A stretch of 64,000 nt of DNA. Source: an uncultured delta proteobacterium (lineage in GTDB: Bacteria > Myxococcota_A > Polyangia > Fen-1088). The translations under genes and the position numbers were made by a program. Below the pieces are notes generated by a model that was not told the origin of the DNA, did not search any database, and saw nothing but the letters and a program-made list of their open reading frames with translations. The first letter of the stretch is position 1. The number at the start of each line of letters is the position of its first letter. The stretch lies in contig CAWCMR010000001.1 in assembly GCA_963796685.1 (NCBI GenBank), positions 93,053-157,052 of the forward strand, given 5' to 3'. Below are positions 1 through 64,000 of this stretch, piece by piece.

Positions 1-1406
1 TCGTTGGCCGGAACGTCGCAGGTCTTGACGTCGGTGCTGTCGAACGGGTTCGGATCGAGATAGCGATACCAGCCCTGCCCGGCGCGGTTGCAGACCTCGT
101 GGTTGCCGCGGACCATGACCCACGGGGCAGCCGCGAGCAGGGGCGCCGCCGGCGTGAAGAAGTCCGCCGCCCAGGCGTCAGAACCGTAGCCCCAGGGCTG
201 TCCAGCGCAGGCTGTGTTGCCTGGAGGGCAGGGATTATCGCGATACTCATAGTCGCCCACGTGCAGGACGAGATCCGGCTGCATGGCCGCGGCCGCCGAC
301 GAGATGACGGAGAAGGGCCACTGCGTGGGATCGGCGCAGGCCTGGTAGACGTTTCCGATCGAGATTCGGCACCCGGTGTCACCCAGGATCACGACGCGGT
401 TGACGACCGGCTTAGGCAGCGGCAGCTTGATGCCGGTCACAGTGGCCATAGTCGCCCCCGCGGGGAGAAGGAATTCGCAGGTCGTCGTCGTGAAGATGGA
501 GGGCTTGGAGTTGCCCGACGTTGTCGCCGCGGCGAGCGTCGTATCTGTGCTCGTGGTGCGGATCGGAAGGCTGGCCGGCAGCGCACGGACCGTCATGGCG
601 CTCGCGACCCCGTCGACGGTGATCGAGGGGCACACGGTGTACGGCGTGATGAGCCGTGCGATGGCCCGGCTGTTGGCGCCGATTTCGACCCACGCCTGTG
701 CGCCGACAGCCGAGTCCGCAGGGCAAGTCAGCAGGAGGTTGAAGGTGTCGGTGCAACCCGGATCCCCGTCGCTGACTGTGAGGGTGAGCGAGGCATTTCC
801 CGGCCCGCTGCATGCGAAGATCGGGTTCGCGACCGTCGTGCTGCTGAGCGTTCCGCCGCTGGCGGTCCACAGATAGGAGATCGGCCCCGGACCGCTGTCG
901 GGGTCGGTGGCCGTGCTGAAGAGCGCGATGGTGTTGCCCACGGGCGCATTCGCGCTGATGCTGGCGACGCTCGCGCAAACGTTGATTTGCCCGCTCACCG
1001 AGATGCTTCCGGTGTTGTGCGCTTGTTTGCAGTCGAGATGCACCGCGACGGCAGTCGTCATCGACGCCGCCACGGCAAAGGGCGCCGAGGTCCCCGTGCA
1101 GGTCGTGGTTCCATCGGTGGACGTTCCCGTGAGCGTCAGGGTGTAGGGCGAGCCCGCCGCGATGTTGCCGATCACCACGCTGATGGTCGCGGAGTGCGAG
1201 ACATCCACGGTGCCCGAGTAGGAATGCGGGCCAGTGGTCGAATAGGCCACGGTATTCAAGAAGACGCCCGGCCCAGCTTGAAGCTGAAGCTCTACGCGGC
1301 CGAGGGCACCGCTGCCATTGTCGCCACTGCTCGGTCCCCCGCTGTTGCAGGCTGCGACACTGGCGCACACGAAAACGAAGAGCAGACTTGCGTTGAGCTT
1401 GATCAC
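1..1406 (-). CDS. Lipoprotein with N-terminal Ig-like region and C-terminal calcineurin-like metallophosphoesterase (runs off window start)
   Basis: Not in the ORF track; translated by hand from GTG at 1406 with GGAGG RBS. MIKLNASLLFVFVCASVAAC lipobox; motifs VILGDTGC, LHVGDY and VRGNHE. Confidence 0.85.
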   Translation of the reverse strand, partial: MIKLNASLLFVFVCASVAACNSGGPSSGDNGSGALGRVELQLQAGPGVFLNTVAYSTTGPHSYSGTVDVSHSATISVVIGNIAAGSPYTLTLTGTSTDGTTTCTGTSAPFAVAASMTTAVAVHLDCKQAHNTGSISVSGQINVCASVASISANAPVGNTIALFSTATDPDSGPGPISYLWTASGGTLSSTTVANPIFACSGPGNASLTLTVSDGDPGCTDTFNLLLTCPADSAVGAQAWVEIGANSRAIARLITPYTVCPSITVDGVASAMTVRALPASLPIRTTSTDTTLAAATTSGNSKPSIFTTTTCEFLLPAGATMATVTGIKLPLPKPVVNRVVILGDTGCRISIGNVYQACADPTQWPFSVISSAAAAMQPDLVLHVGDYEYRDNPCPPGNTACAGQPWGYGSDAWAADFFTPAAPLLAAAPWVMVRGNHEVCNRAGQGWYRYLDPNPFDSTDVKTCDVPAN

Positions 1407-1481
1407 GCTGGGCCTCCGATGGGGAATGGAATCCGAGTCGACGGTTTCGGTTCTTCGATTCCGCGCCTCGTGAAAGGGTTT

Positions 1482-1499
1482 GCAACAAAAGTGTTTCAG
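1482..1499 (-). promoter_or_regulatory. Weak Pho-box-like direct repeat
   Basis: Minus strand CTGAAAC-ACTT-TTGTTGC, 11-bp period, ~75 bp upstream of the phosphoesterase start. Confidence 0.3.
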
Positions 1500-2018
1500 T
1501 CCGTGCCTCAGAGTACTTGCCCAATGCACAAGCCTGCGCTTGCGTGGACAAGGATTCGGGCAAACAGCCGGCCGCAAAGTGCAAGCGGGCCTGCGGCGGC
1601 TGCCGCAACGAGACGGCTCATCGGCTACGCCTGTGCAAGAAGATCGGCGAAGCTCCTCACGCTTGAACAATCAAGGAGTCGGAAAGCAGCCCGCATACCC
1701 TCGTCCACACCCTGGATCTGTGCGCCCCGCACGTGCTCACCGGGTCGTGAGGCGGCGATCTGACTTGTCCAGCGCTCGTCGATCAGGCGCCATACGCGCG
1801 CGAACGGCATGCAAGCACGGGGCGTCAAGCGTGCGGTCTTCGGGCCTGCCAGCTGATGCCTTCCATCCATTGATGACATGCGGGCAGCTCCTTGGCCCGA
1901 CCGCAGGATCGATTGAAGAGAGCCATGAATGATTCGACGGAACCAGGAATCGGCAACCGCTTCGGAAAGATGTCCCGACCGGGGGCAACGTGCGTCCGCT
2001 ACGCAGCCCGATAAGCCA

Positions 2019-2956
2019 TCAGGCCGCCGCAGACCACTGGCGCCGCGCGTGCTCCAGGAGCAACCCTTCGCGGAGCGCGGCCCGACAGACGCGCGCTCGA
2101 GGACGTCGACGACGTCGAGCACCGAGGCCAGAATGACGGCTCCATGGATGATTTGATCCGCGCGGTCGGGGTTCAAGCCAGGAACACGGCGGCGCGCCGC
2201 CAGCGGCAGCGCGGCCAGCTGCTCGATAAGCAGGTGCAGCGTGTCTCGGCTCAGGTAATGGGAGCTTTCGCCCGACGCCGGCACCAGGCGCAGCGCGCGG
2301 GCCACGGAGCGCAGAGCTCGTGCGGTTCCCGCGCAAAGCACGACCTCGCCGAGGTCGCGCCTTTGCAGCGGGCGCAGCAGCGCGGCCACGCGACTGAACG
2401 CCCAGCGCTTGAGGGCGCGCAGGTCAAGTGGCGAAGGGGGATCCGACGACGGCTGCTCCGCCATCGCGCGCAGCACGCCGATGGGCGCCGAGGCGGTGTG
2501 AAGGATTCGACTCCCATCGCCCACCACGACCTCGAGCGATCCGCCGCCGAGATCGAAGAGCGTGGCACGACCAAGACTGCCGTCCAGCTGTGCGCGTGCG
2601 CCCACATAGGCGAGACGCGCCTCCTCGTCGCCCGAGATGACCTGGACGTCGATACCGAAGCGCGCACGAACCTTGGCCACGAACGCCTGCCCATTGCGTG
2701 CCTCGCGGACGGCGCTGGTCGCCACCGCGAGCACGGCCTGCGGTTCGTTCCGCTCAATGACCGGGACCAGCTCACCCACGGCGTGCAGAGCGCTTTCGAG
2801 CGTCGCGCCCGAGAAACCGCCGGTTCGAAAGATGGCCTCGCCAATCCTGGGCATGCGCTTGGCGCGCTCGATGACCGCCAAGCTCTCGCCACGCTCGACG
2901 TCCGCAATCAGCGCATGGAAGGAGTTGGAACCGAGATCAAGGGCCGCAAGTCGCAC
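2019..2956 (-). pseudogene. ppx: Ppx/GppA exopolyphosphatase with a frameshift near 2101
   Basis: Motifs AALDLGSNSFH, ATSAVREARN, ISGDEEAR and DLGGGSLE. The conserved C-terminal ALREGLL lies in another frame ending at 2019. Could be an assembly indel. Confidence 0.85.
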
Positions 2957-3001
2957 ACTATGAGTGTAAGCGGGCGCGAATACGCGGTTATTTCCATTTT
3001 G

Positions 3002-3019
3002 GTAACAACTTATCAACAA
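3002..3019 (-). promoter_or_regulatory. Pho-box-like direct repeat upstream of ppx
   Basis: Minus strand TTGTTGA-TAAG-TTGTTAC, 11-bp period. Confidence 0.5.
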
Positions 3020-3130
3020 CCCGGAAACGGCTTGGAGGGTGCAGAAGGCCTGACCGTCGATCTTCGATCTTCCTTCGATCTTCATACCGCATTGCGGCTC
3101 CGAATACGGTCTGAATCAGCTTAGCTCGGG

Positions 3131-3430
3131 TCATCCAGTGCCCGTCCCTGTCGAATCAACAATCGCCAGACCGGGCTGGGCTTCATCCTGAATCGGCTGC
3201 GGTTCCATCGCCGCCACCGGGGGCATGCTTTGTCGCTTTCCGCCTTTCTTGACCGCCTTCTCGACGGCTTTCTTGACCGCTTTCCTGATCGCCTTCCTAA
3301 ATGCCTTGTTGACCGCCTTGTCGATCACCTTCTTGACGGCCCGCTTGGTGAGGGCCTTTGTCTTTTCGAGAGTCTTCTTGGATTTGATCGGTTTCTTGGC
3401 TTTGGTTGCTCTCTTGGCTTTGGTTGGCAT
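3131..3430 (-). CDS. Small Lys/Ala-rich histone H1-like protein
   Basis: MPTKAKRATKAKKPIKSKK with repeated (K/R)AV(K/N/E)K-like units; strongly basic N-terminal two thirds. Confidence 0.6.
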   Translation of the reverse strand: MPTKAKRATKAKKPIKSKKTLEKTKALTKRAVKKVIDKAVNKAFRKAIRKAVKKAVEKAVKKGGKRQSMPPVAAMEPQPIQDEAQPGLAIVDSTGTGTG

Positions 3431-3519
3431 GGCGTAAATGTTGCCGCTGTGTGGGCCTGCGCGCAAGCTCGCTGAGTCCTATCCAAGCGTGCCAGCGGCG
3501 ATTCTGAGTCCCCTGCCCT

Positions 3520-3802
3520 ACGCGCTGGAAATGGACGTACTCTCCCTCTTGGCGCGTCTTGCGGCCTCGGTGCCACCGCCGAAGCTGCATCTGATTCGCT
3601 ACTGCGGGGTGCTCGCACCCGCCTCTCCGTGGCGACCACTGGTCATGCCGCCCCTGCCTGAGCCAGCACCCACGCAGACACCTTCCGCCCCGCAGGCGCA
3701 CACCAAGCCGCCAGCCAAGCCAGCACGCACCGGACCGCGCTGCCGATACTGACCGTGGGCCGAGTTGATGCGCCTGACCCTGGGGCGAGCTGTTCGAGTA
3801 GG
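3520..3802 (+). mobile_element. IS91-family (Y2) transposase C-terminal remnant
   Basis: LLARLAASVPPPKLHLIRYCGVLAP motif, then an in-frame stop at RY*PWAELMRLT. Confidence 0.7.
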
Positions 3803-4099
3803 CCGAGCGCCCCGCCGCGAGTACGCTCACCCCATTCGAATGAGCTAGGCTCCGGCGCAGAATCCGACTAAATTTTCCACATGGTCGGTACTCCCGATGT
3901 CCGAGGGCGCCAACGCTTCCAGAGCTTCCGCAAGGCATTTACTTCTCGCTTCGCCTATCATGCTGGCCGCTGGCGTCGCCCGCGGCCCTTCAGGCCGGCG
4001 TCTTCCTGCTGGCCGCCGTCGCCTACTTCCTCGCGTATGAGATTCTACGCGCCCTCATCTGCCGGACGACACTCTCGCTCGGATCGGCATCGGCCGCCT

Positions 4100-4215
4100 C
4101 GGCGCTTTCGCCGCCTGCAGGCCCACCACCGCCACCACCACCGTCTGGGGCGGATGACACATGCCAATTTCAACGTTACCTTCCCGCTGATGGACTTTCT
4201 GTTGGGCACCATGGA
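4100..4215 (+). pseudogene. Fatty acid hydroxylase/sterol desaturase C-terminal fragment
   Basis: HHRHHH...NFNVTFPLMDFLLGT matches the terminal His box region; the rest of the gene is absent. Confidence 0.5.
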
Positions 4216-4227
4216 AAGGAAGAGCCA

Positions 4228-4335
4228 GGCAACATGGACGTAGCGAAGGGTCTCGTCCATGCGCATGTGCCCGAGCCAGGTCATCAGCCTCCACGGGTTC
4301 ACGCCGAAGAACGCGGCGTGAGTCCCGAATGCACT
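4228..4335 (-). pseudogene. Tyrosine recombinase C-terminal fragment
   Basis: FGTHAAFFGVNPWRLMTWLGHMRMDETLRYVH carries the LGH...Y catalytic end. It abuts a truncated lipoprotein start (MTTRIRSKAAVLSVLCAGWGC, ~4340-4423). Confidence 0.65.
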
Positions 4336-4451
4336 CCGTGGGTTGCGGGGTATTCCCGCCACAGCCCCAACCGGCGCAAAGCACGGAAAGCACGGCCGCC
4401 TTCGATCGTATCCTGGTCGTCATGATGGCCTGACGAGTTTTCTCGGACACC

Positions 4452-5381
4452 CTACCCCCCCGCGTGAACAATCAACGGAAAAGAGAACTGCGATTCCCCG
4501 CTTACGTATGGGAAGTGCCAGTGTCGGACTACGTTCTTGATGCAGGAAGAAACCGATTCAAGGGCCACCGGAGCTTCAACGAAAACCGCCCGTACAGTAC
4601 CTGAGGCGGCGATGGTTGCAGTGACGTTCAGTCTTCCATTGGGCAAGAAGCCACCGCGCCTCTGCACACGATCGTAGCAAGCTCGCAGAGCCGCCGCGTT
4701 GTCTCTATCCTTGACGACCGACATCAGGTCGGGCCCTCCAGGTGCGCTCGCTTTGGCCACCGTCGTTTCTGTGAAAGAGGATGCCACCCCCGCGGGGCGC
4801 TTTTCTCCTCCCACGCTGGCGCCGGGTGGCGCCGCGCGTCGTGCGTCGTCCGCGAAGGGGGCGGGCTCCAGGGACAGAGGAGTGTCCTGCCTGGATAGCA
4901 GAACGGTTCGCGGTTCGATCTGGGCCGGCTTCGCCGGCGAGAGCGTCGCGATGCTCTCCACATTTTCTCTTGCGATTTGCTTGCCGGAGCTCCTTCCAGC
5001 GGTCCTTTGCTGCAGTTGCAAGACAATGGCCTCCAACTCGTTGACGAGCCGGGGCAAAGGAACGCTGGTTGCGCCGGATCGGGAACTGGCTTGCAGGAAC
5101 GCGCTGCAAGCGTGCAGAGCCAGCTCGGGCCTGTTTGCAAGCCGGTAGGCTCGGGCCAGCAGATAGTAGAGCACGAGGGGATCCTGATCCACGGCCAAAG
5201 CGGCTTGGAAATCCGCTATCGCTTCATCGTAATGGCCGAGATCGAGCGCGATGATGCCGCTGGTGCGCAAGGTGTTGGAACGGTGCTGCTCGCGGGCACC
5301 CGACAAACGCCCCGGAAGGCTCACGATGGCGACGCATATAGTCGCGATACTGATAATGCGAAGAAGCCTTCTTCCAGCCAT
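4452..5381 (-). CDS. TPR plus AgmX/PglI (TonB-C-like) C-terminal domain protein
   Basis: N-terminal hydrophobic segment; TPR LGHYDEAIADFQAAL; C-terminal ALRACYDR...GRLNVTATIAASGTV...SCIKNVVRHWHFP. Confidence 0.7.
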   Translation of the reverse strand: MAGRRLLRIISIATICVAIVSLPGRLSGAREQHRSNTLRTSGIIALDLGHYDEAIADFQAALAVDQDPLVLYYLLARAYRLANRPELALHACSAFLQASSRSGATSVPLPRLVNELEAIVLQLQQRTAGRSSGKQIARENVESIATLSPAKPAQIEPRTVLLSRQDTPLSLEPAPFADDARRAAPPGASVGGEKRPAGVASSFTETTVAKASAPGGPDLMSVVKDRDNAAALRACYDRVQRRGGFLPNGRLNVTATIAASGTVRAVFVEAPVALESVSSCIKNVVRHWHFPYVSGESQFSFPLIVHAGG

Positions 5382-5512
5382 GGAATCACCGCACTCTCCT
5401 CGCGCTGCCCAGGCCGAGCAAGCGAGATGGCGACCGTTAGCACAACTGTCTCAATTCCGTTGCACGAGTGTCAGAGCAACCGCCGTGCTGACGACCCATC
5501 GCGTCCTTTGTT

Positions 5513-5625
5513 GCAGACACCGTCCTCCCCGCAAGCGCACACCAAGCCCCCAGCCAAGCCGGCCCCCACCAGATCGCGCTGCCGATACTGGCCCTGGGCC
5601 GAGTTGATGCGCTTGACCGTAGGCT
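5513..5625 (+). mobile_element. Second IS91-family remnant (diverged direct repeat of 3674-3779)
   Basis: Encodes QTPSSPQAHTKPPAKPAPTRSRCRYWPWAELMRLT, nearly the same as the copy at 3674-3779. Confidence 0.65.
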
Positions 5626-6067
5626 TGTCCGCCGACACCCTACTCTTGGGCCTAGCCGCCCGGTCCCTACCCCACGCTGCTTCGCCGCGCCCGTCTCCCA
5701 CTGCGGGGGACGCATGAAGCTACGTGCCTGGTCCGGGAGCGCGAGAGCATCGAGCGCTTCCTCCGCCACCAAGGCCTGCGGACCAAGCCCCTCGGCCTTG
5801 CCGAAGCTCGCCCGCCACCCTACTTTCGCTCCGTCACCCCTCTCAGGCCGAGCCCCCAGGTCGAGCTGTTCGAGTAGAGTAGGCAGAGTCCTCAAGCCGA
5901 AGGGCCGTGGTCCGACCATCGGCAACTGATTGTCGGGACGCTTACGGTCCTGGCGCGAGCGTTCGTCGTCGTGGGTCGCCGTTCCCATTTGGCCATCGCC
6001 TTCGTCCGATCCCTACCCTTTCCGCACACGACACCCGCTGTGCTCGCAGCGGGGCGCCGAAAATGAG

Positions 6068-6102
6068 TCGGGCCGGCGCTCCGGGGAAAAGCGCCGGCCC
6101 GA
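6068..6102. terminator. GC-rich hairpin downstream of the 5'-nucleotidase remnant
   Basis: 13-bp inverted repeat TCGGGCCGGCGCT / AGCGCCGGCCCGA. Confidence 0.45.
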
Positions 6103-6118
6103 GCAGAGCAAGGAACGC

Positions 6119-7126
6119 TTACGGAACCTGCGTGATACGGCCGTCGGTGGCCGCGCTCACCGGAGCCGGCTGCGCTTTCAAGTACGCCACAAGCGCGTCG
6201 AGGTCGATGGGCCCAGGAACCAAATTGGTGCCGCTCTTGAAAGCAGTAAAGCCATCACCGCCGCCCGTCAGGTAGTTGTTCATGGCCACCACGAAGGTGT
6301 CGGTCGGGAGGATGGGCGTACCGTCCTTCTTTTTGAGGGAGCCCGGAACGACGATCGGACTGCTATTCGTCGCCAGCGCCGCCGCCGACCACTGGTAGGT
6401 AAAGCCCGAGATTTGAAGGATCTTATTGTATCCGGTTCCGAAGGGCGGCGCCGCGTTGCTGCCGGTCCACTGCTGCTCGAGCGCGGCGGCGAGCTGCGCG
6501 CCGGTCAGGGTTATCATCATGACCTGGTTCCCGAACGGCTGCGTGGTGAAGCAGTCGTTCCAGGTGACGGTGCAGGGCGAGCCGCTACACGACTGCGGCA
6601 GATCCGCTCGCATGCCGCCTGGGTTGGTGATGCCGAAGTCGGCGTTCATGGCCACCCGGTGCGCCTCCGCGATCAGGTCGCCAAGCGGCGCCTCGCCGGC
6701 GGAGGTCTGCGTCTTGCTGAAGATCCCCGTCGCGGTGGTGACCGGCGCGTTGGCGATGGGCCCCACCATGGCCTCGGCCGCAGCGGTGAGGGCTGCCATG
6801 GCCGCATCCGGCGTAAGGCCGGCGCCGGAATCGGCGTAGGTCGTGGGAACGCTCGCGGTCTTGGTCAGGATGTCGTCGGTCTGGCGATCGATCGTGACAT
6901 CGATGTCGTCGTACGCGGTGCTAGCCGAGTACGCCTGAACGACCAAGGTGTCCTTGTTGCCGGCGTTCTTGACGTAGGCGTTGGTGAAGACATGGGTGTG
7001 GGCGGTGATGACCACGTCCACGTCAGCGTCGAGACGATTCACGAAGGCGGTCGTGTCGCTGGGCGCCGTGACGGTCGTCTTGGTGGCGCCGGCGTAGCCC
7101 GACATCGAGCCGCCGCCCCAGTGCCC
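6119..7126 (-). pseudogene. 5'-nucleotidase/metallophosphatase, N-terminally truncated
   Basis: DVVITAHTH, GEAPLGDLIAEA, NPGGMRADL, QPFGN and NNYLTGGGDGF are present. The signal peptide and first metal motifs (DxH, GD, GNHE) are missing. Confidence 0.75.
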
Positions 7127-7359
7127 TTTCGAGGTTCGCGGTCCAATTGACCGTGCGACGATAGAGCGTCGTGAAAGAAGCCTGCGCTACGTTTGCGTTA
7201 GAGAATTGCAAGCAAATCGCAGACAAGGGGAGCAGATGGAGGTCTGGCTCGGTGGCGTGCACGACGGCGGGGGTGTGCGCCGTCTCCCGCTCTTCCCCAT
7301 GTCAGACCTCGCACGGGCTCGATGAGCGACAACCTTATGCCCTTACGCACCAAGGATTG

Positions 7360-7387
7360 TGTCACCATTGCGTGACAGGCGTGTTCC
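7360..7387 (+). promoter_or_regulatory. Pho-box-like repeat array/palindrome upstream of the EEP gene
   Basis: GTCAC (7361), GTGAC (7372), GTTCC (7383) at 11-bp period; also reads as the palindrome TGTCAC-N6-GTGACA. Confidence 0.35.
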
Positions 7388-7502
7388 AGCGTTGCACCTG
7401 TTCAGATGGACGGCGTCGGACGAACGCAATCGTAACGGGACCCTGGCGGCCTCGCCGTGGGACAATGGCGCACGCATCGGTCAGGAGCACTGCGAACGCA
7501 CC

Positions 7503-8501
7503 ATGAATCTCACCATTACCACTTTCAACTTGGAAAACCTGTTTACACGCTACGCAACAATCGACGACCCCATCGTCCCCCGCAATCCGCGCGTCGTCAT
7601 GACGGGTGTGACGTCGATCAACTACCAAGGAAATCCCCTGTCCAGCGCCACCACCGCGCTCCAACGCAACAACACGGCGGCGGCCATTCTCGAGTGCCAG
7701 CCGGACGTTCTCGCGGTTCAAGAGGTGGAGAATCTGTGGACACTGCGACTGTTCAACGATCAGTATCTGTCGGGCTATTTTGGCCCGCTCATCCTCATCG
7801 AAGGCAATGACGGCCGAGGCATCGACGTGGGGCTCTGCCTTCGCAAAGGCCTGGCCGCTACGATTGCCGGCATCCGCACGCACGTCGATGACCTGGATCC
7901 CAATCGCAAGAACAAGGACGCATCGACGGTCGCGCGCTACTACAACGAATCGACGAACGAGCTGACCGTGACCGGCGCGCTATTTTCTCGCGACTGTCTC
8001 GAGGTCGACGTCGATGTCGGCTCGTCCACGGCGGTGCCGCTCACGTTTTTGATCAATCACTTCAAATCCCAGAACGATGCCCAGAAAGCCGACGACATCC
8101 TGCGCGCAAATCAAGCCGCGAAGGTCGCGGAGTACGTCAAGGCCGTCCGGGCGCGATCACGCAAGGTGGTCGTGCTCGGCGACTTGAACGAGGACTTCAC
8201 CCGAAAGCCGTCGAACCTGCAGCCGCTCCAGGACCTCATCGCCGCCGGGATGCTCGCCGATCCGTTCGGCGACGATCCGGATACCGCTCGCTGGACACAT
8301 TACTACGAAGTCGGAGACGAGGTCAGCCGCCTGGACTACCTTCTCGTCGACCCATCGCTCGCTATCGCCTCCAAGTCCGTGCTCCGAAAAGGGATCACCC
8401 AGAAGTGTCGGGTTGCGGGAACCCGGTACCCGACGGTCGGCTACGTCGCATCCGAGGCCAGCGATCACTGCCCGGTTTCCGTTACGCTGGCTCTCGGATA
8501 A
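7503..8501 (+). CDS. Endonuclease/exonuclease/phosphatase (EEP) family protein
   Basis: TTFNLENLF, DVLAVQEVE, NDGRGIDVG, NHFKS, LGDLN, LDYLL and SDHCPV motifs. Confidence 0.9.
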   Translation: MNLTITTFNLENLFTRYATIDDPIVPRNPRVVMTGVTSINYQGNPLSSATTALQRNNTAAAILECQPDVLAVQEVENLWTLRLFNDQYLSGYFGPLILIEGNDGRGIDVGLCLRKGLAATIAGIRTHVDDLDPNRKNKDASTVARYYNESTNELTVTGALFSRDCLEVDVDVGSSTAVPLTFLINHFKSQNDAQKADDILRANQAAKVAEYVKAVRARSRKVVVLGDLNEDFTRKPSNLQPLQDLIAAGMLADPFGDDPDTARWTHYYEVGDEVSRLDYLLVDPSLAIASKSVLRKGITQKCRVAGTRYPTVGYVASEASDHCPVSVTLALG

Positions 8502-8508
8502 CACTCAA

Positions 8509-11448
8509 CTATTCGACGCTGCCGGGACGAGCGGTCGGATAGGGACGATTCCCCATGATACCCCGCCAGAGGGCTCGGTTGAATCGAGGCGTGTCGAGGG
8601 CGTCCTCGCGGTCGAAGTTCTGTCCGCGCATGACCCGTTCCCAGTAGGCAGCTCCGTGGCGATGGTGCTTGGCCAACATGGCCATCGATAGTGGGTGGGC
8701 CACGGTGTTGCTGGCGGTGGCGGCCGGCACGGGCAACGACGTGGAGCGCAGGATCTCGGGGACCTTGGCCGTATACTTGAAAGTCCTCGGTGATAGCGAC
8801 CTATCGAAGACCTCCGACATGGGTGTGGCCAGCGCATCGTTGAGGCCGAGGGGTTCGAGGCCCAAGACCTCCTCTATCGTCTTCACCATCGAGACCGTGT
8901 TGTACGGCACCGACACGACCGCCCCCTGCTTGACATAGGGTCCGAGCACGAAGGCGATGCTGCGATGGGCGCTCACGTGATCGGGTCCGTCCTGGGCATC
9001 GTCCTCGACGACGAAGATGAGGGTATCGTCGCGATAGCGGCTGCCCGCCACCTTCTCGACCAACTGGCCGACCGCATAGTCGTTGTCGGCCATCTGGAGC
9101 TCGGGCGTGTTCACGCCGTCGATAGCGTCGGAGAAAGTGCCGAAATGATCGTGGGGAAATCGCACCAGCTCGAGCGCAGGTAGATCGCCGTTCGCGGCGA
9201 ACTGGTCGAACTCGCGCTCCCATTCCTTCAAGCGCCAATAGTCCGGGTACTTGTTGTCGAAGCCGCGAAAATAGAGATCCGACGTGGTTTGCAGCGCCGC
9301 CTTGGCGGGATAGAATTGGCGCACGGCTGCAGCGTAGGGGTGACGTTCGAGCGGAATGAAGACGGGGTAGTCGAGCGGGACCGACGAGCGTGTGAGGTCG
9401 CCGAAGCAGCCGTAGTTGCGAATGGTCAGCCCCTTACGCAAGGCCGCATCCCACAAGTACGATTCACCGGCGGCCTCGCTCTCGGCAGGATCGCCCGACG
9501 CTACGTCGGAGGTTCCCGGGAGCAAGTCGGGATCGGCGGGCGTGATGGGGTTGAGCGAAAGACGTTCGGCCAGGGTCGCCACGCCGACGTTGATGTTGCG
9601 GTTGGTTCCCTCCCAGTCGTAGTTGAGGCCGCGGCCGGCGTAATTCGGAGGCTGTGTCTTCTCCACCGAATCGGTGGTTCGTGCCGACACCGTCCAGTTC
9701 CAACCCACACCGCTGGTCTCTCCCGAGTCCTGGAAAGCGTCAAGGGTGACGTACTGGCTGGCCAAACCGTGATGGTTGGGGGTCGTGGCCTCCGGGAACA
9801 GCGTCAGCATTGGATCGCCGTTGCCGCGCGGCAAGTCGCCCAGCACCTGGTCGTAGGTTCGATTCTCCTTGATGATGTAGATGACGTGCCTGATGTGCGA
9901 ACGCAGGAATGCCATCAGGCGGCGCAGTTCGTGGTCCTCGTCGCCAGTCGGGAAGTTGTTGTTGGCAGCGACCTGCTTGGTCAGACGCCCGAGGGTGGCG
10001 CCGCTTGGAATTGGCGCCGTGAGGAAGCCGGCCTTCTCCAATTGCCACACGTACTCGTTCCCGTTCCAGCACGAGGTGTAGTTGGTGTTGCTGGCGACAT
10101 CGACGCACCCAGGACCCGAAAGACCCTTGCCGTTCACCACGAACAACCTCCGGCTGTCGGCGCTCAAAGTCACGGATTCTGGATACCAGCCGGTGGGGAT
10201 CAGCCCCACCACCTGGCTTTGCTCGGAATCGTCCCGATTGCCATCGTCGTTGCGACCATCGGATTTCTGCAGACCCCGATGCCCAAGCTGCACGACCGCG
10301 ACCGCGTTGAGACCACCATTGGTGACGTAGAGCGTGCGGCCATCGGCCGACAGAGCTAGGCTGTTCGGGTTCGCGCCGGTGAGTCCACGTGGATTCGGTA
10401 GCACGGCGCTGGGCGCCGCGACTCGGAATTCGTCGACCACCCGGTCCGATCGGGTGTCCATGACCGAGACCGTGTCGGCCCCCCCGTTGGCGACGTAGAG
10501 GAGGCCTTCATCGCTGGAAAGGAGCATCTTGTTCGGTTGCCCGCCAACAGCAATGCGTCCGCGCACTTTGGCCTTGGCGACGTCCACGACGACCACTTCG
10601 CGGTCGCGTTGGCAGGTCACGTAGGCCTTCTTGCCCTTGACAGTTACCCAGTAGGGATACGAGCCACCCGGGTGCCCCGATTGCGACGCATCGACTTTAC
10701 CCGGACGCAAGTCGATTTCCGTGGTCGCCGATGTGGCAAGATCGATGATGCTGACCGAATCGTTTTCATAGTTCGCCACCACCACGTGCTGGCCATCGTC
10801 GTCCGTCGCCAGGCCGGCCGCAGTGGGAGGTACGGCGAGCCCCAGACCGGCGGAGTGGCCCAGGGCAATGGCCGGCATGACTTCGGCGAACGAGGGACCG
10901 GAACGCCGGAAAGTGTGTACGTTGTCGTCGACGCCACCGCTCACGTAGAACTCGCGACCGTTCGGATTCCACGCCATGCCCACGAAAGTGTTCGGGACTT
11001 GCAAGACTTGGCGCTTGGCGGGCGGCACTTGGGTGACGTCGTAGACGAAGACGTATTCGTTCGACAGCTCGGGAACGAAATTGCCGCTGCCATCCGCTGC
11101 AGTCACACCGTTGTATCCGCTGGTAAGGATGAGCAGCGTCTTCCCGTTCGGGCTTAGCGCCGTGGTGACGGCATGGTCAGCCAGTTGATTCGGCAGCGTA
11201 GGAAGGTCCGGATTTAGCCCCTGAAACACCGAGCCAGGCGTCGCATCGGGAGTAATGCGGACGCCGGTAGGCAAGAGCTGGCCCGCGGAGAGGGAGCGCG
11301 AGTCCGATGTGGACATGTTCTTGGCCGAGGCAATCGGTATCGCCGGCAATGTGTTGGACGCGGGATCGCTGGCCGAGGCCTGATTACAAGCAACCGTCAG
11401 GAGCGAAGTTCCCAATGCAAACAGCGTGGATTCGACATGGGTACGCAT
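8509..11448 (-). CDS. YncE-type beta-propeller plus phosphoesterase lipoprotein
   Basis: Lipobox LLTVAC; YVTN-like propeller repeats; HVIYIIKENRTYDQVLGD, TPNHH and VEDDAQDGPDHV motifs. Confidence 0.9.
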   Translation of the reverse strand: MRTHVESTLFALGTSLLTVACNQASASDPASNTLPAIPIASAKNMSTSDSRSLSAGQLLPTGVRITPDATPGSVFQGLNPDLPTLPNQLADHAVTTALSPNGKTLLILTSGYNGVTAADGSGNFVPELSNEYVFVYDVTQVPPAKRQVLQVPNTFVGMAWNPNGREFYVSGGVDDNVHTFRRSGPSFAEVMPAIALGHSAGLGLAVPPTAAGLATDDDGQHVVVANYENDSVSIIDLATSATTEIDLRPGKVDASQSGHPGGSYPYWVTVKGKKAYVTCQRDREVVVVDVAKAKVRGRIAVGGQPNKMLLSSDEGLLYVANGGADTVSVMDTRSDRVVDEFRVAAPSAVLPNPRGLTGANPNSLALSADGRTLYVTNGGLNAVAVVQLGHRGLQKSDGRNDDGNRDDSEQSQVVGLIPTGWYPESVTLSADSRRLFVVNGKGLSGPGCVDVASNTNYTSCWNGNEYVWQLEKAGFLTAPIPSGATLGRLTKQVAANNNFPTGDEDHELRRLMAFLRSHIRHVIYIIKENRTYDQVLGDLPRGNGDPMLTLFPEATTPNHHGLASQYVTLDAFQDSGETSGVGWNWTVSARTTDSVEKTQPPNYAGRGLNYDWEGTNRNINVGVATLAERLSLNPITPADPDLLPGTSDVASGDPAESEAAGESYLWDAALRKGLTIRNYGCFGDLTRSSVPLDYPVFIPLERHPYAAAVRQFYPAKAALQTTSDLYFRGFDNKYPDYWRLKEWEREFDQFAANGDLPALELVRFPHDHFGTFSDAIDGVNTPELQMADNDYAVGQLVEKVAGSRYRDDTLIFVVEDDAQDGPDHVSAHRSIAFVLGPYVKQGAVVSVPYNTVSMVKTIEEVLGLEPLGLNDALATPMSEVFDRSLSPRTFKYTAKVPEILRSTSLPVPAATASNTVAHPLSMAMLAKHHRHGAAYWERVMRGQNFDREDALDTPRFNRALWRGIMGNRPYPTARPGSVE

Positions 11449-11494
11449 GGCTTTCCTCATTGAAGCTTTCAGGTTCACGTATTCCAAACAACAC

Positions 11495-12307
11495 TCAGAA
11501 GCCGGCCGCGAAGCCACCCAGAACCAGGACGCCCGTGTGCAGTCGGTCGACCTTTTGCCCACTGATTCCCGCTTCGCTCACGAGCGAGAAACCGCCCATC
11601 GAGTAGGCGAGCAGCGGACCTGCATTGAATTCGAAGATTGGATTCGAGTGCTCCGCCCGATGTGGATCGCTGGAGCCAAGAGAAGTCCGGACTCGGCTAT
11701 CAAGCCCGACGTGCAGTCGCGTGCCGAAGTCGCGCAATCCGACCAAGCGAAGCTCGCCCTCTCGGTCATCGCCCTCGCCATCCTGCGCGTAGACGAGATT
11801 CGCAAGCGCCAGCGTGGCCCCAAAACGCCGGCTGAGCAGGGCCGACCACTCCAGCATCCCTTCCTCGTTGGCGAAGCGATCTTGGCGATAGAGGAATCCC
11901 GCGGCCGCATTCACGCCAAAGCGTTTCTGATCGAGCAACATCACGCGAACGCCCCCTTGGGCCCGCAACCGAACTTCTCCAGGTTGGGTGGTGGAGCCGA
12001 AGCCGGCCATGAGGCCCAGCCGCGGCACGACCCAGGCTTCGGCGGTCGCGCTGGCGACGGGATTTTTCGTGGCACCGTCGTATCCAGCCCATCCTGCCCC
12101 CACGGCCGTGGTCGTCGAATCCATTTCGGCGTCGAGTGCGCCGGGCAAGAAATGAGCAGGCCGAGCCTGCATCTCGCTGGTCACGTTCTCTCGTGACAGT
12201 TCAAGCTCCTGTTCCGCCTTCGCCGGTGTTCCCCAAAGAACCAGCGAACCGGCGGCGAAGGAATATAGACAAATACGGCGTGCGAAAAGTCGTGGAATTG
12301 CGCGCAT
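11495..12307 (-). CDS. Hypothetical outer-membrane beta-barrel protein
   Basis: Signal peptide ending AKA; alternating amphipathic strands; terminal Phe. Confidence 0.55.
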   Translation of the reverse strand: MRAIPRLFARRICLYSFAAGSLVLWGTPAKAEQELELSRENVTSEMQARPAHFLPGALDAEMDSTTTAVGAGWAGYDGATKNPVASATAEAWVVPRLGLMAGFGSTTQPGEVRLRAQGGVRVMLLDQKRFGVNAAAGFLYRQDRFANEEGMLEWSALLSRRFGATLALANLVYAQDGEGDDREGELRLVGLRDFGTRLHVGLDSRVRTSLGSSDPHRAEHSNPIFEFNAGPLLAYSMGGFSLVSEAGISGQKVDRLHTGVLVLGGFAAGF

Positions 12308-12385
12308 TGTATCTCCCTTTCCGGGCAAAAGCGCCCCGAGATCTCACTGACCCGCAATGCTATGGATCAGATGCTGGCAGCGACC

Positions 12386-12414
12386 ATGACAACTGACCGA
12401 ACCTTTCGTGACGA
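12386..12414 (-). promoter_or_regulatory. Pho-box-like half sites upstream of the OMP-phosphoesterase pair
   Basis: Minus strand TCGTCAC and TTGTCAT spaced 22 bp (2x11). Confidence 0.35.
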
Positions 12415-12537
12415 CTTCGAGTACACCGCTGACGCGTGCGCTTGGCAGTCAGCGGTGGCGAATCCCAGTCCGTCAATCCTTTCCGGGACGCGGTCCGGCC
12501 ACGCCGGCCTCGGAAAGGCGGCCGTGCGTGGAAACGC

Positions 12538-13455
12538 TTAGCCATAAATATTCGGCACGTACAGTTGTTCGGGCAGGGTTCGACGTTCGTAGTTCGGGTT
12601 GAAGACGCGCTCGGGGAGTGCAATCGGTTCGTGGGGAACCTCGGTATAGGGAATCTGCTTGAGCAGGTGATCGATGCAATTGAGCCGGGCTCGTCGCTTG
12701 TCGTTCCCTTCGACGATGTACCAACGCGCCTCAGGGGTGTGGGTGCGATCGAGCATCTCTTGCTTGGCTTGCGTGTAGGCTTCCCAGCGAACACGCGACT
12801 CGAGATCCATCGGACTGAGCTTCCACTGCTTCATCGGATCGTGAATACGCATGAGAAAGCGCAGCTGCTGTTCTTCGTCCGATATGGAGAACCAGTACTT
12901 CAGAAGTACGATGCCAGAGCGCACGAGCATTCTCTCGAACTCAGGTACGTCCATGAAGAACTGCTCGACCTGATCCGTCGTCGCAAACCCCATCACGCGC
13001 TCGACTCCCACACGATTGTACCAAGAGCGGTCGAACAGGACGATCTCGCCCGCCGCCGGTAGGTGCGCGACGTAACGCTGAAAGTACCATTGCGTCTGTT
13101 CCCGGAGGGAGGGTGCGGGCAACGCAACCACGCGACAGACGCGCGGGTTCAAACGCTGGGTGATGCGTTTGATCGCACCTCCCTTTCCCGCCGCATCCCG
13201 GCCCTCGAACAACACCACGATTTTGGCGCCACAATGCGCGACCCAAGTCTGTAGCTTGATCAGCTCGGACTGCAACCTCAAGAGGTGGCGCAGGTACTCC
13301 TTGCTCGCGAGGGCTTCAGGATGCTTCTTGTGGTAGATCCGGCCGATTTCGGTGTAAAGCGAAGAATCGGAGATCTCGAGCTCATATTCCTCTGCCAGGT
13401 TATCCTCAATCTCGGCCTCAAGCCAGTCCTTGGCCCCGTCTTCGATCGACTCCAT
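12538..13455 (-). CDS. ppk2: Polyphosphate kinase 2
   Basis: FEGRDAAGKGGAIKRITQRLNPR, WYFQRY, FDRSWYNR and WKLSPMD; ATG at 13455 after AAGGGAG. Confidence 0.95.
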   Translation of the reverse strand: MESIEDGAKDWLEAEIEDNLAEEYELEISDSSLYTEIGRIYHKKHPEALASKEYLRHLLRLQSELIKLQTWVAHCGAKIVVLFEGRDAAGKGGAIKRITQRLNPRVCRVVALPAPSLREQTQWYFQRYVAHLPAAGEIVLFDRSWYNRVGVERVMGFATTDQVEQFFMDVPEFERMLVRSGIVLLKYWFSISDEEQQLRFLMRIHDPMKQWKLSPMDLESRVRWEAYTQAKQEMLDRTHTPEARWYIVEGNDKRRARLNCIDHLLKQIPYTEVPHEPIALPERVFNPNYERRTLPEQLYVPNIYG

Positions 13456-13518
13456 GGTCCGCGCTCCCTTCTTCGGTGGTTCGGATAGCGAACGTAGGTG
13501 GGAGATCGGAGCAGTCAA

Positions 13519-13536
13519 GTGACAGGCCGGTGACAG
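13519..13536 (-). promoter_or_regulatory. Pho box upstream of ppk2
   Basis: Minus strand CTGTCAC-CGGC-CTGTCAC: perfect heptamer repeat at 11-bp period matching the PhoB consensus. Confidence 0.75.
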
Positions 13537-13695
13537 ATGCCGTCCTGTCCCGAGAATGGATCGGTACCAATCGCTGTGATATCGAGCGGCTGCCCGCCGC
13601 GCAGAACCAGTGATGAGAAGCCGACGCGTTTGATTTTGGCACACCCATGAGTCTCACCGACGCAGAGCGCAGACGACTAGCCGGAACTCGCAAGC

Positions 13696-15042
13696 CTACC
13701 CACTGACTGGGACTGCTACACGGCCGCCGCGACCGCGAATGCGCGGACCCTTCGGACCAGTAAAGCCTTCGTAGTTCCTTGTGATGAGGTGTGACTCGAT
13801 CTGCTGAACGGTGTCGAGCGCGACGCCAACGACGATCATCAAGCCCGTGCCGCCGAAGCGGAAGGGAACGCCAAGGTTGTCGGAGAGCAGGTTGGGAAGA
13901 ACGCAGATGACCGACACGTAGAGCGCGCCACCTGCGGTGATTCTGCTGAGTCCCTTGTCGATGTAGGAAGCGGTGGCCTTGCCCGAGCGAATGCCAGGGA
14001 TGAAGCCGCCGTACTTGCGCATATTGTCGGCGACGTCGACGGGATTGAACGTCACCGCCGTATAGAAGTAGCAGAAGAAGACGATGAGCGCGATGTAAAG
14101 GACGTTGTAGCGCCAATCGCCTGGATGAAGTGCGTCGGAGATCACCCGCGCGTAGGAGTTGCTCAGGAACGAAGCGATCTGCTGTGGGAACATCAAGATC
14201 GACGAGGCGAAGATGGGGGGGATGACGCCAGCCGTGTTCACCTTGAGCGGCAGGTGCGTCGACTGACCGCCGAACATTTTGCGCCCAACAACGCGCTTTG
14301 CGTATTGCACCGGGATGCGGCGCTGGCCGCGCTCGAAGAAGATGATCGTGGCAATGACGGCCACCACGATAAGCCCCATCAAGGCGAGCGAGAACGCCGT
14401 GATGTTGCCCTCGCGAGCGCGCGTGGCGAGGCGAACGAGAGCGCTTGGGATGTCGGTGACGATGCCGGCGAAGATGATGAGCGAAATGCCATTCCCGACG
14501 CCACGCTCGGTGATCTGCTCGCCCAACCACATGATGAACGCAGTTCCCGTGGTCAGCGAGATCATGGTGAGGAGATAGAAAGTCCATCCCGGATCGGGAA
14601 CCACCTCTCCCAGGTGGCCGTAGGTCGAGTTGTTGGAAATCAACCAACGCGCGATGAAGTACGATTGAATGAGCGACAGAATTACGCAGCCGTAGCGCGT
14701 GTACTGGTTGATCCGCCGCCGCCCAGCCTCGCCTTCCTTTTGAATCTGTTCCAGCTTGGGAATGACCACGGTCAGGAGCTGGATGATGATCGACGAGCTG
14801 ATGTATGGCATGATGCCGAGCGCGAAGATTGACATCTTCTCGAGCGCGCCGCCCGAGAACATGTTGAACAGGCCCAGGAAGGTCCCGCTCGACTGACTGA
14901 CGATCTTGCTCATCACCGCGGCATTGACGCCTGGAGTGGTCACGAACACGCCGATGCGATAGACCGCCAGAAGCGCCAGCGTATAGAGTAACCGCCGGCG
15001 CAATTCCGGGATCTTGGTCATAGTTTGGAAGCCAGAGGCCAT
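13696..15042 (-). CDS. secY: Preprotein translocase subunit SecY (outside the spc operon)
   Basis: [65 protein letters not shown] and [12 protein letters not shown]; full length 448 aa. Confidence 0.97.
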
Positions 15043-15108
15043 CTAGTCCCTCCTGCCCTTGTGTGGCTTTGCAGGCTCCTCAGTTACGCTGGAGCGGATG
15101 CTGCCATT

Positions 15109-15126
15109 GAAACAAAAGCGCGACAA
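15109..15126 (-). promoter_or_regulatory. Pho-box-like repeat upstream of secY
   Basis: Minus strand TTGTCGC-GCTT-TTGTTTC, 11-bp period, ~67 bp before the ATG. Confidence 0.4.
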
Positions 15127-15239
15127 CATGCAGGACCGTGCGCCGCGGCGGGATGCCCAGCGCACGCTTTCTGGCGTGCTGCGAGCGTGGCTAGCCAGTC
15201 GGAAGCTCGGCGCGGGCCGCCCCTTTTCTCGCTCTCTTC

Positions 15240-15524
15240 CTTGAAAGGCATCCCGGCAAGCGCCTCGGCATTGGCGAGCGAAAAGGTTTCGCGGCTGCCC
15301 GGATGTGGAGCTCGGCCCCGGTCGCCCCGTGGAAAGGTCGCCGTGTCCACGCCAAGCCCAACCCACCGCCCAGGCCCGATGCCCCGCGATTCCAGGGCAT
15401 GACGCATGGTCTGCGAAGCAACCAGCGTGCTGTGGTAGCCTCGGTGGCGTGCCTTGTTGCGGTAGTAGGTTTTGATCCCGCCGCAGGTATCGGAGAAGAA
15501 GCTGGTAACGTCGACCAAGCGCAT
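15240..15524 (-). pseudogene. Internally deleted GT4 glycosyltransferase remnant
   Basis: Three disjoint GT4 pieces joined in frame: MRLVDVTSFFSDTCGGIKTY, LGVDTATF and ETFSLANAEALAGMP. Confidence 0.6.
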
Positions 15525-15526
15525 CG

Positions 15527-17941
15527 TCACCCAGGACTTCCCACCCCTCCTTTGAATCGAAGCTGGTCGAGAAGCGAGGTGTACGCCGCAAAGGTTCCTT
15601 CCAGAGCCGATTCCATCGTGTAGCGCCGAGCGAAAGCGTGGGCCGCCCTTCCCATTCGCTGGCGCAGCTCGGGCTGTTCGAGCAGGTGCTGCAAGGCAGC
15701 CGCAAGCTCTTCCGGTCGGTCGGCATCCACGAGAATTCCGGTCTCGCCCGGAATGACGTTTTCGCACGCTGCCCCTCGGTTAGCGACCACGACGGGAATG
15801 CCCGCGGCCTGCGCCTCGACAACGGTATTGCCTAATGTCTCGGTCTCGCTCGGGCACACGAACACGTCTGCAGAAGCGTAGAGCTTCGCCAGCTTTCCGC
15901 CTGTTTGTTCGCCGGTGAAAATGATGCGCGGATCGCCACCGGCCTGACGCCGCAGGTGATGAGCATGCGGCCCGTCACCGACCAGCAGAAGGCGCGCACC
16001 GGGTAGCTTCTCGGCCGTCTGGCGGAATCCGGTGACCAGCGCGTCCAAGCCCTTTTCCCGTGACAAACGACCGACGTAGAGCACCTTCGGCTCGCCATTG
16101 AGACCGAACTCGGCGAAGGCCTCGGGCTCGCGCTTGTCGGGTCGGAAAAGCGAATGGTCGATGCCGCGGGGAATGAGCCGAATCTTGTCCTCGGCAACGC
16201 CCAGCGCCAACAAGCGCTCGACCACGGCGCGTGAGGGTGCGAGCACCTGGTCGAGCTTGCCGTAGAACCACCCCACGAAGCTTGAGGCCATGGTGGCCAT
16301 GAATCGATCGCGCGTAAGGCGTTCCACGTACTCGGGCAGATCGGTGTAGTATTGGCCGATCACGGGAATGCCCGCCATGCGCGCGACCGCAAGACCCACC
16401 AGTCCCATGGGTCCTGGAGTCGAACACTGAACCAAGTCGATGCGTTCGGTAACAAGGTAGTGCATCAGCGACGTCAGGCTGGGAACGCCGAACGCAATGG
16501 ACTCGTAGTCCTTGAGCCTGTGCCATAAGACGCAGGGAATGCGCACAACGCCTTCGTCGTCGGCGACGGTCTGTTCGCCATCGCCCAAGCCGACCAAGCG
16601 CAGGTCGCGACCTTCCAGCTTGGCCTGCGCGATCAATCGGCGCAGCCCCAGCGAAACACCATGCACGTCGTCGAGCGTATCGCAAAGGATGGCAACGCGT
16701 GGCAAGGACGGCTCTGGCAAGGAAGCGTCTAGCTGGCGGCAGAAGCCACGGGCATTTCCCGTGTCACGGCGGAAGATGGCAACGCTCGACAGGTAGGGGA
16801 TTGAAAGGGCAAGAGCCTTGGCCAGATCCGGTAGCGCATCCGTGGCGGCTGCCAGTTGCCCGCCGGCTACGGCTTCCGCCAGGGTCTTGAGCGCATCACG
16901 ATTGGCTCGCACCAGAATGCGGTCGATGATTTGGTGGAGTGCTTCGTGCGTAGAGTCTTCGTGACCCTTCAGGATGGCGTCTTCGAAATCGAATTGTCGG
17001 TCAGCCTCGTCGAGATAGCTCGCGTAGCGGGTGATGGTCTGGCCCAGCGACGACGAGGACCCTTCGCCCAAACCCAACGACAGCTGTCCGGAATGGAGGA
17101 GCACGCCCGCCACCACACCGTAGACGTTGTGACAAAGCAAATCGGGAGTGGCGGTCAAACCGCCGGCGTCGGTGGCGTAGTTCCGGATGGCCTCGCGCAA
17201 GCCAGCAACCGTGGCCGGCCCTCGAAACACGGTATGGGCGCGCGCGATGGAGAGGCCGGCATGGTCGTCCGATCCGCCAAACCAAGCGTAACGTCCATCC
17301 TGGTTCAGAAACGGGACCTGCGGATAAAGGTTCGCCCACCTGGCCAGTCGTTCGACAGACAATCCCGCCACCACGTTGCGCAGCCCCTGTTCGTGCGCTG
17401 CATCGCGAGCGCCGTTACGTAGCTCGAGACCGCGGTACATGAGCAGACAACGTTGGATGTGACTGCGATCGAGGCGCAGGTTCACCGGGGAAAGCAAATG
17501 GCAGGCGAAGAAGGGGATGCCATGCTCGTCGAGGTACTCGACAAGCTCATAGATATTCCGGCGCAACCGTTGGATCTCCACATGCTGGGCCTCGGAGATG
17601 TCGAGCACCAGCGTGTGGACGATGCAACCGTCCTCCGGGAAGGCAGCCGACACTTCTTCGCTGATGAAGGTGTCGTCAGGGTGCGACGCCCGCAGCTCGA
17701 TCACCGCCTCGATCGTGTCGTGGTCGGAGATGGTAACGAGATCCATGCCTCGCTGTTTGCACAGCTCATAGAGTTGGTCCGGCTGGGTGTAGCTCTCGGA
17801 CGCACCCACAGAATCCATGAGCCAATTGTTCGGAGCACGCGAGGCGTAGGAATGGACATGGGTATCCACGCGTACTTCGTTGTCTTTGATGGACTTGTCT
17901 ATAACGTGGTTCACAACGTGGCGTAGAGTACTCCGCGCCAT
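15527..17941 (-). CDS. PHP domain-GT4 glycosyltransferase fusion
   Basis: DTHVHS, ISDHD and GGSDDH (PHP); YVGRLSREKG and ETLGNTVVEAQAAGIPV (GT4). Confidence 0.9.
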   Translation of the reverse strand: MARSTLRHVVNHVIDKSIKDNEVRVDTHVHSYASRAPNNWLMDSVGASESYTQPDQLYELCKQRGMDLVTISDHDTIEAVIELRASHPDDTFISEEVSAAFPEDGCIVHTLVLDISEAQHVEIQRLRRNIYELVEYLDEHGIPFFACHLLSPVNLRLDRSHIQRCLLMYRGLELRNGARDAAHEQGLRNVVAGLSVERLARWANLYPQVPFLNQDGRYAWFGGSDDHAGLSIARAHTVFRGPATVAGLREAIRNYATDAGGLTATPDLLCHNVYGVVAGVLLHSGQLSLGLGEGSSSSLGQTITRYASYLDEADRQFDFEDAILKGHEDSTHEALHQIIDRILVRANRDALKTLAEAVAGGQLAAATDALPDLAKALALSIPYLSSVAIFRRDTGNARGFCRQLDASLPEPSLPRVAILCDTLDDVHGVSLGLRRLIAQAKLEGRDLRLVGLGDGEQTVADDEGVVRIPCVLWHRLKDYESIAFGVPSLTSLMHYLVTERIDLVQCSTPGPMGLVGLAVARMAGIPVIGQYYTDLPEYVERLTRDRFMATMASSFVGWFYGKLDQVLAPSRAVVERLLALGVAEDKIRLIPRGIDHSLFRPDKREPEAFAEFGLNGEPKVLYVGRLSREKGLDALVTGFRQTAEKLPGARLLLVGDGPHAHHLRRQAGGDPRIIFTGEQTGGKLAKLYASADVFVCPSETETLGNTVVEAQAAGIPVVVANRGAACENVIPGETGILVDADRPEELAAALQHLLEQPELRQRMGRAAHAFARRYTMESALEGTFAAYTSLLDQLRFKGGVGSPG

Positions 17942-18061
17942 GTGTAGATTGAGTTTAGAATCTGCAACGATTGCGTGCAGACGGGGTGACGGAATTGAGG
18001 CAGCAGCGAATCCGAAACATTTCTCGTGACAAGATGTTGCACAATTGAAGGAGTCATCACT

Positions 18062-19156
18062 TCACAGACGAGATTCGGTGGCGATTGCACGGCTGTTGCA
18101 GTCGGATGTGGGAAGCTCAAGAACACTCCGGCGCGCGGCTGGTGTCGAGCTGCGTGTGCGCAGCCTCCGCGCAATGACGCCGGAAGCGTAACCCGACAGC
18201 AGACCCATGACGATATCGGGTACCCAATGGTGGCGCAGGTAGACAGTAGCAAGACATTGCGATACCGCGATGGGGGCAAAGATGGTGAAGAACAGCCGGG
18301 GCCTCCTCGGAAATGCCAGGTTGCCGAAACGTCGTGCGTATCCGAACGTGAAGACCGCCAGCGAACAGTGCAGCGAGGGAAATGACGACCGCGCACGTAC
18401 AGGATCCGCCAAATCGAACAGGCGCTGTTGGATCTCGTAGATGCCCAGGAACGAGTGCAACCGTGGTGGTGTGAACGCACTCTGCAGAGGCGCGAAGAAG
18501 CGCGGCGGCCCGGCCGGGAGACACAGGCAGACGAAGAATCCCACTCCGAGTTGGAGGATGAGGGCCGAAGACATCTCTCGGAAGTCTTCTCGACGTCCGT
18601 GCCAAGCCAGGATGCCCGCAAGGGCCAAAGGCGCAACGAGGTAAAGGCTGTAGGTCAACGCCATCCAATCGGTTAGCAGGGGATGAAACAGGTGTCCCAC
18701 CCAGACCGTCGGCTCCACCCCCAACCAGTCCATATCCAATCGGTAAAGGGCGCCTTCGACACTGCTCTTGCGCACGACCGCAGTATAGGTCTCGAGGGAT
18801 TGAAACGCCCAGATGAGGATCATCACAGGTGCCCAGTCGCGAGCAGTTGCGCCGGCACGGGTCCAAAGTAGGCGGCTTGCGTCAGCACGGGTCGTCAGGG
18901 CCGCAGGAAGGTGGCGCAACATCGAGAGCAATACGAGGCCCGCCATGACGCCACAACAGACGATGGCAGGTCCTCGGGCCCATTGAAAGGCACCGCCGCT
19001 AGCCCATACCAGGGTCGCGAGCGCCATGATCACGAAAATGGCCAGCGCCATGTCTGCGTCGAATATTGCCCAGCGAAAGACCGAAGGAGGATCTACCGGT
19101 TCCGAGAAGGTTCCGATCATGTCAAGGTCCCTGTTCTCGCCGTCCGACGGCGCCAT
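18062..19156 (-). CDS. PAP2-superfamily membrane enzyme (Aur1/IPC-synthase-like, PAP2_3)
   Basis: Multiple TM helices; PAGPP, SFPSLH and TVYLRHHW..D motifs. Start uncertain. Confidence 0.8.
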   Translation of the reverse strand: MAPSDGENRDLDMIGTFSEPVDPPSVFRWAIFDADMALAIFVIMALATLVWASGGAFQWARGPAIVCCGVMAGLVLLSMLRHLPAALTTRADASRLLWTRAGATARDWAPVMILIWAFQSLETYTAVVRKSSVEGALYRLDMDWLGVEPTVWVGHLFHPLLTDWMALTYSLYLVAPLALAGILAWHGRREDFREMSSALILQLGVGFFVCLCLPAGPPRFFAPLQSAFTPPRLHSFLGIYEIQQRLFDLADPVRARSSFPSLHCSLAVFTFGYARRFGNLAFPRRPRLFFTIFAPIAVSQCLATVYLRHHWVPDIVMGLLSGYASGVIARRLRTRSSTPAARRSVLELPTSDCNSRAIATESRL

Positions 19157-19278
19157 TGCGAGCCAAGATAGCTTGGAAGCCAAGACGACGCCCCCTGTGT
19201 GTGCGCAATTTGGCACATTCGACACACAATGGTTGCAACAGTGGCAATGACAGGGTTGGAATCTCGCGCCTTCGGCGG

Positions 19279-20079
19279 TCAAGGAGCTGGGCTCGGTGAC
19301 GACCCCGCACCCGGATCGGGGCTGCGGCTGAAGGGGCGGAAAGCGAAAGCCTGTTGCCGAAAGTAGCCCGAGGGGAAATGGCCTTGCGCCGCAAGCCCGT
19401 AGGACATGGGCTTGCCGGCCGGAAGATGAGCCGTGCCGAACAGCCAATCCCAGATAGCGAGCTTGGTGGAGAAGTTGATGTCGATGATTTCCACGGCGTG
19501 ATGCCAGCGGTGCATTTCAGGTCCATTGACCAGGCGTTGCAGGAAACCCGAACGCACATCGAGGTTGCAATGGATGTACATGCCCCACATGGCGTCCACC
19601 ACGCCTTTCCAAAGCACCACCTCGGGCGCGCCACCGAGAAGAACGATGGGCATGAACTCGATGCTCTGATTGATGAAGATTTCGAGGGCGTGAGAGCGCG
19701 AGCCACTTAGCCAATCCACGTCCTGGGTGGAATGATGGGCCTCGTGTAGCCGCCACAAGATGGGATTGCGATGTTGCCAGCGATGAAACCAGTAGATGTA
19801 GAAATCGTGGGTGACCACGAAGAAGAGAAGCTGCACTGGCACTGGCCACGCCGAGATTATGTGCCATCGGCCGTGGTGTCCAGGACCGTCGATGGCTTCG
19901 ATGAGTGCCTTGATGACAAGCCCCAGCACGCAACTCTGCACCAAGGTGTACATCACCAGGTCGGTGAGAAATCCGTTCCGCCATAGGCGCTGCTTGGGGG
20001 CGTACGGAAATCGACGTTCAAGGGCGATGAAGAGGAACGCGCCGACAAGAATGGTGGCCGCGGAGATCGCGGGCGTCAT
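19279..20079 (-). CDS. Sterol desaturase/fatty acid hydroxylase family protein
   Basis: His boxes YWFHRWQH, LHEAHHS, IHCN and HRWHH; NFSTKLAIWDWLFGT. Confidence 0.9.
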   Translation of the reverse strand: MTPAISAATILVGAFLFIALERRFPYAPKQRLWRNGFLTDLVMYTLVQSCVLGLVIKALIEAIDGPGHHGRWHIISAWPVPVQLLFFVVTHDFYIYWFHRWQHRNPILWRLHEAHHSTQDVDWLSGSRSHALEIFINQSIEFMPIVLLGGAPEVVLWKGVVDAMWGMYIHCNLDVRSGFLQRLVNGPEMHRWHHAVEIIDINFSTKLAIWDWLFGTAHLPAGKPMSYGLAAQGHFPSGYFRQQAFAFRPFSRSPDPGAGSSPSPAP

Positions 20080-20098
20080 GCTTGCGTCACCGCGCGGG

Positions 20099-21013
20099 TC
20101 AGGCCAGACCTCGAGTAGCATCGGCGCTGGACACGCGCCGCAGTTTCTGACGCTGGGCCATCTCGGTGGCGTGGAGCCGCTTCACGCCGTCTCCGAGCGA
20201 CCGCTCGATGTCCCGGATGTTGCTCACCAAACGCATGAGGCCACCGATTTCGACCGATGCGGCATGATCCGACCCCCACATCGCTCGATCGAGGGTCACG
20301 TGCCTCTCGACGAACGTGGCCCCGAGAGTGACCGCTGCCCAGGTGGGTGAGAGCCCCGTCTCATGCCCCGAATAGCCAATGGGGCAGACGGGAAAGAGAT
20401 CGCCCAGGGTCTGAATCATGCGCAGGTTGAGAGCCTCGAGTGGACAGGGATAGGCCGACGTGGAGTGCGCGATAAGAAGGCGATCCGTGCCAAGCAATTC
20501 AACTGCGCTGCGAATCTCCTCCATGGTCGACATTCCCGTGGAAACCATCAGGGGGCGCCCCGTGGCGCGCAACTTGCGCAACAGGGTTTGATCGGTCAGT
20601 GAGGCCGAAGCGACCTTGTAGACCGGTGGGTCGAACACTTCCATGAAGTCGACGGCGTCTTCGTCCCAACACGAGGCGAACCAAAGCATGCCGCGGTCGC
20701 GGCAGTGGCGATCGATTTCGGCGTAGTCCGTGGCACCGAGCTCCACGCGATGCCTGTATTCCAAATAGGTCATGCGGCCCCACGGAGTGTCGCGCAGAAC
20801 CTCCCGCTGTGTCGGGGGGACGCATTTGTCAGGCGTGCGCTTTTGGAATTTCACCGCATCGGCGCCCGCCACGACCGCGCCGTCGATGAGGCGCTTGGCC
20901 AGGTCGACGGAACCGTTGTGGTTGACGCCGATCTCGGCAATCACGAACACGGGGTGGCCGGGGCCCACCCACTTGTTGCCAACACGTATGGAATTGGCCG
21001 TGGTTTCTTTCAT
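20099..21013 (-). CDS. neuB: NeuB-family nonulosonate synthase (short form, no C-terminal SAF domain)
   Basis: AEIGVNHNG, AVKFQKR, STGMS, GYSGHE and VERHVTLDR; 304 aa. Confidence 0.9.
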   Translation of the reverse strand: MKETTANSIRVGNKWVGPGHPVFVIAEIGVNHNGSVDLAKRLIDGAVVAGADAVKFQKRTPDKCVPPTQREVLRDTPWGRMTYLEYRHRVELGATDYAEIDRHCRDRGMLWFASCWDEDAVDFMEVFDPPVYKVASASLTDQTLLRKLRATGRPLMVSTGMSTMEEIRSAVELLGTDRLLIAHSTSAYPCPLEALNLRMIQTLGDLFPVCPIGYSGHETGLSPTWAAVTLGATFVERHVTLDRAMWGSDHAASVEIGGLMRLVSNIRDIERSLGDGVKRLHATEMAQRQKLRRVSSADATRGLA

Positions 21014-21597
21014 GGCGACCTCCTTCTCGAGAGCTCGTCGCACGAGCTATCCTCAAAACGCAGGAAACGGATCCACTCGGCAATCTGGCGGAACGCGCCT
21101 TCGCCGCCACGCCGGGTGCAGCGGACGTGAACGCGATCGAGCACCGCGGGCTCGGCGTCTGCGGGCGCGCATATCAACCCCTCGCTCGCGAGGGCTTCCA
21201 TCACGCCCAGATCGTTGACGTCGTCGCCGATGTAGGCGACTTGGGCAGAGGTCACGCGGTGCTCGACCAGAATGGACGCCAGGGCGGCGCGTTTGTCGTG
21301 CACCCCGCCCCACAAGCGGACCGCCAGCTTCTGAGCGCGGCGGACGACGATGGCCGAGTCCTCCCGTGTCACGATAGCCGTCGCGACGCCGATCTCGCGC
21401 AGTCGTTCGCACCCCATGCCGTCGCGCAAGGAAAAGCGCTTCATTTCCTCGCCGCGCTCCGAGTAGTAGACGGTCGCGTCGGTGAGCACGCCGTCGCAGT
21501 CGGTAAGCACGAGCTTCAACCGACGCACGCGACGCTCGGCCTCGATGGGATCGAGGGTGAGAACGGGAGACTCTTCACTCATCACCATGTCGTCCAT
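21010..21597 (-). CDS. KdsC-family HAD phosphatase (KDO-8-P/KDN-9-P phosphatase-like)
   Basis: DCDGVLTD, RDGMG, YIGDDVND and GGEGAFR motifs. Confidence 0.85.
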   Translation of the reverse strand: MDDMVMSEESPVLTLDPIEAERRVRRLKLVLTDCDGVLTDATVYYSERGEEMKRFSLRDGMGCERLREIGVATAIVTREDSAIVVRRAQKLAVRLWGGVHDKRAALASILVEHRVTSAQVAYIGDDVNDLGVMEALASEGLICAPADAEPAVLDRVHVRCTRRGGEGAFRQIAEWIRFLRFEDSSCDELSRRRSP

Positions 21598-22406
21598 CCT
21601 CCGTCCACCACCAGGTCTGCCCCGGTCATATAGCTGGAGGCGTCGCTGGCCAGGAACACCACGGCCCCGCGCAATTCGCTCGGCTCGGCCATTCGACCAA
21701 GGGGCGTGCGGTCGGAGTACTGCTTTACGAAATGCTCATCCTGCGCTTGGGCCACGCCGCCCGGGCAAAGCGTGTTGCAGCGAACCCGCTCGCTGGCCCA
21801 GTACGTGGCGATGAACCGACTCAGCGCCGACACTGCGCCCTTGCTCGCCGAGTACACAGGAGACTTCCAGAACCTCTGGTCCCCGTCGGGACGACGATAA
21901 ATGCGCTGGTCCGGCGCCACCAACCCGTAGGTCGAACCGATATTGATGATGGAACCTCCGCGCTGGCCTGCCACGATCTCGGCGCCGAGGATCTGACACG
22001 CCAGAAACGTGCCGGTGAGATTGACATCGAGAAACCTTTGCCACGCGTGCAGGGGATAGCGTTCGAAACGGGTGGTCTGCTCGGTCTCGTTTTCCTCGAA
22101 ACGGTCGTTGATGGCCGCGCTGTTCACCAGCACGTCCAAGCGACCCAGGCGTTCGCGCACGGCTGCGCGCAAGGCTTCCACCGACTCCGGTTTGGTCACA
22201 TCGAGCGGCAGGCCAAGCGCCTGCTCGCCTCCCGCCGCCGCGAGGTCTTCGGCCTGCCGCTTGCAGGCGAACGGGTCGATGTCGGCGATGACGACCGTCG
22301 CGCCTGCCGCATGCAAGGCAAGGGCAAACTCCCGCCCCAGAAGTCCAAGCCCGCCGGTGACCACGGCCACCTTGCCGGCAAGCGAGAATGGATCAGCCAC
22401 GGCCAT
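21582..22406 (-). CDS. SDR family oxidoreductase
   Basis: TGGLGLLG, NSAA, YSASK and PLGRMAEP motifs. Confidence 0.9.
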   Translation of the reverse strand: MAVADPFSLAGKVAVVTGGLGLLGREFALALHAAGATVVIADIDPFACKRQAEDLAAAGGEQALGLPLDVTKPESVEALRAAVRERLGRLDVLVNSAAINDRFEENETEQTTRFERYPLHAWQRFLDVNLTGTFLACQILGAEIVAGQRGGSIINIGSTYGLVAPDQRIYRRPDGDQRFWKSPVYSASKGAVSALSRFIATYWASERVRCNTLCPGGVAQAQDEHFVKQYSDRTPLGRMAEPSELRGAVVFLASDASSYMTGADLVVDGGWTTW

Positions 22407-23775
22407 GCGCCACCTCGCTGGTTGCGTGCCTTCCAACGCGCGGACGGGTGTTGAAGCCGGCCACCCTGCGGAAGACGGGCTCCATAGGTGCGCCCCGCAA
22501 ATAGCTCGCCGGTGCTCCGCTCGCCAAGGCCTGCTTGAGCACGGTCAAGGTCTCGCCGTAGGCGTCCATCAACTGATCGATGTCGGCCTCGCTGTGCGAA
22601 AAACAGAGATTGTGGAAGCCCTGCCACAGCACGCCCCGGCGGAGTAGCTCCTGCTGCACGAGCGACTTCATGATCAGCGGGTCGACGCCAGCTGCGCGGC
22701 CTGTGGCAGCGAAGGTCACCAGGGTACGGCAGCCCATGCCCACACAATGGGTGAATTCGAGATCGAGACCTGCGGCCAAACCCGCGTAGCGATCACGCAA
22801 ATGCGACCCCAGGGTGTCGAGACGGCCGGCCACGTCGCGCGTCTTCATCACCTCGAGGGTGGCCTGCGCGGCCGCTAGCGATAGCGCCTCGCCGCCGAAG
22901 GTGGTGAAGAAGAAGACCTCTCTTTCGCACAGGCGCATCATCTCCGCGCGCCCGGTTAGTACCGAGAGCGGCATGCCGTTGGCGATGGCCTTGGAGAAAC
23001 ACGCCAGATCGGCGGTGACGCCGAAGCGCTGTTGCGCGCCTCCGAGCGCCGCGCGAAATCCCGTCCACATCTCGTCGAAGATGAGTAGGCTGCCATTTTC
23101 GCGGCAGGCGCGCGCCACCTCGGCCAGGAATCCATCCTTGGGCCATTCGAAGACCATGGGCTCGAGGATCACGCACGCCACGTCGTCGGCCAGGGCGGCA
23201 CGCAGAGAGTCGGGGTCGTTGTATGCGAAGGTGTACGACAACTTGGCGACGTCTTCCGGGATACCTCGGCTGCGGTCGGTGACCGAGACGTACCAGTCAT
23301 GCCAGCCGTGATAGCCGCAGCAGATCACCTTGCCGCGGCCGGTGAAGGCGCGCGCTAGGCGAACCGCGGCGCTGGTGACGTCGCAGCCGGTCTTCGAGAA
23401 GCGCACCATCTCGGCGCCGGGCACGAGAGCGGTCACGGTCTCGGCGACCAGGACCTCCAGCGGGTGGGGCAGCGAGAAGGTGATGCCGTCTTCGAGTTGC
23501 GCACGGATCGCGGCGTCCACCTCCGGGAAGGCGTAGCCGAGCGAAAGCGGACCCACGCCCATGCTGAAATCGATGTACTCGTTGCCATCGACGTCCCAAA
23601 CGTGGCTGCCGCGACCGCGCGTCAGATACTTCGGCGCGACGCCGTTTACGAACTGTCCCACGCCCTTGGCAAGCGTCTGGGTGCCTGCCGGGATGAGCGG
23701 GCGGGCCCGTTCATAGAGCGCGTTCGAGGCGTCGATGCACGGGAAGGTGGGATCGAGAGTGATGGACTTAGGCAT
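22393..23775 (-). CDS. Class III PLP aminotransferase (HemL-like)
   Basis: WDVDGNEYIDF, YHGWHD, LIFDEMWTGFR and FSKAIANG motifs. Confidence 0.9.
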   Translation of the reverse strand: MPKSITLDPTFPCIDASNALYERARPLIPAGTQTLAKGVGQFVNGVAPKYLTRGRGSHVWDVDGNEYIDFSMGVGPLSLGYAFPEVDAAIRAQLEDGITFSLPHPLEVLVAETVTALVPGAEMVRFSKTGCDVTSAAVRLARAFTGRGKVICCGYHGWHDWYVSVTDRSRGIPEDVAKLSYTFAYNDPDSLRAALADDVACVILEPMVFEWPKDGFLAEVARACRENGSLLIFDEMWTGFRAALGGAQQRFGVTADLACFSKAIANGMPLSVLTGRAEMMRLCEREVFFFTTFGGEALSLAAAQATLEVMKTRDVAGRLDTLGSHLRDRYAGLAAGLDLEFTHCVGMGCRTLVTFAATGRAAGVDPLIMKSLVQQELLRRGVLWQGFHNLCFSHSEADIDQLMDAYGETLTVLKQALASGAPASYLRGAPMEPVFRRVAGFNTRPRVGRHATSEVAHGRG

Positions 23776-24691
23776 GGAGTCTCCTCGTTGCAAGGGCGTG
23801 GCGCACGCGCGCGGCAATGGCGGGTCCCGTGAAACCCTCGGTGTGCAGCACATCCGGCAAGAGGGCCGGCTTGAACCAACGGTCGAGCGCGAGCGGTAGC
23901 ACGAGTGGGGATAGACGCTCGCGCAAACAGAGCTCGGCGAGGATACTGAAAAGACCGCCGACCTTGAAATGGTCTTCCACGGTCACCAGCACGCGGGCGC
24001 CTGCCGCGTGCTCGAGCAGCGCGGCCTCGTCGAGCGGCACCAGGGTGCGCAGGTTGAGCACCCCCGCATCGATGCCGGCCGCGCGCAACTCTTGCGCCGC
24101 GGCCACCAGCTCGGGCACGAGCAAGCCGTAGCCGAGCAGCATCACGGCCTTGCCGTCGAGGAGAAGCTCCGATTGGCCGAGGGCAAAAGGTGTGTGATGC
24201 TCCACCCGGCAGGGCGAGGCATTGAATCGCACGTAGGTCGGGTGCGGGCTGGCGAGCACGGTCGGCATCGCTTCCACAAGCTCGCGCTCGTCGCTCGGAC
24301 ACACGATGTGCATGCCGGGGATTCCGCGCATGAGCGCCACGTCTTCGATGGCCTGGTGGGTCGGCCCGTTGCCATCGGACAGAAATCCGGGTACGGCGCC
24401 CACCAGCTTCACCGGCAGGCCGGAGATCCCGACGTCGGTCCGGATGAACTCGAAGGCGCGCATGACCAAGAACGTGGCCAGCGCGTGCACCACGGGGATG
24501 CGTCCACGCAAGGCCAGGCCTGTGGCCGCGCCGATCATGGTTTGTTCGCAGATCCCGACATCGATGAAGCGTTCCCCGAGCAGGGCCGGCACGCCGCGGA
24601 TAGCGGCGCGGTTTTCGGCGGTCATCACGACGATGCGCGGGTCGCGCTCTGCCGCGGCCAGGAGCACGTCTTGGTAAGTCGCCGCGCTCAT
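23768..24691 (-). CDS. Split transketolase, C-terminal subunit
   Basis: DVGICEQ, NGPTHQAIED and TVEDHFKVGGL; overlaps both neighbours. Confidence 0.9.
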   Translation of the reverse strand: MSAATYQDVLLAAAERDPRIVVMTAENRAAIRGVPALLGERFIDVGICEQTMIGAATGLALRGRIPVVHALATFLVMRAFEFIRTDVGISGLPVKLVGAVPGFLSDGNGPTHQAIEDVALMRGIPGMHIVCPSDERELVEAMPTVLASPHPTYVRFNASPCRVEHHTPFALGQSELLLDGKAVMLLGYGLLVPELVAAAQELRAAGIDAGVLNLRTLVPLDEAALLEHAAGARVLVTVEDHFKVGGLFSILAELCLRERLSPLVLPLALDRWFKPALLPDVLHTEGFTGPAIAARVRHALATRRLHA

Positions 24692-25569
24692 CGCACCACC
24701 AGGGTTTCGGACGTGAGCTGTGCCTGCGCGCTGCCAGCCAGCTCGGCGAGCAAGGCGTTCACTTCTTCGTCGGAAAAGCGCGCGAACCAGCGATCCGCGC
24801 GGCGCTCGATGCTGGGCAGCCCCTTGCCACGCACGGTGTGCGCGAGGACGGCGGTGGGGCGGCCGTCCACAAGCGGCAGCGTAGCAAAGCCGCGTTCGAG
24901 ATCGATGAAGTCGTGGCCGTCCACCTCGACCACACCGAACCCGAAGGCACGCCACTTGTCGGACAGGGGTTCGAGTGGGATGAGAGATTCGGTCTCGACG
25001 TTGGCCTGGAATTCGTTGCGGTCGATGATGACCACCAGGTTCTGCACCCGATGGGCGGCTGCAACGAGCGCGCCTTCCCAGACGCTGCCTTCGTCGAGCT
25101 CGCCGTCGCCCAGCAAGACGAAGACCCGGCCGGGCCCGCCATCGAGGCGAATCCCCATGGCAACCCCGATAGCCACCGACAAAAGATGTCCGAGCGATCC
25201 CGAATGGAATTCCACGCCCGGGATGGCCCGGTTGGGATGCCAGTAGATGTCGTCGCGAGGATCCAGATGATGCCGCAATCGTTCGCGCTCGATGTAGCCG
25301 TGCTCGGCCAAGGTTCCGTAGAGAGCGGGAACGTCGTGGCCCTTGGAAAGAAAGAAGTAGTCGCGATCCCGACTCGTCACCGTGCTGGGACTGATGGCCA
25401 ACACGCGTTCGTAGAGGAACACGACGAGATCCGTGCACGAGAGCGAAGCGCCGATGAAGCAGCCGCCGCCTCCCGACATGCGCACGATGTGCTGGCGCAC
25501 GCGAAAGGCGCGGTCTTCCATGCGGTGAAGATCCTCCGGGGTGATCGGAATGCGGGGCGGATCTCTCAT
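24688..25569 (-). CDS. Split transketolase, N-terminal ThDP-binding subunit
   Basis: LSKGH, SGSLGH, GDGELDEG, VDGHD and TVRGKG motifs. Confidence 0.9.
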   Translation of the reverse strand: MRDPPRIPITPEDLHRMEDRAFRVRQHIVRMSGGGGCFIGASLSCTDLVVFLYERVLAISPSTVTSRDRDYFFLSKGHDVPALYGTLAEHGYIERERLRHHLDPRDDIYWHPNRAIPGVEFHSGSLGHLLSVAIGVAMGIRLDGGPGRVFVLLGDGELDEGSVWEGALVAAAHRVQNLVVIIDRNEFQANVETESLIPLEPLSDKWRAFGFGVVEVDGHDFIDLERGFATLPLVDGRPTAVLAHTVRGKGLPSIERRADRWFARFSDEEVNALLAELAGSAQAQLTSETLVVR

Positions 25570-26375
25570 GGCGACTCCAGCCGGACCGTGTCCTTGGCGC
25601 TGACGGTCCGCAGCTCGTGGAGGTGGTTGCGATACCAGTTCACGCCTGCCAGATGGCTGTTCAAGCGGAACACATCGGGGCGCCCTTCCAGAAAGGTCAG
25701 AATGTCTGCTAGAGAAAAGGGCTTGGCTTCGGGCTGGTGCAAGCCTTCGAATACCGCTGTCACGAAGGCGAGATCGTCGGGGTAGTCGATGGTGAAACGG
25801 TGGCTCATGGAGTAGTCGAGACCCGTCTCCCAGGTCACGTTGTGAATGCGGAAACGCTCTGGGTTTTCCCAAAGAAAGGGGGTGGTATGCTCGCGTTCGA
25901 AAGATCGAGTGGCTGCAATCCAAGCCTGCTCGAGCGCGTGCATCGGTATGACCTCAACGTCGTTGCCGTCGGGATAGGTGGCTGGGTGGAGATTGCTCAC
26001 GAAGTCGAAGTCTTCTGGATGGGCGCGATAGACCTCGATAACGCGATCGATGATGCCGGGATCGATGAGCGGGCAATCCGAGGGAATTTTCACCACCGCC
26101 GTGGCGTCCGTGGCTCGCCCTGCGCGCAGGTGGCGATCGAGGAGATCCGTGGCGTGGCCGCGAAAGCATAAGAACCCGTGCTCTTCCGCCATGTCCGCGA
26201 TGGCGTCATCCGCCACAGCCGTGGTCGTGGCCACGACGATCTCATCCAGCGTGCGGGAAGCGCGCACGCGTTCCAGCATCCACAGAATGAGCGGCCTGCC
26301 GAGCACCGGCTTTAGGACCTTGCCCGGCAGACGCGACGAGCCCATCCGAGCCTGAATGACCCCGACGACTCTCAC
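25566..26375 (-). CDS. SpsF-like cytidylyltransferase
   Basis: IQARMGSSRLPGKV, SDCPLIDP, EREH and TIDYPDD motifs. Confidence 0.9.
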   Translation of the reverse strand: MRVVGVIQARMGSSRLPGKVLKPVLGRPLILWMLERVRASRTLDEIVVATTTAVADDAIADMAEEHGFLCFRGHATDLLDRHLRAGRATDATAVVKIPSDCPLIDPGIIDRVIEVYRAHPEDFDFVSNLHPATYPDGNDVEVIPMHALEQAWIAATRSFEREHTTPFLWENPERFRIHNVTWETGLDYSMSHRFTIDYPDDLAFVTAVFEGLHQPEAKPFSLADILTFLEGRPDVFRLNSHLAGVNWYRNHLHELRTVSAKDTVRLESP

Positions 26376-26417
26376 CGTGTACCTCCGCCGCTGACGGTTG
26401 CTATCGCCGGGCTTGAG

Positions 26418-27467
26418 CTATCCGCGCTGGTCGACATGTGCTTCTCTCGTTGTACAAGAGAGAAGCAAAAGTCCTGTGACGATCCAAAGACACTCCTTCG
26501 TCCGTTTCGTTACAAATAGAGCAGCGCCCGCGGTTGCCGCATGCGTCGTCCCGGCAGCATGCGCAAGAACCACCTCGGCCGCGTCTTGAATGCCGAGTCC
26601 AGCTGGAAGAAAGAGTGCCGCGGATCGCAGGAACGAGCTCAATGCCTCGAAGCGCCACGCGGTCATGAACGGCACGTGGACCCCGCACAGGGATGCAATG
26701 ACATAGGTATCAAGCGCCTCGAAGAACCACTGCGCAAGGTAAAGACAGAAGCCCACGACCAGGATGCCCTTGGTACCCGTCAAAATCCGTCGCGCCGAAT
26801 CATCGATACGGGCAAATGCCTCCACACGCACGACAGCCCAGCGGGCAAGCCGGCGAAGGGGCAGCCTGGCCAGCAGCCGACGAAGCCGTCCGGCCATGGC
26901 TCCCCCCCTCAGCGCCAGCAACACAAAGCCGCCAGTCGTTGCATTGAAGACGATGCCCGTGACCAGCCCCCATCGCAGAAACCATGCCAGCAGCGACGAT
27001 GCCGTCGACGAATCCGCCCCAGGCGCGGGTAGCGGCAGAGCACCGCCCAGCAGACCCACCGCCATATAGACCGCATCGCTCGTGACGATGATGCCCTTTC
27101 GCACCGCCACGCTGGCCGCACCCTCTGGAAAAGGCACGCCGCAATGCCGGCGCAATAGAATTGCGCTCGTAACGTCGGCGACGACGGAACCACCGGGAAG
27201 GGCCAGGAGCAGCGCTTCCGTGGCCAGCCGCACGTGCAGCAAACGCCAGAACTTCACGGGTTGGCCGGTCTGCCGCAGAAGCAGGCCCCACGCCAGAGTA
27301 TCCGCCACCATCGAACCCAGGTAAGGCAATGGCGCCAAGGCGAGACGCGGTCCCGCTTGGGCCAGGATGAACCAGAGTCGCGGGAGGTCCGCGCGTGCAA
27401 GCAGCCCAATCACGATGACGAGGGCGGCGACCAACGGCAGGGTCTGCAGGACCCGTACGAGGTTCAC
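26418..27467 (-). CDS. LPG-synthase TM domain (UPF0104 flippase-like) membrane protein
   Basis: About 8 TM helices; LPGG and PAGLG motifs. Confidence 0.75.
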   Translation of the reverse strand: MNLVRVLQTLPLVAALVIVIGLLARADLPRLWFILAQAGPRLALAPLPYLGSMVADTLAWGLLLRQTGQPVKFWRLLHVRLATEALLLALPGGSVVADVTSAILLRRHCGVPFPEGAASVAVRKGIIVTSDAVYMAVGLLGGALPLPAPGADSSTASSLLAWFLRWGLVTGIVFNATTGGFVLLALRGGAMAGRLRRLLARLPLRRLARWAVVRVEAFARIDDSARRILTGTKGILVVGFCLYLAQWFFEALDTYVIASLCGVHVPFMTAWRFEALSSFLRSAALFLPAGLGIQDAAEVVLAHAAGTTHAATAGAALFVTKRTKECLWIVTGLLLLSCTTREAHVDQRG

Positions 27468-27484
27468 TCTAGCTGGGATCGCGG

Positions 27485-28669
27485 TCAGCAAGTTGTCTTC
27501 CGCAGCCCTTCTTCCCGGGAAGACAGGTCCCGGGTCCCGCGGCTCTGGGCGAGCAGGGCGCGGCAGACCTCGGCGATGCGACGTGCGCTGGTACCCCCAT
27601 TTTGAATCGGACACAGGCGCCGAAGCTCCTCGACGTCGAAGTAGGAATGGACCTCCTTGTCGAGGGCCAGACCGACGTATGCCGTCGACGAAAACTGTGT
27701 CACCAAAACGTCACAGTTGGCGATCATTTCTTCGGCGCTCCCCGAATCGTAGACCTGTGCGCTGGGGGCGAGCCTGGCCAGCTCGGCCCGAGCCCGGGCG
27801 GCGTTTTCATTCGGGTGGAGCTTCCAAAGAATCTGGCGGCCCCTGGCGATGCGTACTACCTCGCGTATCAGTTTGGGGCGGTTCTCCCAACGGGCAGTCT
27901 CTCGGACGTCCGAGCTGCAGACGAGCACATAGCCGCGGTGGGGGAAGTCGTTGCGCCTGAATCGCTCGCAGTTGTCGAAGTTTGGGATGCCGGTGACGAC
28001 GATCTTCTCCGAGAGGATCCCCTTGCGAACGAACAGATCACGGTACCCGGCGCTGGCCACGCAGAAGCGATCGTAGGCATGGCTTAGCCCAGTGGCCGAA
28101 GAGGTGGCAGTGATCCAGGGGGGCAGTTTCAACGTCTTGACGAGCCAGAAGATCACATCCTCCGGGTCGGTCATCCCTTCCTGTACGAGCAGGATCGGCC
28201 GTCCTCGCAGGTTGCGGGGGACGGCCAGGTCGGAACATGTCACCGCCAGATCGTAGTCGCCGACTTTTCCGCCGAGATCGAGTGGAAGGTAGCGTTCTTG
28301 CAGATAGGCGATACAACGCGCCCGCAGCTTGCTTCCGAGCGCGGTCGTCTCGAGAATCCGCAGACGTCGGACAGCCTCGAGGAGGCCGTCACAGTAATAC
28401 CAAGTGAAGGCGTGGTCGCAATCCGGCAGCTCGGCGGCGATCTGCTCGACCTGTTTGGTCTGGTTGATGGTGCCACCGATGAACAGGATGCGCGGACGGC
28501 TCCGAGCGGGCGATGCCGAACGGGGCGCTGGCGGAAATGTCCGCCGCAGCAGACGCGCGGTGACGCTCGGAACCAGCCCAAACGCAATCACCAGCAGGCG
28601 TCCGATGAAGGACCCGACGGCCAGCACGCCGCTGACGGCGAGGAGCCAGAGAGTCGCGAGCCAAGCCAT
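27485..28669 (-). CDS. Hypothetical GT-B-like protein, candidate nonulosonate transferase
   Basis: N-terminal hydrophobic anchor; VTGIPNFD, KLHPNE and DVLVTQFSST resemble capsule/TagF-like GT-B motifs. Confidence 0.6.
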   Translation of the reverse strand: MAWLATLWLLAVSGVLAVGSFIGRLLVIAFGLVPSVTARLLRRTFPPAPRSASPARSRPRILFIGGTINQTKQVEQIAAELPDCDHAFTWYYCDGLLEAVRRLRILETTALGSKLRARCIAYLQERYLPLDLGGKVGDYDLAVTCSDLAVPRNLRGRPILLVQEGMTDPEDVIFWLVKTLKLPPWITATSSATGLSHAYDRFCVASAGYRDLFVRKGILSEKIVVTGIPNFDNCERFRRNDFPHRGYVLVCSSDVRETARWENRPKLIREVVRIARGRQILWKLHPNENAARARAELARLAPSAQVYDSGSAEEMIANCDVLVTQFSSTAYVGLALDKEVHSYFDVEELRRLCPIQNGGTSARRIAEVCRALLAQSRGTRDLSSREEGLRKTTC

Positions 28670-28889
28670 GCGCCCGGATTGTAGTCCACGGCCGACGCTT
28701 GTGTCAGTGTTCCGGTGGGTTCCCCTCACAAATGCGGCAAGGTGCGCGCCGCGGCACATCCGTCGGCCTCGCTCAGGTCACGCGCCGCAACTTCCAGCGC
28801 TCGAACAGAAACTCGCTCTATGGACTGGCGCTGGTCATTGGCCATCTGAGCGAAAGCGCCTGCATGTTCGATCTTGCGCTTCTCGTAGG

Positions 28890-29030
28890 GCAAAGACTAC
28901 GTCGGTGGACCTCGAGCCGCTCGCACTCATCGCACGTTTTGCAACCCTCGTCCCTCCTCCCAAGCGGCATACCGTCAGATATTTTGGCGTACTTTCGTCG
29001 CACGCCACAGCGCGCCCACCGCCCCAGAAG
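28890..29030 (+). mobile_element. Third IS91-family transposase remnant
   Basis: LEPLALIARFATLVPPPKRHTVRYFGVLSSH motif. Confidence 0.7.
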
Positions 29031-29343
29031 GTGGGTGGCGGCGATGACTGGCTCAACTGAACGCGACCTCGACGGGGCCCGGGGCTGCGATGGGGTAGGC
29101 TACGCCTTGTGGTCGAGACAGGCTCTTCGGCATGCGATTCGCGCGTAGCTCACGGTAGACGGTAGATTGCTGCTCCTCGCGGGGAGCGGGGCAGAGCCCC
29201 GCATTGGTTACGGCCGTAGGCCGCGGCAGTGTTATAAAGCGCCCTTCTTCCTTCACCGAATCGCGTCTTCATTCACATGTCCTATAAGAAGTATGCGTCA
29301 TCTACAGAGGAACACCCGCACCATACCCGGGGGGAGTGCGTGG

Positions 29344-32300
29344 TCAGTCTTGTGCTCTTATGTAGACGTCAACTCCTCCGTTGACTATTCCTGGCACGGC
29401 TAGTTGGAAGATCTGCGGCACCAGGCACATCTGGGGAACTACAGCGTTGCTGATGCGCGGTGTTCTTCCAGCGAGTTGTCCCGAGCTGTTGAGCACCCAC
29501 AGTCTCGAATAGACTTCCGCCTCCTGATAATAATTATTGTATGAGAAGCTGTCGATGCCATAGCTAAGAACCAAGTCGCCCGTAGCTGGGCTGATCAGCT
29601 CGACGCCACGATTTCCGGACGCGCAACCGCTAAATTCCAGAGCAAAGCCAAAGTCGATTTCCCATTCTCCGTCTGCAACCTGCGCGACACTCAAGTGCAA
29701 GAGATCGTAGGGCGAAGTGCTCCAAAACCAGGAGCTTGGCGAAGACACCACAGGAATTCCCGAAGACACGTCGATGTAGACTGGTATGCCTGTTGGGCTT
29801 GGCATGGTCCCGTCTACGCACGTCGTCGTAGCGATGGAGCAGGTGCCTGCCGCGCAAGTCTTGCCGGAAGAACACACGTTGCCGCAGGCACCGCAGTCGT
29901 TCGGGCTGGTCTGCAGATTCACACAAACGTTGCCACAAGAGGTCATGCCAGCCGGGCATACCGAGGTACAAACACCGCTCACGCACGTCGCGCCGGTCTG
30001 GCAGGCGGCCCCGCAGGCTCCGCAGTTGTTGGCATCGCTGTTCGTGTCGACACAAACCGACCCGCAGGCGGTCAGGTTGGTAGCCTCGCATGTGCTCGGA
30101 ATAGAACCGCTCGAACCACCGGCCGCACCACCTGTTGCAGCAGAGCTACCGTCAAGCGGCGTTCCTCCCGCAGCGCCCGAGCCACCAGTTCCCCCAGTGC
30201 CACCGTCAGGCGTCGCGTCGCTTTCCGAACCACCCGTGCCTCCAAGGGCAAGGGCAAAGTCGACCTCTGCAATCGCGCCGATAGTAACGGTCGCCGTCTG
30301 TGGGTTGAGTGTAGCGGTTTCGCCCGTCGGTGGGCGGATGCGGAGTTGGTAGCTACCTGCGGACACCTGGTTTATCAAGTAGGTTCCAGTGGTGTCAGTA
30401 AGCGTGCTCGCAAACGTCGCGCCGGTGCTGTCCAGCGCGTCGACTTCTACGCCAGCTACTGCCCCAAAAGGGTCGGTGATATGCCCGGAAATAGTGCCCA
30501 TATCGGTTTGTAAAGTTCCGACTACGATGGCTCGCGTCGCAGCGTTGTTTGAGGTGACCTGGTCCGTGAAGGTCAGGCTCGGATCGATGTCGACCTCGAC
30601 AATGTAGATTCCCTCGCCCTGGCTTTTCCAGGACGCGTACACGACGCGTGAGCCGTAGTCCGGGCTTCCGACGGACAAGCTCGCAATCGTCGTTTTGCCG
30701 ATCCATACCTTGCTCGTCGAACCCGCCGCGGTCACATAGATGTTGATTGGCACGTCGGTTGCAGCACTCGTCGGGGCCGATGACCAGAAGTGAATCTGAG
30801 CCGCAATCGTAATCTCCTCATTCTCGGCTGGGTTGTTCTTGGAGAAGGCGATGTCATCCGAAACCACGCGAAGATCGCTCAGCGGAACCGTCGCGGGCGG
30901 CACCGCAGGCTGACCGCCGGCCCACGACCACGTCCAGCTCCCGCCGCCAGAACCACCGGGCGATGGGACGTAGTTCCATTGGCCTGGCCCCCACTCCGCC
31001 GGTGGGGAACCTGGCGGTGGCGGCGCGGGCGGCAGCGGGATGACGTTGAACACCAGTTGGCGCGTTCCACTCAGCGTCTGGTCGGAGACGCTCATCCTCA
31101 TCTGATGGGCGCCGACCAAGGCAGGGGCGAGCAAGGTCTGGGAGAAATTCCCGTTGGTGTCCGTGTAGACGGTTCCAAAAATCGAGGAGGTACCATCAGG
31201 AGCCACGAGCGTGATATCAACCAGCCCGCCTTTCACCGGGTAGCTGGTGTTTCTGACTCCGCCGACCAGCACATCGTAGATGGCTTGCCCGCTGAGAGTG
31301 AAGAAGGATGATGAGTAAATGCTCGACGGAAGACTGCCTGTGACCAGGATGTTGGCGAGCGTGGTCGGGGTCGAGATACGAAGGATGGTCGAGGCATCGT
31401 TGTCGGTCTTGTCGCTCTCCGTAACAAGCCCGGCGGGGTCGACCACGGCCTCGATCACATGGTCTCCGCCTCCCGTTGTGGAGAAGGTGAAGGACACACT
31501 ACCAACTCCATTGGGAGGCAACGCCGTAAGCGTCGTCTGACCGACTGGATTACCGAAATCGAGCAACTGCACTATCGCCTGCGGAGACGCTACGACTCCG
31601 AGATTGTGGACGTTCACCGTCACCGTCGCCGATGAGCTCGTGCTCGCGGCGAGACTGATGTCGTTGGCGCTGATAGCCAGGTCCGGCAAGGGGGCGGTCC
31701 CTGGAACCTGAATGGTAACGTCGATGGTCGAGTAAAGCACGTTGCCATCGTCGGTCGAGATCTGAAGTAACACATTATCGTAAGTACCAACAGAGGCTTG
31801 GGTAGCGTCCACAGTAACGGCAGCCGCCGCGGTCGCACCAGGCGGGGTGGCGAGGGCACCCGTCGGCGAGACAAAGAAAGCAACACCCGCAGGCGGATTC
31901 ACGACGGCGAGAGTTGCCGAGTGAGGAGCCGTTCCGGTGTTCGTCAAGTAGACGGAGATGGTTTGTTGCGTTCCCTGCTGGACGGTGAATGCGTAGCTAC
32001 ATGATGTCTGAATCGCGGTTCCGCAAAGACTACCTGCCGAAGTGTAAACGACGCTGATATCGAAGTCGAACCGGGTGTTTAGCCCCAAGGCGTCCGTGAC
32101 TGTCGCCGACACTGTGAAGGTAATGGCTCCGCTCGCCGGTGCGGTCCATGTGACCTGCGAGCCTCCCGTGGTGTCACTCTGCCCAGAAAGAGTGCCGCCC
32201 GACGCCAGCCAGGCGAAGGTCATGGCATTGGCCTGAGGATCGGTCGCCGTGACAACAAACGTTGCGCTAGCTCCGGCATTCACGCTATCCGCCGATTGCA

Positions 32301-33345
32301 CGCTGGCGGTGATTGCCGGCGCTTCTAGCAGTGGTGGCTTGCCGACTGGCAAGACCGTTTGGCCGCTTGTCGTTCCGCCGCGGCCATCGCTGACTGCGAC
32401 ATCGAATTCACAGCTCGTGTCAGTGTCGGAAGCCGATAACGTAAAAGTGGTCGCCGAGGCATTGGCGGCGCTGAACACCCCAGAGACGCAGGTGCTTGTC
32501 CAAGCGTAGGTCAATGGATCGTTGTCGACATCGCTGGCGACCACCATTAGCGAGACCGGCTGACCGAGCGCCACGTACCCGGGCGCTGCCACCATGTCCG
32601 TGACGACCGGCCACGTGTTGAGGCTGACGGCGACAGCAGCCTGCCCGGTGCCATTGGCGTTCGAGACATGCACACGCACAGACGCCGAGGTCGTCGCACC
32701 GGAGTCGTCCGTGAGAGTCACGGTCATCGTAACGTCGCCCTCAGTGCCAGGCGCGGTCCACGTGGTAGTCGCTGCTGTGGAAGCCGAGAAACTGCCAACG
32801 GGCGGATTTGTCGACCACGCAAAGCCGATGGTGTCGCCGGCATTCGGGTCGTGCCCTGTCACCTTCGCAGTCACGGTTGCGCCAGGAACGATTGCGGTCG
32901 AAGAGACCAGCAGAGAATCTATAATGGGCGGGGAGTTCTTGAAGGGCGTCGGAGCGGTGGTCTGTTGGGCCGTGATCAGCACGGCGGTCACCTGGTCCTT
33001 TAGAATGGCTACGCTGGTTGCGACGCCGGCATAGATTGGCTGGTTGTTGACGTCGTTCGCACTGACTGTGAAAACATAGTTACTGCCCACCGGTAGCGAT
33101 CCGACGAGAGCGCCCCAGTTCTTGTCGTCGCGAGAACTAAGGGCGACACTTCGTGGTGCCAGAAGGGGCGGCCCAGAAATCGTCGCCGTCACGGAAATCA
33201 CGTCCTTAGCATCGAGGGCGTGAACGGTAATATCTGCGCCACCGGTTGTGCTGGAGCTGGCGTGGCAGCCGGCTACGCCCAAGCCCACAAGAGCTACCAG
33301 TGACAACCGCAAGCCGGATCGACCGTGAAATTCGGAAGGCGACAT
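29344..33345 (-). CDS. Large surface lipoprotein with Ig/PKD-like repeats, CARDB, carboxypeptidase-regulatory-like and Stig1-like Cys repeats
   Basis: Lipobox VAGC; repeated D.D.D...YAW units; VDPAGLVTESDKTDN (CARDB); CVD...D..NCGACG..C repeats. Confidence 0.8.
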   Translation of the reverse strand: MSPSEFHGRSGLRLSLVALVGLGVAGCHASSSTTGGADITVHALDAKDVISVTATISGPPLLAPRSVALSSRDDKNWGALVGSLPVGSNYVFTVSANDVNNQPIYAGVATSVAILKDQVTAVLITAQQTTAPTPFKNSPPIIDSLLVSSTAIVPGATVTAKVTGHDPNAGDTIGFAWSTNPPVGSFSASTAATTTWTAPGTEGDVTMTVTLTDDSGATTSASVRVHVSNANGTGQAAVAVSLNTWPVVTDMVAAPGYVALGQPVSLMVVASDVDNDPLTYAWTSTCVSGVFSAANASATTFTLSASDTDTSCEFDVAVSDGRGGTTSGQTVLPVGKPPLLEAPAITASVQSADSVNAGASATFVVTATDPQANAMTFAWLASGGTLSGQSDTTGGSQVTWTAPASGAITFTVSATVTDALGLNTRFDFDISVVYTSAGSLCGTAIQTSCSYAFTVQQGTQQTISVYLTNTGTAPHSATLAVVNPPAGVAFFVSPTGALATPPGATAAAAVTVDATQASVGTYDNVLLQISTDDGNVLYSTIDVTIQVPGTAPLPDLAISANDISLAASTSSSATVTVNVHNLGVVASPQAIVQLLDFGNPVGQTTLTALPPNGVGSVSFTFSTTGGGDHVIEAVVDPAGLVTESDKTDNDASTILRISTPTTLANILVTGSLPSSIYSSSFFTLSGQAIYDVLVGGVRNTSYPVKGGLVDITLVAPDGTSSIFGTVYTDTNGNFSQTLLAPALVGAHQMRMSVSDQTLSGTRQLVFNVIPLPPAPPPPGSPPAEWGPGQWNYVPSPGGSGGGSWTWSWAGGQPAVPPATVPLSDLRVVSDDIAFSKNNPAENEEITIAAQIHFWSSAPTSAATDVPINIYVTAAGSTSKVWIGKTTIASLSVGSPDYGSRVVYASWKSQGEGIYIVEVDIDPSLTFTDQVTSNNAATRAIVVGTLQTDMGTISGHITDPFGAVAGVEVDALDSTGATFASTLTDTTGTYLINQVSAGSYQLRIRPPTGETATLNPQTATVTIGAIAEVDFALALGGTGGSESDATPDGGTGGTGGSGAAGGTPLDGSSAATGGAAGGSSGSIPSTCEATNLTACGSVCVDTNSDANNCGACGAACQTGATCVSGVCTSVCPAGMTSCGNVCVNLQTSPNDCGACGNVCSSGKTCAAGTCSIATTTCVDGTMPSPTGIPVYIDVSSGIPVVSSPSSWFWSTSPYDLLHLSVAQVADGEWEIDFGFALEFSGCASGNRGVELISPATGDLVLSYGIDSFSYNNYYQEAEVYSRLWVLNSSGQLAGRTPRISNAVVPQMCLVPQIFQLAVPGIVNGGVDVYIRAQD

Positions 33346-33563
33346 GGATGGCTCCTTGTTTTACCGGCAAGTACCCTAATACCGGGCTGCGTTTTCGAAG
33401 GTCACGGTTGTGGAACAGTTCGATTTGCGATGCGCGGTCGCCGTCCGCCAAGTCCGCACCGCCAGCATGCGAGTGTCCGGACTGTTCGGCGATGTCATGG
33501 ATACGCAGTTCCAGCCTAGCGCGTACATGGGAATCTGGCAGGCAGGCGATGAGCCCTTCACGC

Positions 33564-33775
33564 TCAGGCGACCATTCCGTACTCGTGATGAAGCCCTCCG
33601 AGCACCGGTCGCCTACGAACATGGCACGCTGGCGTTGGCCGCACAGGTGGAAGCCAACGTGCGCCGATCGGTGCCTGCATCCGGAGCCCGCGATGAGGGC
33701 GGGCGTGGTAGTAGCCACGCCTAGTCGCGCGGGACGCGCTCGACATGGCGGTCGTTGAGCACGATGACGTTGTTG
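33564..33775 (-). mobile_element. Integrase-core (rve) transposase C-terminal remnant
   Basis: VIVLNDRHVERV then, after a frameshift, YYHARPHRGL...RPVLGGLHHEY. Confidence 0.65.
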
Positions 33776-33873
33776 GGGCTTTTGACCCGCCAGGGTGCCG
33801 AGAGCCCTCGGGCCCCAGCTTGAGCTTGCGGTTCTTGGGCGCAGCCTCGCCCGCGCCGCGGAGGCGCACCTCT

Positions 33874-34953
33874 TCACTCCAGCCCGCGCGGCTGCGTGAG
33901 CGACGCCGCCATCTTGTTGCACGCCTCGGCTTCCTGGCGGGCTCCGACCTCACCGTCGGCGAGCTGCTTGTGAATCCCGACGAACCGGTCTTCGCATCGG
34001 ACGAAGGAGTCCACGACTGCGGGATCGAAGTGTGTTCCGCTCTCCTTCAAGATGATGGGTTTGGCGATGTCATGTCCGAAGGCTTGCTTGTAGACGCGTT
34101 TCGAGGTGAGCGCATCGTACACGTCGGCCACCGCCACGATTCTCGCGCACAAGGGGATTGCCGAGCCCTCCAAGCCGGCCGGATACCCCGAACCATTCCA
34201 CCATTCGTGGTGACCAGCAGCGATGTCACGTGCCATCCGAAGGAATTTGGCTTCGGGATATCGAGCGAGCGCCGCAGCCAGCGTCTGGGTCCCGATCACC
34301 GTGTGCGCCTTCATGATCTCGAATTCACGATCGGTCAGCTTGCCTGCTTTGAGCAAGACCGCATCTGGGATGCCCACCTTTCCGATATCGTGCAAGGGAG
34401 CCGTCGCATACACCAGGCGCACGAACTCTTCGTCGATCTGGTCGGCGTAGGGAGGCCTACCCTTCAGATCGGTGGCGAGTGTCCGCGCGTATCGTTGCAC
34501 GCGCTCGAGGTGCAGTCCTGTCTCTGGATCTCGCGACTCCGCGAGCTTCGCCATGGCGAATATGGCCACATCGCGTGTCTCGAGCCCCACGATTCTCTCG
34601 CCGGCGCGCACGCGAACCAGCAACTCCGCCGGATCGAAGGGCTTGGTGATGAAGTCGTCCGCTCCCGCGGACAATCCCGCCAGCTTCGATTCTCGCGAGT
34701 CATGCCCGGTCAGCAGAATCATGTACACATAGCTGCCGAGCCAATCCGCGGCTCGCACTGCCCTGCATAGATCAAGGCCGGTCAATCCGGGCATCTCCCA
34801 ATCGGCGATGACCAGGCGACAGTCGCGCGACCGGATGCACTCCAGTGCCTCGGCGCCATTGGACGCGGTTAGAACTTCGTGACCGGCTTCCCCGAGCACG
34901 TCCTCCAACAGCACGAGGGCAATGTCATCGTCGTCTGCAATCAATATGCGCAT
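33874..34953 (-). CDS. REC-HD-GYP cyclic di-GMP phosphodiesterase response regulator
   Basis: REC (ADDD, DWEMP, KPF); LHDIGK, HHEWWNGSGYP and ADVYDAL. Confidence 0.92.
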   Translation of the reverse strand: MRILIADDDDIALVLLEDVLGEAGHEVLTASNGAEALECIRSRDCRLVIADWEMPGLTGLDLCRAVRAADWLGSYVYMILLTGHDSRESKLAGLSAGADDFITKPFDPAELLVRVRAGERIVGLETRDVAIFAMAKLAESRDPETGLHLERVQRYARTLATDLKGRPPYADQIDEEFVRLVYATAPLHDIGKVGIPDAVLLKAGKLTDREFEIMKAHTVIGTQTLAAALARYPEAKFLRMARDIAAGHHEWWNGSGYPAGLEGSAIPLCARIVAVADVYDALTSKRVYKQAFGHDIAKPIILKESGTHFDPAVVDSFVRCEDRFVGIHKQLADGEVGARQEAEACNKMAASLTQPRGLE

Positions 34954-34972
34954 GAGTGGCTCCTATCGGACT

Positions 34973-37900
34973 TCATCGGCCGTTTCCCTCGCGAAGGTTC
35001 GCCCTCGTCGACGGGATCTCGGTAAGCAAGGTCTGAATCTCTCTCTCGAGTTGGACGACCATGGGTCTGACGTTTTCCATGTCTCCGTTCGCGCCAAGTG
35101 TCTCCGCACTGCATGCCAGACGCGACAAAGGATCGGCACCCATGTGGGCCGAGGCGCTCTTGAGCCCGTGCGCGAGCCGCGCCAGCAAGGCCGCATCGCC
35201 GCTTGCAGCGGACGCCTGGAGCTGTTCCAAATCCTTCGGCAAGCGCTGCTCGAATTTGCCCAGAAGAGTCAAGGCAAGGTTGGCTTTACCGCGACATTGC
35301 GCAAGCAACGCCTCCACGTCGATGCACGGTTGCGCGAGCTGGGCCGGCCCTTCTCCCGCCGCGGCGGGCGTGGCATCGATCCAAGCTCGGATCGCAGCCT
35401 CCAGCGCCTCGGGATCGATGGGCTTGGTGACACAGTCGTCCATGCCGGCGGCCAGGCATCGCTCTCGATCGCCCTTCACGGCGTTGGCGGTCAGCGCGAC
35501 AACCGGCAGTCGTTTGCCGCGCGCGCAGAAGCTGCGACCTTGCCGTTCGTGCTCGCGAATCCGTCGAGTCGCCTCGTATCCATCCATTTCGGGCATCTGG
35601 CAATCCATCAGCACCAAGTCGAACGGGGCTGCCTCCAAAGTCGCCAGTGCTTCCTTCCCGTTGTTGACGATGTGGCACGCCCAACCCTTGTCCGCCAGCA
35701 AGTCCCGCACGACTTCCTGGTTCACTTCATGATCCTCTACGACCAGGATCTTCTCCGTCTTGCGGCCGGACGCCGTCGCCGCGAGACCAGAAGCCCGGGT
35801 ACTGTGCCCCGGATCGAGGACCGCAGCTTCGGGCAAGCGCCGTTCAACTGCCCGAGGGTTTGCGCGAGCCAACAGGGCAACGATGGCGTCCAGCAGCCTG
35901 GATTTGCCAACGGGTTTGATCAGCACTGTCTCTATGTCGAGTCGGTGCAACGCCGCTTTCTCCTCATCCAGATCGACCGAGCTGAGGATGAGGATGGCAG
36001 GCTGCTTCCAAGCCCCTTCTCGAAGAACCCTGGCCAACTCCAGTCCGGTCATGTCCGGCATCTGCATGTCGATGATGAGCAGATCGAAGGGCGCATGATC
36101 CGCGGTCGCCCGCGACATGGCCCGCAATGCCTGCGCGCAGTCTGGCGCTGTCTGAACTACCATCCCACTACCGCTCAGCTCTTCCACCAGGATTTCGCGA
36201 TTGGTGGAATTGTCGTCGACGGCGAGGACGCGCAGGCCTGCCAGATTGGGTGGCATCGACGGAGCCGCTTGCCTAGGTGCTGCGATGGTCTCTACACCGA
36301 TGGTGAACCAGAAGGTCGCCCCCTTGCCCGCCGCGCTTTGGACACCGATCTGTCCGCCCATCAGCTCGGTCAGCCGCTTGCAGATGGCCAGCCCCAGGCC
36401 CGTGCCCCCGAACCTGCGCGTCGTCGAGGCGTCGCCTTGTGAGAAGTCCTGGAAGAGCAGATGCATCTGTTCCTCGGCGATGCCGATACCCGTGTCGCGG
36501 ACCTCCACGCGAAGCACGTTCTCGGCGGCCATTCCGACCTCCACGACAACCTCTCCCTGGAGGGTGAACTTGAGCGCGTTGCTCACGAGATTGAGGAGAA
36601 TCTGGCGGAACCGGTCGCGATCCGTACGAACGAAGCGCGGCACACCTGGAAGAACGTGACAGACCAGCTCGAGGTTCTTTTCCGCCGCGCGCGGGCCGAA
36701 GGTCTCGACGGTCGCCTCAGTGCATGCAGGCAGATCGAAGCACGAGGCATCGAGCTGCAGCTTGCCGGCTTCGATCTTGGAGAAATCCAAAATGTCGTTG
36801 AGCAGAGACAGCAGCGCCTCGGCCGAGCTTCGTGCGGTCTCGGCGTAGCGGGCCTGGTTGGCGCTCAGTTGCGTCCTCGTCAACAGATGGAGCATCCCGA
36901 GGATACCGTTGAGCGGAGTGCGGATCTCGTGGCTCATGTTGGCAACGAAGGCGCTCTTGGCCTGATTCGCGACCTCGGCCTGTTCCTTGGCGATGCGAAG
37001 ATCCAGTTCCTGTGCGCGCCGCAGGGTCACGTCACTGGCCAGGGCAACGTAGTTGCGGACCAATCCGTCTTCGCCCTTGATTGGCTGCCCGCTGGTGGCG
37101 ACCCATACTTCGCGGCCGTCCTTTGCGACGACCGTCAATTCCTCTGAGAAGCTATCCCCACTGGCCATTCGCTCCTGGATGCGTAACCAAACTGTTCTTT
37201 CGGCAGAGGGAGCAGCCAGGAAGCTCGAAGGGCGACGGCCGATCGACGCTTCGGCTTGGTAGCCGGTGATGCGCGTGAAGCTCTCGTTGACCCACTCGAT
37301 GCACCCGTCGACGGTGAGAAGCAGAGCGGCGACATCGGACTGGGCAACGATCGAGGCCAGCTTGTGACTCTCTTCCTCGCTCTTGCGATATGCGGTGGTC
37401 ATCTCGCGGGCCAGGGCGATGGCTCGGCCGCGCGTCCGGCTGAGCACCCATAGCACACTCGACAGCAAGATGGTGATCACGAGGCCGGAGAGCAGGACGA
37501 CGGTGGAGGTCTGGATGCCAGGAGATGCCGTCAGGACAGAGGTCGGCTGGATCCGCAGTGTCCACGTGCGGCCCGCGAAGTCCATGCTCACGAGCTTTGC
37601 CATGCTGGGTATGCTGGCGCGCACGGCCGCCTTGTCTGGCGGCAGGCCAAGACGATGCTCGTCCGTGAGGTCGCTGCCGTCGAAGATCTCCAGCCTGAGC
37701 AGTTCGTTCCCGCCGCCACTGACGTCCAGAGCCAACTCGTTGACATCCACCAGAGCGACAACCCATCCTTGAACTGACTTCCGGCGGTCTTCGACCAGGA
37801 AGCTGCCTTGAAGAGCGCTTGAGTAGACCGGAAGACAAAGCAGCACGACGGACTCGCTGCCTCGGTCGCCGACGGCGATACGGTCAGACACCGATGGCAT

Positions 37901-38365
37901 ATCGGTGTCGGCGGAGTATTCGAGGGCGGCTCGCACAGAAGGCCAGGTCGCCGCGTCCGCGCCGACGATGCCGTGGAAACGGGCTTCCGGGTGGAACCGC
38001 AGAATTGGATAGGCAGCCTTGCGTTGGAGGAGCCGATTGGATTCGTCTTCGCCGCCGCGTTCGATTCGCTGTACGTAGCCCATGCCTCGGATGGCGGGGA
38101 AGTTGCGGTCCAGGCCGAGACTGCTCACGAACTTCCCCCATTCGTCGCGTTCGACTTCCTTGGAGGCCACGAATAGGCCGGCGCTCGCGCGGAGCAGCCA
38201 CTCGTAGCCAACCAGCCGGTCGCTTATCGCAAGGGCGTATTGGGCAGCGGCGTTTTCAAATTGATATTGCGTGCGCGCGCGGCTTTGCTGGTCGACTTGC
38301 CATGAGGCAAAGACGGTGACGATCAACAGGACCACGACGGATGCAATCGGGACGGTCCTTCGCAT
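34973..38365 (-). CDS. Hybrid sensor kinase CHASE-PAS-HisKA-HATPase-REC-REC-Hpt
   Basis: TM-flanked CHASE-like region; NMSHEIRTPLNG, NLVSNALKFT, GGTGLGL; two receiver domains; AHGLKSAS Hpt. Confidence 0.92.
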   Translation of the reverse strand: MRRTVPIASVVVLLIVTVFASWQVDQQSRARTQYQFENAAAQYALAISDRLVGYEWLLRASAGLFVASKEVERDEWGKFVSSLGLDRNFPAIRGMGYVQRIERGGEDESNRLLQRKAAYPILRFHPEARFHGIVGADAATWPSVRAALEYSADTDMPSVSDRIAVGDRGSESVVLLCLPVYSSALQGSFLVEDRRKSVQGWVVALVDVNELALDVSGGGNELLRLEIFDGSDLTDEHRLGLPPDKAAVRASIPSMAKLVSMDFAGRTWTLRIQPTSVLTASPGIQTSTVVLLSGLVITILLSSVLWVLSRTRGRAIALAREMTTAYRKSEEESHKLASIVAQSDVAALLLTVDGCIEWVNESFTRITGYQAEASIGRRPSSFLAAPSAERTVWLRIQERMASGDSFSEELTVVAKDGREVWVATSGQPIKGEDGLVRNYVALASDVTLRRAQELDLRIAKEQAEVANQAKSAFVANMSHEIRTPLNGILGMLHLLTRTQLSANQARYAETARSSAEALLSLLNDILDFSKIEAGKLQLDASCFDLPACTEATVETFGPRAAEKNLELVCHVLPGVPRFVRTDRDRFRQILLNLVSNALKFTLQGEVVVEVGMAAENVLRVEVRDTGIGIAEEQMHLLFQDFSQGDASTTRRFGGTGLGLAICKRLTELMGGQIGVQSAAGKGATFWFTIGVETIAAPRQAAPSMPPNLAGLRVLAVDDNSTNREILVEELSGSGMVVQTAPDCAQALRAMSRATADHAPFDLLIIDMQMPDMTGLELARVLREGAWKQPAILILSSVDLDEEKAALHRLDIETVLIKPVGKSRLLDAIVALLARANPRAVERRLPEAAVLDPGHSTRASGLAATASGRKTEKILVVEDHEVNQEVVRDLLADKGWACHIVNNGKEALATLEAAPFDLVLMDCQMPEMDGYEATRRIREHERQGRSFCARGKRLPVVALTANAVKGDRERCLAAGMDDCVTKPIDPEALEAAIRAWIDATPAAAGEGPAQLAQPCIDVEALLAQCRGKANLALTLLGKFEQRLPKDLEQLQASAASGDAALLARLAHGLKSASAHMGADPLSRLACSAETLGANGDMENVRPMVVQLEREIQTLLTEIPSTRANLREGNGR

Positions 38366-38438
38366 CGACGTTGCTTCCTTGCCGCCTTTGTATACGGACG
38401 CCAGACTCTCTATGTTTCTATCGGATCGCCCGCACGCA

Positions 38439-39461
38439 TCAGCGGGTCTCCGACGTGAGGAGCTTCTCCATGGGCATGTTGACCTCGATGCCATTGAAGA
38501 CGCTGCCGGTCTTGCCGGTGGCGAATCGCTGCTGAACCAGCGCATACACGTCCTGCGGCAGCGGTATGTAGCCAGCTCGCTCGGTGAACCTTTGCGCGCC
38601 GGCTAGGTAGAAGTCGACAAAGGCCGCCACCTCGCGCCGTTTCGCCGAGGCTGCGTTGACGTAGATGAAAAGTGGTCGCGACAAGGGACGGTATTGACCG
38701 TTGCGGACGGTTTCGGGAGAAGGCATCACAGGCGGAAAGCCACCTTCATGAACCGCGATGGCCTTGAGCCCGTCCTGATATTTCAGGTACCAGGCATAGC
38801 CGAAGAACCCAAGGCTGCCGGGATGTTCGGCCACGTAGGGGGCCAGGACGTGCTCGTCTGGATGGGAGAAGTAGTCGCCTCGGATGGCTTTCTCCTTGCC
38901 GCAGATCGCCTTGGTGAAGTAGTCGAACGTGCCGTCCTCGGGAGTGGGGCCCGCGGGGAGGATAGGCCGCGCCGGCCAGCCGGGACGAATGTCCCGCCAC
39001 TTCTGGATGACACTGCCTGGCGCCCAGATGGCCTTCAACTCTGCCGTAGTCAGCTCGTCTGCCCACGTGGTCTCGCGGCTGGTGACCACCGTCAGGCCGT
39101 CAAAGGCGACAGGAAGCTCGATGACGTCGATGCTCCTGCCCTGCGCTTCTGCGACCTCGTTGGGCTCGATCGGGCGCGAGGCATCGGCAATGTCAATCTC
39201 TCCCTGGCATAACCGCTTGAGACCCCGGCCGGAGCCTGACAGGTCCACGCGAATGCCGACACGCGGCTGGCGGTTGCGAAACTCCCGCGCCACCAGGTCC
39301 GTGATGGGATAGACAGTGCTCGATCCGTCTATCGTGATGCGCCCAGAGACTTGCCCGCCCGGGGATCTCGTTGGCGCTGCCTTTGGGGGATCTTTGCAGC
39401 CGCAATGCCAGGCCATAGCCGTGGCCAGACAGATCCTGGTAATCACAACGGTAGTTCTCAT
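38439..39461 (-). CDS. pstS: Phosphate-binding protein PstS (no pstCAB adjacent)
   Basis: IDGSSTVYPI, SGSGRG, DASRPI, GTFDYF and YRPLSRPLFIYV motifs. Confidence 0.9.
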   Translation of the reverse strand: MRTTVVITRICLATAMAWHCGCKDPPKAAPTRSPGGQVSGRITIDGSSTVYPITDLVAREFRNRQPRVGIRVDLSGSGRGLKRLCQGEIDIADASRPIEPNEVAEAQGRSIDVIELPVAFDGLTVVTSRETTWADELTTAELKAIWAPGSVIQKWRDIRPGWPARPILPAGPTPEDGTFDYFTKAICGKEKAIRGDYFSHPDEHVLAPYVAEHPGSLGFFGYAWYLKYQDGLKAIAVHEGGFPPVMPSPETVRNGQYRPLSRPLFIYVNAASAKRREVAAFVDFYLAGAQRFTERAGYIPLPQDVYALVQQRFATGKTGSVFNGIEVNMPMEKLLTSETR

Positions 39462-39533
39462 GCTTCAACTTCTCGGACGCGGAAGAGGCATCCATGCAAT
39501 CGGCAAGCAGGCCGGAAAGGTTTAGCGGCGCTT

Positions 39534-39562
39534 TGCAACAGTTCTGCAACAGGTCATCACAG
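39534..39562 (-). promoter_or_regulatory. Pho-box-like repeat upstream of pstS
   Basis: Minus strand CTGTGAT-GAC-CTGTTGC-AGAA-CTGTTGC; the last two units are at 11-bp period. Confidence 0.55.
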
Positions 39563-39630
39563 AGCAATTCGCCATGTTCCGAGCCGCCAGATTGTAGCGG
39601 CAACGGCAATGCCCTCCCGTGAGCGTCCCG

Positions 39631-40092
39631 CTATGCGAAGACGGTCTCCCGGCTTCCGCGAATCACCTCGACGGAGCAAGGGGCTCTTGTTAGCACGGAC
39701 GACGCTAGGTCACCGCCAACCAGGAAACGCCGCAGGCGGGTGACTGTCGGCGAGCCAATCACGACCAGCTCGGCGGACCATTCCCGCGCCTCTTTCAGAA
39801 TCTCCATTTGCGGATGGCCAACTCGGACCTTGCCCTCAACTACCAACCCGCCGGTCTTCAGCGCTTCGACCGCGAGTTGAACCAGAATTCTGGCGTGACC
39901 AGCATCATCCCGTCGGCCTCGCAAGTCAGCGCGGAGAACCATTAGCATAGGTGGCGGCGGTGGCGGAATGCGATGCCGGGGCGCAACGGCGAGAACGAGA
40001 ACCTTCGCACCGGCCGGCCAGTGCCGCTGCCGAACCTCCTCGACTGCACGCGTGGAATCTTCGGAGTCATCGACGATCAAGAGGACTCTCAT
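39631..40092 (-). CDS. Universal stress protein
   Basis: VLLIVDDSEDS, GHPQMEIL, LVVIGS and APCSVEVIR motifs. Confidence 0.85.
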   Translation of the reverse strand: MRVLLIVDDSEDSTRAVEEVRQRHWPAGAKVLVLAVAPRHRIPPPPPPMLMVLRADLRGRRDDAGHARILVQLAVEALKTGGLVVEGKVRVGHPQMEILKEAREWSAELVVIGSPTVTRLRRFLVGGDLASSVLTRAPCSVEVIRGSRETVFA

Positions 40093-40170
40093 TGCTGCTC
40101 CTCCTGGGAGGCCTTTCATCCCAGCCTCACGATGCCCCTCAATGCACAATCGTCAACATGGTCCACCGTA

Positions 40171-40188
40171 TTGTTACACGAATGTCAC
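40171..40188 (+). promoter_or_regulatory. Pho-box-like repeat upstream of arsC
   Basis: TTGTTAC-ACGA-ATGTCAC, 11-bp period. Confidence 0.55.
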
Positions 40189-40234
40189 GCTCGTTGAGTT
40201 TGCCTCAGAGCACTCATAGGGGGAGACTGATGTC

Positions 40235-40690
40235 ATGAGTGATCCAATCAAGGTATTGTTTGTCTGCATCCACAACGCCGCGCGGAGCCGGATGGCGGAA
40301 GCGTTGCTGCGCAGTCTTGGTGGGCCGAGATTCGAGGTCACAAGCGCCGGCTACGAGCCCCACGAGGTCAACCCGCTCGTCGTCGAAGCGTTGCATCTCA
40401 CCGGGCTTTCTGTCGCCCACCCCGGTCCGCAGCCTTCGGTTTTCGATTTGTTCAAGGCGGGCAAGATGTTCGCGTACGTCATCTCCGTTTGCGATGACGA
40501 GCACGACCAAAAGTGTCCGATCTTCGCTGGCGTCACTCAACGAATCTCATGGACTTTTCCGGATCCAAGCACCTTTGCAGGCAGTCATAGAGAGCGCCTC
40601 GCGCGCGTGGTCGAGGTTCGGGAGGCGATCCGCGAGCGCGTCGAGACATGGCTTAGGACCCTCGACATCACCCCGACCCCGACGATGTGA
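40235..40690 (+). CDS. arsC: Arsenate reductase ArsC/LMW phosphatase
   Basis: FVCIHNAARSRMAEA P-loop; VC..CP pair; WTFPDP. Confidence 0.85.
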   Translation: MSDPIKVLFVCIHNAARSRMAEALLRSLGGPRFEVTSAGYEPHEVNPLVVEALHLTGLSVAHPGPQPSVFDLFKAGKMFAYVISVCDDEHDQKCPIFAGVTQRISWTFPDPSTFAGSHRERLARVVEVREAIRERVETWLRTLDITPTPTM

Positions 40691-40861
40691 GCGGACCCCA
40701 ATAGGGATTCGACCAACATGCAGACACGAGCTCTTGCGGGCAAATCATAGACGGCGTCAGGCTCCGTTCACAGCCGCCAAACCCGCGCGCCAGACCCATC
40801 TCGGCGCCATGCGGGCCGGCTCAAATCGATTCCGGACATCCATCTACCCGAGCACCAATGG

Positions 40862-41415
40862 CTACTGGCAGGACCAACTGTACCCGGGGAGGGGATCGGC
40901 GCTGCATGTGCGTCCGTTTGGACAGCTGCCAAAGCATGAGAACACCGGCGCGGGATCGCTGGGCGAGGGAAGCCCAGCGACTGTCTCTCCACACAACTTG
41001 CCAACGCAAGCCTGGTCGGGCATGCAGGCCATCATCCACCTTCCATCCGAGGGTCTGGAGTAGTTGGAGCATGGCAGCTCACCATATCCAGCGTCCGCGT
41101 GGGGCACCTGCCCCGGCACGATTGTCCGCAACCGTTGAGCTCGCCGCAGGTGTCGGTCGGGCACGTCGGATCGCACTCGCAGGCATAGCCCCACGAATGG
41201 CGGACGCACTGATTTCCTGTCGGGCAAGTCTCGCAGGTGGCGCCGCAACCGTCGTCTGCACCGCATTTGTTGTCAGCGCAGCTCGGAATGCAGGCTGTGT
41301 CCACTGCCCCGCCCGCGTCCCGGTTGGCCGGCGCGTTCAACGGCGTCTGGCACGCGGTGATCGCCGCGCACCATGCGACCGCGAATAGGGTTCCGTGGGA
41401 GAACCTACCGGGCAT
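40862..41415 (-). pseudogene. Cys-rich lipoprotein with a frameshift near 41100
   Basis: Lipobox ITAC; CG.DDGCG..C repeats; the Cys-rich reading continues in a second frame to 40862. Confidence 0.55.
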
Positions 41416-41419
41416 GTCG

Positions 41420-41570
41420 ACCTCGCCTTCTCAAGACGCGTCGACGATGGGCTGAAAATGAGACGTGACCTGGCGCGTGTCGATGATCGCGCGGACAGCT
41501 TCCTCCCGCCAGTCCTCTCGACCCCGAGCCGGCACCTCTTCAGCGATGTCTTCCGTCCAGTCCAAATCGA
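41420..41570 (-). pseudogene. EAL domain N-terminal fragment
   Basis: VRAIIDTRQVTSHFQPIVDAS*EGEV resembles the FQPIV start of EAL domains. Confidence 0.4.
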
Positions 41571-41712
41571 TTCATGGTACGCCTCACGACGTGACGCAAG
41601 TGCGACGGAATGGAAAACCTCGCGGTGCCCCCCGGGAGGCTCGAAAGAGGTGCAGCGGTGCGTGGCGACCGCGGGCGGCAACATCATAGATATGTAGCTT
41701 GCGAATAATCCC

Positions 41713-43036
41713 GGCTCCTCGCTATTTGGAATGGATTGAATTGGGAAATGCACAGGGAAGTCTGAAGTCCAGTTTTGACAGCAGCAGATAAATCACAGTC
41801 TTCATTTTGCGCGCGGAGCGAAAGCCACGCGCCCGCGCCTTGGCCGCCTGGATGAGGCTGTTGAGTCCTTCCAAGAGACCATTCGTCAGGCCTGACATGA
41901 ACCATCTCATCACGCCTGCCTGGTGCGCCTTGAGGGTCTTGGCGGCCCTGATGACGGGTTCCAATCGGCTATGGGTGGCCCAGAAATACCAGCGCTGAAA
42001 CCACGCCTCCGCTTCATCCGCACTCAGGCTATACAACTCCTGTAGCATGAGCTTGATGTGGTAGGCCCGCGCAGTGGCCAATTTGGAGGAGCGCAAGACC
42101 GCGAAGTGCTCCCTGTTCTCGGATTTGATGTTGGCCTCGTTCCTCAGCCAGTCGTGGCGCGTGCCCTTCAACTCCGGAGAGGACTTCTGCTCCTGCCTTC
42201 GCACCTCATCGATTGCGTCGTTCATGAGTTGGATGACATGGAACCTGTCGAAGGTTAGGTGCGCCGCCGGAAACGTCTCCAAGATGCCCTTGATGAATGC
42301 CTGCGACATGTCGAGACTGAAGTCCGTCACCTTCTTCACGTCTCCACCGTGAGCGAGCAGATCGTCCTTGAAACAAGCCACCGTGCCGTGATTTTTCCCC
42401 TCCGTGACGAACAAGACTTTCGCCGCAACCATGTCGGCAAAGACCGTGACATAGACGTGGTTCTTCTGCCGCGAAGTCTCGTCGACGCCAACCTCGGCGA
42501 CCTGGCTGTAGTCGGCTCGCTCACGGGCCTCGTCCACGTAGTGTTCCAGGATGCGCCACAGGAGCGTGTCATGCTCGCCGACGATGCGACCGACCGCCGC
42601 CACCGTGAGGCCGTTGCGTGCCAGTTCCACCACCATCGCCTCGAAGAGAAGGGTGAAGTTCGACCCGCCACGAGCCCATGGCACATCGACCGTCAAGACG
42701 CCGTGCTTGTCACACTTGGTTCGAGGTTGTCTTGCCTCGACATAGGTGAGGTACTGGAAGAAGTTCAGGTGTCGCCATGTCTGCGGCGAGGCATCGTGTA
42801 CCTTGCAAGCATCGCCACACGTAGGGCAAGGGAAGGTGCTCCCCGGCTTGAAGTCGACTTTGATGTCGAGGCGCTTCTTCTCGGCGTCAAGGTTCAGCTC
42901 TACGACCTCCCATGGATTGACCATGCCGAGAGCCACTGTAAAAAGCGCATTGACGTCAAGACCAGAACTTGGATTTTGCACCACGGAAGATTAGCGGAAC
43001 AACCAACCTCGCGTCCATTTTAGACAGCGAGGAGCC
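41713..43036 (-). mobile_element. Complete ISL3-family insertion sequence (1324 bp)
   Basis: Imperfect 23-bp IRs GGCTCCTCGCTATTTGGAATGGA / GGCTCCTCGCTGTCTAAAATGGA; 8-bp target duplication ATAATCCC at 41705-41712 and 43037-43044. Confidence 0.95.
41722..42984 (-). CDS. ISL3 family transposase
   Basis: CPTCG zinc finger, VPWAR, GVDET, DMS, FDRFHV and NGLLEGLNS motifs. Confidence 0.95.
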   Translation of the reverse strand: MVQNPSSGLDVNALFTVALGMVNPWEVVELNLDAEKKRLDIKVDFKPGSTFPCPTCGDACKVHDASPQTWRHLNFFQYLTYVEARQPRTKCDKHGVLTVDVPWARGGSNFTLLFEAMVVELARNGLTVAAVGRIVGEHDTLLWRILEHYVDEARERADYSQVAEVGVDETSRQKNHVYVTVFADMVAAKVLFVTEGKNHGTVACFKDDLLAHGGDVKKVTDFSLDMSQAFIKGILETFPAAHLTFDRFHVIQLMNDAIDEVRRQEQKSSPELKGTRHDWLRNEANIKSENREHFAVLRSSKLATARAYHIKLMLQELYSLSADEAEAWFQRWYFWATHSRLEPVIRAAKTLKAHQAGVMRWFMSGLTNGLLEGLNSLIQAAKARARGFRSARKMKTVIYLLLSKLDFRLPCAFPNSIHSK

Positions 43037-43098
43037 ATAATCCCCCGCGGCCAGAGACTCCGCGCGCATTCAAGGTCAGTCAGACAGAGGAGGTTGCT

Positions 43099-43707
43099 AT
43101 GCCAGGAATCACGAGTGTCGCGCAGGAGTTTGCTGACTTTGCCGCGTGGCTCGGTGAGAAGTCACCAGAGAAGATTCAGCGCATCGGGATGCTGAACAAC
43201 GGATTCGAGGGGTGGCTGAAGCTCGAGTTCTTCTTCTGGCTCACGAGTCATCGACAGGAAATGCTCCGGTCGGCTGGTTCCGATGACGATACTGATGTCG
43301 GGCTTGAATACAACCTCCGTCTTGACCAGCGACACGCCGAGATGGCCCGTGAGACCAAGCGATGCGATCTGTGGATACGCGACTCCTCGGGTGCAAATTT
43401 TCACTACGTCGAGCTGAAGGCGCCATTCGCCAACCTGAATGAGGGCAAGGTTTTGGCGTCCCTCGGAAAGGACTTCTGGTACATGGCGCGAATCCGGAAA
43501 GCGTCGGAGCAGGCTGCAACTGGAAACGCGATCGTCTTCGGAGTTGGCTTCGACGAAAAACGCTGGCGCGATGGCACCAACCGCATCCGCCACTACGCAG
43601 ATCTTCCCGTCGACACGGTTGTATCGGGAGAAGGCGTACTCGGTCATGAAGGCGTGGTACGGTGGTGCGTCTTGACGAAGACGTATTGCGGTGACGGCGA
43701 AGAGTGA
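43099..43707 (+). CDS. Hypothetical protein, possible PD-(D/E)xK nuclease fold
   Basis: GAGGAGG RBS; E..W..E helix followed by CDLWI...YVELK. Confidence 0.55.
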   Translation: MPGITSVAQEFADFAAWLGEKSPEKIQRIGMLNNGFEGWLKLEFFFWLTSHRQEMLRSAGSDDDTDVGLEYNLRLDQRHAEMARETKRCDLWIRDSSGANFHYVELKAPFANLNEGKVLASLGKDFWYMARIRKASEQAATGNAIVFGVGFDEKRWRDGTNRIRHYADLPVDTVVSGEGVLGHEGVVRWCVLTKTYCGDGEE

Positions 43708-44301
43708 ATTGGTGCGAAGACTTTCGGGACGCCTCTCTGGAAGGTCTAGGCCACCGTCGCCAATGGCCAAGCGAGCTCCATGTGGCTCGCTCCCATATCT
43801 TGCATTCCAAGGCGAGAAGGAGACGTCGGGTTGCGTCAGCTGCGCCGGCACGAAGTACTGAGCTCGGCGCGGCGTTGGCAGCGGCGATGTCGGTGGGCGT
43901 GGCGTTGGGGGCGATGGTGCTGGCGTTGGGGCCGGAGGTGGGGTCGGTGGTGGAGGTAGCAAAGGCAGGACTGCAAGCGAAAGCACATGAACACTCGGAC
44001 GTGGGACCACCACTTGTGCAGCCGGTGAACCGGGCGGCGATTGTGGTCTTCGTCTGGCGGCTTCTCGCCTACGCGTCACGCAGGCTCGATGCGCCAGAGC
44101 CCCTGCGAAAATAGATGCCTCCTTACAGCGCCCATCGCACCTGCGAAAGCGGATGCCCAACGTCCGTTTTCACGACATCGTCACCACACTGTTCATGAAC
44201 AGTTCCTTGGCACCGCGGTTTCGCGTGGCATGCACCTCGGCGGTGGAAAAGGGGCGTAGGTGCGCCTCCTTCCCCGCATCTCATCAACCCTCGGAGGTAC
44301 C

Positions 44302-46800
44302 ATGCGCCACACGAAAGCAATCGTCGTACTTTCGCTTTTCCTAGCCACACTGCCCGCCAAGCTCTATGCAAACGGGTCATCCGACCACGACGGCTCGGAC
44401 GACCACGACCGCAAGTCTTGCCGTCTCGGCTCGGAACACGGCGATATTCGGCACGTCATCTACATCCAGTTCGACAATTTGCACCTGACGCGGGACAACC
44501 CGAACGTTCCATCCGATCTGGAACAGCTGCCGCATCTCTATAACTTTCTCAAGGGCGACGGCACGCTTCTGGGGAAGCACTACACCGTGTTGATCTCGCA
44601 CACCGCGGGCGGTATCACGAGCTCGCTCACGGGACTCTATCCTGACCGGATGGGAATCACCGTGTCCAACTCTTACGACTACTACGACCCTGCGACGGGG
44701 ATCCCGACCTATACCTCGGCATTCAAATACTGGACTTCGCCGGTCTCTTCTCCGGTCGATACCAACCCCAACATGATCACGACTGGCGGTAAGAACGCGC
44801 CCGCCCCGTGGGTAACCTACACCCGCGCCGGTTGCGATGTCGGCAACGTCTCGGTCGCAAACACCGTGCTCGAGAATGCGATTGCCGGCGCCTTCAAGGC
44901 CGGGCCGAGCGACCTCTACTACGCCACCGCTATCGGCGACACGAAGATCGATCCCTACAGCACCAGCGGCTTCCACGCCGGTGACACAATCCTCATCGAC
45001 CAGGGCGCGAACCAGGAGGGCGCAACCATCGATCACATCTCTGGCTATTACATGTACCTGACCGCGCCCCTCACCAAGGCGCACGCCCAGGGTGTGGAGG
45101 TCTGGGAACCTGCCAGCGATCCGGTGGCCCACACCGGTGACTTGACGACCATCTTCGGCGCAGGCTCGCCCGAGTGGCAGGAAGGCTTGGCCTCGCAAAC
45201 CGCGCCGTATGGCTCGTCGGCGGCGAACCTCGCCACGACGGACTTCGTCGGGATCGCGGTTCACTGTGCGCAAGGTCGAGCGAGCGTCTGCGCGAGCAAC
45301 ACCAACGCAAAGCCGGATCTGCTCCCCCAGGAGCCAGGTGGCTACAACGGCTACCAAGCGCTGTTCGGTGCAAAGTACGTCAATCCGTCGATCGCGAGCG
45401 GTTCACCGGCCGTAAGCGACGTCTACCGTACGACGCAGATTGCCGACTCCTTCGGACAGCCGGGCTTCCCAGGATTCGACGGGATGTCCGCCGCGACCAC
45501 ACTCGGCTATGTGGCCCAGATGCAGGAAGCCGGCATTCCGGTGACGTATGCCTATATCTCCGACGTTCACGACAACCACACCGGCGGCGGTGCGTACGGC
45601 CCCGGCGAAGCGGGCTACGTTGCGGCGCTAAAGAGCTACGATGACGCTTTCGCGGCGTTCTTCCAGCGTCTGGCCGCAGACGGTATCGACAAGAGCAACA
45701 CGCTGTTCGTTGTCACGGCAGACGAGAACGATCACTACGCCGGTCAGCAGGCGCAAAGCTGCGATGGCGTCAACACGCCATGCCAGTACAACACAGTCGC
45801 AACCAAGCCCTACCACGGCCAATACGACCTGACGAACGCTGGTCAAAGCGTCTCGACCTGGACCGGACCTTCGGTCTGGCCGCCCGCGGGCACGAATGGG
45901 CCGCTCGTTGGCGAGGTCGGCTACAATCTGTCCTGGCTGCTCGGCAGCAAGATCGACAACACCAGCTACGACATCTCGTTCGATTCGGCGCCAAGCTTCT
46001 ACGTCGACGGGCAGCCGCAGGCCGTGGACGCGAGCGGCAACGTCGTCGTGAATCCGGTGCTACGCGACTTCGAGCACGCCGCCGCCAACTTGAAAGCGTT
46101 CGACCCGTACCTGGATTCGACGCAGCTCACACCGGTCGCACGTTACCTGGTGGACGCCCCGACGCTGAAAGCCCTGCACATGATCGACGCCGATCAGCAG
46201 CGGACGATGTCGTTCACGATGTTCTCGCAACCGGACTATTACTTCCAGACCTACAGCCCGTGTTCGGGCAAGAGTCAGGGCTGTCTCAATGATAGCTACG
46301 CTTGGATCCATGGCGACTACGCGAACGATGTCGGGCAAACCTGGCTGGGCATGGTCGGCCCAGGCGTCAAGGACGGTGGGATCAACGACTCGGTCTGGAC
46401 AGACCATACGGACATCGTCCCCACCGTGAACACGCTGCTCGGTCTGACGCCGGACTATCAGCCTGACGGCCGCGTCGTCACGCAGATCCTGAAGCCATCG
46501 GTGGCGGAGGACGGCAATAGCGAGTCGCTCACGGAGCTGGGCGACCTCTACAAGCAGTTGAACGCACCTTACGGTGACTTCGCGCACTCGTTGATCGTCG
46601 CCTCGACGAACGCCATCAAGAGCGACGATGGACCGTACTTATCGATGGAGCAGCAAATCCAGCAACTGGCGTATCAGCGCGACGCACTCGTCCAGCGGAT
46701 GAAGGACATACTCGACGGCTCTCACCGCGGAAACCGCGAGCAGCCAATGCGGCAGGGCCGCGAGCTGCTCAAGGCGGCACGGGCGTTGGCCAACTTGTAA
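44302..46800 (+). CDS. Secreted alkaline-phosphatase-superfamily protein
   Basis: Signal peptide; HVIYIQFDNLH, ISHT, YISDVHD, VTADENDH, WIHGD and DHTDIVPT motifs. Weak 11-bp repeats (TTCAC/GTCAC) upstream at 44169-44184. Confidence 0.7.
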   Translation: MRHTKAIVVLSLFLATLPAKLYANGSSDHDGSDDHDRKSCRLGSEHGDIRHVIYIQFDNLHLTRDNPNVPSDLEQLPHLYNFLKGDGTLLGKHYTVLISHTAGGITSSLTGLYPDRMGITVSNSYDYYDPATGIPTYTSAFKYWTSPVSSPVDTNPNMITTGGKNAPAPWVTYTRAGCDVGNVSVANTVLENAIAGAFKAGPSDLYYATAIGDTKIDPYSTSGFHAGDTILIDQGANQEGATIDHISGYYMYLTAPLTKAHAQGVEVWEPASDPVAHTGDLTTIFGAGSPEWQEGLASQTAPYGSSAANLATTDFVGIAVHCAQGRASVCASNTNAKPDLLPQEPGGYNGYQALFGAKYVNPSIASGSPAVSDVYRTTQIADSFGQPGFPGFDGMSAATTLGYVAQMQEAGIPVTYAYISDVHDNHTGGGAYGPGEAGYVAALKSYDDAFAAFFQRLAADGIDKSNTLFVVTADENDHYAGQQAQSCDGVNTPCQYNTVATKPYHGQYDLTNAGQSVSTWTGPSVWPPAGTNGPLVGEVGYNLSWLLGSKIDNTSYDISFDSAPSFYVDGQPQAVDASGNVVVNPVLRDFEHAAANLKAFDPYLDSTQLTPVARYLVDAPTLKALHMIDADQQRTMSFTMFSQPDYYFQTYSPCSGKSQGCLNDSYAWIHGDYANDVGQTWLGMVGPGVKDGGINDSVWTDHTDIVPTVNTLLGLTPDYQPDGRVVTQILKPSVAEDGNSESLTELGDLYKQLNAPYGDFAHSLIVASTNAIKSDDGPYLSMEQQIQQLAYQRDALVQRMKDILDGSHRGNREQPMRQGRELLKAARALANL

Positions 46801-46831
46801 GCATCAGCTCGACAGCGCGAGGACAGCCGAA

Positions 46832-46856
46832 CAGGGCCAGGGCAACACTGGCCCTG
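46832..46856 (+). terminator. Hairpin after the phosphatase-like gene
   Basis: CAGGGCCAG / CTGGCCCTG inverted repeat. Confidence 0.4.
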
Positions 46857-46945
46857 CGGGTGCTGACCGTAGAGCCGAGCCGAACCGCCGTGATACCTGT
46901 GACGGAGTTTCAGCCAAAATCCGCGTCGCACCAAGACGCCCAACT

Positions 46946-46992
46946 CGGCTTGTCACGCCGGAGGCCGCGGGTTCAAGTCCCGTCCACCCCGC
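46946..46992 (+). other. 3' half of tRNA-Asp(GTC), probable attachment site
   Basis: Anticodon arm CGGC-TTGTCAC-GCCG, T arm GCGGG-TTCAAGT-CCCGT and 3' acceptor strand are present; 5' acceptor and D arm are absent. Confidence 0.8.
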
Positions 46993-46996
46993 TGAG

Positions 46997-47025
46997 GCCC
47001 CTTCGGAGAAATCCGGAGGGGTTTC
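46997..47025 (+). terminator. Hairpin after the tRNA fragment
   Basis: CCCCTTCGGA-GAAA-TCCGGAGGGG followed by TTT. Confidence 0.6.
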
Positions 47026-47115
47026 GCCTATTTAGGCCGTAGTTCCCGACTGGGAAGCGTCGGCGCGATCCGCCGTTTTGGCGCGGCCTTGCCGACGACC
47101 CGCTCGATCGCGGCG

Positions 47116-48336
47116 TCAGACGAAATAGGTGAAAGCATCGCCCGCCGAGGCGATGAGCAACTCCACGCCTCCCTCCGTGTACATGCGGAAGCAACCGGGC
47201 TTGGACACCAGTTGCATGGCACGGCGGCAGCCGAGCTGGCCAAGGAACTTTCTCCAGTGCCGAAGAGGTTCGGTGTCGCTGAGCTTCGCCTCGACCGGCA
47301 GCCACGGCTTGCCATCGCGAACGATCAAGAAGTCGATCTCCTCCTTCTCCTTGTTGCGGAGATATCGGAGATCGAATGTCCCTTCGCCGCTGTCAGTCCA
47401 GAAGTCGCACGCCTTGCGCAGGTGAACTGCCACCAAATTCTCGAAGCGCGCCCCCGGATCCTGCACCTCGCTCCAATCCCACAGGTAGAGCTTGCTCTCG
47501 CGTTTCAGGCTGCGGGACACCGAGCGCGTGTAGGGCTTGAGCTCGAAGGTGTAGTAGAGCTCTGCCAAGAGGCCGAGCCAGCGTGTGACCGAGTCGAAGC
47601 TCACCTCAAGATCCTCGCGCAACGAAGCACGCGAGAGCGGCGAGCCAACCCGCTCCGGCAATAGAGAGGCCAGCATCTCGACCCGGCTCAATTCCGGGAT
47701 GCGAGACAGGTCGCGCAGATCTTCGCGAAGCACTTTCTCGATCCGACTTCGCTGCCATACCCGTGCTTTGCGCTCGTTGGCGGACAGGAACGGTTCGGGA
47801 AATCCGCCGTAGCGCAGGAGGGGCGCGATCGGATCTTCCTTCGCCGGGGTCGTCGCGTGGGCGAAGAGCGCGCCGATCCGTTCATCGGGCTCGCTGGGCA
47901 GCGATACAGCCGCCAACTCCGCAACCGAGAGCGGATGCAGATGGAAGTGGAGCGCCCGACCGAGCAGGCTGTCACCGCCCTTCTTGTACACGTTGAGACG
48001 CGCACTGCCCGTTACGATCAAATCGAACGGCTCTTCGCGCGTGTCGTACATGCCCTTCAGCGTCCGCTTCCATCCTCGGGCTTTATGAATCTCGTCGAGC
48101 ACGACCAGGGGAACCACGGACGATGTGGTGAGGCCGGCCGTAACCGCCGCGGGCTCCTTGGTCCACACGCGACGGAAGCCGACATCATCCCAGTTGTGGT
48201 AGGCGCCAACCTTCCGCTCGGAAAGTAGCATCTTTCCAAGCGTGGTCTTGCCGCATTGACGTGGCCCTGACACCAGCGCCATCTTGTAGTCCGAGAAGGC
48301 CAACTCTCTGATGGGTACTGCCAGGCGGCGTTCCAT
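47116..48336 (-). CDS. AAA_14 ATPase with DUF4143 domain
   Basis: GPRQCGKTT, VLDEIHK, TGSA, GGFPE, KLYLWD and EIDF...VEAK motifs. Confidence 0.9.
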   Translation of the reverse strand: MERRLAVPIRELAFSDYKMALVSGPRQCGKTTLGKMLLSERKVGAYHNWDDVGFRRVWTKEPAAVTAGLTTSSVVPLVVLDEIHKARGWKRTLKGMYDTREEPFDLIVTGSARLNVYKKGGDSLLGRALHFHLHPLSVAELAAVSLPSEPDERIGALFAHATTPAKEDPIAPLLRYGGFPEPFLSANERKARVWQRSRIEKVLREDLRDLSRIPELSRVEMLASLLPERVGSPLSRASLREDLEVSFDSVTRWLGLLAELYYTFELKPYTRSVSRSLKRESKLYLWDWSEVQDPGARFENLVAVHLRKACDFWTDSGEGTFDLRYLRNKEKEEIDFLIVRDGKPWLPVEAKLSDTEPLRHWRKFLGQLGCRRAMQLVSKPGCFRMYTEGGVELLIASAGDAFTYFV

Positions 48337-48755
48337 GGCAGACCATACTACGATCTGATCGGAGTTTGGTCGAGACGGTATCTCGGCCAAACTTCGACAT
48401 GATCGACGTTTGGTCAGGTCGTGCCCGGCAACGCCTCCCCGCCGATAGCCACGAACGACAAGCTCGGCTGCAAGGACCTGGATTCCGGGACTGCTCACAG
48501 GCACTCGGCGCTGTTGGCACGCATTTGTCACAACTGCAGGGAACCCGGTGGAACGAGAGGTGACGCGCTGGACAGAGAGGGGAGTCGCGTCGAGCCTCGG
48601 ACCAAAATCCTGAGGAAACTCGGCGGAGCCGGCTCGAATTCGAGTAGGAAAGGCATCCTTCTCGACGGCACCCTGGAACACTCCCGCATCATTCGGCGGT
48701 TGACCACCGGATGTACATGGTCATTATGATCATAACGATCGCCATTGAGGACCCC

Positions 48756-49058
48756 ATGATCACCGAAACCAACGCTGTAACCTTTCGCCAAAACCTTGGC
48801 GAGATGATCAACCAGGTGCAGTTTCGCCGGGACACCATCGTCATCAAAAAGGACGGCAAGGCGGTGGCGGCACTTGTCGATGCCCGGCTGTTCGAACGTA
48901 TCCGCCAGATGCGAGAACGCTTTGATAGCCTGGCCGGGCGGCTTGCCCATGCCTACACGAATGTGCCTGAACAGGAGGGATTGGCGGAGATCGATCGCGT
49001 CGTTGCTAAGGTCCGAGGCGAGGCGCCTTCCAAGCCTGCCCGCTCAAAGAAGGGCTGA
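48756..49058 (+). CDS. Phd/YefM family antitoxin
   Basis: FRQNLGEMINQV...IVIKKDGKAVAALV. Confidence 0.85.
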   Translation: MITETNAVTFRQNLGEMINQVQFRRDTIVIKKDGKAVAALVDARLFERIRQMRERFDSLAGRLAHAYTNVPEQEGLAEIDRVVAKVRGEAPSKPARSKKG

Positions 49059-49061
49059 CCC

Positions 49062-49478
49062 CTGCCAAGCCTGCGCATCGTTCTGGACACCAATGTTTTG
49101 GTGTCAGGTTTGGCGTACCCTGGCAGCATTCCTGGTCGCATCGTCGGGGCGTGGCGGCAGGGGGCCCTTGAGGTAGTCCTGTCGCGCTACATTCTCGACG
49201 AGCTTTCGCACGTGCTCCCGCGTCTCAACCATCGGCTGAATTGGCAGCCTGCCGACCTTTCCGACCTGATAGACATACTGGCCCTGGAGGGAGAACTGGT
49301 CGAGCCACTGGCCCCGGGCAAGAAGCTCCCTCGGGACGTGAAGGATGTGCCCGTACTCGGTACACTGCTTGCCGCAAAAGCCGACTACCTGGTTACAGGC
49401 GACAAGGATCTGCTTGTCCTTGCCGCGCGCTACCCCATCGTTACCCCCGCCGATTTCTGGCAACGCCACGGCGGTTGA
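49062..49478 (+). CDS. PIN-domain toxin (no canonical start codon)
   Basis: RIVLDTNVLVS, RDVKD and LVTGDKDLL motifs. Only CTG codons (49062, 49071) precede the DTN motif. Confidence 0.8.
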   Translation: MPSLRIVLDTNVLVSGLAYPGSIPGRIVGAWRQGALEVVLSRYILDELSHVLPRLNHRLNWQPADLSDLIDILALEGELVEPLAPGKKLPRDVKDVPVLGTLLAAKADYLVTGDKDLLVLAARYPIVTPADFWQRHGG

Positions 49479-49760
49479 TGGCCCGCCTCAAGGTGCCGGG
49501 ACGCACAGGAAGCCTCGGCGAAGCACGACTCGTGGCGAGCAGCGGATGCCTGCCCGTGTAGGTCGAGGGCGATGGCCTCATGAGAATCACCGGGCAGCGC
49601 TCTCCCCAAAGACATCGCCTCAGACTCTGGCACGAATCGTGAGGATGAGTATCTTGAAGCGACTAGAAAGCAACACGCCTGATTCAGTCGAGCTCGAGCT
49701 GCCACCGTCAGACGTACGGGCGACCGCTGGTTGTCTTGAGCTCGAGATGCCTGGAAGAAG

Positions 49761-49920
49761 ATGCCCGTGGCCGACCACCACGTGGTTCGCGTGCAGGCCG
49801 CCGACGGCCGGGTGCTGGAGCTGAGCCCTGGACACCCCACCGCCGGCGGCCGCACGTTCGGCGACCTACGACCTGGCACCCGGCTCGATGGCGCCGCCAT
49901 CGTATCGGTCGACCTTGCCG
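49761..49920 (+). pseudogene. Hint-domain fragment
   Basis: HHVVRVQAADGRVLELSPGHPTAGGRTFGDLRPG resembles the Hint B-block (T/SxxH) region; both ends are missing. Confidence 0.5.
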
Positions 49921-50036
49921 CGACTCGGGAGGAAGCACGGGCACGGATTTCTGAGAGGCACTATTCCTTCGCGCCGTGCTCCGTGCCGTTCGTGCTCGGG
50001 GCCATGACGGCACACATGTTGCTAAATAGGTCGACC

Positions 50037-51083
50037 ATGAAATCCTCACGGCGCACTCTGCCCGTTGTGGCTCTGACGGTCAGCGGTTTTGCCATCTTCA
50101 CCCTCGCGTGTGGGTCGAAGTCGGGGCTTGGAGGCAGCGGAGGCCAGCCGGGGACAGGCGGCGCTGCCGGCGCGGGACAAGGCGGCAGCCCAGCGCAGGG
50201 TGGTGTTTCCGGAACTGGTGGCGCGGCAACCGGCGGCACGCTCGGGACGGGCGGCAGTACGGCCAAGGGTGGCGCATCCGGCGCGGGCGGCATTGTGGGG
50301 GCCGGCGGTGGCCCGGGCACGGGCGGTGCCGCAGCGGACGCTGGCCTCGCGTGCACCGACGACGCCGGGGCCGCCTTGCCCGGCGCTGCCCGTCGCTGTG
50401 CCCAGGACTCGGACTGTACCGTGGCGGTCGCCCAGCGATGCTGCGGGCCCGATCAAGCCATCGGCGAGGCAACATCACAGTCCGGCACCTACGCGGCCTG
50501 CCTCGCGCTGCCGCCCGGTGCGTGCCAGGGCCTCGGTTGCGCCAAGTTTCTCGGCTACTCGACGGACACCGGCAAGACGACCCCGGTGGAAGGCTCGTCG
50601 GCTAACCCGCTCGATTGGGTGACCGTGCACTGCCTGAATCAGATTTGCACCACCGACGTGCTCGCCACCCAGGATGGCGGCCGAGATGCTCAGACAGCCG
50701 ACGCGCCGGTCGATTCCGGTGTCACGCCCCCCGGCGATGGCGGCAGCTCGGTCTGCGGCAGCGGCGTTTGCACCGCGACCCAACTTTGCATTCGTCCCTC
50801 CTGCGCCGGTGGAACTGCCCCGCCTTGCGTAGCCGTCGGCGATGCCGGCTCGTGCCCCACGGGCTACACTTTCTCGTCATTGTGCCAATACGCGACCGGC
50901 GGAGGTACGGGGCCAGGGTGCGTGCCACCAGCCTGTGTGAACCCTCCACCGTTCTGCCTCGACACCCCCACAGCTTGCAGCACCAAGTTGACCTGCGGAT
51001 GTCTGCCTTCCAATGTCTGCGGAACCGGCGGTGGTAGTTGCATGATGATCAGCTCGTCCGTCGTGCAATGTGGCGCGGCGTGA
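50037..51083 (+). CDS. Gly-rich/Cys-rich lipoprotein
   Basis: Lipobox TLAC; GTGG repeats; two Cys-rich domains. Confidence 0.75.
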   Translation: MKSSRRTLPVVALTVSGFAIFTLACGSKSGLGGSGGQPGTGGAAGAGQGGSPAQGGVSGTGGAATGGTLGTGGSTAKGGASGAGGIVGAGGGPGTGGAAADAGLACTDDAGAALPGAARRCAQDSDCTVAVAQRCCGPDQAIGEATSQSGTYAACLALPPGACQGLGCAKFLGYSTDTGKTTPVEGSSANPLDWVTVHCLNQICTTDVLATQDGGRDAQTADAPVDSGVTPPGDGGSSVCGSGVCTATQLCIRPSCAGGTAPPCVAVGDAGSCPTGYTFSSLCQYATGGGTGPGCVPPACVNPPPFCLDTPTACSTKLTCGCLPSNVCGTGGGSCMMISSSVVQCGAA

Positions 51084-51120
51084 ACGGCCGCGGATCCGCG
51101 CCCCGTCAACCTTCGCCACC

Positions 51121-51142
51121 TGCTAGAATTCAGACCAGGAGG
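51121..51142 (+). promoter_or_regulatory. Extended -10 element and RBS of the radical SAM gene
   Basis: TGCTAGAAT followed by AGGAGG. Confidence 0.35.
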
Positions 51143-51147
51143 GTCCG

Positions 51148-52506
51148 ATGCCCGAGACGATCAAGCGGCTGCGCGGGATCATCCTGACACTCACCGAGCG
51201 CTGCAATCTACGTTGCGACTATTGCTACGTGCCGGTCGAGCAAGGGCGGACCATGACCCCGGAAGTGGCGGCTCGCGCAGTCGATTGGTTCGCGGCCAAC
51301 GCGGCCGAAGACGGCGCGCTGGGGCTTTCCTTCTTCGGCGGCGAGCCGTTCTTGGCCGCCGAGCAAATGCGTCGAGTGACCGGACACCTGCGGGACCGCG
51401 TGCCTGCCCACCGGCGCGTGCGCGTGGTGACGCCGACCAATGCCCTCGCCATGTCTGAAGCAGACGTCGCCTGGTGCCGACAGCAGGACGTCGAGCTGGC
51501 CATCGGCATCGACGGCGGCGCTGATTCGTGTGGACGCAAGCGCGCGGACGGCAGCGAGTGCACGAATGCCCTTGCGCGGGCCGTGCCCGAGATCCTGCGC
51601 AAGCTGCCGCCGGGATCCGCCCTGGCACGCATGACCGTGACACCGGTCAACGTGGGGTCGCTGTGCGCGAACATCCGCGCGCTTGGACGCATGGGCTTCG
51701 AGCGGATCGTCTACCTGCCGGACTACGATGCTCGCTGGGACGAAGCCGCGCTTGCGTCGTGGCGGCGCGAGCACCAGCGGCTCGCCACCTGGATGATCGG
51801 CGCTCGCTCGGTCGGCAAATCCGTGCCCGAGCTGCCGGCCTGGAAGGCGATCGAAGCGCGCCTCGTGCGCAGGGTGCCCCGTCGTCGCTGCGGCGCCGGC
51901 ATCGACCAGGTCACGGTCGCCCCCGACGGAGAAGTGTTCCCGTGCTATCGCTTCACCTACGCGCAGGATGCCCAGGTCTGGCGACTCGGCGACGTGCGCG
52001 ACGGCATCTTGGATTCGGAAAAGGTCGCGCGGCTCGAACAGGCCGACGTCGCTCGGCTGCGTCCCGAGCGCCGTGCGTGCGCATCCTGCACGGCTGCCGA
52101 TGGCTGTACCCATCACTGCCCGGCCGTGGGATTCCTCGTCACCGGAGATGTGGACCGGGTACCCGACATCGTCTGCCGTCTGATGGAGGCGCAGGTCGCG
52201 GCCGTGCGCGAGCTGTGCGCGGCCTTCCAGGGTACGGCCCGGTCCAAGCCGGTGGCCCGACCGTGGGCAAGGGCGGCGGCCGTGGCTGCCGCGGTCGCGG
52301 GCATGGCAGCGTGCGAAAGCAACAGTCCGGCCAAGCCACGGCCCGACGCCAGTGATGCCAAGCAGGTCCAGGACCTTGGTGTGGGGAAACCGGACGCCGC
52401 GCCTCCCGTCGATGCCACGGGCGTCGACAGCGAGGCCATCGATGGCGGCCAAGTGATCGATTGGGATGCCTACACCTATGTCGGCGGGGTGTGCATGCTC
52501 CCCTGA
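51148..52506 (+). CDS. Radical SAM/SPASM protein with fused lipobox-containing C-terminal tail
   Basis: CNLRCDYC, FFGGEP, CGAG...GEVFPC and CASC...GCTHHC...C (SPASM); tail AAAVAGMAAC...YVGGVCMLP. Confidence 0.9.
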   Translation: MPETIKRLRGIILTLTERCNLRCDYCYVPVEQGRTMTPEVAARAVDWFAANAAEDGALGLSFFGGEPFLAAEQMRRVTGHLRDRVPAHRRVRVVTPTNALAMSEADVAWCRQQDVELAIGIDGGADSCGRKRADGSECTNALARAVPEILRKLPPGSALARMTVTPVNVGSLCANIRALGRMGFERIVYLPDYDARWDEAALASWRREHQRLATWMIGARSVGKSVPELPAWKAIEARLVRRVPRRRCGAGIDQVTVAPDGEVFPCYRFTYAQDAQVWRLGDVRDGILDSEKVARLEQADVARLRPERRACASCTAADGCTHHCPAVGFLVTGDVDRVPDIVCRLMEAQVAAVRELCAAFQGTARSKPVARPWARAAAVAAAVAGMAACESNSPAKPRPDASDAKQVQDLGVGKPDAAPPVDATGVDSEAIDGGQVIDWDAYTYVGGVCMLP

Positions 52507-52542
52507 TTGCGCCCTGGCCCCCACTCTGTCTGGAGGTTCACG

Positions 52543-53151
52543 ATGTCCGAGAGCACCAAGAACACGACCCGAGAAATTGTCCTAACCGTCACGCCCACCA
52601 ATGTCGCCACGTTGTGCGCGGATATCCGAGCGCTGGCGCGGGAGGGTGCTCCGTGCATCGACTACGTGGCTGATCCCGACGCGGCTTGGGACGAGACGGC
52701 CGTCGAGCTGTGGCAGCGAGAGCACGAGCGGCTCGCCACTTGGATGGTCGGCGCGCGCTCGGCCGGGCAAAGATTGCCCGAGCTGCCGGCGTGGCAGGCC
52801 ATCGAAGCTCAGCGGCAAGGGGCGAGCCCAATCAGCCGACCGGCGCGGGTGCTGCCCACCGCCAACCCATTGGTCAAGGCGGCCATGCTCGCCGCCGCGG
52901 TCGCGGGCATGGCCGCGTGTCAGTCCAATGGACCCATGAACGTGAAGACGGATGCCGGCCAGGACACCAACCAGACGCGCGACGTGGGGATAGGAGGCGG
53001 CATCTGCGCTATCCAAATCGACCGCGATGCCTTGGCGCCCACTGATTTGCTGCCGGCCACGGACAACGCCTCCGGCGGTGGCTCGGCGATCGACGGCGAC
53101 CAGGCCGACACCGCGGACGCCTATGTGGAGCCTATCGGCGGCATCTGCTAA
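52543..53151 (+). CDS. Truncated paralog of the radical SAM protein, candidate precursor/substrate with two GGIC motifs
   Basis: GGAGG RBS; residues ~14-89 align to rSAM residues ~162-237; same AAAVAGMAAC segment; no CxxxCxxC and no SPASM. Confidence 0.75.
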   Translation: MSESTKNTTREIVLTVTPTNVATLCADIRALAREGAPCIDYVADPDAAWDETAVELWQREHERLATWMVGARSAGQRLPELPAWQAIEAQRQGASPISRPARVLPTANPLVKAAMLAAAVAGMAACQSNGPMNVKTDAGQDTNQTRDVGIGGGICAIQIDRDALAPTDLLPATDNASGGGSAIDGDQADTADAYVEPIGGIC

Positions 53152-53153
53152 GC

Positions 53154-53909
53154 CTACCGTCGGCGCGCGACCCAGACCTGACGAACCGACTTGCTCCATT
53201 CGAGCGGCTCGTTGCGTAGGCCACCGTAGGCTTGGTCGATGTCGAATCCACAGTTGCGCAGGAGCGCGGCCAGCTCGTGAGGCGGGTACATGCGCACCGA
53301 GGTCTCTGGCAGATCGACGCGCGTGCCGTCCGCACGAAACAGGGTGCGCCGAGAGATGGCGCGACCGGAGAGGGCGTCATACTCGGTGGCTTCGAGCTTC
53401 GTTCCGTGGCGGTCTTCGCGCCAGGTGCGCTGCGGCCAGCCGCGCATGAGCGCCAGGGGATTCGACACGTCGAGCATGAAGGCACCGCCCGGCCGCAAGA
53501 CCTCGCGCACCTGCTCCAGCACCACGCGGTTTTCGTCGTCGGAGAAGAAGCCGAACGCGGTGTAGAGACAGATGCAGGCGTCGAACGGTCCGAGGCCGCG
53601 CAGGTCGCGCATATCCCGTCGCTGCCAGTCGATTGCCGCTTGCGCAGCCTGCTCCGAAGCGGCCAGCTCGTGTGCCAGCTTGAGCATCGGCTCGGACAAA
53701 TCCAACCCGGTCAGGCGGTACCCGTGTCGGGCGAGAGCAATGGCGTGGCGACCGAAGCCGCAGCCCAGGTCGAGCACGCGGGCCTCGGACGCCAGCGCGA
53801 GGGCGCGATCCACGAACCTCGCGTCCTCCTCGGCCAGGGCCGGATCGAGCAGGCCCCGGTAGAACTCCAGGTACCGCCCGTCGAACAGCTCGGCAAACCA
53901 TTCGGCCAT
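53154..53909 (-). CDS. Class I SAM-dependent methyltransferase
   Basis: VLDLGCGFGRH, GLDLSEPML, DMR and LRPGG motifs. Confidence 0.9.
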   Translation of the reverse strand: MAEWFAELFDGRYLEFYRGLLDPALAEEDARFVDRALALASEARVLDLGCGFGRHAIALARHGYRLTGLDLSEPMLKLAHELAASEQAAQAAIDWQRRDMRDLRGLGPFDACICLYTAFGFFSDDENRVVLEQVREVLRPGGAFMLDVSNPLALMRGWPQRTWREDRHGTKLEATEYDALSGRAISRRTLFRADGTRVDLPETSVRMYPPHELAALLRNCGFDIDQAYGGLRNEPLEWSKSVRQVWVARRR

Positions 53910-53910
53910 G

Positions 53911-54543
53911 TCAGGGACGCCCGCAGTAAATCGTTTGACCGGTACGGATGCAGCCTGCGCCGCTGCCGGGACCGCCGCACAAGCAGGTGCAGGGATCTCC
54001 CGACGAGCACGAGGCCGGCAAGGACTGGCAGGATGTCCAGGAGTTGATCTCCAGGCAGCCGCCGTCGAGGCTGGGCGCCATGCCACAGCCTTCCTGCGTG
54101 CCGGGCGGACAGACGCCCCCGTCGAGATGTGAAAGGCAGCGTGGAGCCGGACCACCGCTGGCGGTGAAGCAAAACTGATCGCTTGGGCAGCTTGCGTCTC
54201 CGCACCGGAAGCTCGCATCCGCTGGTGCGCTATCGATGATCGCGTTGGCAACATCCGAGGCGGCATCTTGCGAGCCCAGGTCGCACGGTGCGCAGATGCC
54301 AGCATTGGGGGGCAGGCACATGCCACAGCAGGGCGTGGTGTTGGGAGGACAACCGGCGTCCGGGGCGGCATCGGCAGCCGCGTCGGTCACGTCGACCCCG
54401 CTCGCCATGTCCGCGACCTCGTCGGCCACGGAGTCGGTGCTCCCCTTTCGATCGACCGCACCGTCCTTTGCGGTGGAGCGCAGGGCGGCGCCCCCGCAGC
54501 CGGAGAGGACAGCGACGACGAATAGCATTCGGGCGAACGTCAT
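53911..54543 (-). CDS. Cys-rich lipoprotein
   Basis: Lipobox LSGC; Asp/Ala linkers; Cys-rich C-terminal domain. Confidence 0.7.
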   Translation of the reverse strand: MTFARMLFVVAVLSGCGGAALRSTAKDGAVDRKGSTDSVADEVADMASGVDVTDAAADAAPDAGCPPNTTPCCGMCLPPNAGICAPCDLGSQDAASDVANAIIDSAPADASFRCGDASCPSDQFCFTASGGPAPRCLSHLDGGVCPPGTQEGCGMAPSLDGGCLEINSWTSCQSLPASCSSGDPCTCLCGGPGSGAGCIRTGQTIYCGRP

Positions 54544-54583
54544 GGTCGAGAGGATTCTGCAAGCATGAGGCCAACGTCGCAAC

Positions 54584-55420
54584 TCAGCCGGGCTCGGCGC
54601 ACAGAAGGCCCGAGGTGGCGGAGTAGCTCCCGCACTGAGCGGATGGGGAGACCGTCTTGCACAGCGTTCCGGCGCAAGAACACGATGGCGTTGCAGAGCC
54701 ACAGGGATTCGGTACGCAGCCGCATTGCTGCAGGCCTAGGGCGGGACTGACGAGCTTGAGTAGCAGCTCGCTGGCGCTGCATTGTGGAAGGGGCGTGCAA
54801 GTCGTGAGGGTCGAGCCATCGATGCCACCGTCGGTGCCGCTTGCCCCGCCAGTGGCCAGCCCCCCCGAGCCGCCGGTCGACGATCCGCCGGAGCCCCCCG
54901 TCGCCATACCGCCGGTGCCACCCGTCCCGTTTCCGCCCGAACCTCCTGCCGCGGCGTCGCTGCTGCCGCCCGCGCCGCCGGTCGACGTGCCACCGCTGCC
55001 GCCCGATTCCGTGCCTCCACCGCCGCTCGCACCTCCGGTCTTCACGCCGCCTGCGCCGCCCAACGCTGCGTCGCTGCTTTCTTGTCCGGCCCCGCCCCCG
55101 GTGGCCCGGCCGCCTGCACCCGCTCCCGCCAATCCGCCGGCTCCGGCGCCTCCGGTGACGGTCACCAAGCCACCCGTGCCTCCGACCGTGCCCGCGCCGC
55201 CTGTCCCTGTCAGCACACCGCCGGACCCGCCCTTGCCCGCAGAGCTGCCCCCTAGACCACTGGCACTGCCTCCCGAACCGACGCCACCGGAGCCTGTCTT
55301 GGTGCCGGTCCCGCTGCTCGAGCATGAATTCTGAGATGAAACGGCGAGCAGGAGGATGAGAAGGGAGGCCACAGGTATCTTTGGGCCCAGACCGAACGAG
55401 GGAAGACTTCGCCTTTCCAT
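54584..55420 (-). CDS. Gly-rich protein with C-terminal Cys-rich domain (probable lipoprotein)
   Basis: Hydrophobic signal then Cys; long GG-x repeats; CGCVPNPC..SCSC. Confidence 0.65.
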   Translation of the reverse strand: MERRSLPSFGLGPKIPVASLLILLLAVSSQNSCSSSGTGTKTGSGGVGSGGSASGLGGSSAGKGGSGGVLTGTGGAGTVGGTGGLVTVTGGAGAGGLAGAGAGGRATGGGAGQESSDAALGGAGGVKTGGASGGGGTESGGSGGTSTGGAGGSSDAAAGGSGGNGTGGTGGMATGGSGGSSTGGSGGLATGGASGTDGGIDGSTLTTCTPLPQCSASELLLKLVSPALGLQQCGCVPNPCGSATPSCSCAGTLCKTVSPSAQCGSYSATSGLLCAEPG

Positions 55421-55499
55421 GCTTGCTGCTCCTCTTGTCGAATTCTACAAGATCGTCTCTTCGGCGTCGACGACAGTCATCCGTCGAGCGATGACGGCC

Positions 55500-55883
55500 T
55501 CAGGCGGCACGGGCGTCGCGCGAGGCACGCTTTCTGCTCCGCCGGATTTCGCCGAGGGTGTAAGGCAGCAAGCCGGCCACAACGATGGCCAGCGCTAGCT
55601 CGAACGGGCGATTCGCCTCGCGGTAGCCCGCGACCGCGAGCTGCAGGTGTTCCTCGGGACGGGCAAGGGTTACGGCGTCGACAACGCGGGAGCGGAACAC
55701 GCCCGTTACGAAGATGCCAAGGCCCAGGGTCAGCACGAGACAGAGGCAGAGCTGCAGGAAGGAATTCCGGCTGGCGAGGAAAAGGTGAAGCAGCCCAGAG
55801 ACCGCAACCAGTGGCGCCAAACCAAAGAGAAGCAGGTACATGACGATCCCACCGGACTCGAGCCATGCCGCAAGCTGCAACAT
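55500..55883 (-). CDS. Small membrane protein (MotA/TolQ/ExbB-like N-terminus)
   Basis: WLESGGIVMYLLL; three hydrophobic segments; start overlaps the upstream stop. Confidence 0.5.
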   Translation of the reverse strand: MLQLAAWLESGGIVMYLLLFGLAPLVAVSGLLHLFLASRNSFLQLCLCLVLTLGLGIFVTGVFRSRVVDAVTLARPEEHLQLAVAGYREANRPFELALAIVVAGLLPYTLGEIRRSRKRASRDARAA

Positions 55884-56674
55884 CACCGGGATGTCTCCTT
55901 GACCGCTTCGAATACAAACGGATAGACCACATCGACGGGGCCGCCCGAAGGTGTGGGAAAGCGCCACCGCCTGACGAGCCCCTTGATACACGAAGATACT
56001 TCAGAGTCGCCCACGCTGTCCTCCTCGATTTCGACGGCGGACACCGTGCCCGCCGTGGTGATGGTCCAGCGGACTTTCACTTTGCCGAAGAGTTTCGAAT
56101 TTCGTTTGAGAGCGCGCTCGTAGCAGGCCTTGATGGCGCCGATGCGGGTGCGAACCTCTTTCGCAACCAGCGACGGATCGAGCGGGCCGTCGACAAAGGG
56201 AGCGTCGCTCTTCACTACGCCGGTTACGCGCTTTGCTGGCGGTTCCTCGCGAGTCGCACTGGCTGAAGCGTATTCGGCCTCCTGCTCGGCCGAACGTCGT
56301 TTGGCCTCTTCCGCCTGTTGCCGCCACCGTTCGAATTCCCGATCCACTGCATCCGACTCAGCACACGCCACGAGACCGGCGTTGCGAGCAAGCCCGCGCA
56401 GGACATCCCCACCGCCCGGCTCAGTTCCTTGTGGCAGCTTTGCGAGTCGGTTAAAGCGCCACATCGAATGCTCCAGCCAGGCAATCTTGCAGTCGTTGCT
56501 AACGATCGAGCTGTCTAGCGACGGGCAGCCAGAGAGCGCCCCTACGTTGCAGACCTTCTCCGCATCGGTGACAAGCGGACGCTTGCTCCACACGAAGGCC
56601 CCCGCGACTGCGAGCACGAGAAGAACAACGAGTCGGATGGACCAGGGCATGGGCGGCCGATGGGCGGAGCTCAT
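55883..56674 (-). CDS. Membrane-anchored AgmX/PglI C-terminal domain protein
   Basis: IGAIKACYERALKRN...GKVKVRWTI...SCIKGLVRRWRFP...VVYPFVF. Confidence 0.8.
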   Translation of the reverse strand: MSSAHRPPMPWSIRLVVLLVLAVAGAFVWSKRPLVTDAEKVCNVGALSGCPSLDSSIVSNDCKIAWLEHSMWRFNRLAKLPQGTEPGGGDVLRGLARNAGLVACAESDAVDREFERWRQQAEEAKRRSAEQEAEYASASATREEPPAKRVTGVVKSDAPFVDGPLDPSLVAKEVRTRIGAIKACYERALKRNSKLFGKVKVRWTITTAGTVSAVEIEEDSVGDSEVSSCIKGLVRRWRFPTPSGGPVDVVYPFVFEAVKETSR

Positions 56675-57237
56675 TGGGGCGCAGGCGCAGGCGATACGGC
56701 CGGAGCATGGCCGTCGACGTAGAAGTAGACGCCGGCCTGTACTGTGTTGCCCGCGGGAGTCTTGCGTCTCATCCAGGCGTGGTAGAGGTTTTCATTGCAA
56801 CCGTCCTCGTAGGCCAGGGCGAGCCCGTCCTTTGTGTTCTCCCAGCCGGGGTAGGGCTTGTTCCCGCCGCAGTAGCCCCGAGCGTCTCGTTGGCGGCCTC
56901 GGGGATCGAAATAGTGCTGCAGGTAGCAACTGTGGGTAAAGTCGCCCTTCGCCTGCTCCTTCGCCTCGCAATACACCTCGATGTCTCGGACTTCGGTCGC
57001 CCCAACAAGAGGCGAAGCCGGCAGCTTCACTTCCGGCCCGGCTTCAGGATGCGGGAGACCGTCAGGCTCTAGAGGACACTTTGGCAATGCCAGCACCCGA
57101 TCGCAGATCGGTCCGGCCGCCTGAGCTAGGTCCTCGACCGCCGGCCATCGAGGTGCAACGACCGACGGCATGTTCTTCTTGCATGCAGGGAACAGGGCCA
57201 GCCAGACCAGCGAAATTGTGATTGCGAGCTTGTTCAT
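56671..57237 (-). CDS. Hypothetical lipoprotein
   Basis: MNKLAITISLVWLALFPAC lipobox; abuts the upstream gene. Confidence 0.65.
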   Translation of the reverse strand: MNKLAITISLVWLALFPACKKNMPSVVAPRWPAVEDLAQAAGPICDRVLALPKCPLEPDGLPHPEAGPEVKLPASPLVGATEVRDIEVYCEAKEQAKGDFTHSCYLQHYFDPRGRQRDARGYCGGNKPYPGWENTKDGLALAYEDGCNENLYHAWMRRKTPAGNTVQAGVYFYVDGHAPAVSPAPAPQ

Positions 57238-59367
57238 TTAGGCCTCGGTGAGAGTAAGAACGTGTCTGCCGTTCATGGTCACGTCGACCCGTCGGCGATG
57301 AGGATTCCTGTACGGCTCGTAGCCTTTGCTCTTGGCTTCCTCGGCCTCCTTTTTTCCCATGGGATTCTCCACGAGCAGCCTGTCAGGAATCCTCAGGCGG
57401 TCGGCGAGGATGTCCTTAAGTGCCTGCTTCACGTTGGTCGCGCGGTAGACGGCGAGCTGCATGTTGCGGGGATCGTCGGTTTTCGCCTCGTCACCAGAAG
57501 CCACAAGGCTATTCGGCGCCGCTAGAGCGCATGAGCTCTTGCGAAAACGTACCAGATCGCAGTGAGCGGTCAGAACGACCTGTGTGTCATCCCGCAGGAA
57601 CCACGGCAACTCGGCCGCGCACAGACGGCGTAGCGCTTGGCGCCCGTCCTGCGTCAGGGTCGCCGAGCCCAGATCGAAATGGGCGCGGGCTGTGCCTTGA
57701 GCGGCGATCTGCATTTCGCGAAGACCGAGCGCACGAGTGTCGTCGACGCTTACTAGGTCGTCTGGCATTCGGATCCAGCCAAAGGAGCAGAAGAAGCTGG
57801 CCCCGACGGCGGTTCCAACCTTCTTGGCAGCTTGAAATGACACGATCTGAGGCTCGTGGTTGCCGGCCCCATTGAGCATCAGTGCAACGTCCCGTACTCC
57901 CGCGCGCAGGACCTGTTGGGCACCACCGGGCAATCGTTCGATGGCCTTGTCCACCTGATCGTCGATCTTGCTCCAGTCGCGCTTGCTCTTGCCCTTGGTC
58001 ACGACCTTGGCCACATCGGAAGGGCGCGGTGCAAACCAAGCTCCGCCGTCCAGGATCTTGAAGGTGCCAACAAAATCGCGTGGGAACCAGAGTTCGTTGG
58101 TTACGAACGTGCCCTTGCCAGAGAGATCTGACTGATCGCCCAACCCCAGCGCGAAGCCGAACCCGCCAGCAAAGATGCTGTATTTCCGGTTCCAGTTGTC
58201 CTTCGGGGAACGTTTGCTCTTCATCGATACGGTCAGCTCCCCTAGCGAGCCTCCCAACTTCATCCCCGTTGGCAGCTTGTCGAGCAACTTCTGCGCGGCC
58301 TTCGTGACGCCTTTCGCAACCTTCGCCACGATGGGATCATCGTCCTTCTCGGGCGGGTGCATGCTCAGCTCAAGCTCGTAGGTGTAGTCACCCTCCATGA
58401 TCTTTTCGTCTTCGCCCTCACGCGGCTGCGCACCGACGCCGTTCCTAATGCCAAGATCGCTCGCCAAGTTCGGCAAGTCGTACCGAAACACGTGATCAGG
58501 GTTGGTTCGCACGCTCGCCGCAAGATTCTCGATCCACTGCAACTGCGAGCGCGTGTTGCCGTTGATGACAGATCTGTTGAGGCCGAGAATGGTACGCGCC
58601 AAAGCTCGAATCAACGGTAGGTCTTCTCGATGCCAGTGGCCCGGCGACTCGGTCGTTACGGCGCCGTGGATCAGGTCCTCGAACCGCTCGGCAGTCGTCC
58701 GGGGCCGGCTGCCTTGCTCCAAGGTCGAGCTGTACCAGTGATTCGTGTCGTAGCACCACACGAGGAGCTTGCCGACAAAATCCGGATCCAGCAGCCGCTG
58801 CAATTTCCTCACTTGCCAACTATGCAGCGGCATCGTCTCGGCGCGGGTCATGACGACCTTGGTTTCGGCATCGATCGTCCCTTTGCCTTTGAGCACGTCA
58901 TCGAGCGCCAGCCCGAAGAAGGATGCGCGCTTGCCGTCCGGCATGAGAACGAAGCGCTGGCCTTCAGGTACGCCGAGCATCCGGAAGTCCACGATCAGAT
59001 CGGCCCCGTCGGTATGGATAGTACCGTAGTTTGTATCAACGACGGGCGCGAGCGTGATCTGGAAGCTCTTGCCGGACGCCCCAGCTTCACCACAGATGGG
59101 GTAAGCTTTCCGTGACGCCTTGGTGCGCGCATCCAGGACTTCGACGAGCCGCCCCTCGATCCAGGTCGAGGACTGGTTGACGATGAGAATCCACGAGACC
59201 TTTGGGGGATCGTGCGGATCGTCGATCACGGATTCCCAGCGCCCCGTGATGTTCGGCTTCTGTGGCTCGGGATGGGGCGAATCCATGCGAAATCCGTTGG
59301 CAAGGCGAAGTCTTACTGGCCCCTTCTCGCCGGGGGCAATCTTGTGAAGGGGAGCGTCGCTGTCCAT
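57238..59367 (-). CDS. Large hypothetical protein with C-terminal OmpA-like domain
   Basis: HFDLGSATL, AHCD, NMQLAVYRATNV and RRVDV; strong RBS before ATG 59367. Confidence 0.7.
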   Translation of the reverse strand: MDSDAPLHKIAPGEKGPVRLRLANGFRMDSPHPEPQKPNITGRWESVIDDPHDPPKVSWILIVNQSSTWIEGRLVEVLDARTKASRKAYPICGEAGASGKSFQITLAPVVDTNYGTIHTDGADLIVDFRMLGVPEGQRFVLMPDGKRASFFGLALDDVLKGKGTIDAETKVVMTRAETMPLHSWQVRKLQRLLDPDFVGKLLVWCYDTNHWYSSTLEQGSRPRTTAERFEDLIHGAVTTESPGHWHREDLPLIRALARTILGLNRSVINGNTRSQLQWIENLAASVRTNPDHVFRYDLPNLASDLGIRNGVGAQPREGEDEKIMEGDYTYELELSMHPPEKDDDPIVAKVAKGVTKAAQKLLDKLPTGMKLGGSLGELTVSMKSKRSPKDNWNRKYSIFAGGFGFALGLGDQSDLSGKGTFVTNELWFPRDFVGTFKILDGGAWFAPRPSDVAKVVTKGKSKRDWSKIDDQVDKAIERLPGGAQQVLRAGVRDVALMLNGAGNHEPQIVSFQAAKKVGTAVGASFFCSFGWIRMPDDLVSVDDTRALGLREMQIAAQGTARAHFDLGSATLTQDGRQALRRLCAAELPWFLRDDTQVVLTAHCDLVRFRKSSCALAAPNSLVASGDEAKTDDPRNMQLAVYRATNVKQALKDILADRLRIPDRLLVENPMGKKEAEEAKSKGYEPYRNPHRRRVDVTMNGRHVLTLTEA

Positions 59368-59378
59368 GGATCCCCTCC

Positions 59379-60598
59379 TCAAGCCTTCTGTTCTTTTTCA
59401 AGCTGCTTGAGCGTTGCCGGACCCAGCAGATCCTCTTCCTCTATCTTGTGCTGGGCCCGGAAGCGCTTCAGGGCCGCGCGGGTGCGTGGCCCGAGCTCGC
59501 CTTCCTCGTCGCCGCAGTGGAAGCCCAGGTTCTCGAGCCGCGCCTGGACGCCGGACAAGTCTTCGATTGGGTCCAGGTGGCCCATGCCCAGGTCGAGAAT
59601 CAGGCAGTCGGTTTTGCCTTTGGAGTCCTTGGGCCAAACGATTAGGCGCAGCTCCGTCGCTGTTAGCGGGAGCTTTTCATCCAGCAACCCGTCTCCGCCG
59701 GTTGTGCCCTTGCGGCGGTGGATCTTTCGACCGTCACGGAAAGTCAGTTCATAGCGGGCGTTGGCTGCTGGTTCATCGACGTCCAATTCGATGGTCAGAT
59801 GAAGCCGCTGGGTGGGGCGCTTTGCCGTGATCTTGGTTTCCTGGTCTGCCGCCAGCTTGAACACCGCTGCCTTGTGGGGCGGGATGGCGACCTTGTCCCC
59901 GGGCCTGAGGACGTCAGGGTTCGGCCGCGCCTTGGCCAGCTCTCGATTGTCGGAGTGGTGCCATACGGTGCCAACGTCGGAGAAACCGTACTTCCACGCA
60001 ATTCGCGCTGCCGTCTCCCCCTGGCGCACGACGTGGACGCGAGCTTCGCCATGTTCGTCGCCAGCCTTGGCACCTTCGAAGGAAGCGGCGTCGAAGTCGA
60101 CGAAGGTCAGCTCCACTTGGCCCTTTGACAACCCGCGCAGCTCGACCGTGCCGCCAGGCGGGGTCCTACCCTCTGCGATGCGGCCGTCGGGCAGCTTGGC
60201 CGCATACTTGACCCACGCCACTGGAAGCCCTTCCTTGTCCTTGACCACAAACCTCACCCAGGACTTCTTGTCCTTCCTGCCCTTCGACATGTCCTTGGTG
60301 GCCGTCTGGGGCGCCATCGCGGGCACGCTCATGGCGCCCATGAGGGGCGCCGGTGGCGTGTTGGGCGGCATCTTCGCCCCTGGCATGTGATTGGCGGTCC
60401 ACAGGTCGAGAACGCGCAGCGCGGGCGAGCTCTCGATGAACACGTCGAACGAGCCCATGACCGGGTAGGCCGCGCCCTCGACCGCGTGCGAGAGCACGCC
60501 GCCGCCGGTCGGGCGGGAAACGGCGTTCCCGGTCGACTGCTTGATGTAGGAGTTCATGTTGCCCACCGGGTTGCCTTCGATGGTCACGGTGGACGCTA
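59379..60598 (-). pseudogene. PAAR-like DUF4150-LysM-peptidoglycan-binding protein, 5'-truncated
   Basis: VTIEGNPV...STG...GGGVLS...SFDVFIE (second half of DUF4150); HVVRQGET (LysM); VQARLENLGF...GPRTRAALKRF (PG_binding_1). Confidence 0.75.
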
Positions 60599-60851
60599 CT
60601 AGAGCACCGAACGGTTTGAAAGTGCCGGGAATTCAAGAAGTTGCTACGCACGTGCGCGCTCCGATCCCCTCGCCCCGCGCAGCGGGGAGAGGGCTAGGGT
60701 GAGGGGTCAGCGCACTCTCTCGCATGGCCGAACCCCTCACCCGACGCGCTTCGCGCGTCGACCTCTCCCCGCTTCGCGGGGCGAGGTGAACCTTCCGAGT
60801 ACTTCGCAAGCTCTCGATTCTGCACAGCATTCAACCCGTTCGGTGCTCTAG
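60599..60851. mobile_element. 253-bp MITE-like element with internal REP-like palindromes
   Basis: 22-bp terminal IRs CTAGAGCACCGAACGG(T/G)TTGAA with one mismatch; internal CCCTCACCC/CCTCTCCCC hairpin units. Confidence 0.75.
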
Positions 60852-60944
60852 GACACCGCGCCAGCGTCAACCTCGCTCGCTGGAAGCGACTCGCGGGATT
60901 CCCGTTCCCGTCGAGCAGCACGGCGAGTAACATCTTCACCGGCC

Positions 60945-63900
60945 GTGGCAGACGTATCGAAACGTAGCGTTCTCTCGGTCCTGATCAAGGGACGGTTGGA
61001 AGATCTCGGGCGAAACTTTGGCGTTTCTGTCCCAACCACGGGGACAAAGGATGCCCAGGTGGCCGTCCTGGCGGATTCGCCACTGGACTTGCCGAGCATC
61101 CTTGGGCGGCTAAGGCGGGATGAGTTGCGGTCGGCCTGTCGTGCGCACGGGCTGGATGCCACGGGGCGTGGACGCGGCGACCTGATGGCGCGATTGGCCG
61201 GACCGGGACTGGCCACGGGAGCGCGCGAAGGTGAGCCAGCGTGGCAGCGCTTGCACCAGGCTGACGGCCTGCCGCGCGAGGGCCAGATCGTGCAAGTCCG
61301 GCACCGGCAGTATTTGGTCACCGGGGTCACCACACCAGAGCTCGGCGAAGACAGGTCAGGACAAACCCTGGTCAGCCTGGTCTGTCTCGACGACGATGCA
61401 GCCGGGCGGCGGCTCGAAGTCCTGTGGGAGCGGGAGCTGGGCGCGCGAGTATTCACGCCCGAGGAACGTGGGCTTGGCGACCGGCTCGATCCGCCACGCC
61501 AGTTCGCCGCCTACCTGCATGCCTTGAAGTGGGGCTGCGTGACCGCCACGGATGCGCGGCTTTTTCAGGCGCCGTTTCGCGCGGGGGTGAAGGTTCTCGA
61601 CCACCAGATGGTACCGCTTCGTAAGGCGCTGGAATTGCCGCGCGTGAATCTCTTCCTGGCCGACGACGTCGGCTTGGGCAAGACCATCGAGGCGGGGCTC
61701 ATCTTGCAGGAGCTGATTCTGCGTCAGCGCGTGGATCAGGCGTTGATCATCTGCCCGGCAGCCTTGGCCTTGCAGTGGCGAGCCGAGATGGAGAAGCGGT
61801 TCGGCATCCGTTTCGAGATCTACAACCGCGACTTCGTGGTGCGCCGCCGCGAGGAGCGCGGCTTCGGCGTGAATCCCTGGACCACTTTTCCACGCTTCAT
61901 CATCTCGTACCAGACCCTGCGCCGGCCCGAGTATCGAGAGCCCCTCCTGCGCCACTTGGATCAGCGCGCGCCCAAGAGCCTGCTCATCATGGACGAGGCG
62001 CACACGGCGGCGCCCGCGTCGGCATCGAAGTACGCGGTCGATTCTAACGTCACCCATGTCGTGCGCGAGGTGGCGCCCAAGTTCGAGCATCGCCTATTCC
62101 TCTCGGCCACCCCGCACAACGGCCACTCGAACAGTTTCTCGTCGCTCCTGGAAATCCTCGATCCGCAGCGATTCACTCGCGGCGTGCCTGTCTCCGGTCC
62201 CAAGCAACTCGAACCGGTGATGGTCCGGCGCCTGAAGGGCGAGTTGCGCGAGCTGGGCATCGAGGGCTATCCGTTGCGGCGGGTGATTCAGATAGACCTC
62301 ACGCACGGGCCGGGTGGCTGGCAGCAACGCCACATTGTCGACGGCCGCGGGACAGCGCCGGGTGCGGTCGGAGAGGGCTCCGACGCCGAGATCGAGCTTT
62401 CCGCTCTCCTAGCCCAGTATTCATCCCTGCTAAAACAGAAGAACCGCCGCAGCAGGTTGGTGATCGCCAATCTGCAAAAGCGGTTGCTCTCCAGCATCGA
62501 GGCTTTCGCCCGCACCCTGGCCGTTCACGCCAAGAGCGTTGGCACCCGCGCGGACAAGGCAACCGCGACCGGCCCTACGCCAGACGACAGCGAATACGGT
62601 GAGGACGAGGCGACCTCGGACGAGCGCTTCGACGCGCAGATGTTCATGTTCTCCGGCGCCCTCGCGGCCCCTAGCACCGACGCGCGCGCCTTGCTGGAAC
62701 GCATGACCGGCCTGGCGGAACAGAACCGCCGCGCGCCCGGCCCCAAGGTGCTGGCCCTGCTCGACTGGATTCGCCGCAACCAGTGTCCGGCAGTCCAGCT
62801 TGGTGGAGCGGCTCGCGCTCGCGTGCCAGCGCCGTGGACCGACCGGCGGGTCATCGTCTTCACCGAGTATGCGGACACCAAACGCTATCTCGCCACCATC
62901 CTGCGCGCTGCTTTCGACGGCACGGCCGACGGCGATCTGCGCCTGATGGAATTCCACGGCGGCATGTCCGACCGCCAGCGCGAAGAGGTCCAGCGCGCGT
63001 TCAACGGGCCGCCGGAGCAGTATCCCGTGCGAATCCTGCTCGCCACCGACGCAGCTCGCGAGGGCGTGAACCTGCAGGGTTACTGCGCGGACATCTTCCA
63101 CTTCGATGTGCCTTGGAACCCCGCCCGGCTTGAACAGCGCAACGGCCGCGTGGATCGAACCCTGCAACGGGAGAAGGAAGTTCGCTGCCACTACTTCGTC
63201 TACCCGCAGCGAGCTGAGGACCACGTGCTGCAAGTCCTGATCGAAAAGGTCGAGCGCATCCGCCGCGACCTGGGCACCCTGGGCGAGGTCGTCGCCGAAC
63301 GCCTGGCCGAGGTGCTGGAAGAGGGCATCGGCCCCAACACGGAAGCCCGCCTGGACGAGGCCGAGCGCATCGACAATCTGAAGACCAGCGCAACCCGCGA
63401 CCTTGAATCCGTACACGCCGTCCAGAAGGCCCGCGAGGACATCGACCTCGTGGCCAACATCCTGAACGACTCGCGCAAGGTCATGGACTACGAGCCCGGT
63501 CTCCTTCGCGAGGCCATCGACGTGGGTCTCGGCCTCGGCGGCGGGGCCTCGCTCATTCCCACCGCGACGCCGCACACCTTCAACCTGCCCGAGCTCGGCG
63601 ACACCTGGCAAACCACCTTGGACGCCTTCCGCCCGCCGCGCGAGCGTGACGAGAGCTTCGATGAATGGCGCAAGCACCCGCTGCGGCCGGTGACCTTCGT
63701 TTCGCCCGAGCACCTGACCGATGAGGTCGTGCAACTTCACCTGCAACATCCCTTCGTCCAGCGCGTGCTGTCGCGTTTCCGCGCGCAGGGTTGGGCGGCG
63801 CACGACCTCGGCCGCGTGACCGTTCTGCGCAACCAGAGGGACTCCCTCGTTCGCGTCATCGGCATTGGCCGACTATCGCTGTTCGGCCCGGGCGCCACCA

Positions 63901-64000
63901 GGCTGCACGAAGAAATGATCCTGGTCGCCGCCCACTGGCTCGACAATCGGGCCGACGGCCGCCTCAAACCGTTCGCCGAGGAGGCCGACCGGGCGATTCA
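60945..64000 (+). CDS. drmD: SNF2-like helicase of DISARM DrmD type (runs off window end)
   Basis: Not in the ORF track; translated by hand. VCLDDDA...LEVLWE, LPRVNLFLADDVGLGKTIEAG, DEAH, LSATPHNG, AREGVNLQ and PWNPARLEQRNGRVDR. Confidence 0.85.
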   Translation, partial: MADVSKRSVLSVLIKGRLEDLGRNFGVSVPTTGTKDAQVAVLADSPLDLPSILGRLRRDELRSACRAHGLDATGRGRGDLMARLAGPGLATGAREGEPAWQRLHQADGLPREGQIVQVRHRQYLVTGVTTPELGEDRSGQTLVSLVCLDDDAAGRRLEVLWERELGARVFTPEERGLGDRLDPPRQFAAYLHALKWGCVTATDARLFQAPFRAGVKVLDHQMVPLRKALELPRVNLFLADDVGLGKTIEAGLILQELILRQRVDQALIICPAALALQWRAEMEKRFGIRFEIYNRDFVVRRREERGFGVNPWTTFPRFIISYQTLRRPEYREPLLRHLDQRAPKSLLIMDEAHTAAPASASKYAVDSNVTHVVREVAPKFEHRLFLSATPHNGHSNSFSSLLEILDPQRFTRGVPVSGPKQLEPVMVRRLKGELRELGIEGYPLRRVIQIDLTHGPGGWQQRHIVDGRGTAPGAVGEGSDAEIELSALLAQYSSLLKQKNRRSRLVIANLQKRLLSSIEAFARTLAVHAKSVGTRADKATATGPTPDDSEYGEDEATSDERFDAQMFMFSGALAAPSTDARALLERMTGLAEQNRRAPGPKVLALLDWIRRNQCPAVQLGGAARARVPAPWTDRRVIVFTEYADTKRYLATILRAAFDGTADGDLRLMEFHGGMSDRQREEVQRAFNGPPEQYPVRILLATDAAREGVNLQGYCADIFHFDVPWNPARLEQRNGRVDRTLQREKEVRCHYFVYPQRAEDHVLQVLIEKVERIRRDLGTLGEVVAERLAEVLEEGIGPNTEARLDEAERIDNLKTSATRDLESVHAVQKAREDIDLVANILNDSRKVMDYEPGLLREAIDVGLGLGGGASLIPTATPHTFNLPELGDTWQTTLDAFRPPRERDESFDEWRKHPLRPVTFVSPEHLTDEVVQLHLQHPFVQRVLSRFRAQGWAAHDLGRVTVLRNQRDSLVRVIGIGRLSLFGPGATRLHEEMILVAAHWLDNRADGRLKPFAEEADRAI

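Follow-up and report, generated by a model that had tools for sequence, protein, structure and literature searches.

A radical SAM/SPASM enzyme fused to an internal lipoprotein-type signal and a cysteine-motif tail, a candidate self-modifying peptide maturase of myxobacteria

The usual view of radical SAM/SPASM maturases is that they depend on a precursor encoded apart from the enzyme and equipped with a leader, in most cases on an RRE, and on a protease and an exporter of their own. The best characterised enzymes that resemble the one described here are CteB (PDB 5wgg/5why) and the maturases of the PapB family (NF047865, TIGR03974), which combine a radical SAM core with a seven-cysteine SPASM domain and act on cysteine-containing peptides that become thioether-crosslinked. 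Their substrates are recognizable by CX3D/E or SCIFF motif patterns. A second relevant case is QhpD, a cytoplasmic radical SAM/SPASM enzyme that makes cysteine thioethers in QhpC, a protein that works outside the cytoplasm. A core peptide and its modifying enzyme in one polypeptide have been described only for the fungal borosins (OphMA type) and the plant fused burpitide cyclases (AhyBURP type), split forms of which occur too, as far as the accessible parts of PMC12186524 and of the split-borosin preprint go. Finally, bufferins and oxazolins are Cys-motif peptides that MNIO enzymes modify before the general pathway takes them out of the cytoplasm, and about 16% of the Buf2 precursors are predicted lipoproteins (PMC12452194).

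The gene that we describe here combines features of several of these systems in a single open reading frame. It is located at 51148-52506 (+) of the window (the whole stretch of 64,000 nucleotides that was analysed), is preceded by an AGGAGG site 5 nt upstream of the ATG and codes for 452 aa. The source is a metagenome-derived assembly with 88.6% completeness and 6.5% contamination. No RNA dataset was listed as sharing its sequence words, and the best DNA dataset shared 0.22 of them. The predicted protein begins with a radical SAM domain, whose CxxxCxxC motif (C19, C23 and C26; 51202-51225, +) provides the ligands of the [4Fe-4S] cluster, and continues with a SPASM domain (residues 248-343; 51889-52176, +). 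Behind this complete enzyme comes a signal-peptide-like segment (residues 366-388; 52243-52311, +), made of the n-region SKPVARPWAR and an Ala-rich h-region, which ends at Cys389 (TGC codon at 52312-52314, +) in the context MAA|C. An acidic, disordered linker (residues 390-438; 52315-52461, +) leads to the terminal motif WDAYTYVGGVC(449)MLP (52462-52503, +), with the TGC codon of Cys449 at 52492-52494. The C-terminal part thus reads ...VARPWARAAAVAAAVAGMAAC(389)ESNSP...IDWDAYTYVGGVC(449)MLP. All the elements that the preliminary description had reported (the complete radical SAM and SPASM domains, Cys389, the acidic linker, the GGVC end and an in-frame GTG at 52252, the codon of Val369) were found at these positions.

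The enzyme part scores above the thresholds of the general domain models, i.e., PF04055 (Radical_SAM, 38.1 bits against a cut-off of 29.5), PF13186 (SPASM, 27.9 against 21.5) and the NCBIfam model TIGR04085 (42.7 against 27). In a 44-sequence alignment the three radical SAM cysteines and the seven of the SPASM domain (C248, C266, C311, C314, C320, C324 and C343) are invariant, and all of them line up with those of CteB (PDB 5wgg), the SPASM cysteine pattern being the same. CteB is also the best match in the PDB (5wgg, E 3.7e-24) and the top structural match by Foldseek (TM 0.67/0.72), followed by an anaerobic sulfatase maturase (E 1.7e-16). Among the NCBIfam equivalogs the best match is the PapB family NF047865, with 165.3 bits for a cut-off of 340; TIGR03974, the family of the SCIFF maturase CteB, gives 104.4 bits (cut-off 425), TIGR03906 (QhpD), the fourth best, 93.6 bits (cut-off 453) and TIGR03942 (anaerobic sulfatase maturase) 46.2 bits (cut-off 349). 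Since the score falls below every equivalog cut-off, the chemistry cannot be transferred from any of these families. Unlike CteB, the enzyme has no N-terminal RRE: the alignments begin at position 96 of the TIGR03974 profile and at residue 97 of CteB. The absence of this domain makes it unlikely that the protein is part of the dataset of ~15,000 RRE-associated radical SAM enzymes of PMC10288494. The closest entry in the ESM Atlas is a cluster of radical SAM proteins from Myxococcota, with 71 members. The best reading of these comparisons is a CteB/PapB-like radical SAM/SPASM peptide maturase that lacks the RRE and is probably of the thioether type.

A first concern with such an unusual protein is that enzyme and tail were brought together by chance, by a lost stop codon or by an assembly artefact. 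The metagenomic origin of the assembly and the presence of four tailless proteins among the 65 homologues collected (P0019, P0048, P0049 and P0056) could be quoted in favor of this explanation. However, the same plan (enzyme, charged n-region, Ala-rich h-region, [AGS]-Cys and tail) is found in 60 of the 65, from many independent assemblies and at identities that range from 94% down to 38%, without a stop codon at the junction. A dN/dS of 0.29 for the tail, from the one pair compared (the window and locus L122), points the same way. The conservation of the fusion already refutes the artefact, to which we give practically no weight, and the fusion is a real one, as had been suspected. The tail was absent from all ten listed radical SAM/SPASM proteins of the same class with ~30% identity, which suggests that it is the mark of one clade. 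The group is rare and found in myxobacteria. One of its members (G095) has lost the enzyme and kept the tail and the methyltransferase described below, a point against a tail that is modified by its own enzyme.

The segment between enzyme and tail has all the sequence features of a lipoprotein signal. An uncharged hydrophobic run of 13-22 residues (median 17), preceded by an n-region with a net charge of +3 to +7 and ending in [AGS]-Cys, was identified in 60 of the 65 relatives, and C389 is invariant in the 44-sequence alignment. A PROSITE-like lipobox pattern of our own making matched behind the SPASM motif in 58 of the 65, whereas the enzyme domains of these 65 proteins gave no match. The genome contains the genes for both Lgt and LspA. 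The signal peptide II placed internally that had been postulated is supported, as far as sequence features can tell. A twin arginine is present in the n-region of 32 out of 60 relatives, and the pattern RR-x-hydrophobic-hydrophobic, examined as an indication of Tat export, in only 10 of 60, the window not being one of them. The positive n-region, the Ala-rich hydrophobic run and the [AGS]-Cys lipobox resemble those of canonical prolipoproteins of the Lgt/LspA pathway. The difference is in the position, since canonical signals are N-terminal and this one has its h-region from about residue 372 of 452 on, after a folded Fe-S enzyme.

This location, some 365 residues into the protein, is non-canonical and counts against the export proposed below, and no natural precedent was found in the searches that we made. 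Laboratory constructs with internalised prolipoprotein signals exist, from old work.

The segment might also serve only as an uncleaved or lipidated anchor of a membrane-tethered enzyme whose true substrate is encoded elsewhere, the tail being extracytoplasmic or regulatory, for example a pseudo-substrate. We consider this unlikely. It is favored by the AlphaFold2 prediction of a helix at residues 372-384 and by the putative nature of cleavage and lipidation. Against it, the uncharged run has the length of a signal peptide, the [AGS]-Cys at its end, never missing, would be superfluous in a simple anchor, and an enzyme without RRE would lack the usual means to recognize a free precursor.

It had further been proposed that the tail might start separately at GTG 52252. 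In a nested gene of this kind the tail would be translated alone as an ordinary small prolipoprotein and the fusion would be incidental. The GTG is indeed in frame and 20 codons ahead of Cys389, and some in-frame ATG, GTG or TTG occurs at positions -32 to -13 in 19 of 30 loci. Yet the frequency in the control range is practically the same (20/30), 11 loci have no start codon in the useful range and only five of the 30 have one with a Shine-Dalgarno-like site. GTG 52252 itself has no Shine-Dalgarno site, unlike the fusion gene and the downstream gene orf2 (GGAGG). The uninterrupted junction in 60 of the 65 homologues speaks against independent translation as well, and so does the failure to find any free canonical lipoprotein with this tail (see below). 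A separate start is not conserved among the loci, and we regard the nested gene as very improbable.

The tails themselves carry a characteristic motif, G-G-[IVL]-C-[PA]-V-x-x-D or a C-terminal G-G-x-C, which is different from CX3D/E and SCIFF. The number of G-G-[IVL]-C copies per tail varies from 1 to 10 among the relatives, as in repeated core peptides, a pattern that weighs against a mere anchor. Position -2 of the tail cysteines is G, P or A in 248 of 251 cases. Internal cysteines (n=176) have G at -2 in 174, I, V or L at -1 in 157, P or A at +1 in 159 and D at +5 in 94; the last cysteine of the tail (n=75) has G at -2 in 74, and in 44 of these 75 tails the protein stops exactly there. The tail of the window has no Asp after its cysteine, so that the acceptor of a putative crosslink is not evident in this particular protein. 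This lack of an obvious downstream acceptor would also be compatible with the tethered enzyme.

The complex prediction suggests where the motif may go. When enzyme and tail were given as two chains, the last 14 residues (W439-P452) were placed in the active-site cavity with a score of 0.93 (0.94, 0.93 and 0.75 in the individual runs), the best of three controls reaching 0.00. When the tool was calibrated, 58 of 80 solved complexes and 2 of 110 mismatched pairs attained this mark, with the difference that our prediction used a self-made alignment and included the ligands. The runs share at least 42% of the contacts and the pLDDT of the partner is at least 40, its own fold being uncertain. The predicted contacts of residues 439-452 are with residues 9-12, 57-63, 92-96, 118, 159-161, 188-190, 230-233, 246-248, 254-256, 266-268 and 324, and comprise the SFFGGEP motif and C248, C266 and C324, which by alignment with CteB would be the ligands of auxiliary cluster I. 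Solved enzyme-peptide complexes of the same fold (CteB, anSME and SuiB) may have helped the score. The AlphaFold2 model of the whole chain, on the other hand, left residues 385-452 disordered (pLDDT < 50) and the tail undocked. The docking that the preliminary description had suggested looking for is seen in the two-chain prediction and not in the single-chain model; that the active site binds the motif has support from modeling, short of proof. An autoinhibitory pseudo-substrate, as might be expected of a tethered enzyme, would dock in the same way.

The gene immediately downstream, orf2 (52543-53151, +; 202 aa), sheds light on whether the enzyme works only in cis. Of the enzyme, its product has the part that corresponds to residues 162-238, without Fe-S ligands. 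Signal and lipobox (Cys126) follow as in the fusion, and the tail contains GGGIC and ends with a GGIC at the C terminus. The gene behaves as a real one, a conserved and catalytically dead paralogue that has retained signal and tail. It has a Shine-Dalgarno site of its own, which like the start is kept in the window and in L122, orf2 proteins form 15 clusters and the dN/dS, from one sequence pair, is 0.35. In the AlphaFold2 model the only folded part is the enzyme fragment (residues 10-80, pLDDT 82-90). Since the dead paralogue carries the tail, the enzyme would have to act in trans too. Modification in cis, as originally suggested, may be one mode of action, though probably not the exclusive one. 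The retention of the tail without the enzyme is also at odds with a role restricted to anchoring. Truly free-standing tails were not found. A word-based search for proteins of less than 111 aa gave one match, a fragment of 76 aa, and phmmer with the signal and tail of orf2 against 1.84 billion representatives retrieved six proteins (family members, orf2 forms, a deletion form of the G095 type or fragments), none of them a free-standing canonical lipoprotein, with a sensitivity that in both searches is limited by the short, low-complexity tails.

The only conserved neighbor is a class I SAM-dependent methyltransferase (53154-53900, -), convergent with orf2. It adjoins the fusion gene in 20 of the 22 informative loci (those in which the sequence extends 1500 nt or more past the core), and orthologues (E <= 1.8e-62) were detected in 9 of 401 genomes, including all eight that have the fusion gene. 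Neither this gene nor orf2 figured in the preliminary description. The top NCBIfam match is the daptide-type model NF041820 (79.6 bits for a cut-off of 175), and CypM and other N-methyltransferases of peptides or small molecules make up further matches. No further precursor, protease or transporter is conserved near the fusion loci, and the lack of another conserved candidate substrate among the nearby genes weighs against a tethered enzyme that acts on one.

The Gly/Cys-rich lipoproteins that flank the locus (49761-51083, 53911-54702 and 54584-55420) were considered as partners and discarded; by tblastn they have no conserved counterparts at the other loci, except that L121 and L125 share a short stretch of N-terminal sequence.

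The reading that we prefer, with a probability of roughly 0.55, is that the enzyme modifies its own fused tail, probably by thioether crosslinking, and that the tail is afterwards exported, lipidated and cleaved by LspA by virtue of the internal signal. In the cytoplasm, the active-site cavity would take the G-G-[IVL]-C motif of its own tail or of that of a neighboring molecule, orf2 included, and modify its cysteine, most likely by a thioether crosslink to a nearby residue, by analogy with the closest characterised relatives. The adjacent methyltransferase would make a second modification. The n-region, h-region and lipobox would then serve as a lipoprotein signal, the tail being translocated, Cys389 lipidated by Lgt and the chain cut before it by LspA. 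The product would be an acidic peptide of ~63 aa, crosslinked and held in the envelope by its lipid anchor, and the enzyme would stay behind in the role of a leader peptide. More tentatively, and at somewhat less than even odds, this can be extended to an 'enzyme-as-leader' pathway, in which the maturase crosslinks the core on its own C terminus and the translocon, Lgt and LspA act as exporter and leader protease to leave a lipid-anchored product on the envelope. Each enzyme molecule would give one fused product, plus the trans-modified products of orf2, whose leader would then be what is left of the enzyme.

This arrangement differs from each of the systems mentioned above. CteB and the PapB-type maturases act on a separate leader-core peptide, whereas the putative substrate is here fused to the enzyme. 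In the quinohemoprotein amine dehydrogenase the substrate of QhpD is a separate subunit that is not a lipoprotein, and none of the dehydrogenase genes is present at our locus. Borosins and burpitides share the fusion of core and enzyme, which applies here in that there is one ORF in 60 of the 65 homologues and the motif docks in the model; they rely on unrelated eukaryotic enzymes (an N-methyltransferase and a copper BURP cyclase), lack an export signal at the junction of enzyme and core and are released by other proteases. Bufferins and oxazolins depend on an MNIO with a DUF2063 partner, carry an N-terminal signal on a separate precursor and have an unfused enzyme. Our literature searches, in which subscription journals were thinly covered, retrieved no radical SAM enzyme fused to its own substrate or to a lipoprotein signal, in line with the earlier impression that the architecture is not among the described RiPP classes.

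If the enzyme-as-leader pathway is true, this would be the first bacterial and the first radical SAM case of an enzyme-fused ribosomal peptide, extending enzyme-core fusions to bacteria and to radical chemistry, and an internal lipoprotein signal would be in use in nature. The roles of precursor, RRE, protease and exporter, four in all, would be taken over by the covalent fusion together with the general lipoprotein pathway, and genome mining for short precursor genes beside the enzyme would miss this class. The family also lets one ask, in a natural setting, if a signal that follows a folded Fe-S domain of 40 kDa is within reach of Lgt and LspA. For the Polyangia-type myxobacteria, it predicts a new envelope molecule, an acidic peptide that is crosslinked and anchored by a lipid, with a methyltransferase as conserved partner.

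The fusion gene (51148-52506, plus strand) is a single frame of 452 aa whose ATG follows a strong Shine-Dalgarno sequence (AGGAGG) at a distance of 5 nt. Beyond the SPASM domain the protein continues through SKPVARPWARAAAVAAAVAGMAA-C389, an acidic stretch and WDAYTYVGGVC449MLP, with no stop codon in the frame between the enzyme part and SKPVARPWARAAAVAAAVAGMAA-C389. All the elements that the preliminary description had named were recovered at the positions it had assigned to them. Residues 9-336 resemble radical SAM/SPASM peptide maturases, and the matches to Pfam Radical_SAM (38.1 bits, cut-off 29.5), Pfam SPASM (27.9 bits, cut-off 21.5) and NCBIfam SPASM (42.7 bits, cut-off 27) place the enzyme in both superfamilies. 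The top NCBIfam match was the PapB ranthipeptide maturase (165 bits, cut-off 340); the next relevant profiles were those of the SCIFF maturase, at 104 bits (cut-off 425), and of QhpD, at 94 bits (cut-off 453). The enzyme falls below every NCBIfam equivalog cut-off, so its presumed thioether chemistry is an inference from its nearest relatives. The sole strong PDB sequence match was CteB (5wgg, E 3.7e-24; residues 9-351 against CteB 97-443), with which all seven SPASM cysteines aligned. Since the alignment begins at CteB residue 97, the N-terminal peptide-recognition domain of CteB (~96 residues) is missing from the fusion enzyme. CteB was also the closest structural neighbour (E 3.2e-23, TM 0.67/0.72; next anSME and ChlB) of the AF2 model, which is confident over residues 1-365 (block pLDDT mostly 85-98).

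Among 5.8 billion clustered proteins, 61 matched, and 58 of these (P0001-P0058) were strong, with identities of 38-94%; these, the window protein and six genome-derived orthologues make up a pool of 65. The fusion is conserved: in 60 of the 65 the SPASM domain is followed by an n-region (mostly +3 to +7 in net charge), 13-22 uncharged residues rich in Ala (median 17) and [AGS]-Cys. A PROSITE-like lipobox pattern, written for this analysis, matched after the SPASM motif in 58/65 and never within the enzyme parts. Both C389 and the ten Fe-S cysteines are invariant in an alignment of 44 sequences. Four pool members have no tail (P0019 is apparently frameshifted, P0048 and P0049 end within the h-region and P0056 ends after SPASM) and P0050 is atypical. 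The tail was absent from all ten same-class radical SAM/SPASM proteins checked at ~30% identity, a comparison made on plus-strand frames, with minus-strand orthologues examined apart.

The tails carry a repeat-like motif. Together with 15 proteins of the orf2 type (see below), the 60 tailed proteins provide 75 tails, rich in acidic residues (17%, against 4% basic) and with 1-10 further cysteines each, preceded at position -2 by G, P or A in 248 of 251 cases. Internal copies follow the pattern [G]-[GP]-G-[IVL]-C-[PA]-V-x-x-D: of the 176 internal cysteines, 174 have G at -2, 157 have I/V/L at -1, 159 have P or A at +1 and 94 have D at +5. The final copy reads [GP]-G-[ILV]-C, and its Cys is the exact C-terminus in 44/75 proteins. 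It had been suggested that the in-frame GTG at 52252 (plus strand, Val369) could start the tail separately. Across 30 distinct loci, in-frame ATG, GTG or TTG codons at -32 to -13 from the lipobox Cys were no commoner than in a control range (19 vs. 20 loci) and were lacking in 11; a start with a Shine-Dalgarno-like site was seen in five, and no such site precedes GTG 52252. These counts argue that independent translation of the tail is not the conserved mechanism.

The proposal that the enzyme carries its own substrate was examined by structure prediction. The single-chain AF2 model left residues 385-452 disordered; a two-chain prediction of the core (1-366) and the tail (390-452), with SAM and three 4Fe-4S clusters, put the end of the tail at the active site with a score of 0.93 (runs 0.94, 0.93 and 0.75; best of three controls 0.00). 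When the tool was calibrated, 58 of 80 solved complexes attained this mark, as did 2 of 110 mismatched pairs, although our run, unlike the calibration, used a custom alignment and ligands, and the score may partly reflect memory because enzyme-peptide complexes of the same fold have already been solved. The runs share at least 42% of contacts, partner pLDDT is at least 40, and confident placement is limited to tail residues 439-452. These contact residues 9-12, 57-63 (the SFFGGEP motif), 92-96, 118, 159-161, 188-190, 230-233, 246-248, 254-256, 266-268 and 324, which in the model form the barrel mouth. The contacted residues include C248, C266 and C324, which we take to be auxiliary cluster I cysteines from the CteB alignment and structure. 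The model, whose confidence is a prediction and no measurement, supports occupation of the active site by the terminal motif. Together with this placement, three further features (no RRE in the enzyme, no other precursor gene that is conserved, a motif resembling a repeat) make the tail the probable substrate of the enzyme, at roughly 70%.

Immediately downstream, orf2 (52543-53151, plus strand) has its own Shine-Dalgarno sequence (GGAGG), conserved in a relative's locus, L122, where the gene order is also that of the window: fusion gene, orf2, methyltransferase. As a paralogue it is partial: its residues 14-90 match enzyme residues 162-238 at 64% identity, all the Fe-S ligands are missing, and the signal (AGMAA-C126) follows directly, ahead of a tail containing GGGIC and, at the C-terminus, GGIC. 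The family comprises 15 clusters (44-100% identity, 202-245 aa) with a conserved start and a highly conserved tail. Between the window and L122, dN/dS is 0.35 for the enzyme fragment vs. 0.12 for the corresponding part of the fusion gene, and the evidence that orf2 is under constraint is moderate, as it comes from one sequence pair. Any modification of the orf2 tail must act in trans. In the AF2 model the fragment is a beta-alpha-beta-alpha unit and the tail is disordered; the retained barrel piece of ~80 residues overlaps the modelled tail contacts 159-161, 188-190 and 230-233 and might be a recognition or chaperone element.

The third gene (53154-53900, minus strand) encodes a class I SAM methyltransferase (Methyltransf_25, 76.9 bits), which scores best against the daptide RiPP methyltransferase family (79.6 bits, cut-off 175). 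Of 22 loci with at least 1500 nt beyond the core, 20 have it just past the fusion gene (all but L127 and L140); over all loci there are 23 such cases, 17 of them convergent and six with both genes on the same strand. Among 401 genomes of the class, G000 included, there are eight fusion-gene orthologues (E <= 5.4e-58). Orthologues of the methyltransferase stand out as a clean top tier of matches (E <= 1.8e-62) and belong to nine genomes, namely all eight with the fusion gene and G095, from the same genus; G024 and G062 have the two genes on separate contigs, near contig ends. G095 has lost the enzyme by a deletion that joins residues 1-23 out of frame to 337-end, and the relic (L200, G095:C225, ~5040-5500) keeps signal and tail intact beside the methyltransferase (75% identical); no intact enzyme was found in this 99%-complete genome at E <= 1e-30. 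Second-tier relatives of the methyltransferase (34-41% identity) occur in many genomes of the class within open frames of ~600-1100 aa, and are a different, fused family.

Source names place the relatives within Myxococcota (Polyangia, Polyangiaceae, Myxococcales and 'Deltaproteobacteria' MAGs). In the samples searched, to which these zero counts apply, orthologues were found in 0/10 other genomes of the genus, 0/71 of the family and 0/400 of the phylum (the last at E <= 1e-50), and the window's own genome has no second copy besides orf2. Such patchy distribution and an ISL3-family transposase (41722-42984, minus strand; DDE_Tnp_ISL3, 209.6 bits) suggest an accessory region. Nearby are also a Phd/YefM antitoxin and PIN_3 toxin pair directly upstream (48711-49058 and 49098-49478, plus strand), an AAA_14/DUF4143 ATPase, a Tox-PAAR-like protein with a peptidoglycan-binding domain (59379-60587, minus strand) and a large SNF2/helicase protein extending past the window end (60945-64000, plus strand). 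On either side of the locus are three ORFs that resemble Gly-rich lipoproteins and have a Cys-rich C-terminal part (49761-51083, plus strand; 53911-54702 and 54584-55420, minus strand); they had no Pfam or NCBIfam match and did not turn up as conserved neighbours at other loci.

The enzyme-signal-tail architecture, which the preliminary description had not recognised from described RiPP classes, was likewise not described in the literature searched (few subscription journals, no supplements). Ranthipeptide and sactipeptide maturases resemble the fusion enzyme in its proposed mode of action, and it belongs to no curated equivalog. Borosins and fused burpitide cyclases carry their own core on the enzyme, as proposed here, and differ in enzyme and domain of life. 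Bufferins share the general export route proposed here for a Cys-modified peptide, and some are predicted lipoproteins (PMC12452194), but they have a separate precursor with the signal at its N-terminus, and the signal of the fusion gene is internal.

Architecture, conservation, partner genes and the presence of Lgt and LspA genes in the same genome are established at the level of sequence. In the cytoplasm, the enzyme would modify motif cysteine(s) of the tail, most likely to a thioether judging by its relatives and by how often Asp occupies +5, and the methyltransferase would add a methyl group somewhere. Internalised prolipoprotein signals were reportedly still modified and processed in laboratory constructs of the 1980s. 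The internal signal would insert with its N-terminal side in the cytoplasm, as its positive n-region suggests, and the tail would be translocated; for some family members, Tat instead of Sec is conceivable as the route of the modified tail, twin arginines preceding the h-region in 32/60 members (e.g., P0024-P0029, P0040 and P0052), not in the window protein. Lgt would then lipidate Cys389 and LspA cut before it, releasing an acidic lipopeptide of ~63 aa and leaving the enzyme as a spent 'leader'.

Follow-up and report, generated by a model that had tools for sequence, protein, structure and literature searches.

The biosynthesis of RiPPs is organised around the recognition of leader peptides, and radical SAM maturases are thought to require an RRE or a leader-binding site. 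Four kinds of described system come closest to the locus reported here. In borosins (OphMA; SonM/SonA), the core is C-terminal and in frame with the enzyme in the fused form, and in the split form the leader of the precursor SonA shows homology to a portion of fused OphMA (PMC8429565, excerpt). PapB links Cys to the C-beta of Asp by thioethers within CX3D motifs, six of which occur in PapA (PMC10177961, excerpt). DAG-RiPPs (DybA/DybH), which are RiPP-lipoprotein hybrids, use the lipoprotein pathway, with modification proposed to take place in the cytoplasm before processing by Lgt and LspA (PMC13056109, excerpt). Long, folded, enzyme-related leader domains are also found on RiPP precursors with NHLP and Nif11 leaders (PMC12537861, excerpt), but these are derived from unrelated enzymes (nitrile hydratase, Nif11) and not from the precursor's own maturase.

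We analysed two adjoining genes in a window of 64,000 nucleotides, the window being the whole stretch of DNA under study. One encodes a radical SAM/SPASM enzyme (rSAM) with a C-terminal tail, and the other, ORF2, encodes a shorter relative of it. By analogy, the arrangement resembles the known fused and split borosins and the DAG-RiPPs. We favour the reading, with a probability of about one half, that the enzyme family consists of enzyme-fused thioether precursors and that ORF2, a precursor and substrate standing on its own, was separated from them through tandem duplication with internal deletions. In borosin terms, the tailed rSAM would then be the fused form, and ORF2 the counterpart of the split precursor. 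The differences from borosins are that the enzyme there is an N-methyltransferase and here a radical SAM/SPASM protein, that the clasp domain there is replaced here by a piece of the catalytic barrel, that fused and split forms lie here side by side in one locus, and that a signal-like segment lies between enzyme part and core.

ORF2 and the adjoining radical SAM/SPASM enzyme

The two genes and their shared parts are located as follows.

51137..51142, plus strand: ribosome-binding site AGGAGG of the rSAM, read from the sequence and homologous to the ribosome-binding site and start region of ORF2
51148..52506, plus strand: 452-aa radical SAM/SPASM enzyme to which a C-terminal tail is fused, scoring above the cut-offs of Pfam Radical_SAM, Fer4_12 and SPASM
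51631..51861, plus strand: segment M of the rSAM, residues 162-238, source of the ORF2 fragment (BLASTP, CteB alignment)
52532..52536, plus strand: ribosome-binding site GGAGG of ORF2, 6 nt upstream of the ATG
52543..53151, plus strand: ORF2, Fe-S-less rSAM paralogue, 202 aa plus stop
52582..52812, plus strand: M', retained barrel fragment of ORF2, residues 14-90 (BLASTP)

The rSAM has the features of a radical SAM/SPASM maturase. Its CxxxCxxC motif (C19/C23/C26) and its seven SPASM cysteines (C248/266/311/314/320/324/343) are invariant in the 15-sequence family alignment, and its Pfam scores exceed the cut-offs (Radical_SAM, 38.1 versus 29.5; SPASM, 27.9 versus 21.5). Residues 9-351 align to CteB 97-443, from which it follows that the rSAM has no N-terminal RRE; there is no PqqD-like recognition gene near the locus, the sole one of the genome being on another contig. 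Segment M, by the alignment to CteB, covers a strand-helix-strand-helix unit of the barrel together with the linker leading to SPASM. In NCBIfam the rSAM scores highest against the PapB family NF047865 (165.3 bits, E = 2e-48), of which it is not a member by the curated rule (cut-off 340 bits). The rSAM resembles PapB/PapA, other ranthipeptide (non-alpha thioether) systems and QhpD/QhpC in its nearest curated family, in the repeated Cys-x(n)-Asp units of an acidic peptide and in its 3+4 SPASM cysteines. It differs from PapB/PapA in that score (165 versus 340 bits), in the Cys-Asp spacing of the tails, which is 4-6 and not 3 as in CX3D, and in having no N-terminal RRE-sized domain, its first cluster Cys being at position 19 versus 119 in PapB (PMC10177961, excerpt). 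The substrate here would moreover be enzyme-fused or enzyme-derived, and the chemistry is a predicted one.

When ORF2 was compared with the neighbouring 452-aa rSAM by BLASTP, residues 14-90 aligned without gaps to residues 162-238 (49 of 77 identical, 64%; E = 1e-31), and residues 87-202 aligned to the C-terminal tail (residues 350-449; 43 of 116 identical, E = 6e-8). The N-termini agree as protein at 8 of 17 positions, which is not significant (E = 1.1). As DNA, 23 of 29 aligned positions agree from the ribosome-binding site to codon 6, with a local alignment score of 15 that was reached by none of 2000 shuffles (mean 7.0, sd 1.25). Profile-profile comparison of the two families by hhalign gives a probability of 100 (E = 2.4e-76); together with the in-frame tails, this points to a fused/split architecture of the borosin type. 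The BLASTP, shuffle and profile-profile scores place the resemblance far beyond chance. Neither BLASTP nor profile-profile comparison found in ORF2 a counterpart of rSAM residues 14-161, of the CxxxCxxC region (C19/C23/C26) or of the seven SPASM cysteines (C248-C343), and the Fe-S binding motifs of radical SAM/SPASM enzymes are absent from it. Judged by its sequence, ORF2 is a relative of these enzymes by descent and not itself an enzyme. An earlier note on the same DNA had described ORF2 as an N-terminus joined to a diverged copy of rSAM residues ~162-237, with both Fe-S regions lost, a segment (AAAVAGMAAC-x-SN-x-P) in common with the rSAM, and two GGIC motifs beginning at 52996 and 53137. 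The alignments bear out this description in each part; the first motif spans 52996-53007, and the second, at 53137-53148, makes up the final four codons.

ORF2 has 0 Pfam and 0 NCBIfam family matches, and all 15 ORF2 members searched against Pfam at E ≤ 1 gave scattered chance-level matches only (best 0.015). M' weakly matches a designed TIM-barrel beta-alpha-beta unit. A PADLOC scan yielded no match to ORF2, only generic viperin-like rSAM and methyltransferase matches; the homologue P0003 scored only 0.77-0.78 in the protein atlas, to Myxococcota clusters, which is uninformative; and a first profile search of the genome contigs with the ORF2 alignment gave no match. Among the sequencing runs listed for the locus there was no RNA run, and the best DNA run contained 0.24 of its words.

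Selection and origin of ORF2

Fourteen full-length homologues of ORF2 were found (202-245 aa, 44-92% identity, 80-100% coverage), with few indels outside one variable linker. Of the alignment columns, 44 are invariant in the family, among them those of the motif W..REH..L.TW..GARSAG...PEL..W.AI in M' as well as those of the Cys126 segment and of DxGxGGGICAxQ. The dN/dS of ORF2 against its orthologue in the related locus L021 is 0.36 overall, 0.26 in M' and 0.32 in the tail, and that of the rSAM in the same comparison is 0.24 overall. GC3 stays at ~0.8 all along the ORF2 frame. Between the paralogues, the third codon position is the least conserved (57% versus 71% and 81%), and the mean identity of M' is higher among ORF2s (81%) than that of the same segment among 15 close enzymes (74%). 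The strong ribosome-binding site upstream of ORF2 is kept in the window and in L021.

These figures are difficult to reconcile with the view that ORF2 is a decaying duplicate, a pseudogene whose frame is open only through the rarity of stop codons in GC-rich DNA. Long spurious ORFs are indeed common in this window (63% GC), and the genome G006 (99% complete) holds a plainly broken remnant of the same gene, in which N-terminal codons in another frame end in a stop and are followed by a tail ORF. This tail ORF lies beside the same methyltransferase as in the window (see below) and without an enzyme body, which indicates that truncated copies can linger without the maturase. With 14 intact homologues and an orthologue dN/dS of 0.26-0.36, well apart from the value near 1 that the earlier note had named as a mark of a pseudogene, we regard decay as extremely improbable. 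The homologues also contradict another mark that it had named, the lack of an equivalent in other genomes, and its preference for selection over decay is upheld. Weaker matches in relatives (E 0.002-0.008, some with stop codons) were set aside as noise.

In the tree, 13 ORF2 M' segments form one clade (support 100/99) within the clade of close rSAMs (90/93), with a stem of 0.23 and short later branches. A SPASM remnant is still visible in the ORF2 homologue P0015. This nesting, and the duplication of the ribosome-binding site and start region, agree with the suggestion in the earlier note that the precursor was born from its own maturase. As far as these comparisons reach, ORF2 is probably the product of a tandem duplication of the maturase gene followed by internal deletions, the ancestor being a tail-bearing enzyme. 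Since the ancestral enzyme carried the cores itself, ORF2 would be a split-off of a fused enzyme-precursor.

Enzyme-fused tails and the Cys/Asp motif

Three parts of the two tails carry Cys motifs.

52315..52503, plus strand: acidic rSAM tail, in which one G-G-V-C is left, close to the end (…YVGGVCMLP)
52993..53022, plus strand: canonical core unit G-G-G-I-C-A-I-Q-I-D of ORF2, with Cys155 and Asp160 at spacing 4
53137..53148, plus strand: C-terminal G-G-I-C of ORF2, its Cys being the last residue

The rSAM family belongs to Polyangia (Myxococcota), and in each complete member examined the SPASM domain is followed by a lipoprotein-signal-like segment with a conserved Cys and then by an acidic tail. 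In our census (15 aligned sequences and loci L024-L027 and L030-L036/L042-L048), the tail is in frame in every complete family member examined. The tails have one to seven G-x-C motifs, usually with an Asp 4-6 residues after each Cys, and they usually end in G-[IL]-C (16 of the 28 tabulated). Gly occupies position -2 of 85 of 86 tail cysteines (shuffle mean 0.17), and Asp is found at +5 to +7 of 47 of 54 internal ones (shuffle mean 0.36, maximum 0.55), counts that, like those of conserved positions, come from related sequences and are not independent. The downstream Asp is missing for the terminal Cys and for the penultimate GG-x-C-P-A-P unit. The next-nearest rSAMs (≤31% identity) end after the SPASM helix and are tailless. 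An origin of the tail in an independent small-peptide family was rejected, because a tail profile search of 1.84 billion representatives gave only 8 clusters, all from the tailed rSAM family. Short matches to the profile were also rejected as separate peptides, since they still bear the C-terminal helix of the enzyme or are fragments.

Among the ORF2 homologues, D147, G149, G151-G153, I154, C155, A156, Q158, D162 and A163 of the core-unit region are invariant and D160 nearly so, and the G-I-C terminus is present in 15 of 15. The earlier note had called ORF2 a multi-core precursor; its Cys motifs are indeed those of the enzyme tail, but their number is modest, the terminal GGIC being accompanied by one canonical G-G-I-C-x4-D unit. 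At the three loci that have ORF2, the enzyme tail has 1-2 cysteines and is no longer Cys-terminated, compared with 2-7 cysteines in the tails of ORF2-less relatives. In the rSAM of the window, the first GGGIC-x-D unit seen in relatives has been deleted. Since the enzyme tail has lost units where ORF2 is present, the substrate role appears to have been transferred to ORF2.

It is also conceivable that ORF2 is not a substrate but an accessory or regulatory subunit, whose barrel fragment binds the enzyme or its partner surface and modulates, scaffolds or blocks it (dominant-negative or chaperone-like), with the tail serving only as a membrane or lipid anchor. M and M' have the same residue, at least 90% conserved in both paralogue groups, at 30 of 74 positions, and only 2 have switched; such retention of nearly all conserved parent residues fits a preserved protein-protein contact. 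An intact enzyme is always present next to ORF2 where the context is known. Nevertheless, the conserved tail units of ORF2 (DxGxGGGICAxQ and the terminal GIC) are the Cys units that are multi-copy in the enzymes, and the loss of units from the enzyme tail looks like a move of the substrate role rather than of an anchor, which makes an accessory role unlikely in our view.

A lipoprotein-signal-like segment between enzyme part and tail

A similar segment precedes the tail in both proteins.

52261..52314, plus strand: PWARAAAVAAAVAGMAAC, the lipoprotein-signal-like segment of the rSAM, whose last residue is Cys389, invariant in the family
52864..52920, plus strand: lipoprotein-signal-like segment of ORF2, NPLVKAAMLAAAVAGMAAC, with Cys126 invariant in 15 of 15 homologues

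The segment is short, Ala-rich and hydrophobic, with an h-region of 13-21 residues, and ends in a Cys that is kept in the ORF2 family and also in 15 of 15 aligned enzymes. The AAAVAGMAAC segment looks like a lipoprotein signal peptide, and both LspA and Lgt are encoded in the genome. Position -3 of the putative lipobox is M or L in the clade of the window and A, S or G (not L, V or I) in distant members; a crude census of candidate lipoproteins of the same genome also shows A and G to be frequent at -3. The segment is internal and not N-terminal, its first residue being 108 in ORF2 and about 372 in the enzyme, and 108-360 residues precede it across the proteins, a placement that lipoprotein signals do not normally have. 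Domain searches of the window and comparison with the loci of relatives revealed no conserved protease or transporter nearby. Two other interpretations were rejected. A small tail-only lipoprotein made from an internal start would need a start that is not seen, there being no conserved start codon or ribosome-binding site ahead of the segment, and conservation at the protein level extends to the frame upstream of it. A Tat signal is not family-conserved, RRW being found ahead of the segment only in L026, L027, L031, L032, L034 and P0029.

DAG-RiPPs likewise have a conserved Cys after a hydrophobic stretch and before the core, and no dedicated protease or transporter (PMC13056109, excerpt). The published examples however use MNIO enzymes, the words 'radical SAM' being absent from the text of that paper, and their signal is described there as N-terminal, whereas the putative signal here comes only after 108-360 residues that belong to the enzyme or to a fragment of it.

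Genomic context

Two neighbouring genes flank the pair.

49761-51083: Cys-rich lipoprotein gene, directly upstream of the rSAM gene
53154..53900, minus strand: class I SAM methyltransferase (Pfam Methyltransf_25, 4e-21)

The context of ORF2 is known for 3 of the 15 family members (the window, L021 and L022), and the intact enzyme adjoins it in each. The methyltransferase gene is convergent with ORF2, its stop codon starting three bases past the end of the ORF2 stop. Its nearest NCBIfam family is a daptide-type RiPP methyltransferase (77.7 bits versus a cut-off of 175), and it is found at the same position in L021, L024, L026, L027 and L004, with a weak match in L044. Promoter and terminator scans of 49500-54500 found none.

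The Cys-rich lipoprotein gene is directly upstream in L022 and L023 as well, which is consistent with another view of the locus. The tails might not be substrates but serve a membrane-tethered enzyme as extracytoplasmic acidic Cys/Asp anchors or as repeats that bind metal. The rSAM would then act elsewhere, for example on this lipoprotein, and ORF2, as a bitopic membrane protein or as a lipoprotein, would have a role of its own. Cross-linking of Cys-rich proteins by SPASM enzymes has been described (PMC13692751, excerpt), and the hydrophobic segment with its conserved Cys is compatible with export. We consider this view decidedly doubtful, as the upstream lipoprotein is not conserved beside distant family members (none in L024, a weak 43-aa match in L026), whereas the tail is present in all, and a regular G-x-C-x(4-6)-D repeat carried by an RRE-less PapB-like enzyme has the look of a tethered substrate.

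Proposed mechanism

Under the favoured reading, in which ORF2 is a stand-alone precursor split off from enzyme-fused ones, the parent would be an RRE-less Polyangia radical SAM/SPASM enzyme carrying its own substrate in the form of repeated [G/P]-G-x-C-x(4-6)-D units and a G-[IL]-C end. The whole maturase gene, including its ribosome site, would have been duplicated in tandem, after which both Fe-S regions would have been lost in frame. In the cytoplasm, the enzyme would join Cys to Asp in thioether rings of the ranthionine type, both in its own tail and in that of ORF2. M' would recruit ORF2 to the enzyme by keeping the conserved surface of the parent segment, and may mimic an enzyme-enzyme contact or complete an open barrel, although a two-strand barrel fragment might not fold alone. 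The hydrophobic segment would then take the tail through Sec, Lgt and LspA with removal of the enzyme-derived part, and the product would be a lipidated, cross-linked peptide. We infer docking through the barrel fragment, thioether chemistry and lipoprotein-pathway export alike.

A further account, which we put forward only tentatively, is that each enzyme of the family is its own multi-core precursor. Because the Sec/Lgt/LspA route would cut the product from the enzyme, each enzyme molecule would be spent once. One lineage might have escaped this cost through a copy stripped of all three Fe-S sites, whose barrel fragment inserts into the intact enzyme or pairs with it and delivers the core by barrel completion or dimer-interface mimicry.

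Implications for RiPP biosynthesis

Among the openly searchable full texts, no paper brought lipobox and radical SAM together with RiPP, and no precursor was described there as 'fused to the maturase'. The tailed rSAM family is without an RRE, and its substrate would instead be tethered to the enzyme. With fused and freshly split forms adjoining in one lineage, the locus may represent a natural experiment on how an enzyme can give rise to a separate precursor together with its recognition domain. Lipoprotein-pathway RiPPs would extend beyond the MNIO systems described in PMC13056109 (excerpt), and to internal signals, if the internal lipobox is used. If the barrel fragment docks on the parent enzyme, this would be a new mode of recognition and a potential handle for steering engineered cores to a thioether-forming enzyme. 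Should the tentative account of enzymes spent once and relieved by a stripped copy be true, the locus would provide the first counterpart of fused and split borosins among radical SAM systems, as well as the first leader built from a piece of the catalytic fold of its own maturase.

ORF2 is a duplicated and reduced copy of the enzyme gene

The features of the enzyme-ORF2 locus are as follows.

51148-52506: enzyme gene, radical SAM/SPASM, 452 aa
52261-52503: signal-like segment and acidic G-x-C tail of the enzyme, with a counterpart in all family loci
52543-53151, + strand: ORF2, 202 aa, starting 36 nt after the enzyme gene
52996-53007: first GGIC motif of ORF2
53137-53148: second GGIC motif of ORF2, which supplies the final residue

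The earlier note had described ORF2 as a three-part match to the enzyme with both Fe-S regions absent, two GGIC motifs and a ribosome-binding site, and BLASTP and the sequence itself bear this out. Enzyme residues 162-238 (segment M) align without gaps to ORF2 residues 14-90 (M′; 49/77 identities, E = 1e-31), and enzyme residues 350-449 to ORF2 residues 87-202 (43/116 identities, E = 6e-8); the N-terminal match (8/17) is insignificant alone (E = 1.1). ORF2 lacks the SPASM cysteines as well as enzyme residues about 14-161, which include the CxxxCxxC region. A GGAGG lies 6 nt 5′ of the ORF2 ATG, and from the ribosome-binding site to codon 6 the two genes agree at 23 of 29 aligned nucleotides, with a local score of 15 that none of 2000 shuffles reached (mean 7.0, sd 1.25). 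The same likeness is seen in the related locus L021; therefore, the whole gene was duplicated, ribosome site included.

The ORF2 and enzyme families match with a probability of 100 (E = 2.4e-76, hhalign). Most ORF2s retain the enzyme C-terminal helix (…IARRLLAAQVAAVRE…), which has since been lost in the window's copy and in the homologous protein P0002. The linker of another homologue, P0015, keeps a SPASM remnant (…CAPADGCTH…; …SACAPADGCTHGPA…) that is gone from other ORF2s, showing stepwise erosion between M′ and the signal-like segment, an Ala-rich hydrophobic run ending in a conserved Cys. In the maximum-likelihood tree of a 74-residue segment (34 rows; L030 was missed by the anchor pattern and left out), the 13 ORF2 rows form one clade (100/99) within the close-enzyme clade (90/93). 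The stem of the ORF2 clade is 0.23 and later branches are short, which points to a single duplication after which a burst of change gave way to constraint.

A different outcome is found in G006, a genome of the same genus that is 99% complete, at the related locus L004.

L004 1468-1952, - strand: deletion remnant of the enzyme gene

Here enzyme codons 1-23 lie in a frame that reaches a stop, and what follows them is the part of the gene from residue about 337 on (C-terminal helix and tail). The tail ORF is open, with 137 aa and three G-x-C units, and adjoins the counterpart of the window's methyltransferase; the enzyme body was not found in this genome. Internal deletions evidently recur at the enzyme locus, and remnants can persist. 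Since a remnant can persist, an open frame alone proves nothing, and the case for ORF2 as a real gene is made by the evidence on selection and origin.

ORF2 evolves under purifying selection

GC3 is about 0.8 along the entire ORF2 frame, similar to the enzyme gene. Between the paralogous segments, conservation is lowest at third codon positions (57%, against 71% and 81% at the others). The earlier note had proposed that dN/dS near 1 between the duplicated segments, no expression and no equivalent in other genomes would indicate a pseudogene. We obtained a dN/dS of 0.22-0.26 (dS about 1), and 15 proteins were matched among 5.8 billion clustered proteins: the window's own ORF2 and 14 homologues of 202-245 aa, with 44-92% identity over 80-100% of ORF2. 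In the alignment of all 15, 44 columns are invariant. They include W49, W57, R59-E60-H61, T66-W67, G70-G75, P79-L81, W84 and A86-I87 of M′, A114, A117, A118, V120, G122 and C126 of the hydrophobic segment, and D147, G149, G151-C155, A156, Q158, D162 and A163 of the first core unit; every protein ends in G-I-C.

Against L021, the sole ORF2 orthologue with DNA for this purpose, dN/dS is 0.36 overall, 0.26 in M′, 0.32 in the tail, 0.50 in the linker and signal-like segment, and about 1.1 in the first 13 codons. For the enzyme in the same two loci it is 0.24 overall, 0.10 in M and 0.38 in the tail. Mean M′ identity is 81% among 13 ORF2s versus 74% among 15 close enzymes; at 30 of the 74 M/M′ positions both groups have the identical residue with conservation of 90% or more, and only two positions have switched between groups (M162 to L14, P191 to A43). 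On this evidence ORF2 is not a pseudogene.

The enzyme carries a fused tail of its own

In Pfam, the enzyme exceeds the cut-offs of the Radical_SAM, Fer4_12 and SPASM models. Its top curated family is PapB (E = 2e-48), at 165 bits and below the 340 cut-off. It is alignable to CteB 97-443 from residue 9 and is therefore without an N-terminal RRE; the cluster cysteines of PapB begin at 119 (PMC10177961), whereas those of the enzyme begin at C19. Invariant in 15 family members are C19/C23/C26, seven SPASM cysteines and, in the tail, W373, A374, A377, C389, D400, D416, D432 and G446-G447-x-C449.

Every complete member examined is built in the same order: SPASM helix, basic residues, an Ala-rich hydrophobic run of 13-21 residues with Cys at its end, and an acidic tail. 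These members comprise metagenome loci L021-L027, seven other same-class genomes (9 of 401 have a match, G000 and G006 counted), and MAGs titled Polyangia, Polyangiaceae, Myxococcales, Deltaproteobacteria or Haliangium. The next-nearest radical SAM proteins (at most 31% identity, e.g., L050 and L058) end after the SPASM helix. Searched against 1.84 billion representatives, the tail profile matched only 8 clusters, all of the enzyme/ORF2 family (enzyme-fused forms, ORF2, or fragments still bearing the enzyme's last helix), and the window's own genome holds two copies only. An Arg-Arg-Trp ahead of the hydrophobic segment in L026, L027, L031, L032, L034 and P0029 recalls the twin-arginine motif and is not conserved across the remaining family.

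Among 28 tails, Gly precedes Cys at -2 in 85 of 86 cases (shuffle mean 0.17, maximum 0.30), Asp follows internal Cys at +5 to +7 in 47 of 54 (mean 0.36, maximum 0.55), and 16 tails end in G-[IL]-C; the sequences are related, and the counts are descriptive. Typical units are GVCPVQLD, GLCPHPID and GICAIQID. In CX3D units, PapB forms six thioethers between Cys and Asp C-beta (PMC10177961). Repeated Cys-x(n)-Asp units beside a PapB-like enzyme have the look of a ranthionine-type substrate, although the spacing in the tails is 4-6, unlike that of CX3D.

Distribution and genomic context

Among loci with downstream DNA, ORF2 follows the enzyme in the window, in L021 and in L022, where the contig ends after its first 29 codons; the DNA of L023 stops before its position. 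ORF2 is absent in L024-L027 and L030-L036/L042-L048. In the three ORF2-bearing loci, the enzyme tail has 1-2 Cys and ends …CMLP, …CPLMLP or …CMPP; tails of ORF2-less relatives have 2-7 Cys and are mostly Cys-terminal. The ORF2 ending is the ancestral one. This distribution fits subfunctionalisation, in which the enzyme copy sheds cores and the ORF2 copy has shed catalysis.

53154-53900, - strand: class I methyltransferase, convergent, its stop codon starting three bases past the end of the ORF2 stop codon

The methyltransferase is the sole conserved neighbour, kept in L021, L024, L026, L027 and L004 and, as a weak match, in L044. No copy was seen in L025, L042, L043 or L045-L048. Its closest NCBIfam model, below cut-off, is a daptide-type RiPP methyltransferase. 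No conserved protease, transporter or RRE gene was found near the locus, and a PqqD-like gene occurs just once in the genome, on contig C11.

Three lipoprotein-like ORFs flank the locus at 49761-51083 (+), 53911-54702 (-) and 54584-55420 (-); they have Gly-rich linkers and Cys-rich C-terminal parts and match neither Pfam nor NCBIfam. The ORF on the upstream side also adjoins the enzyme in L022 and L023; its 5′ stretch, which precedes an internal Met-Lys-Ser-Ser start, may be part of a different feature. Just upstream, a pair of antitoxin (Phd/YefM, E = 5e-8) and toxin (PIN_3, E = 6e-13) genes (48711-49478, +) lies beside an AAA_14/DUF4143 ATPase (47116-48681, -), which hints at a variable accessory region. 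Tox-PAAR-like and peptidoglycan-binding domains occur in an ORF at 59379-60587 (-), which is followed by a 714-aa ORF without a Pfam match (57238-59382).

Possible mechanism and relation to known systems

The descent of ORF2, the selection on it, its architecture and its co-location with the enzyme are established at the level of sequence. In the proposed mechanism, ORF2 would be recruited through M′ and thioethers would form at G-x-C-x(4-6)-D units. Because essentially all conserved residues of a normally barrel-buried segment are retained, M′ is suggested still to make the contacts of the parent segment, either in trans with the enzyme or with a partner common to both. ORF2 12-44 weakly matches a designed TIM-barrel beta-alpha-beta unit (E = 1.6e-4), in line with preservation of the strand-helix-strand.

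If DAG-RiPPs (PMC13056109) are taken as a model, export and cleavage might proceed via the lipoprotein pathway. The genome encodes LspA (2 copies) and Lgt, and in a crude census of its candidate lipoprotein N-termini A/G is often at -3 and L-A-A is among the commonest triplets, which lends weak support. Two features speak against such export: the signal-like segment lies inside the protein, and distant members have an atypical residue at its -3 position.

Fused enzyme-core precursors are known from borosins, and BURP-domain cyclases are mentioned in 10.1101/2021.12.24.474128. The leader of the split borosin SonA is homologous to part of fused OphMA, in whose homodimer each subunit modifies its partner's tail (PMC8429565), and enzyme-derived protein-like leaders exist in NHLP (PMC12537861). 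In the freely accessible main texts of the literature, we found no radical SAM example of a fused enzyme-core precursor or enzyme-derived leader, nothing combining RiPP, lipobox and radical SAM, and nothing on a precursor "fused to the maturase". The evidence for the enzyme/ORF2 system, a variant of known architectures, comes wholly from sequences of uncultured Polyangia. The fused enzyme-tail architecture, by which a small Polyangia family is defined, is probably a more important finding than ORF2.
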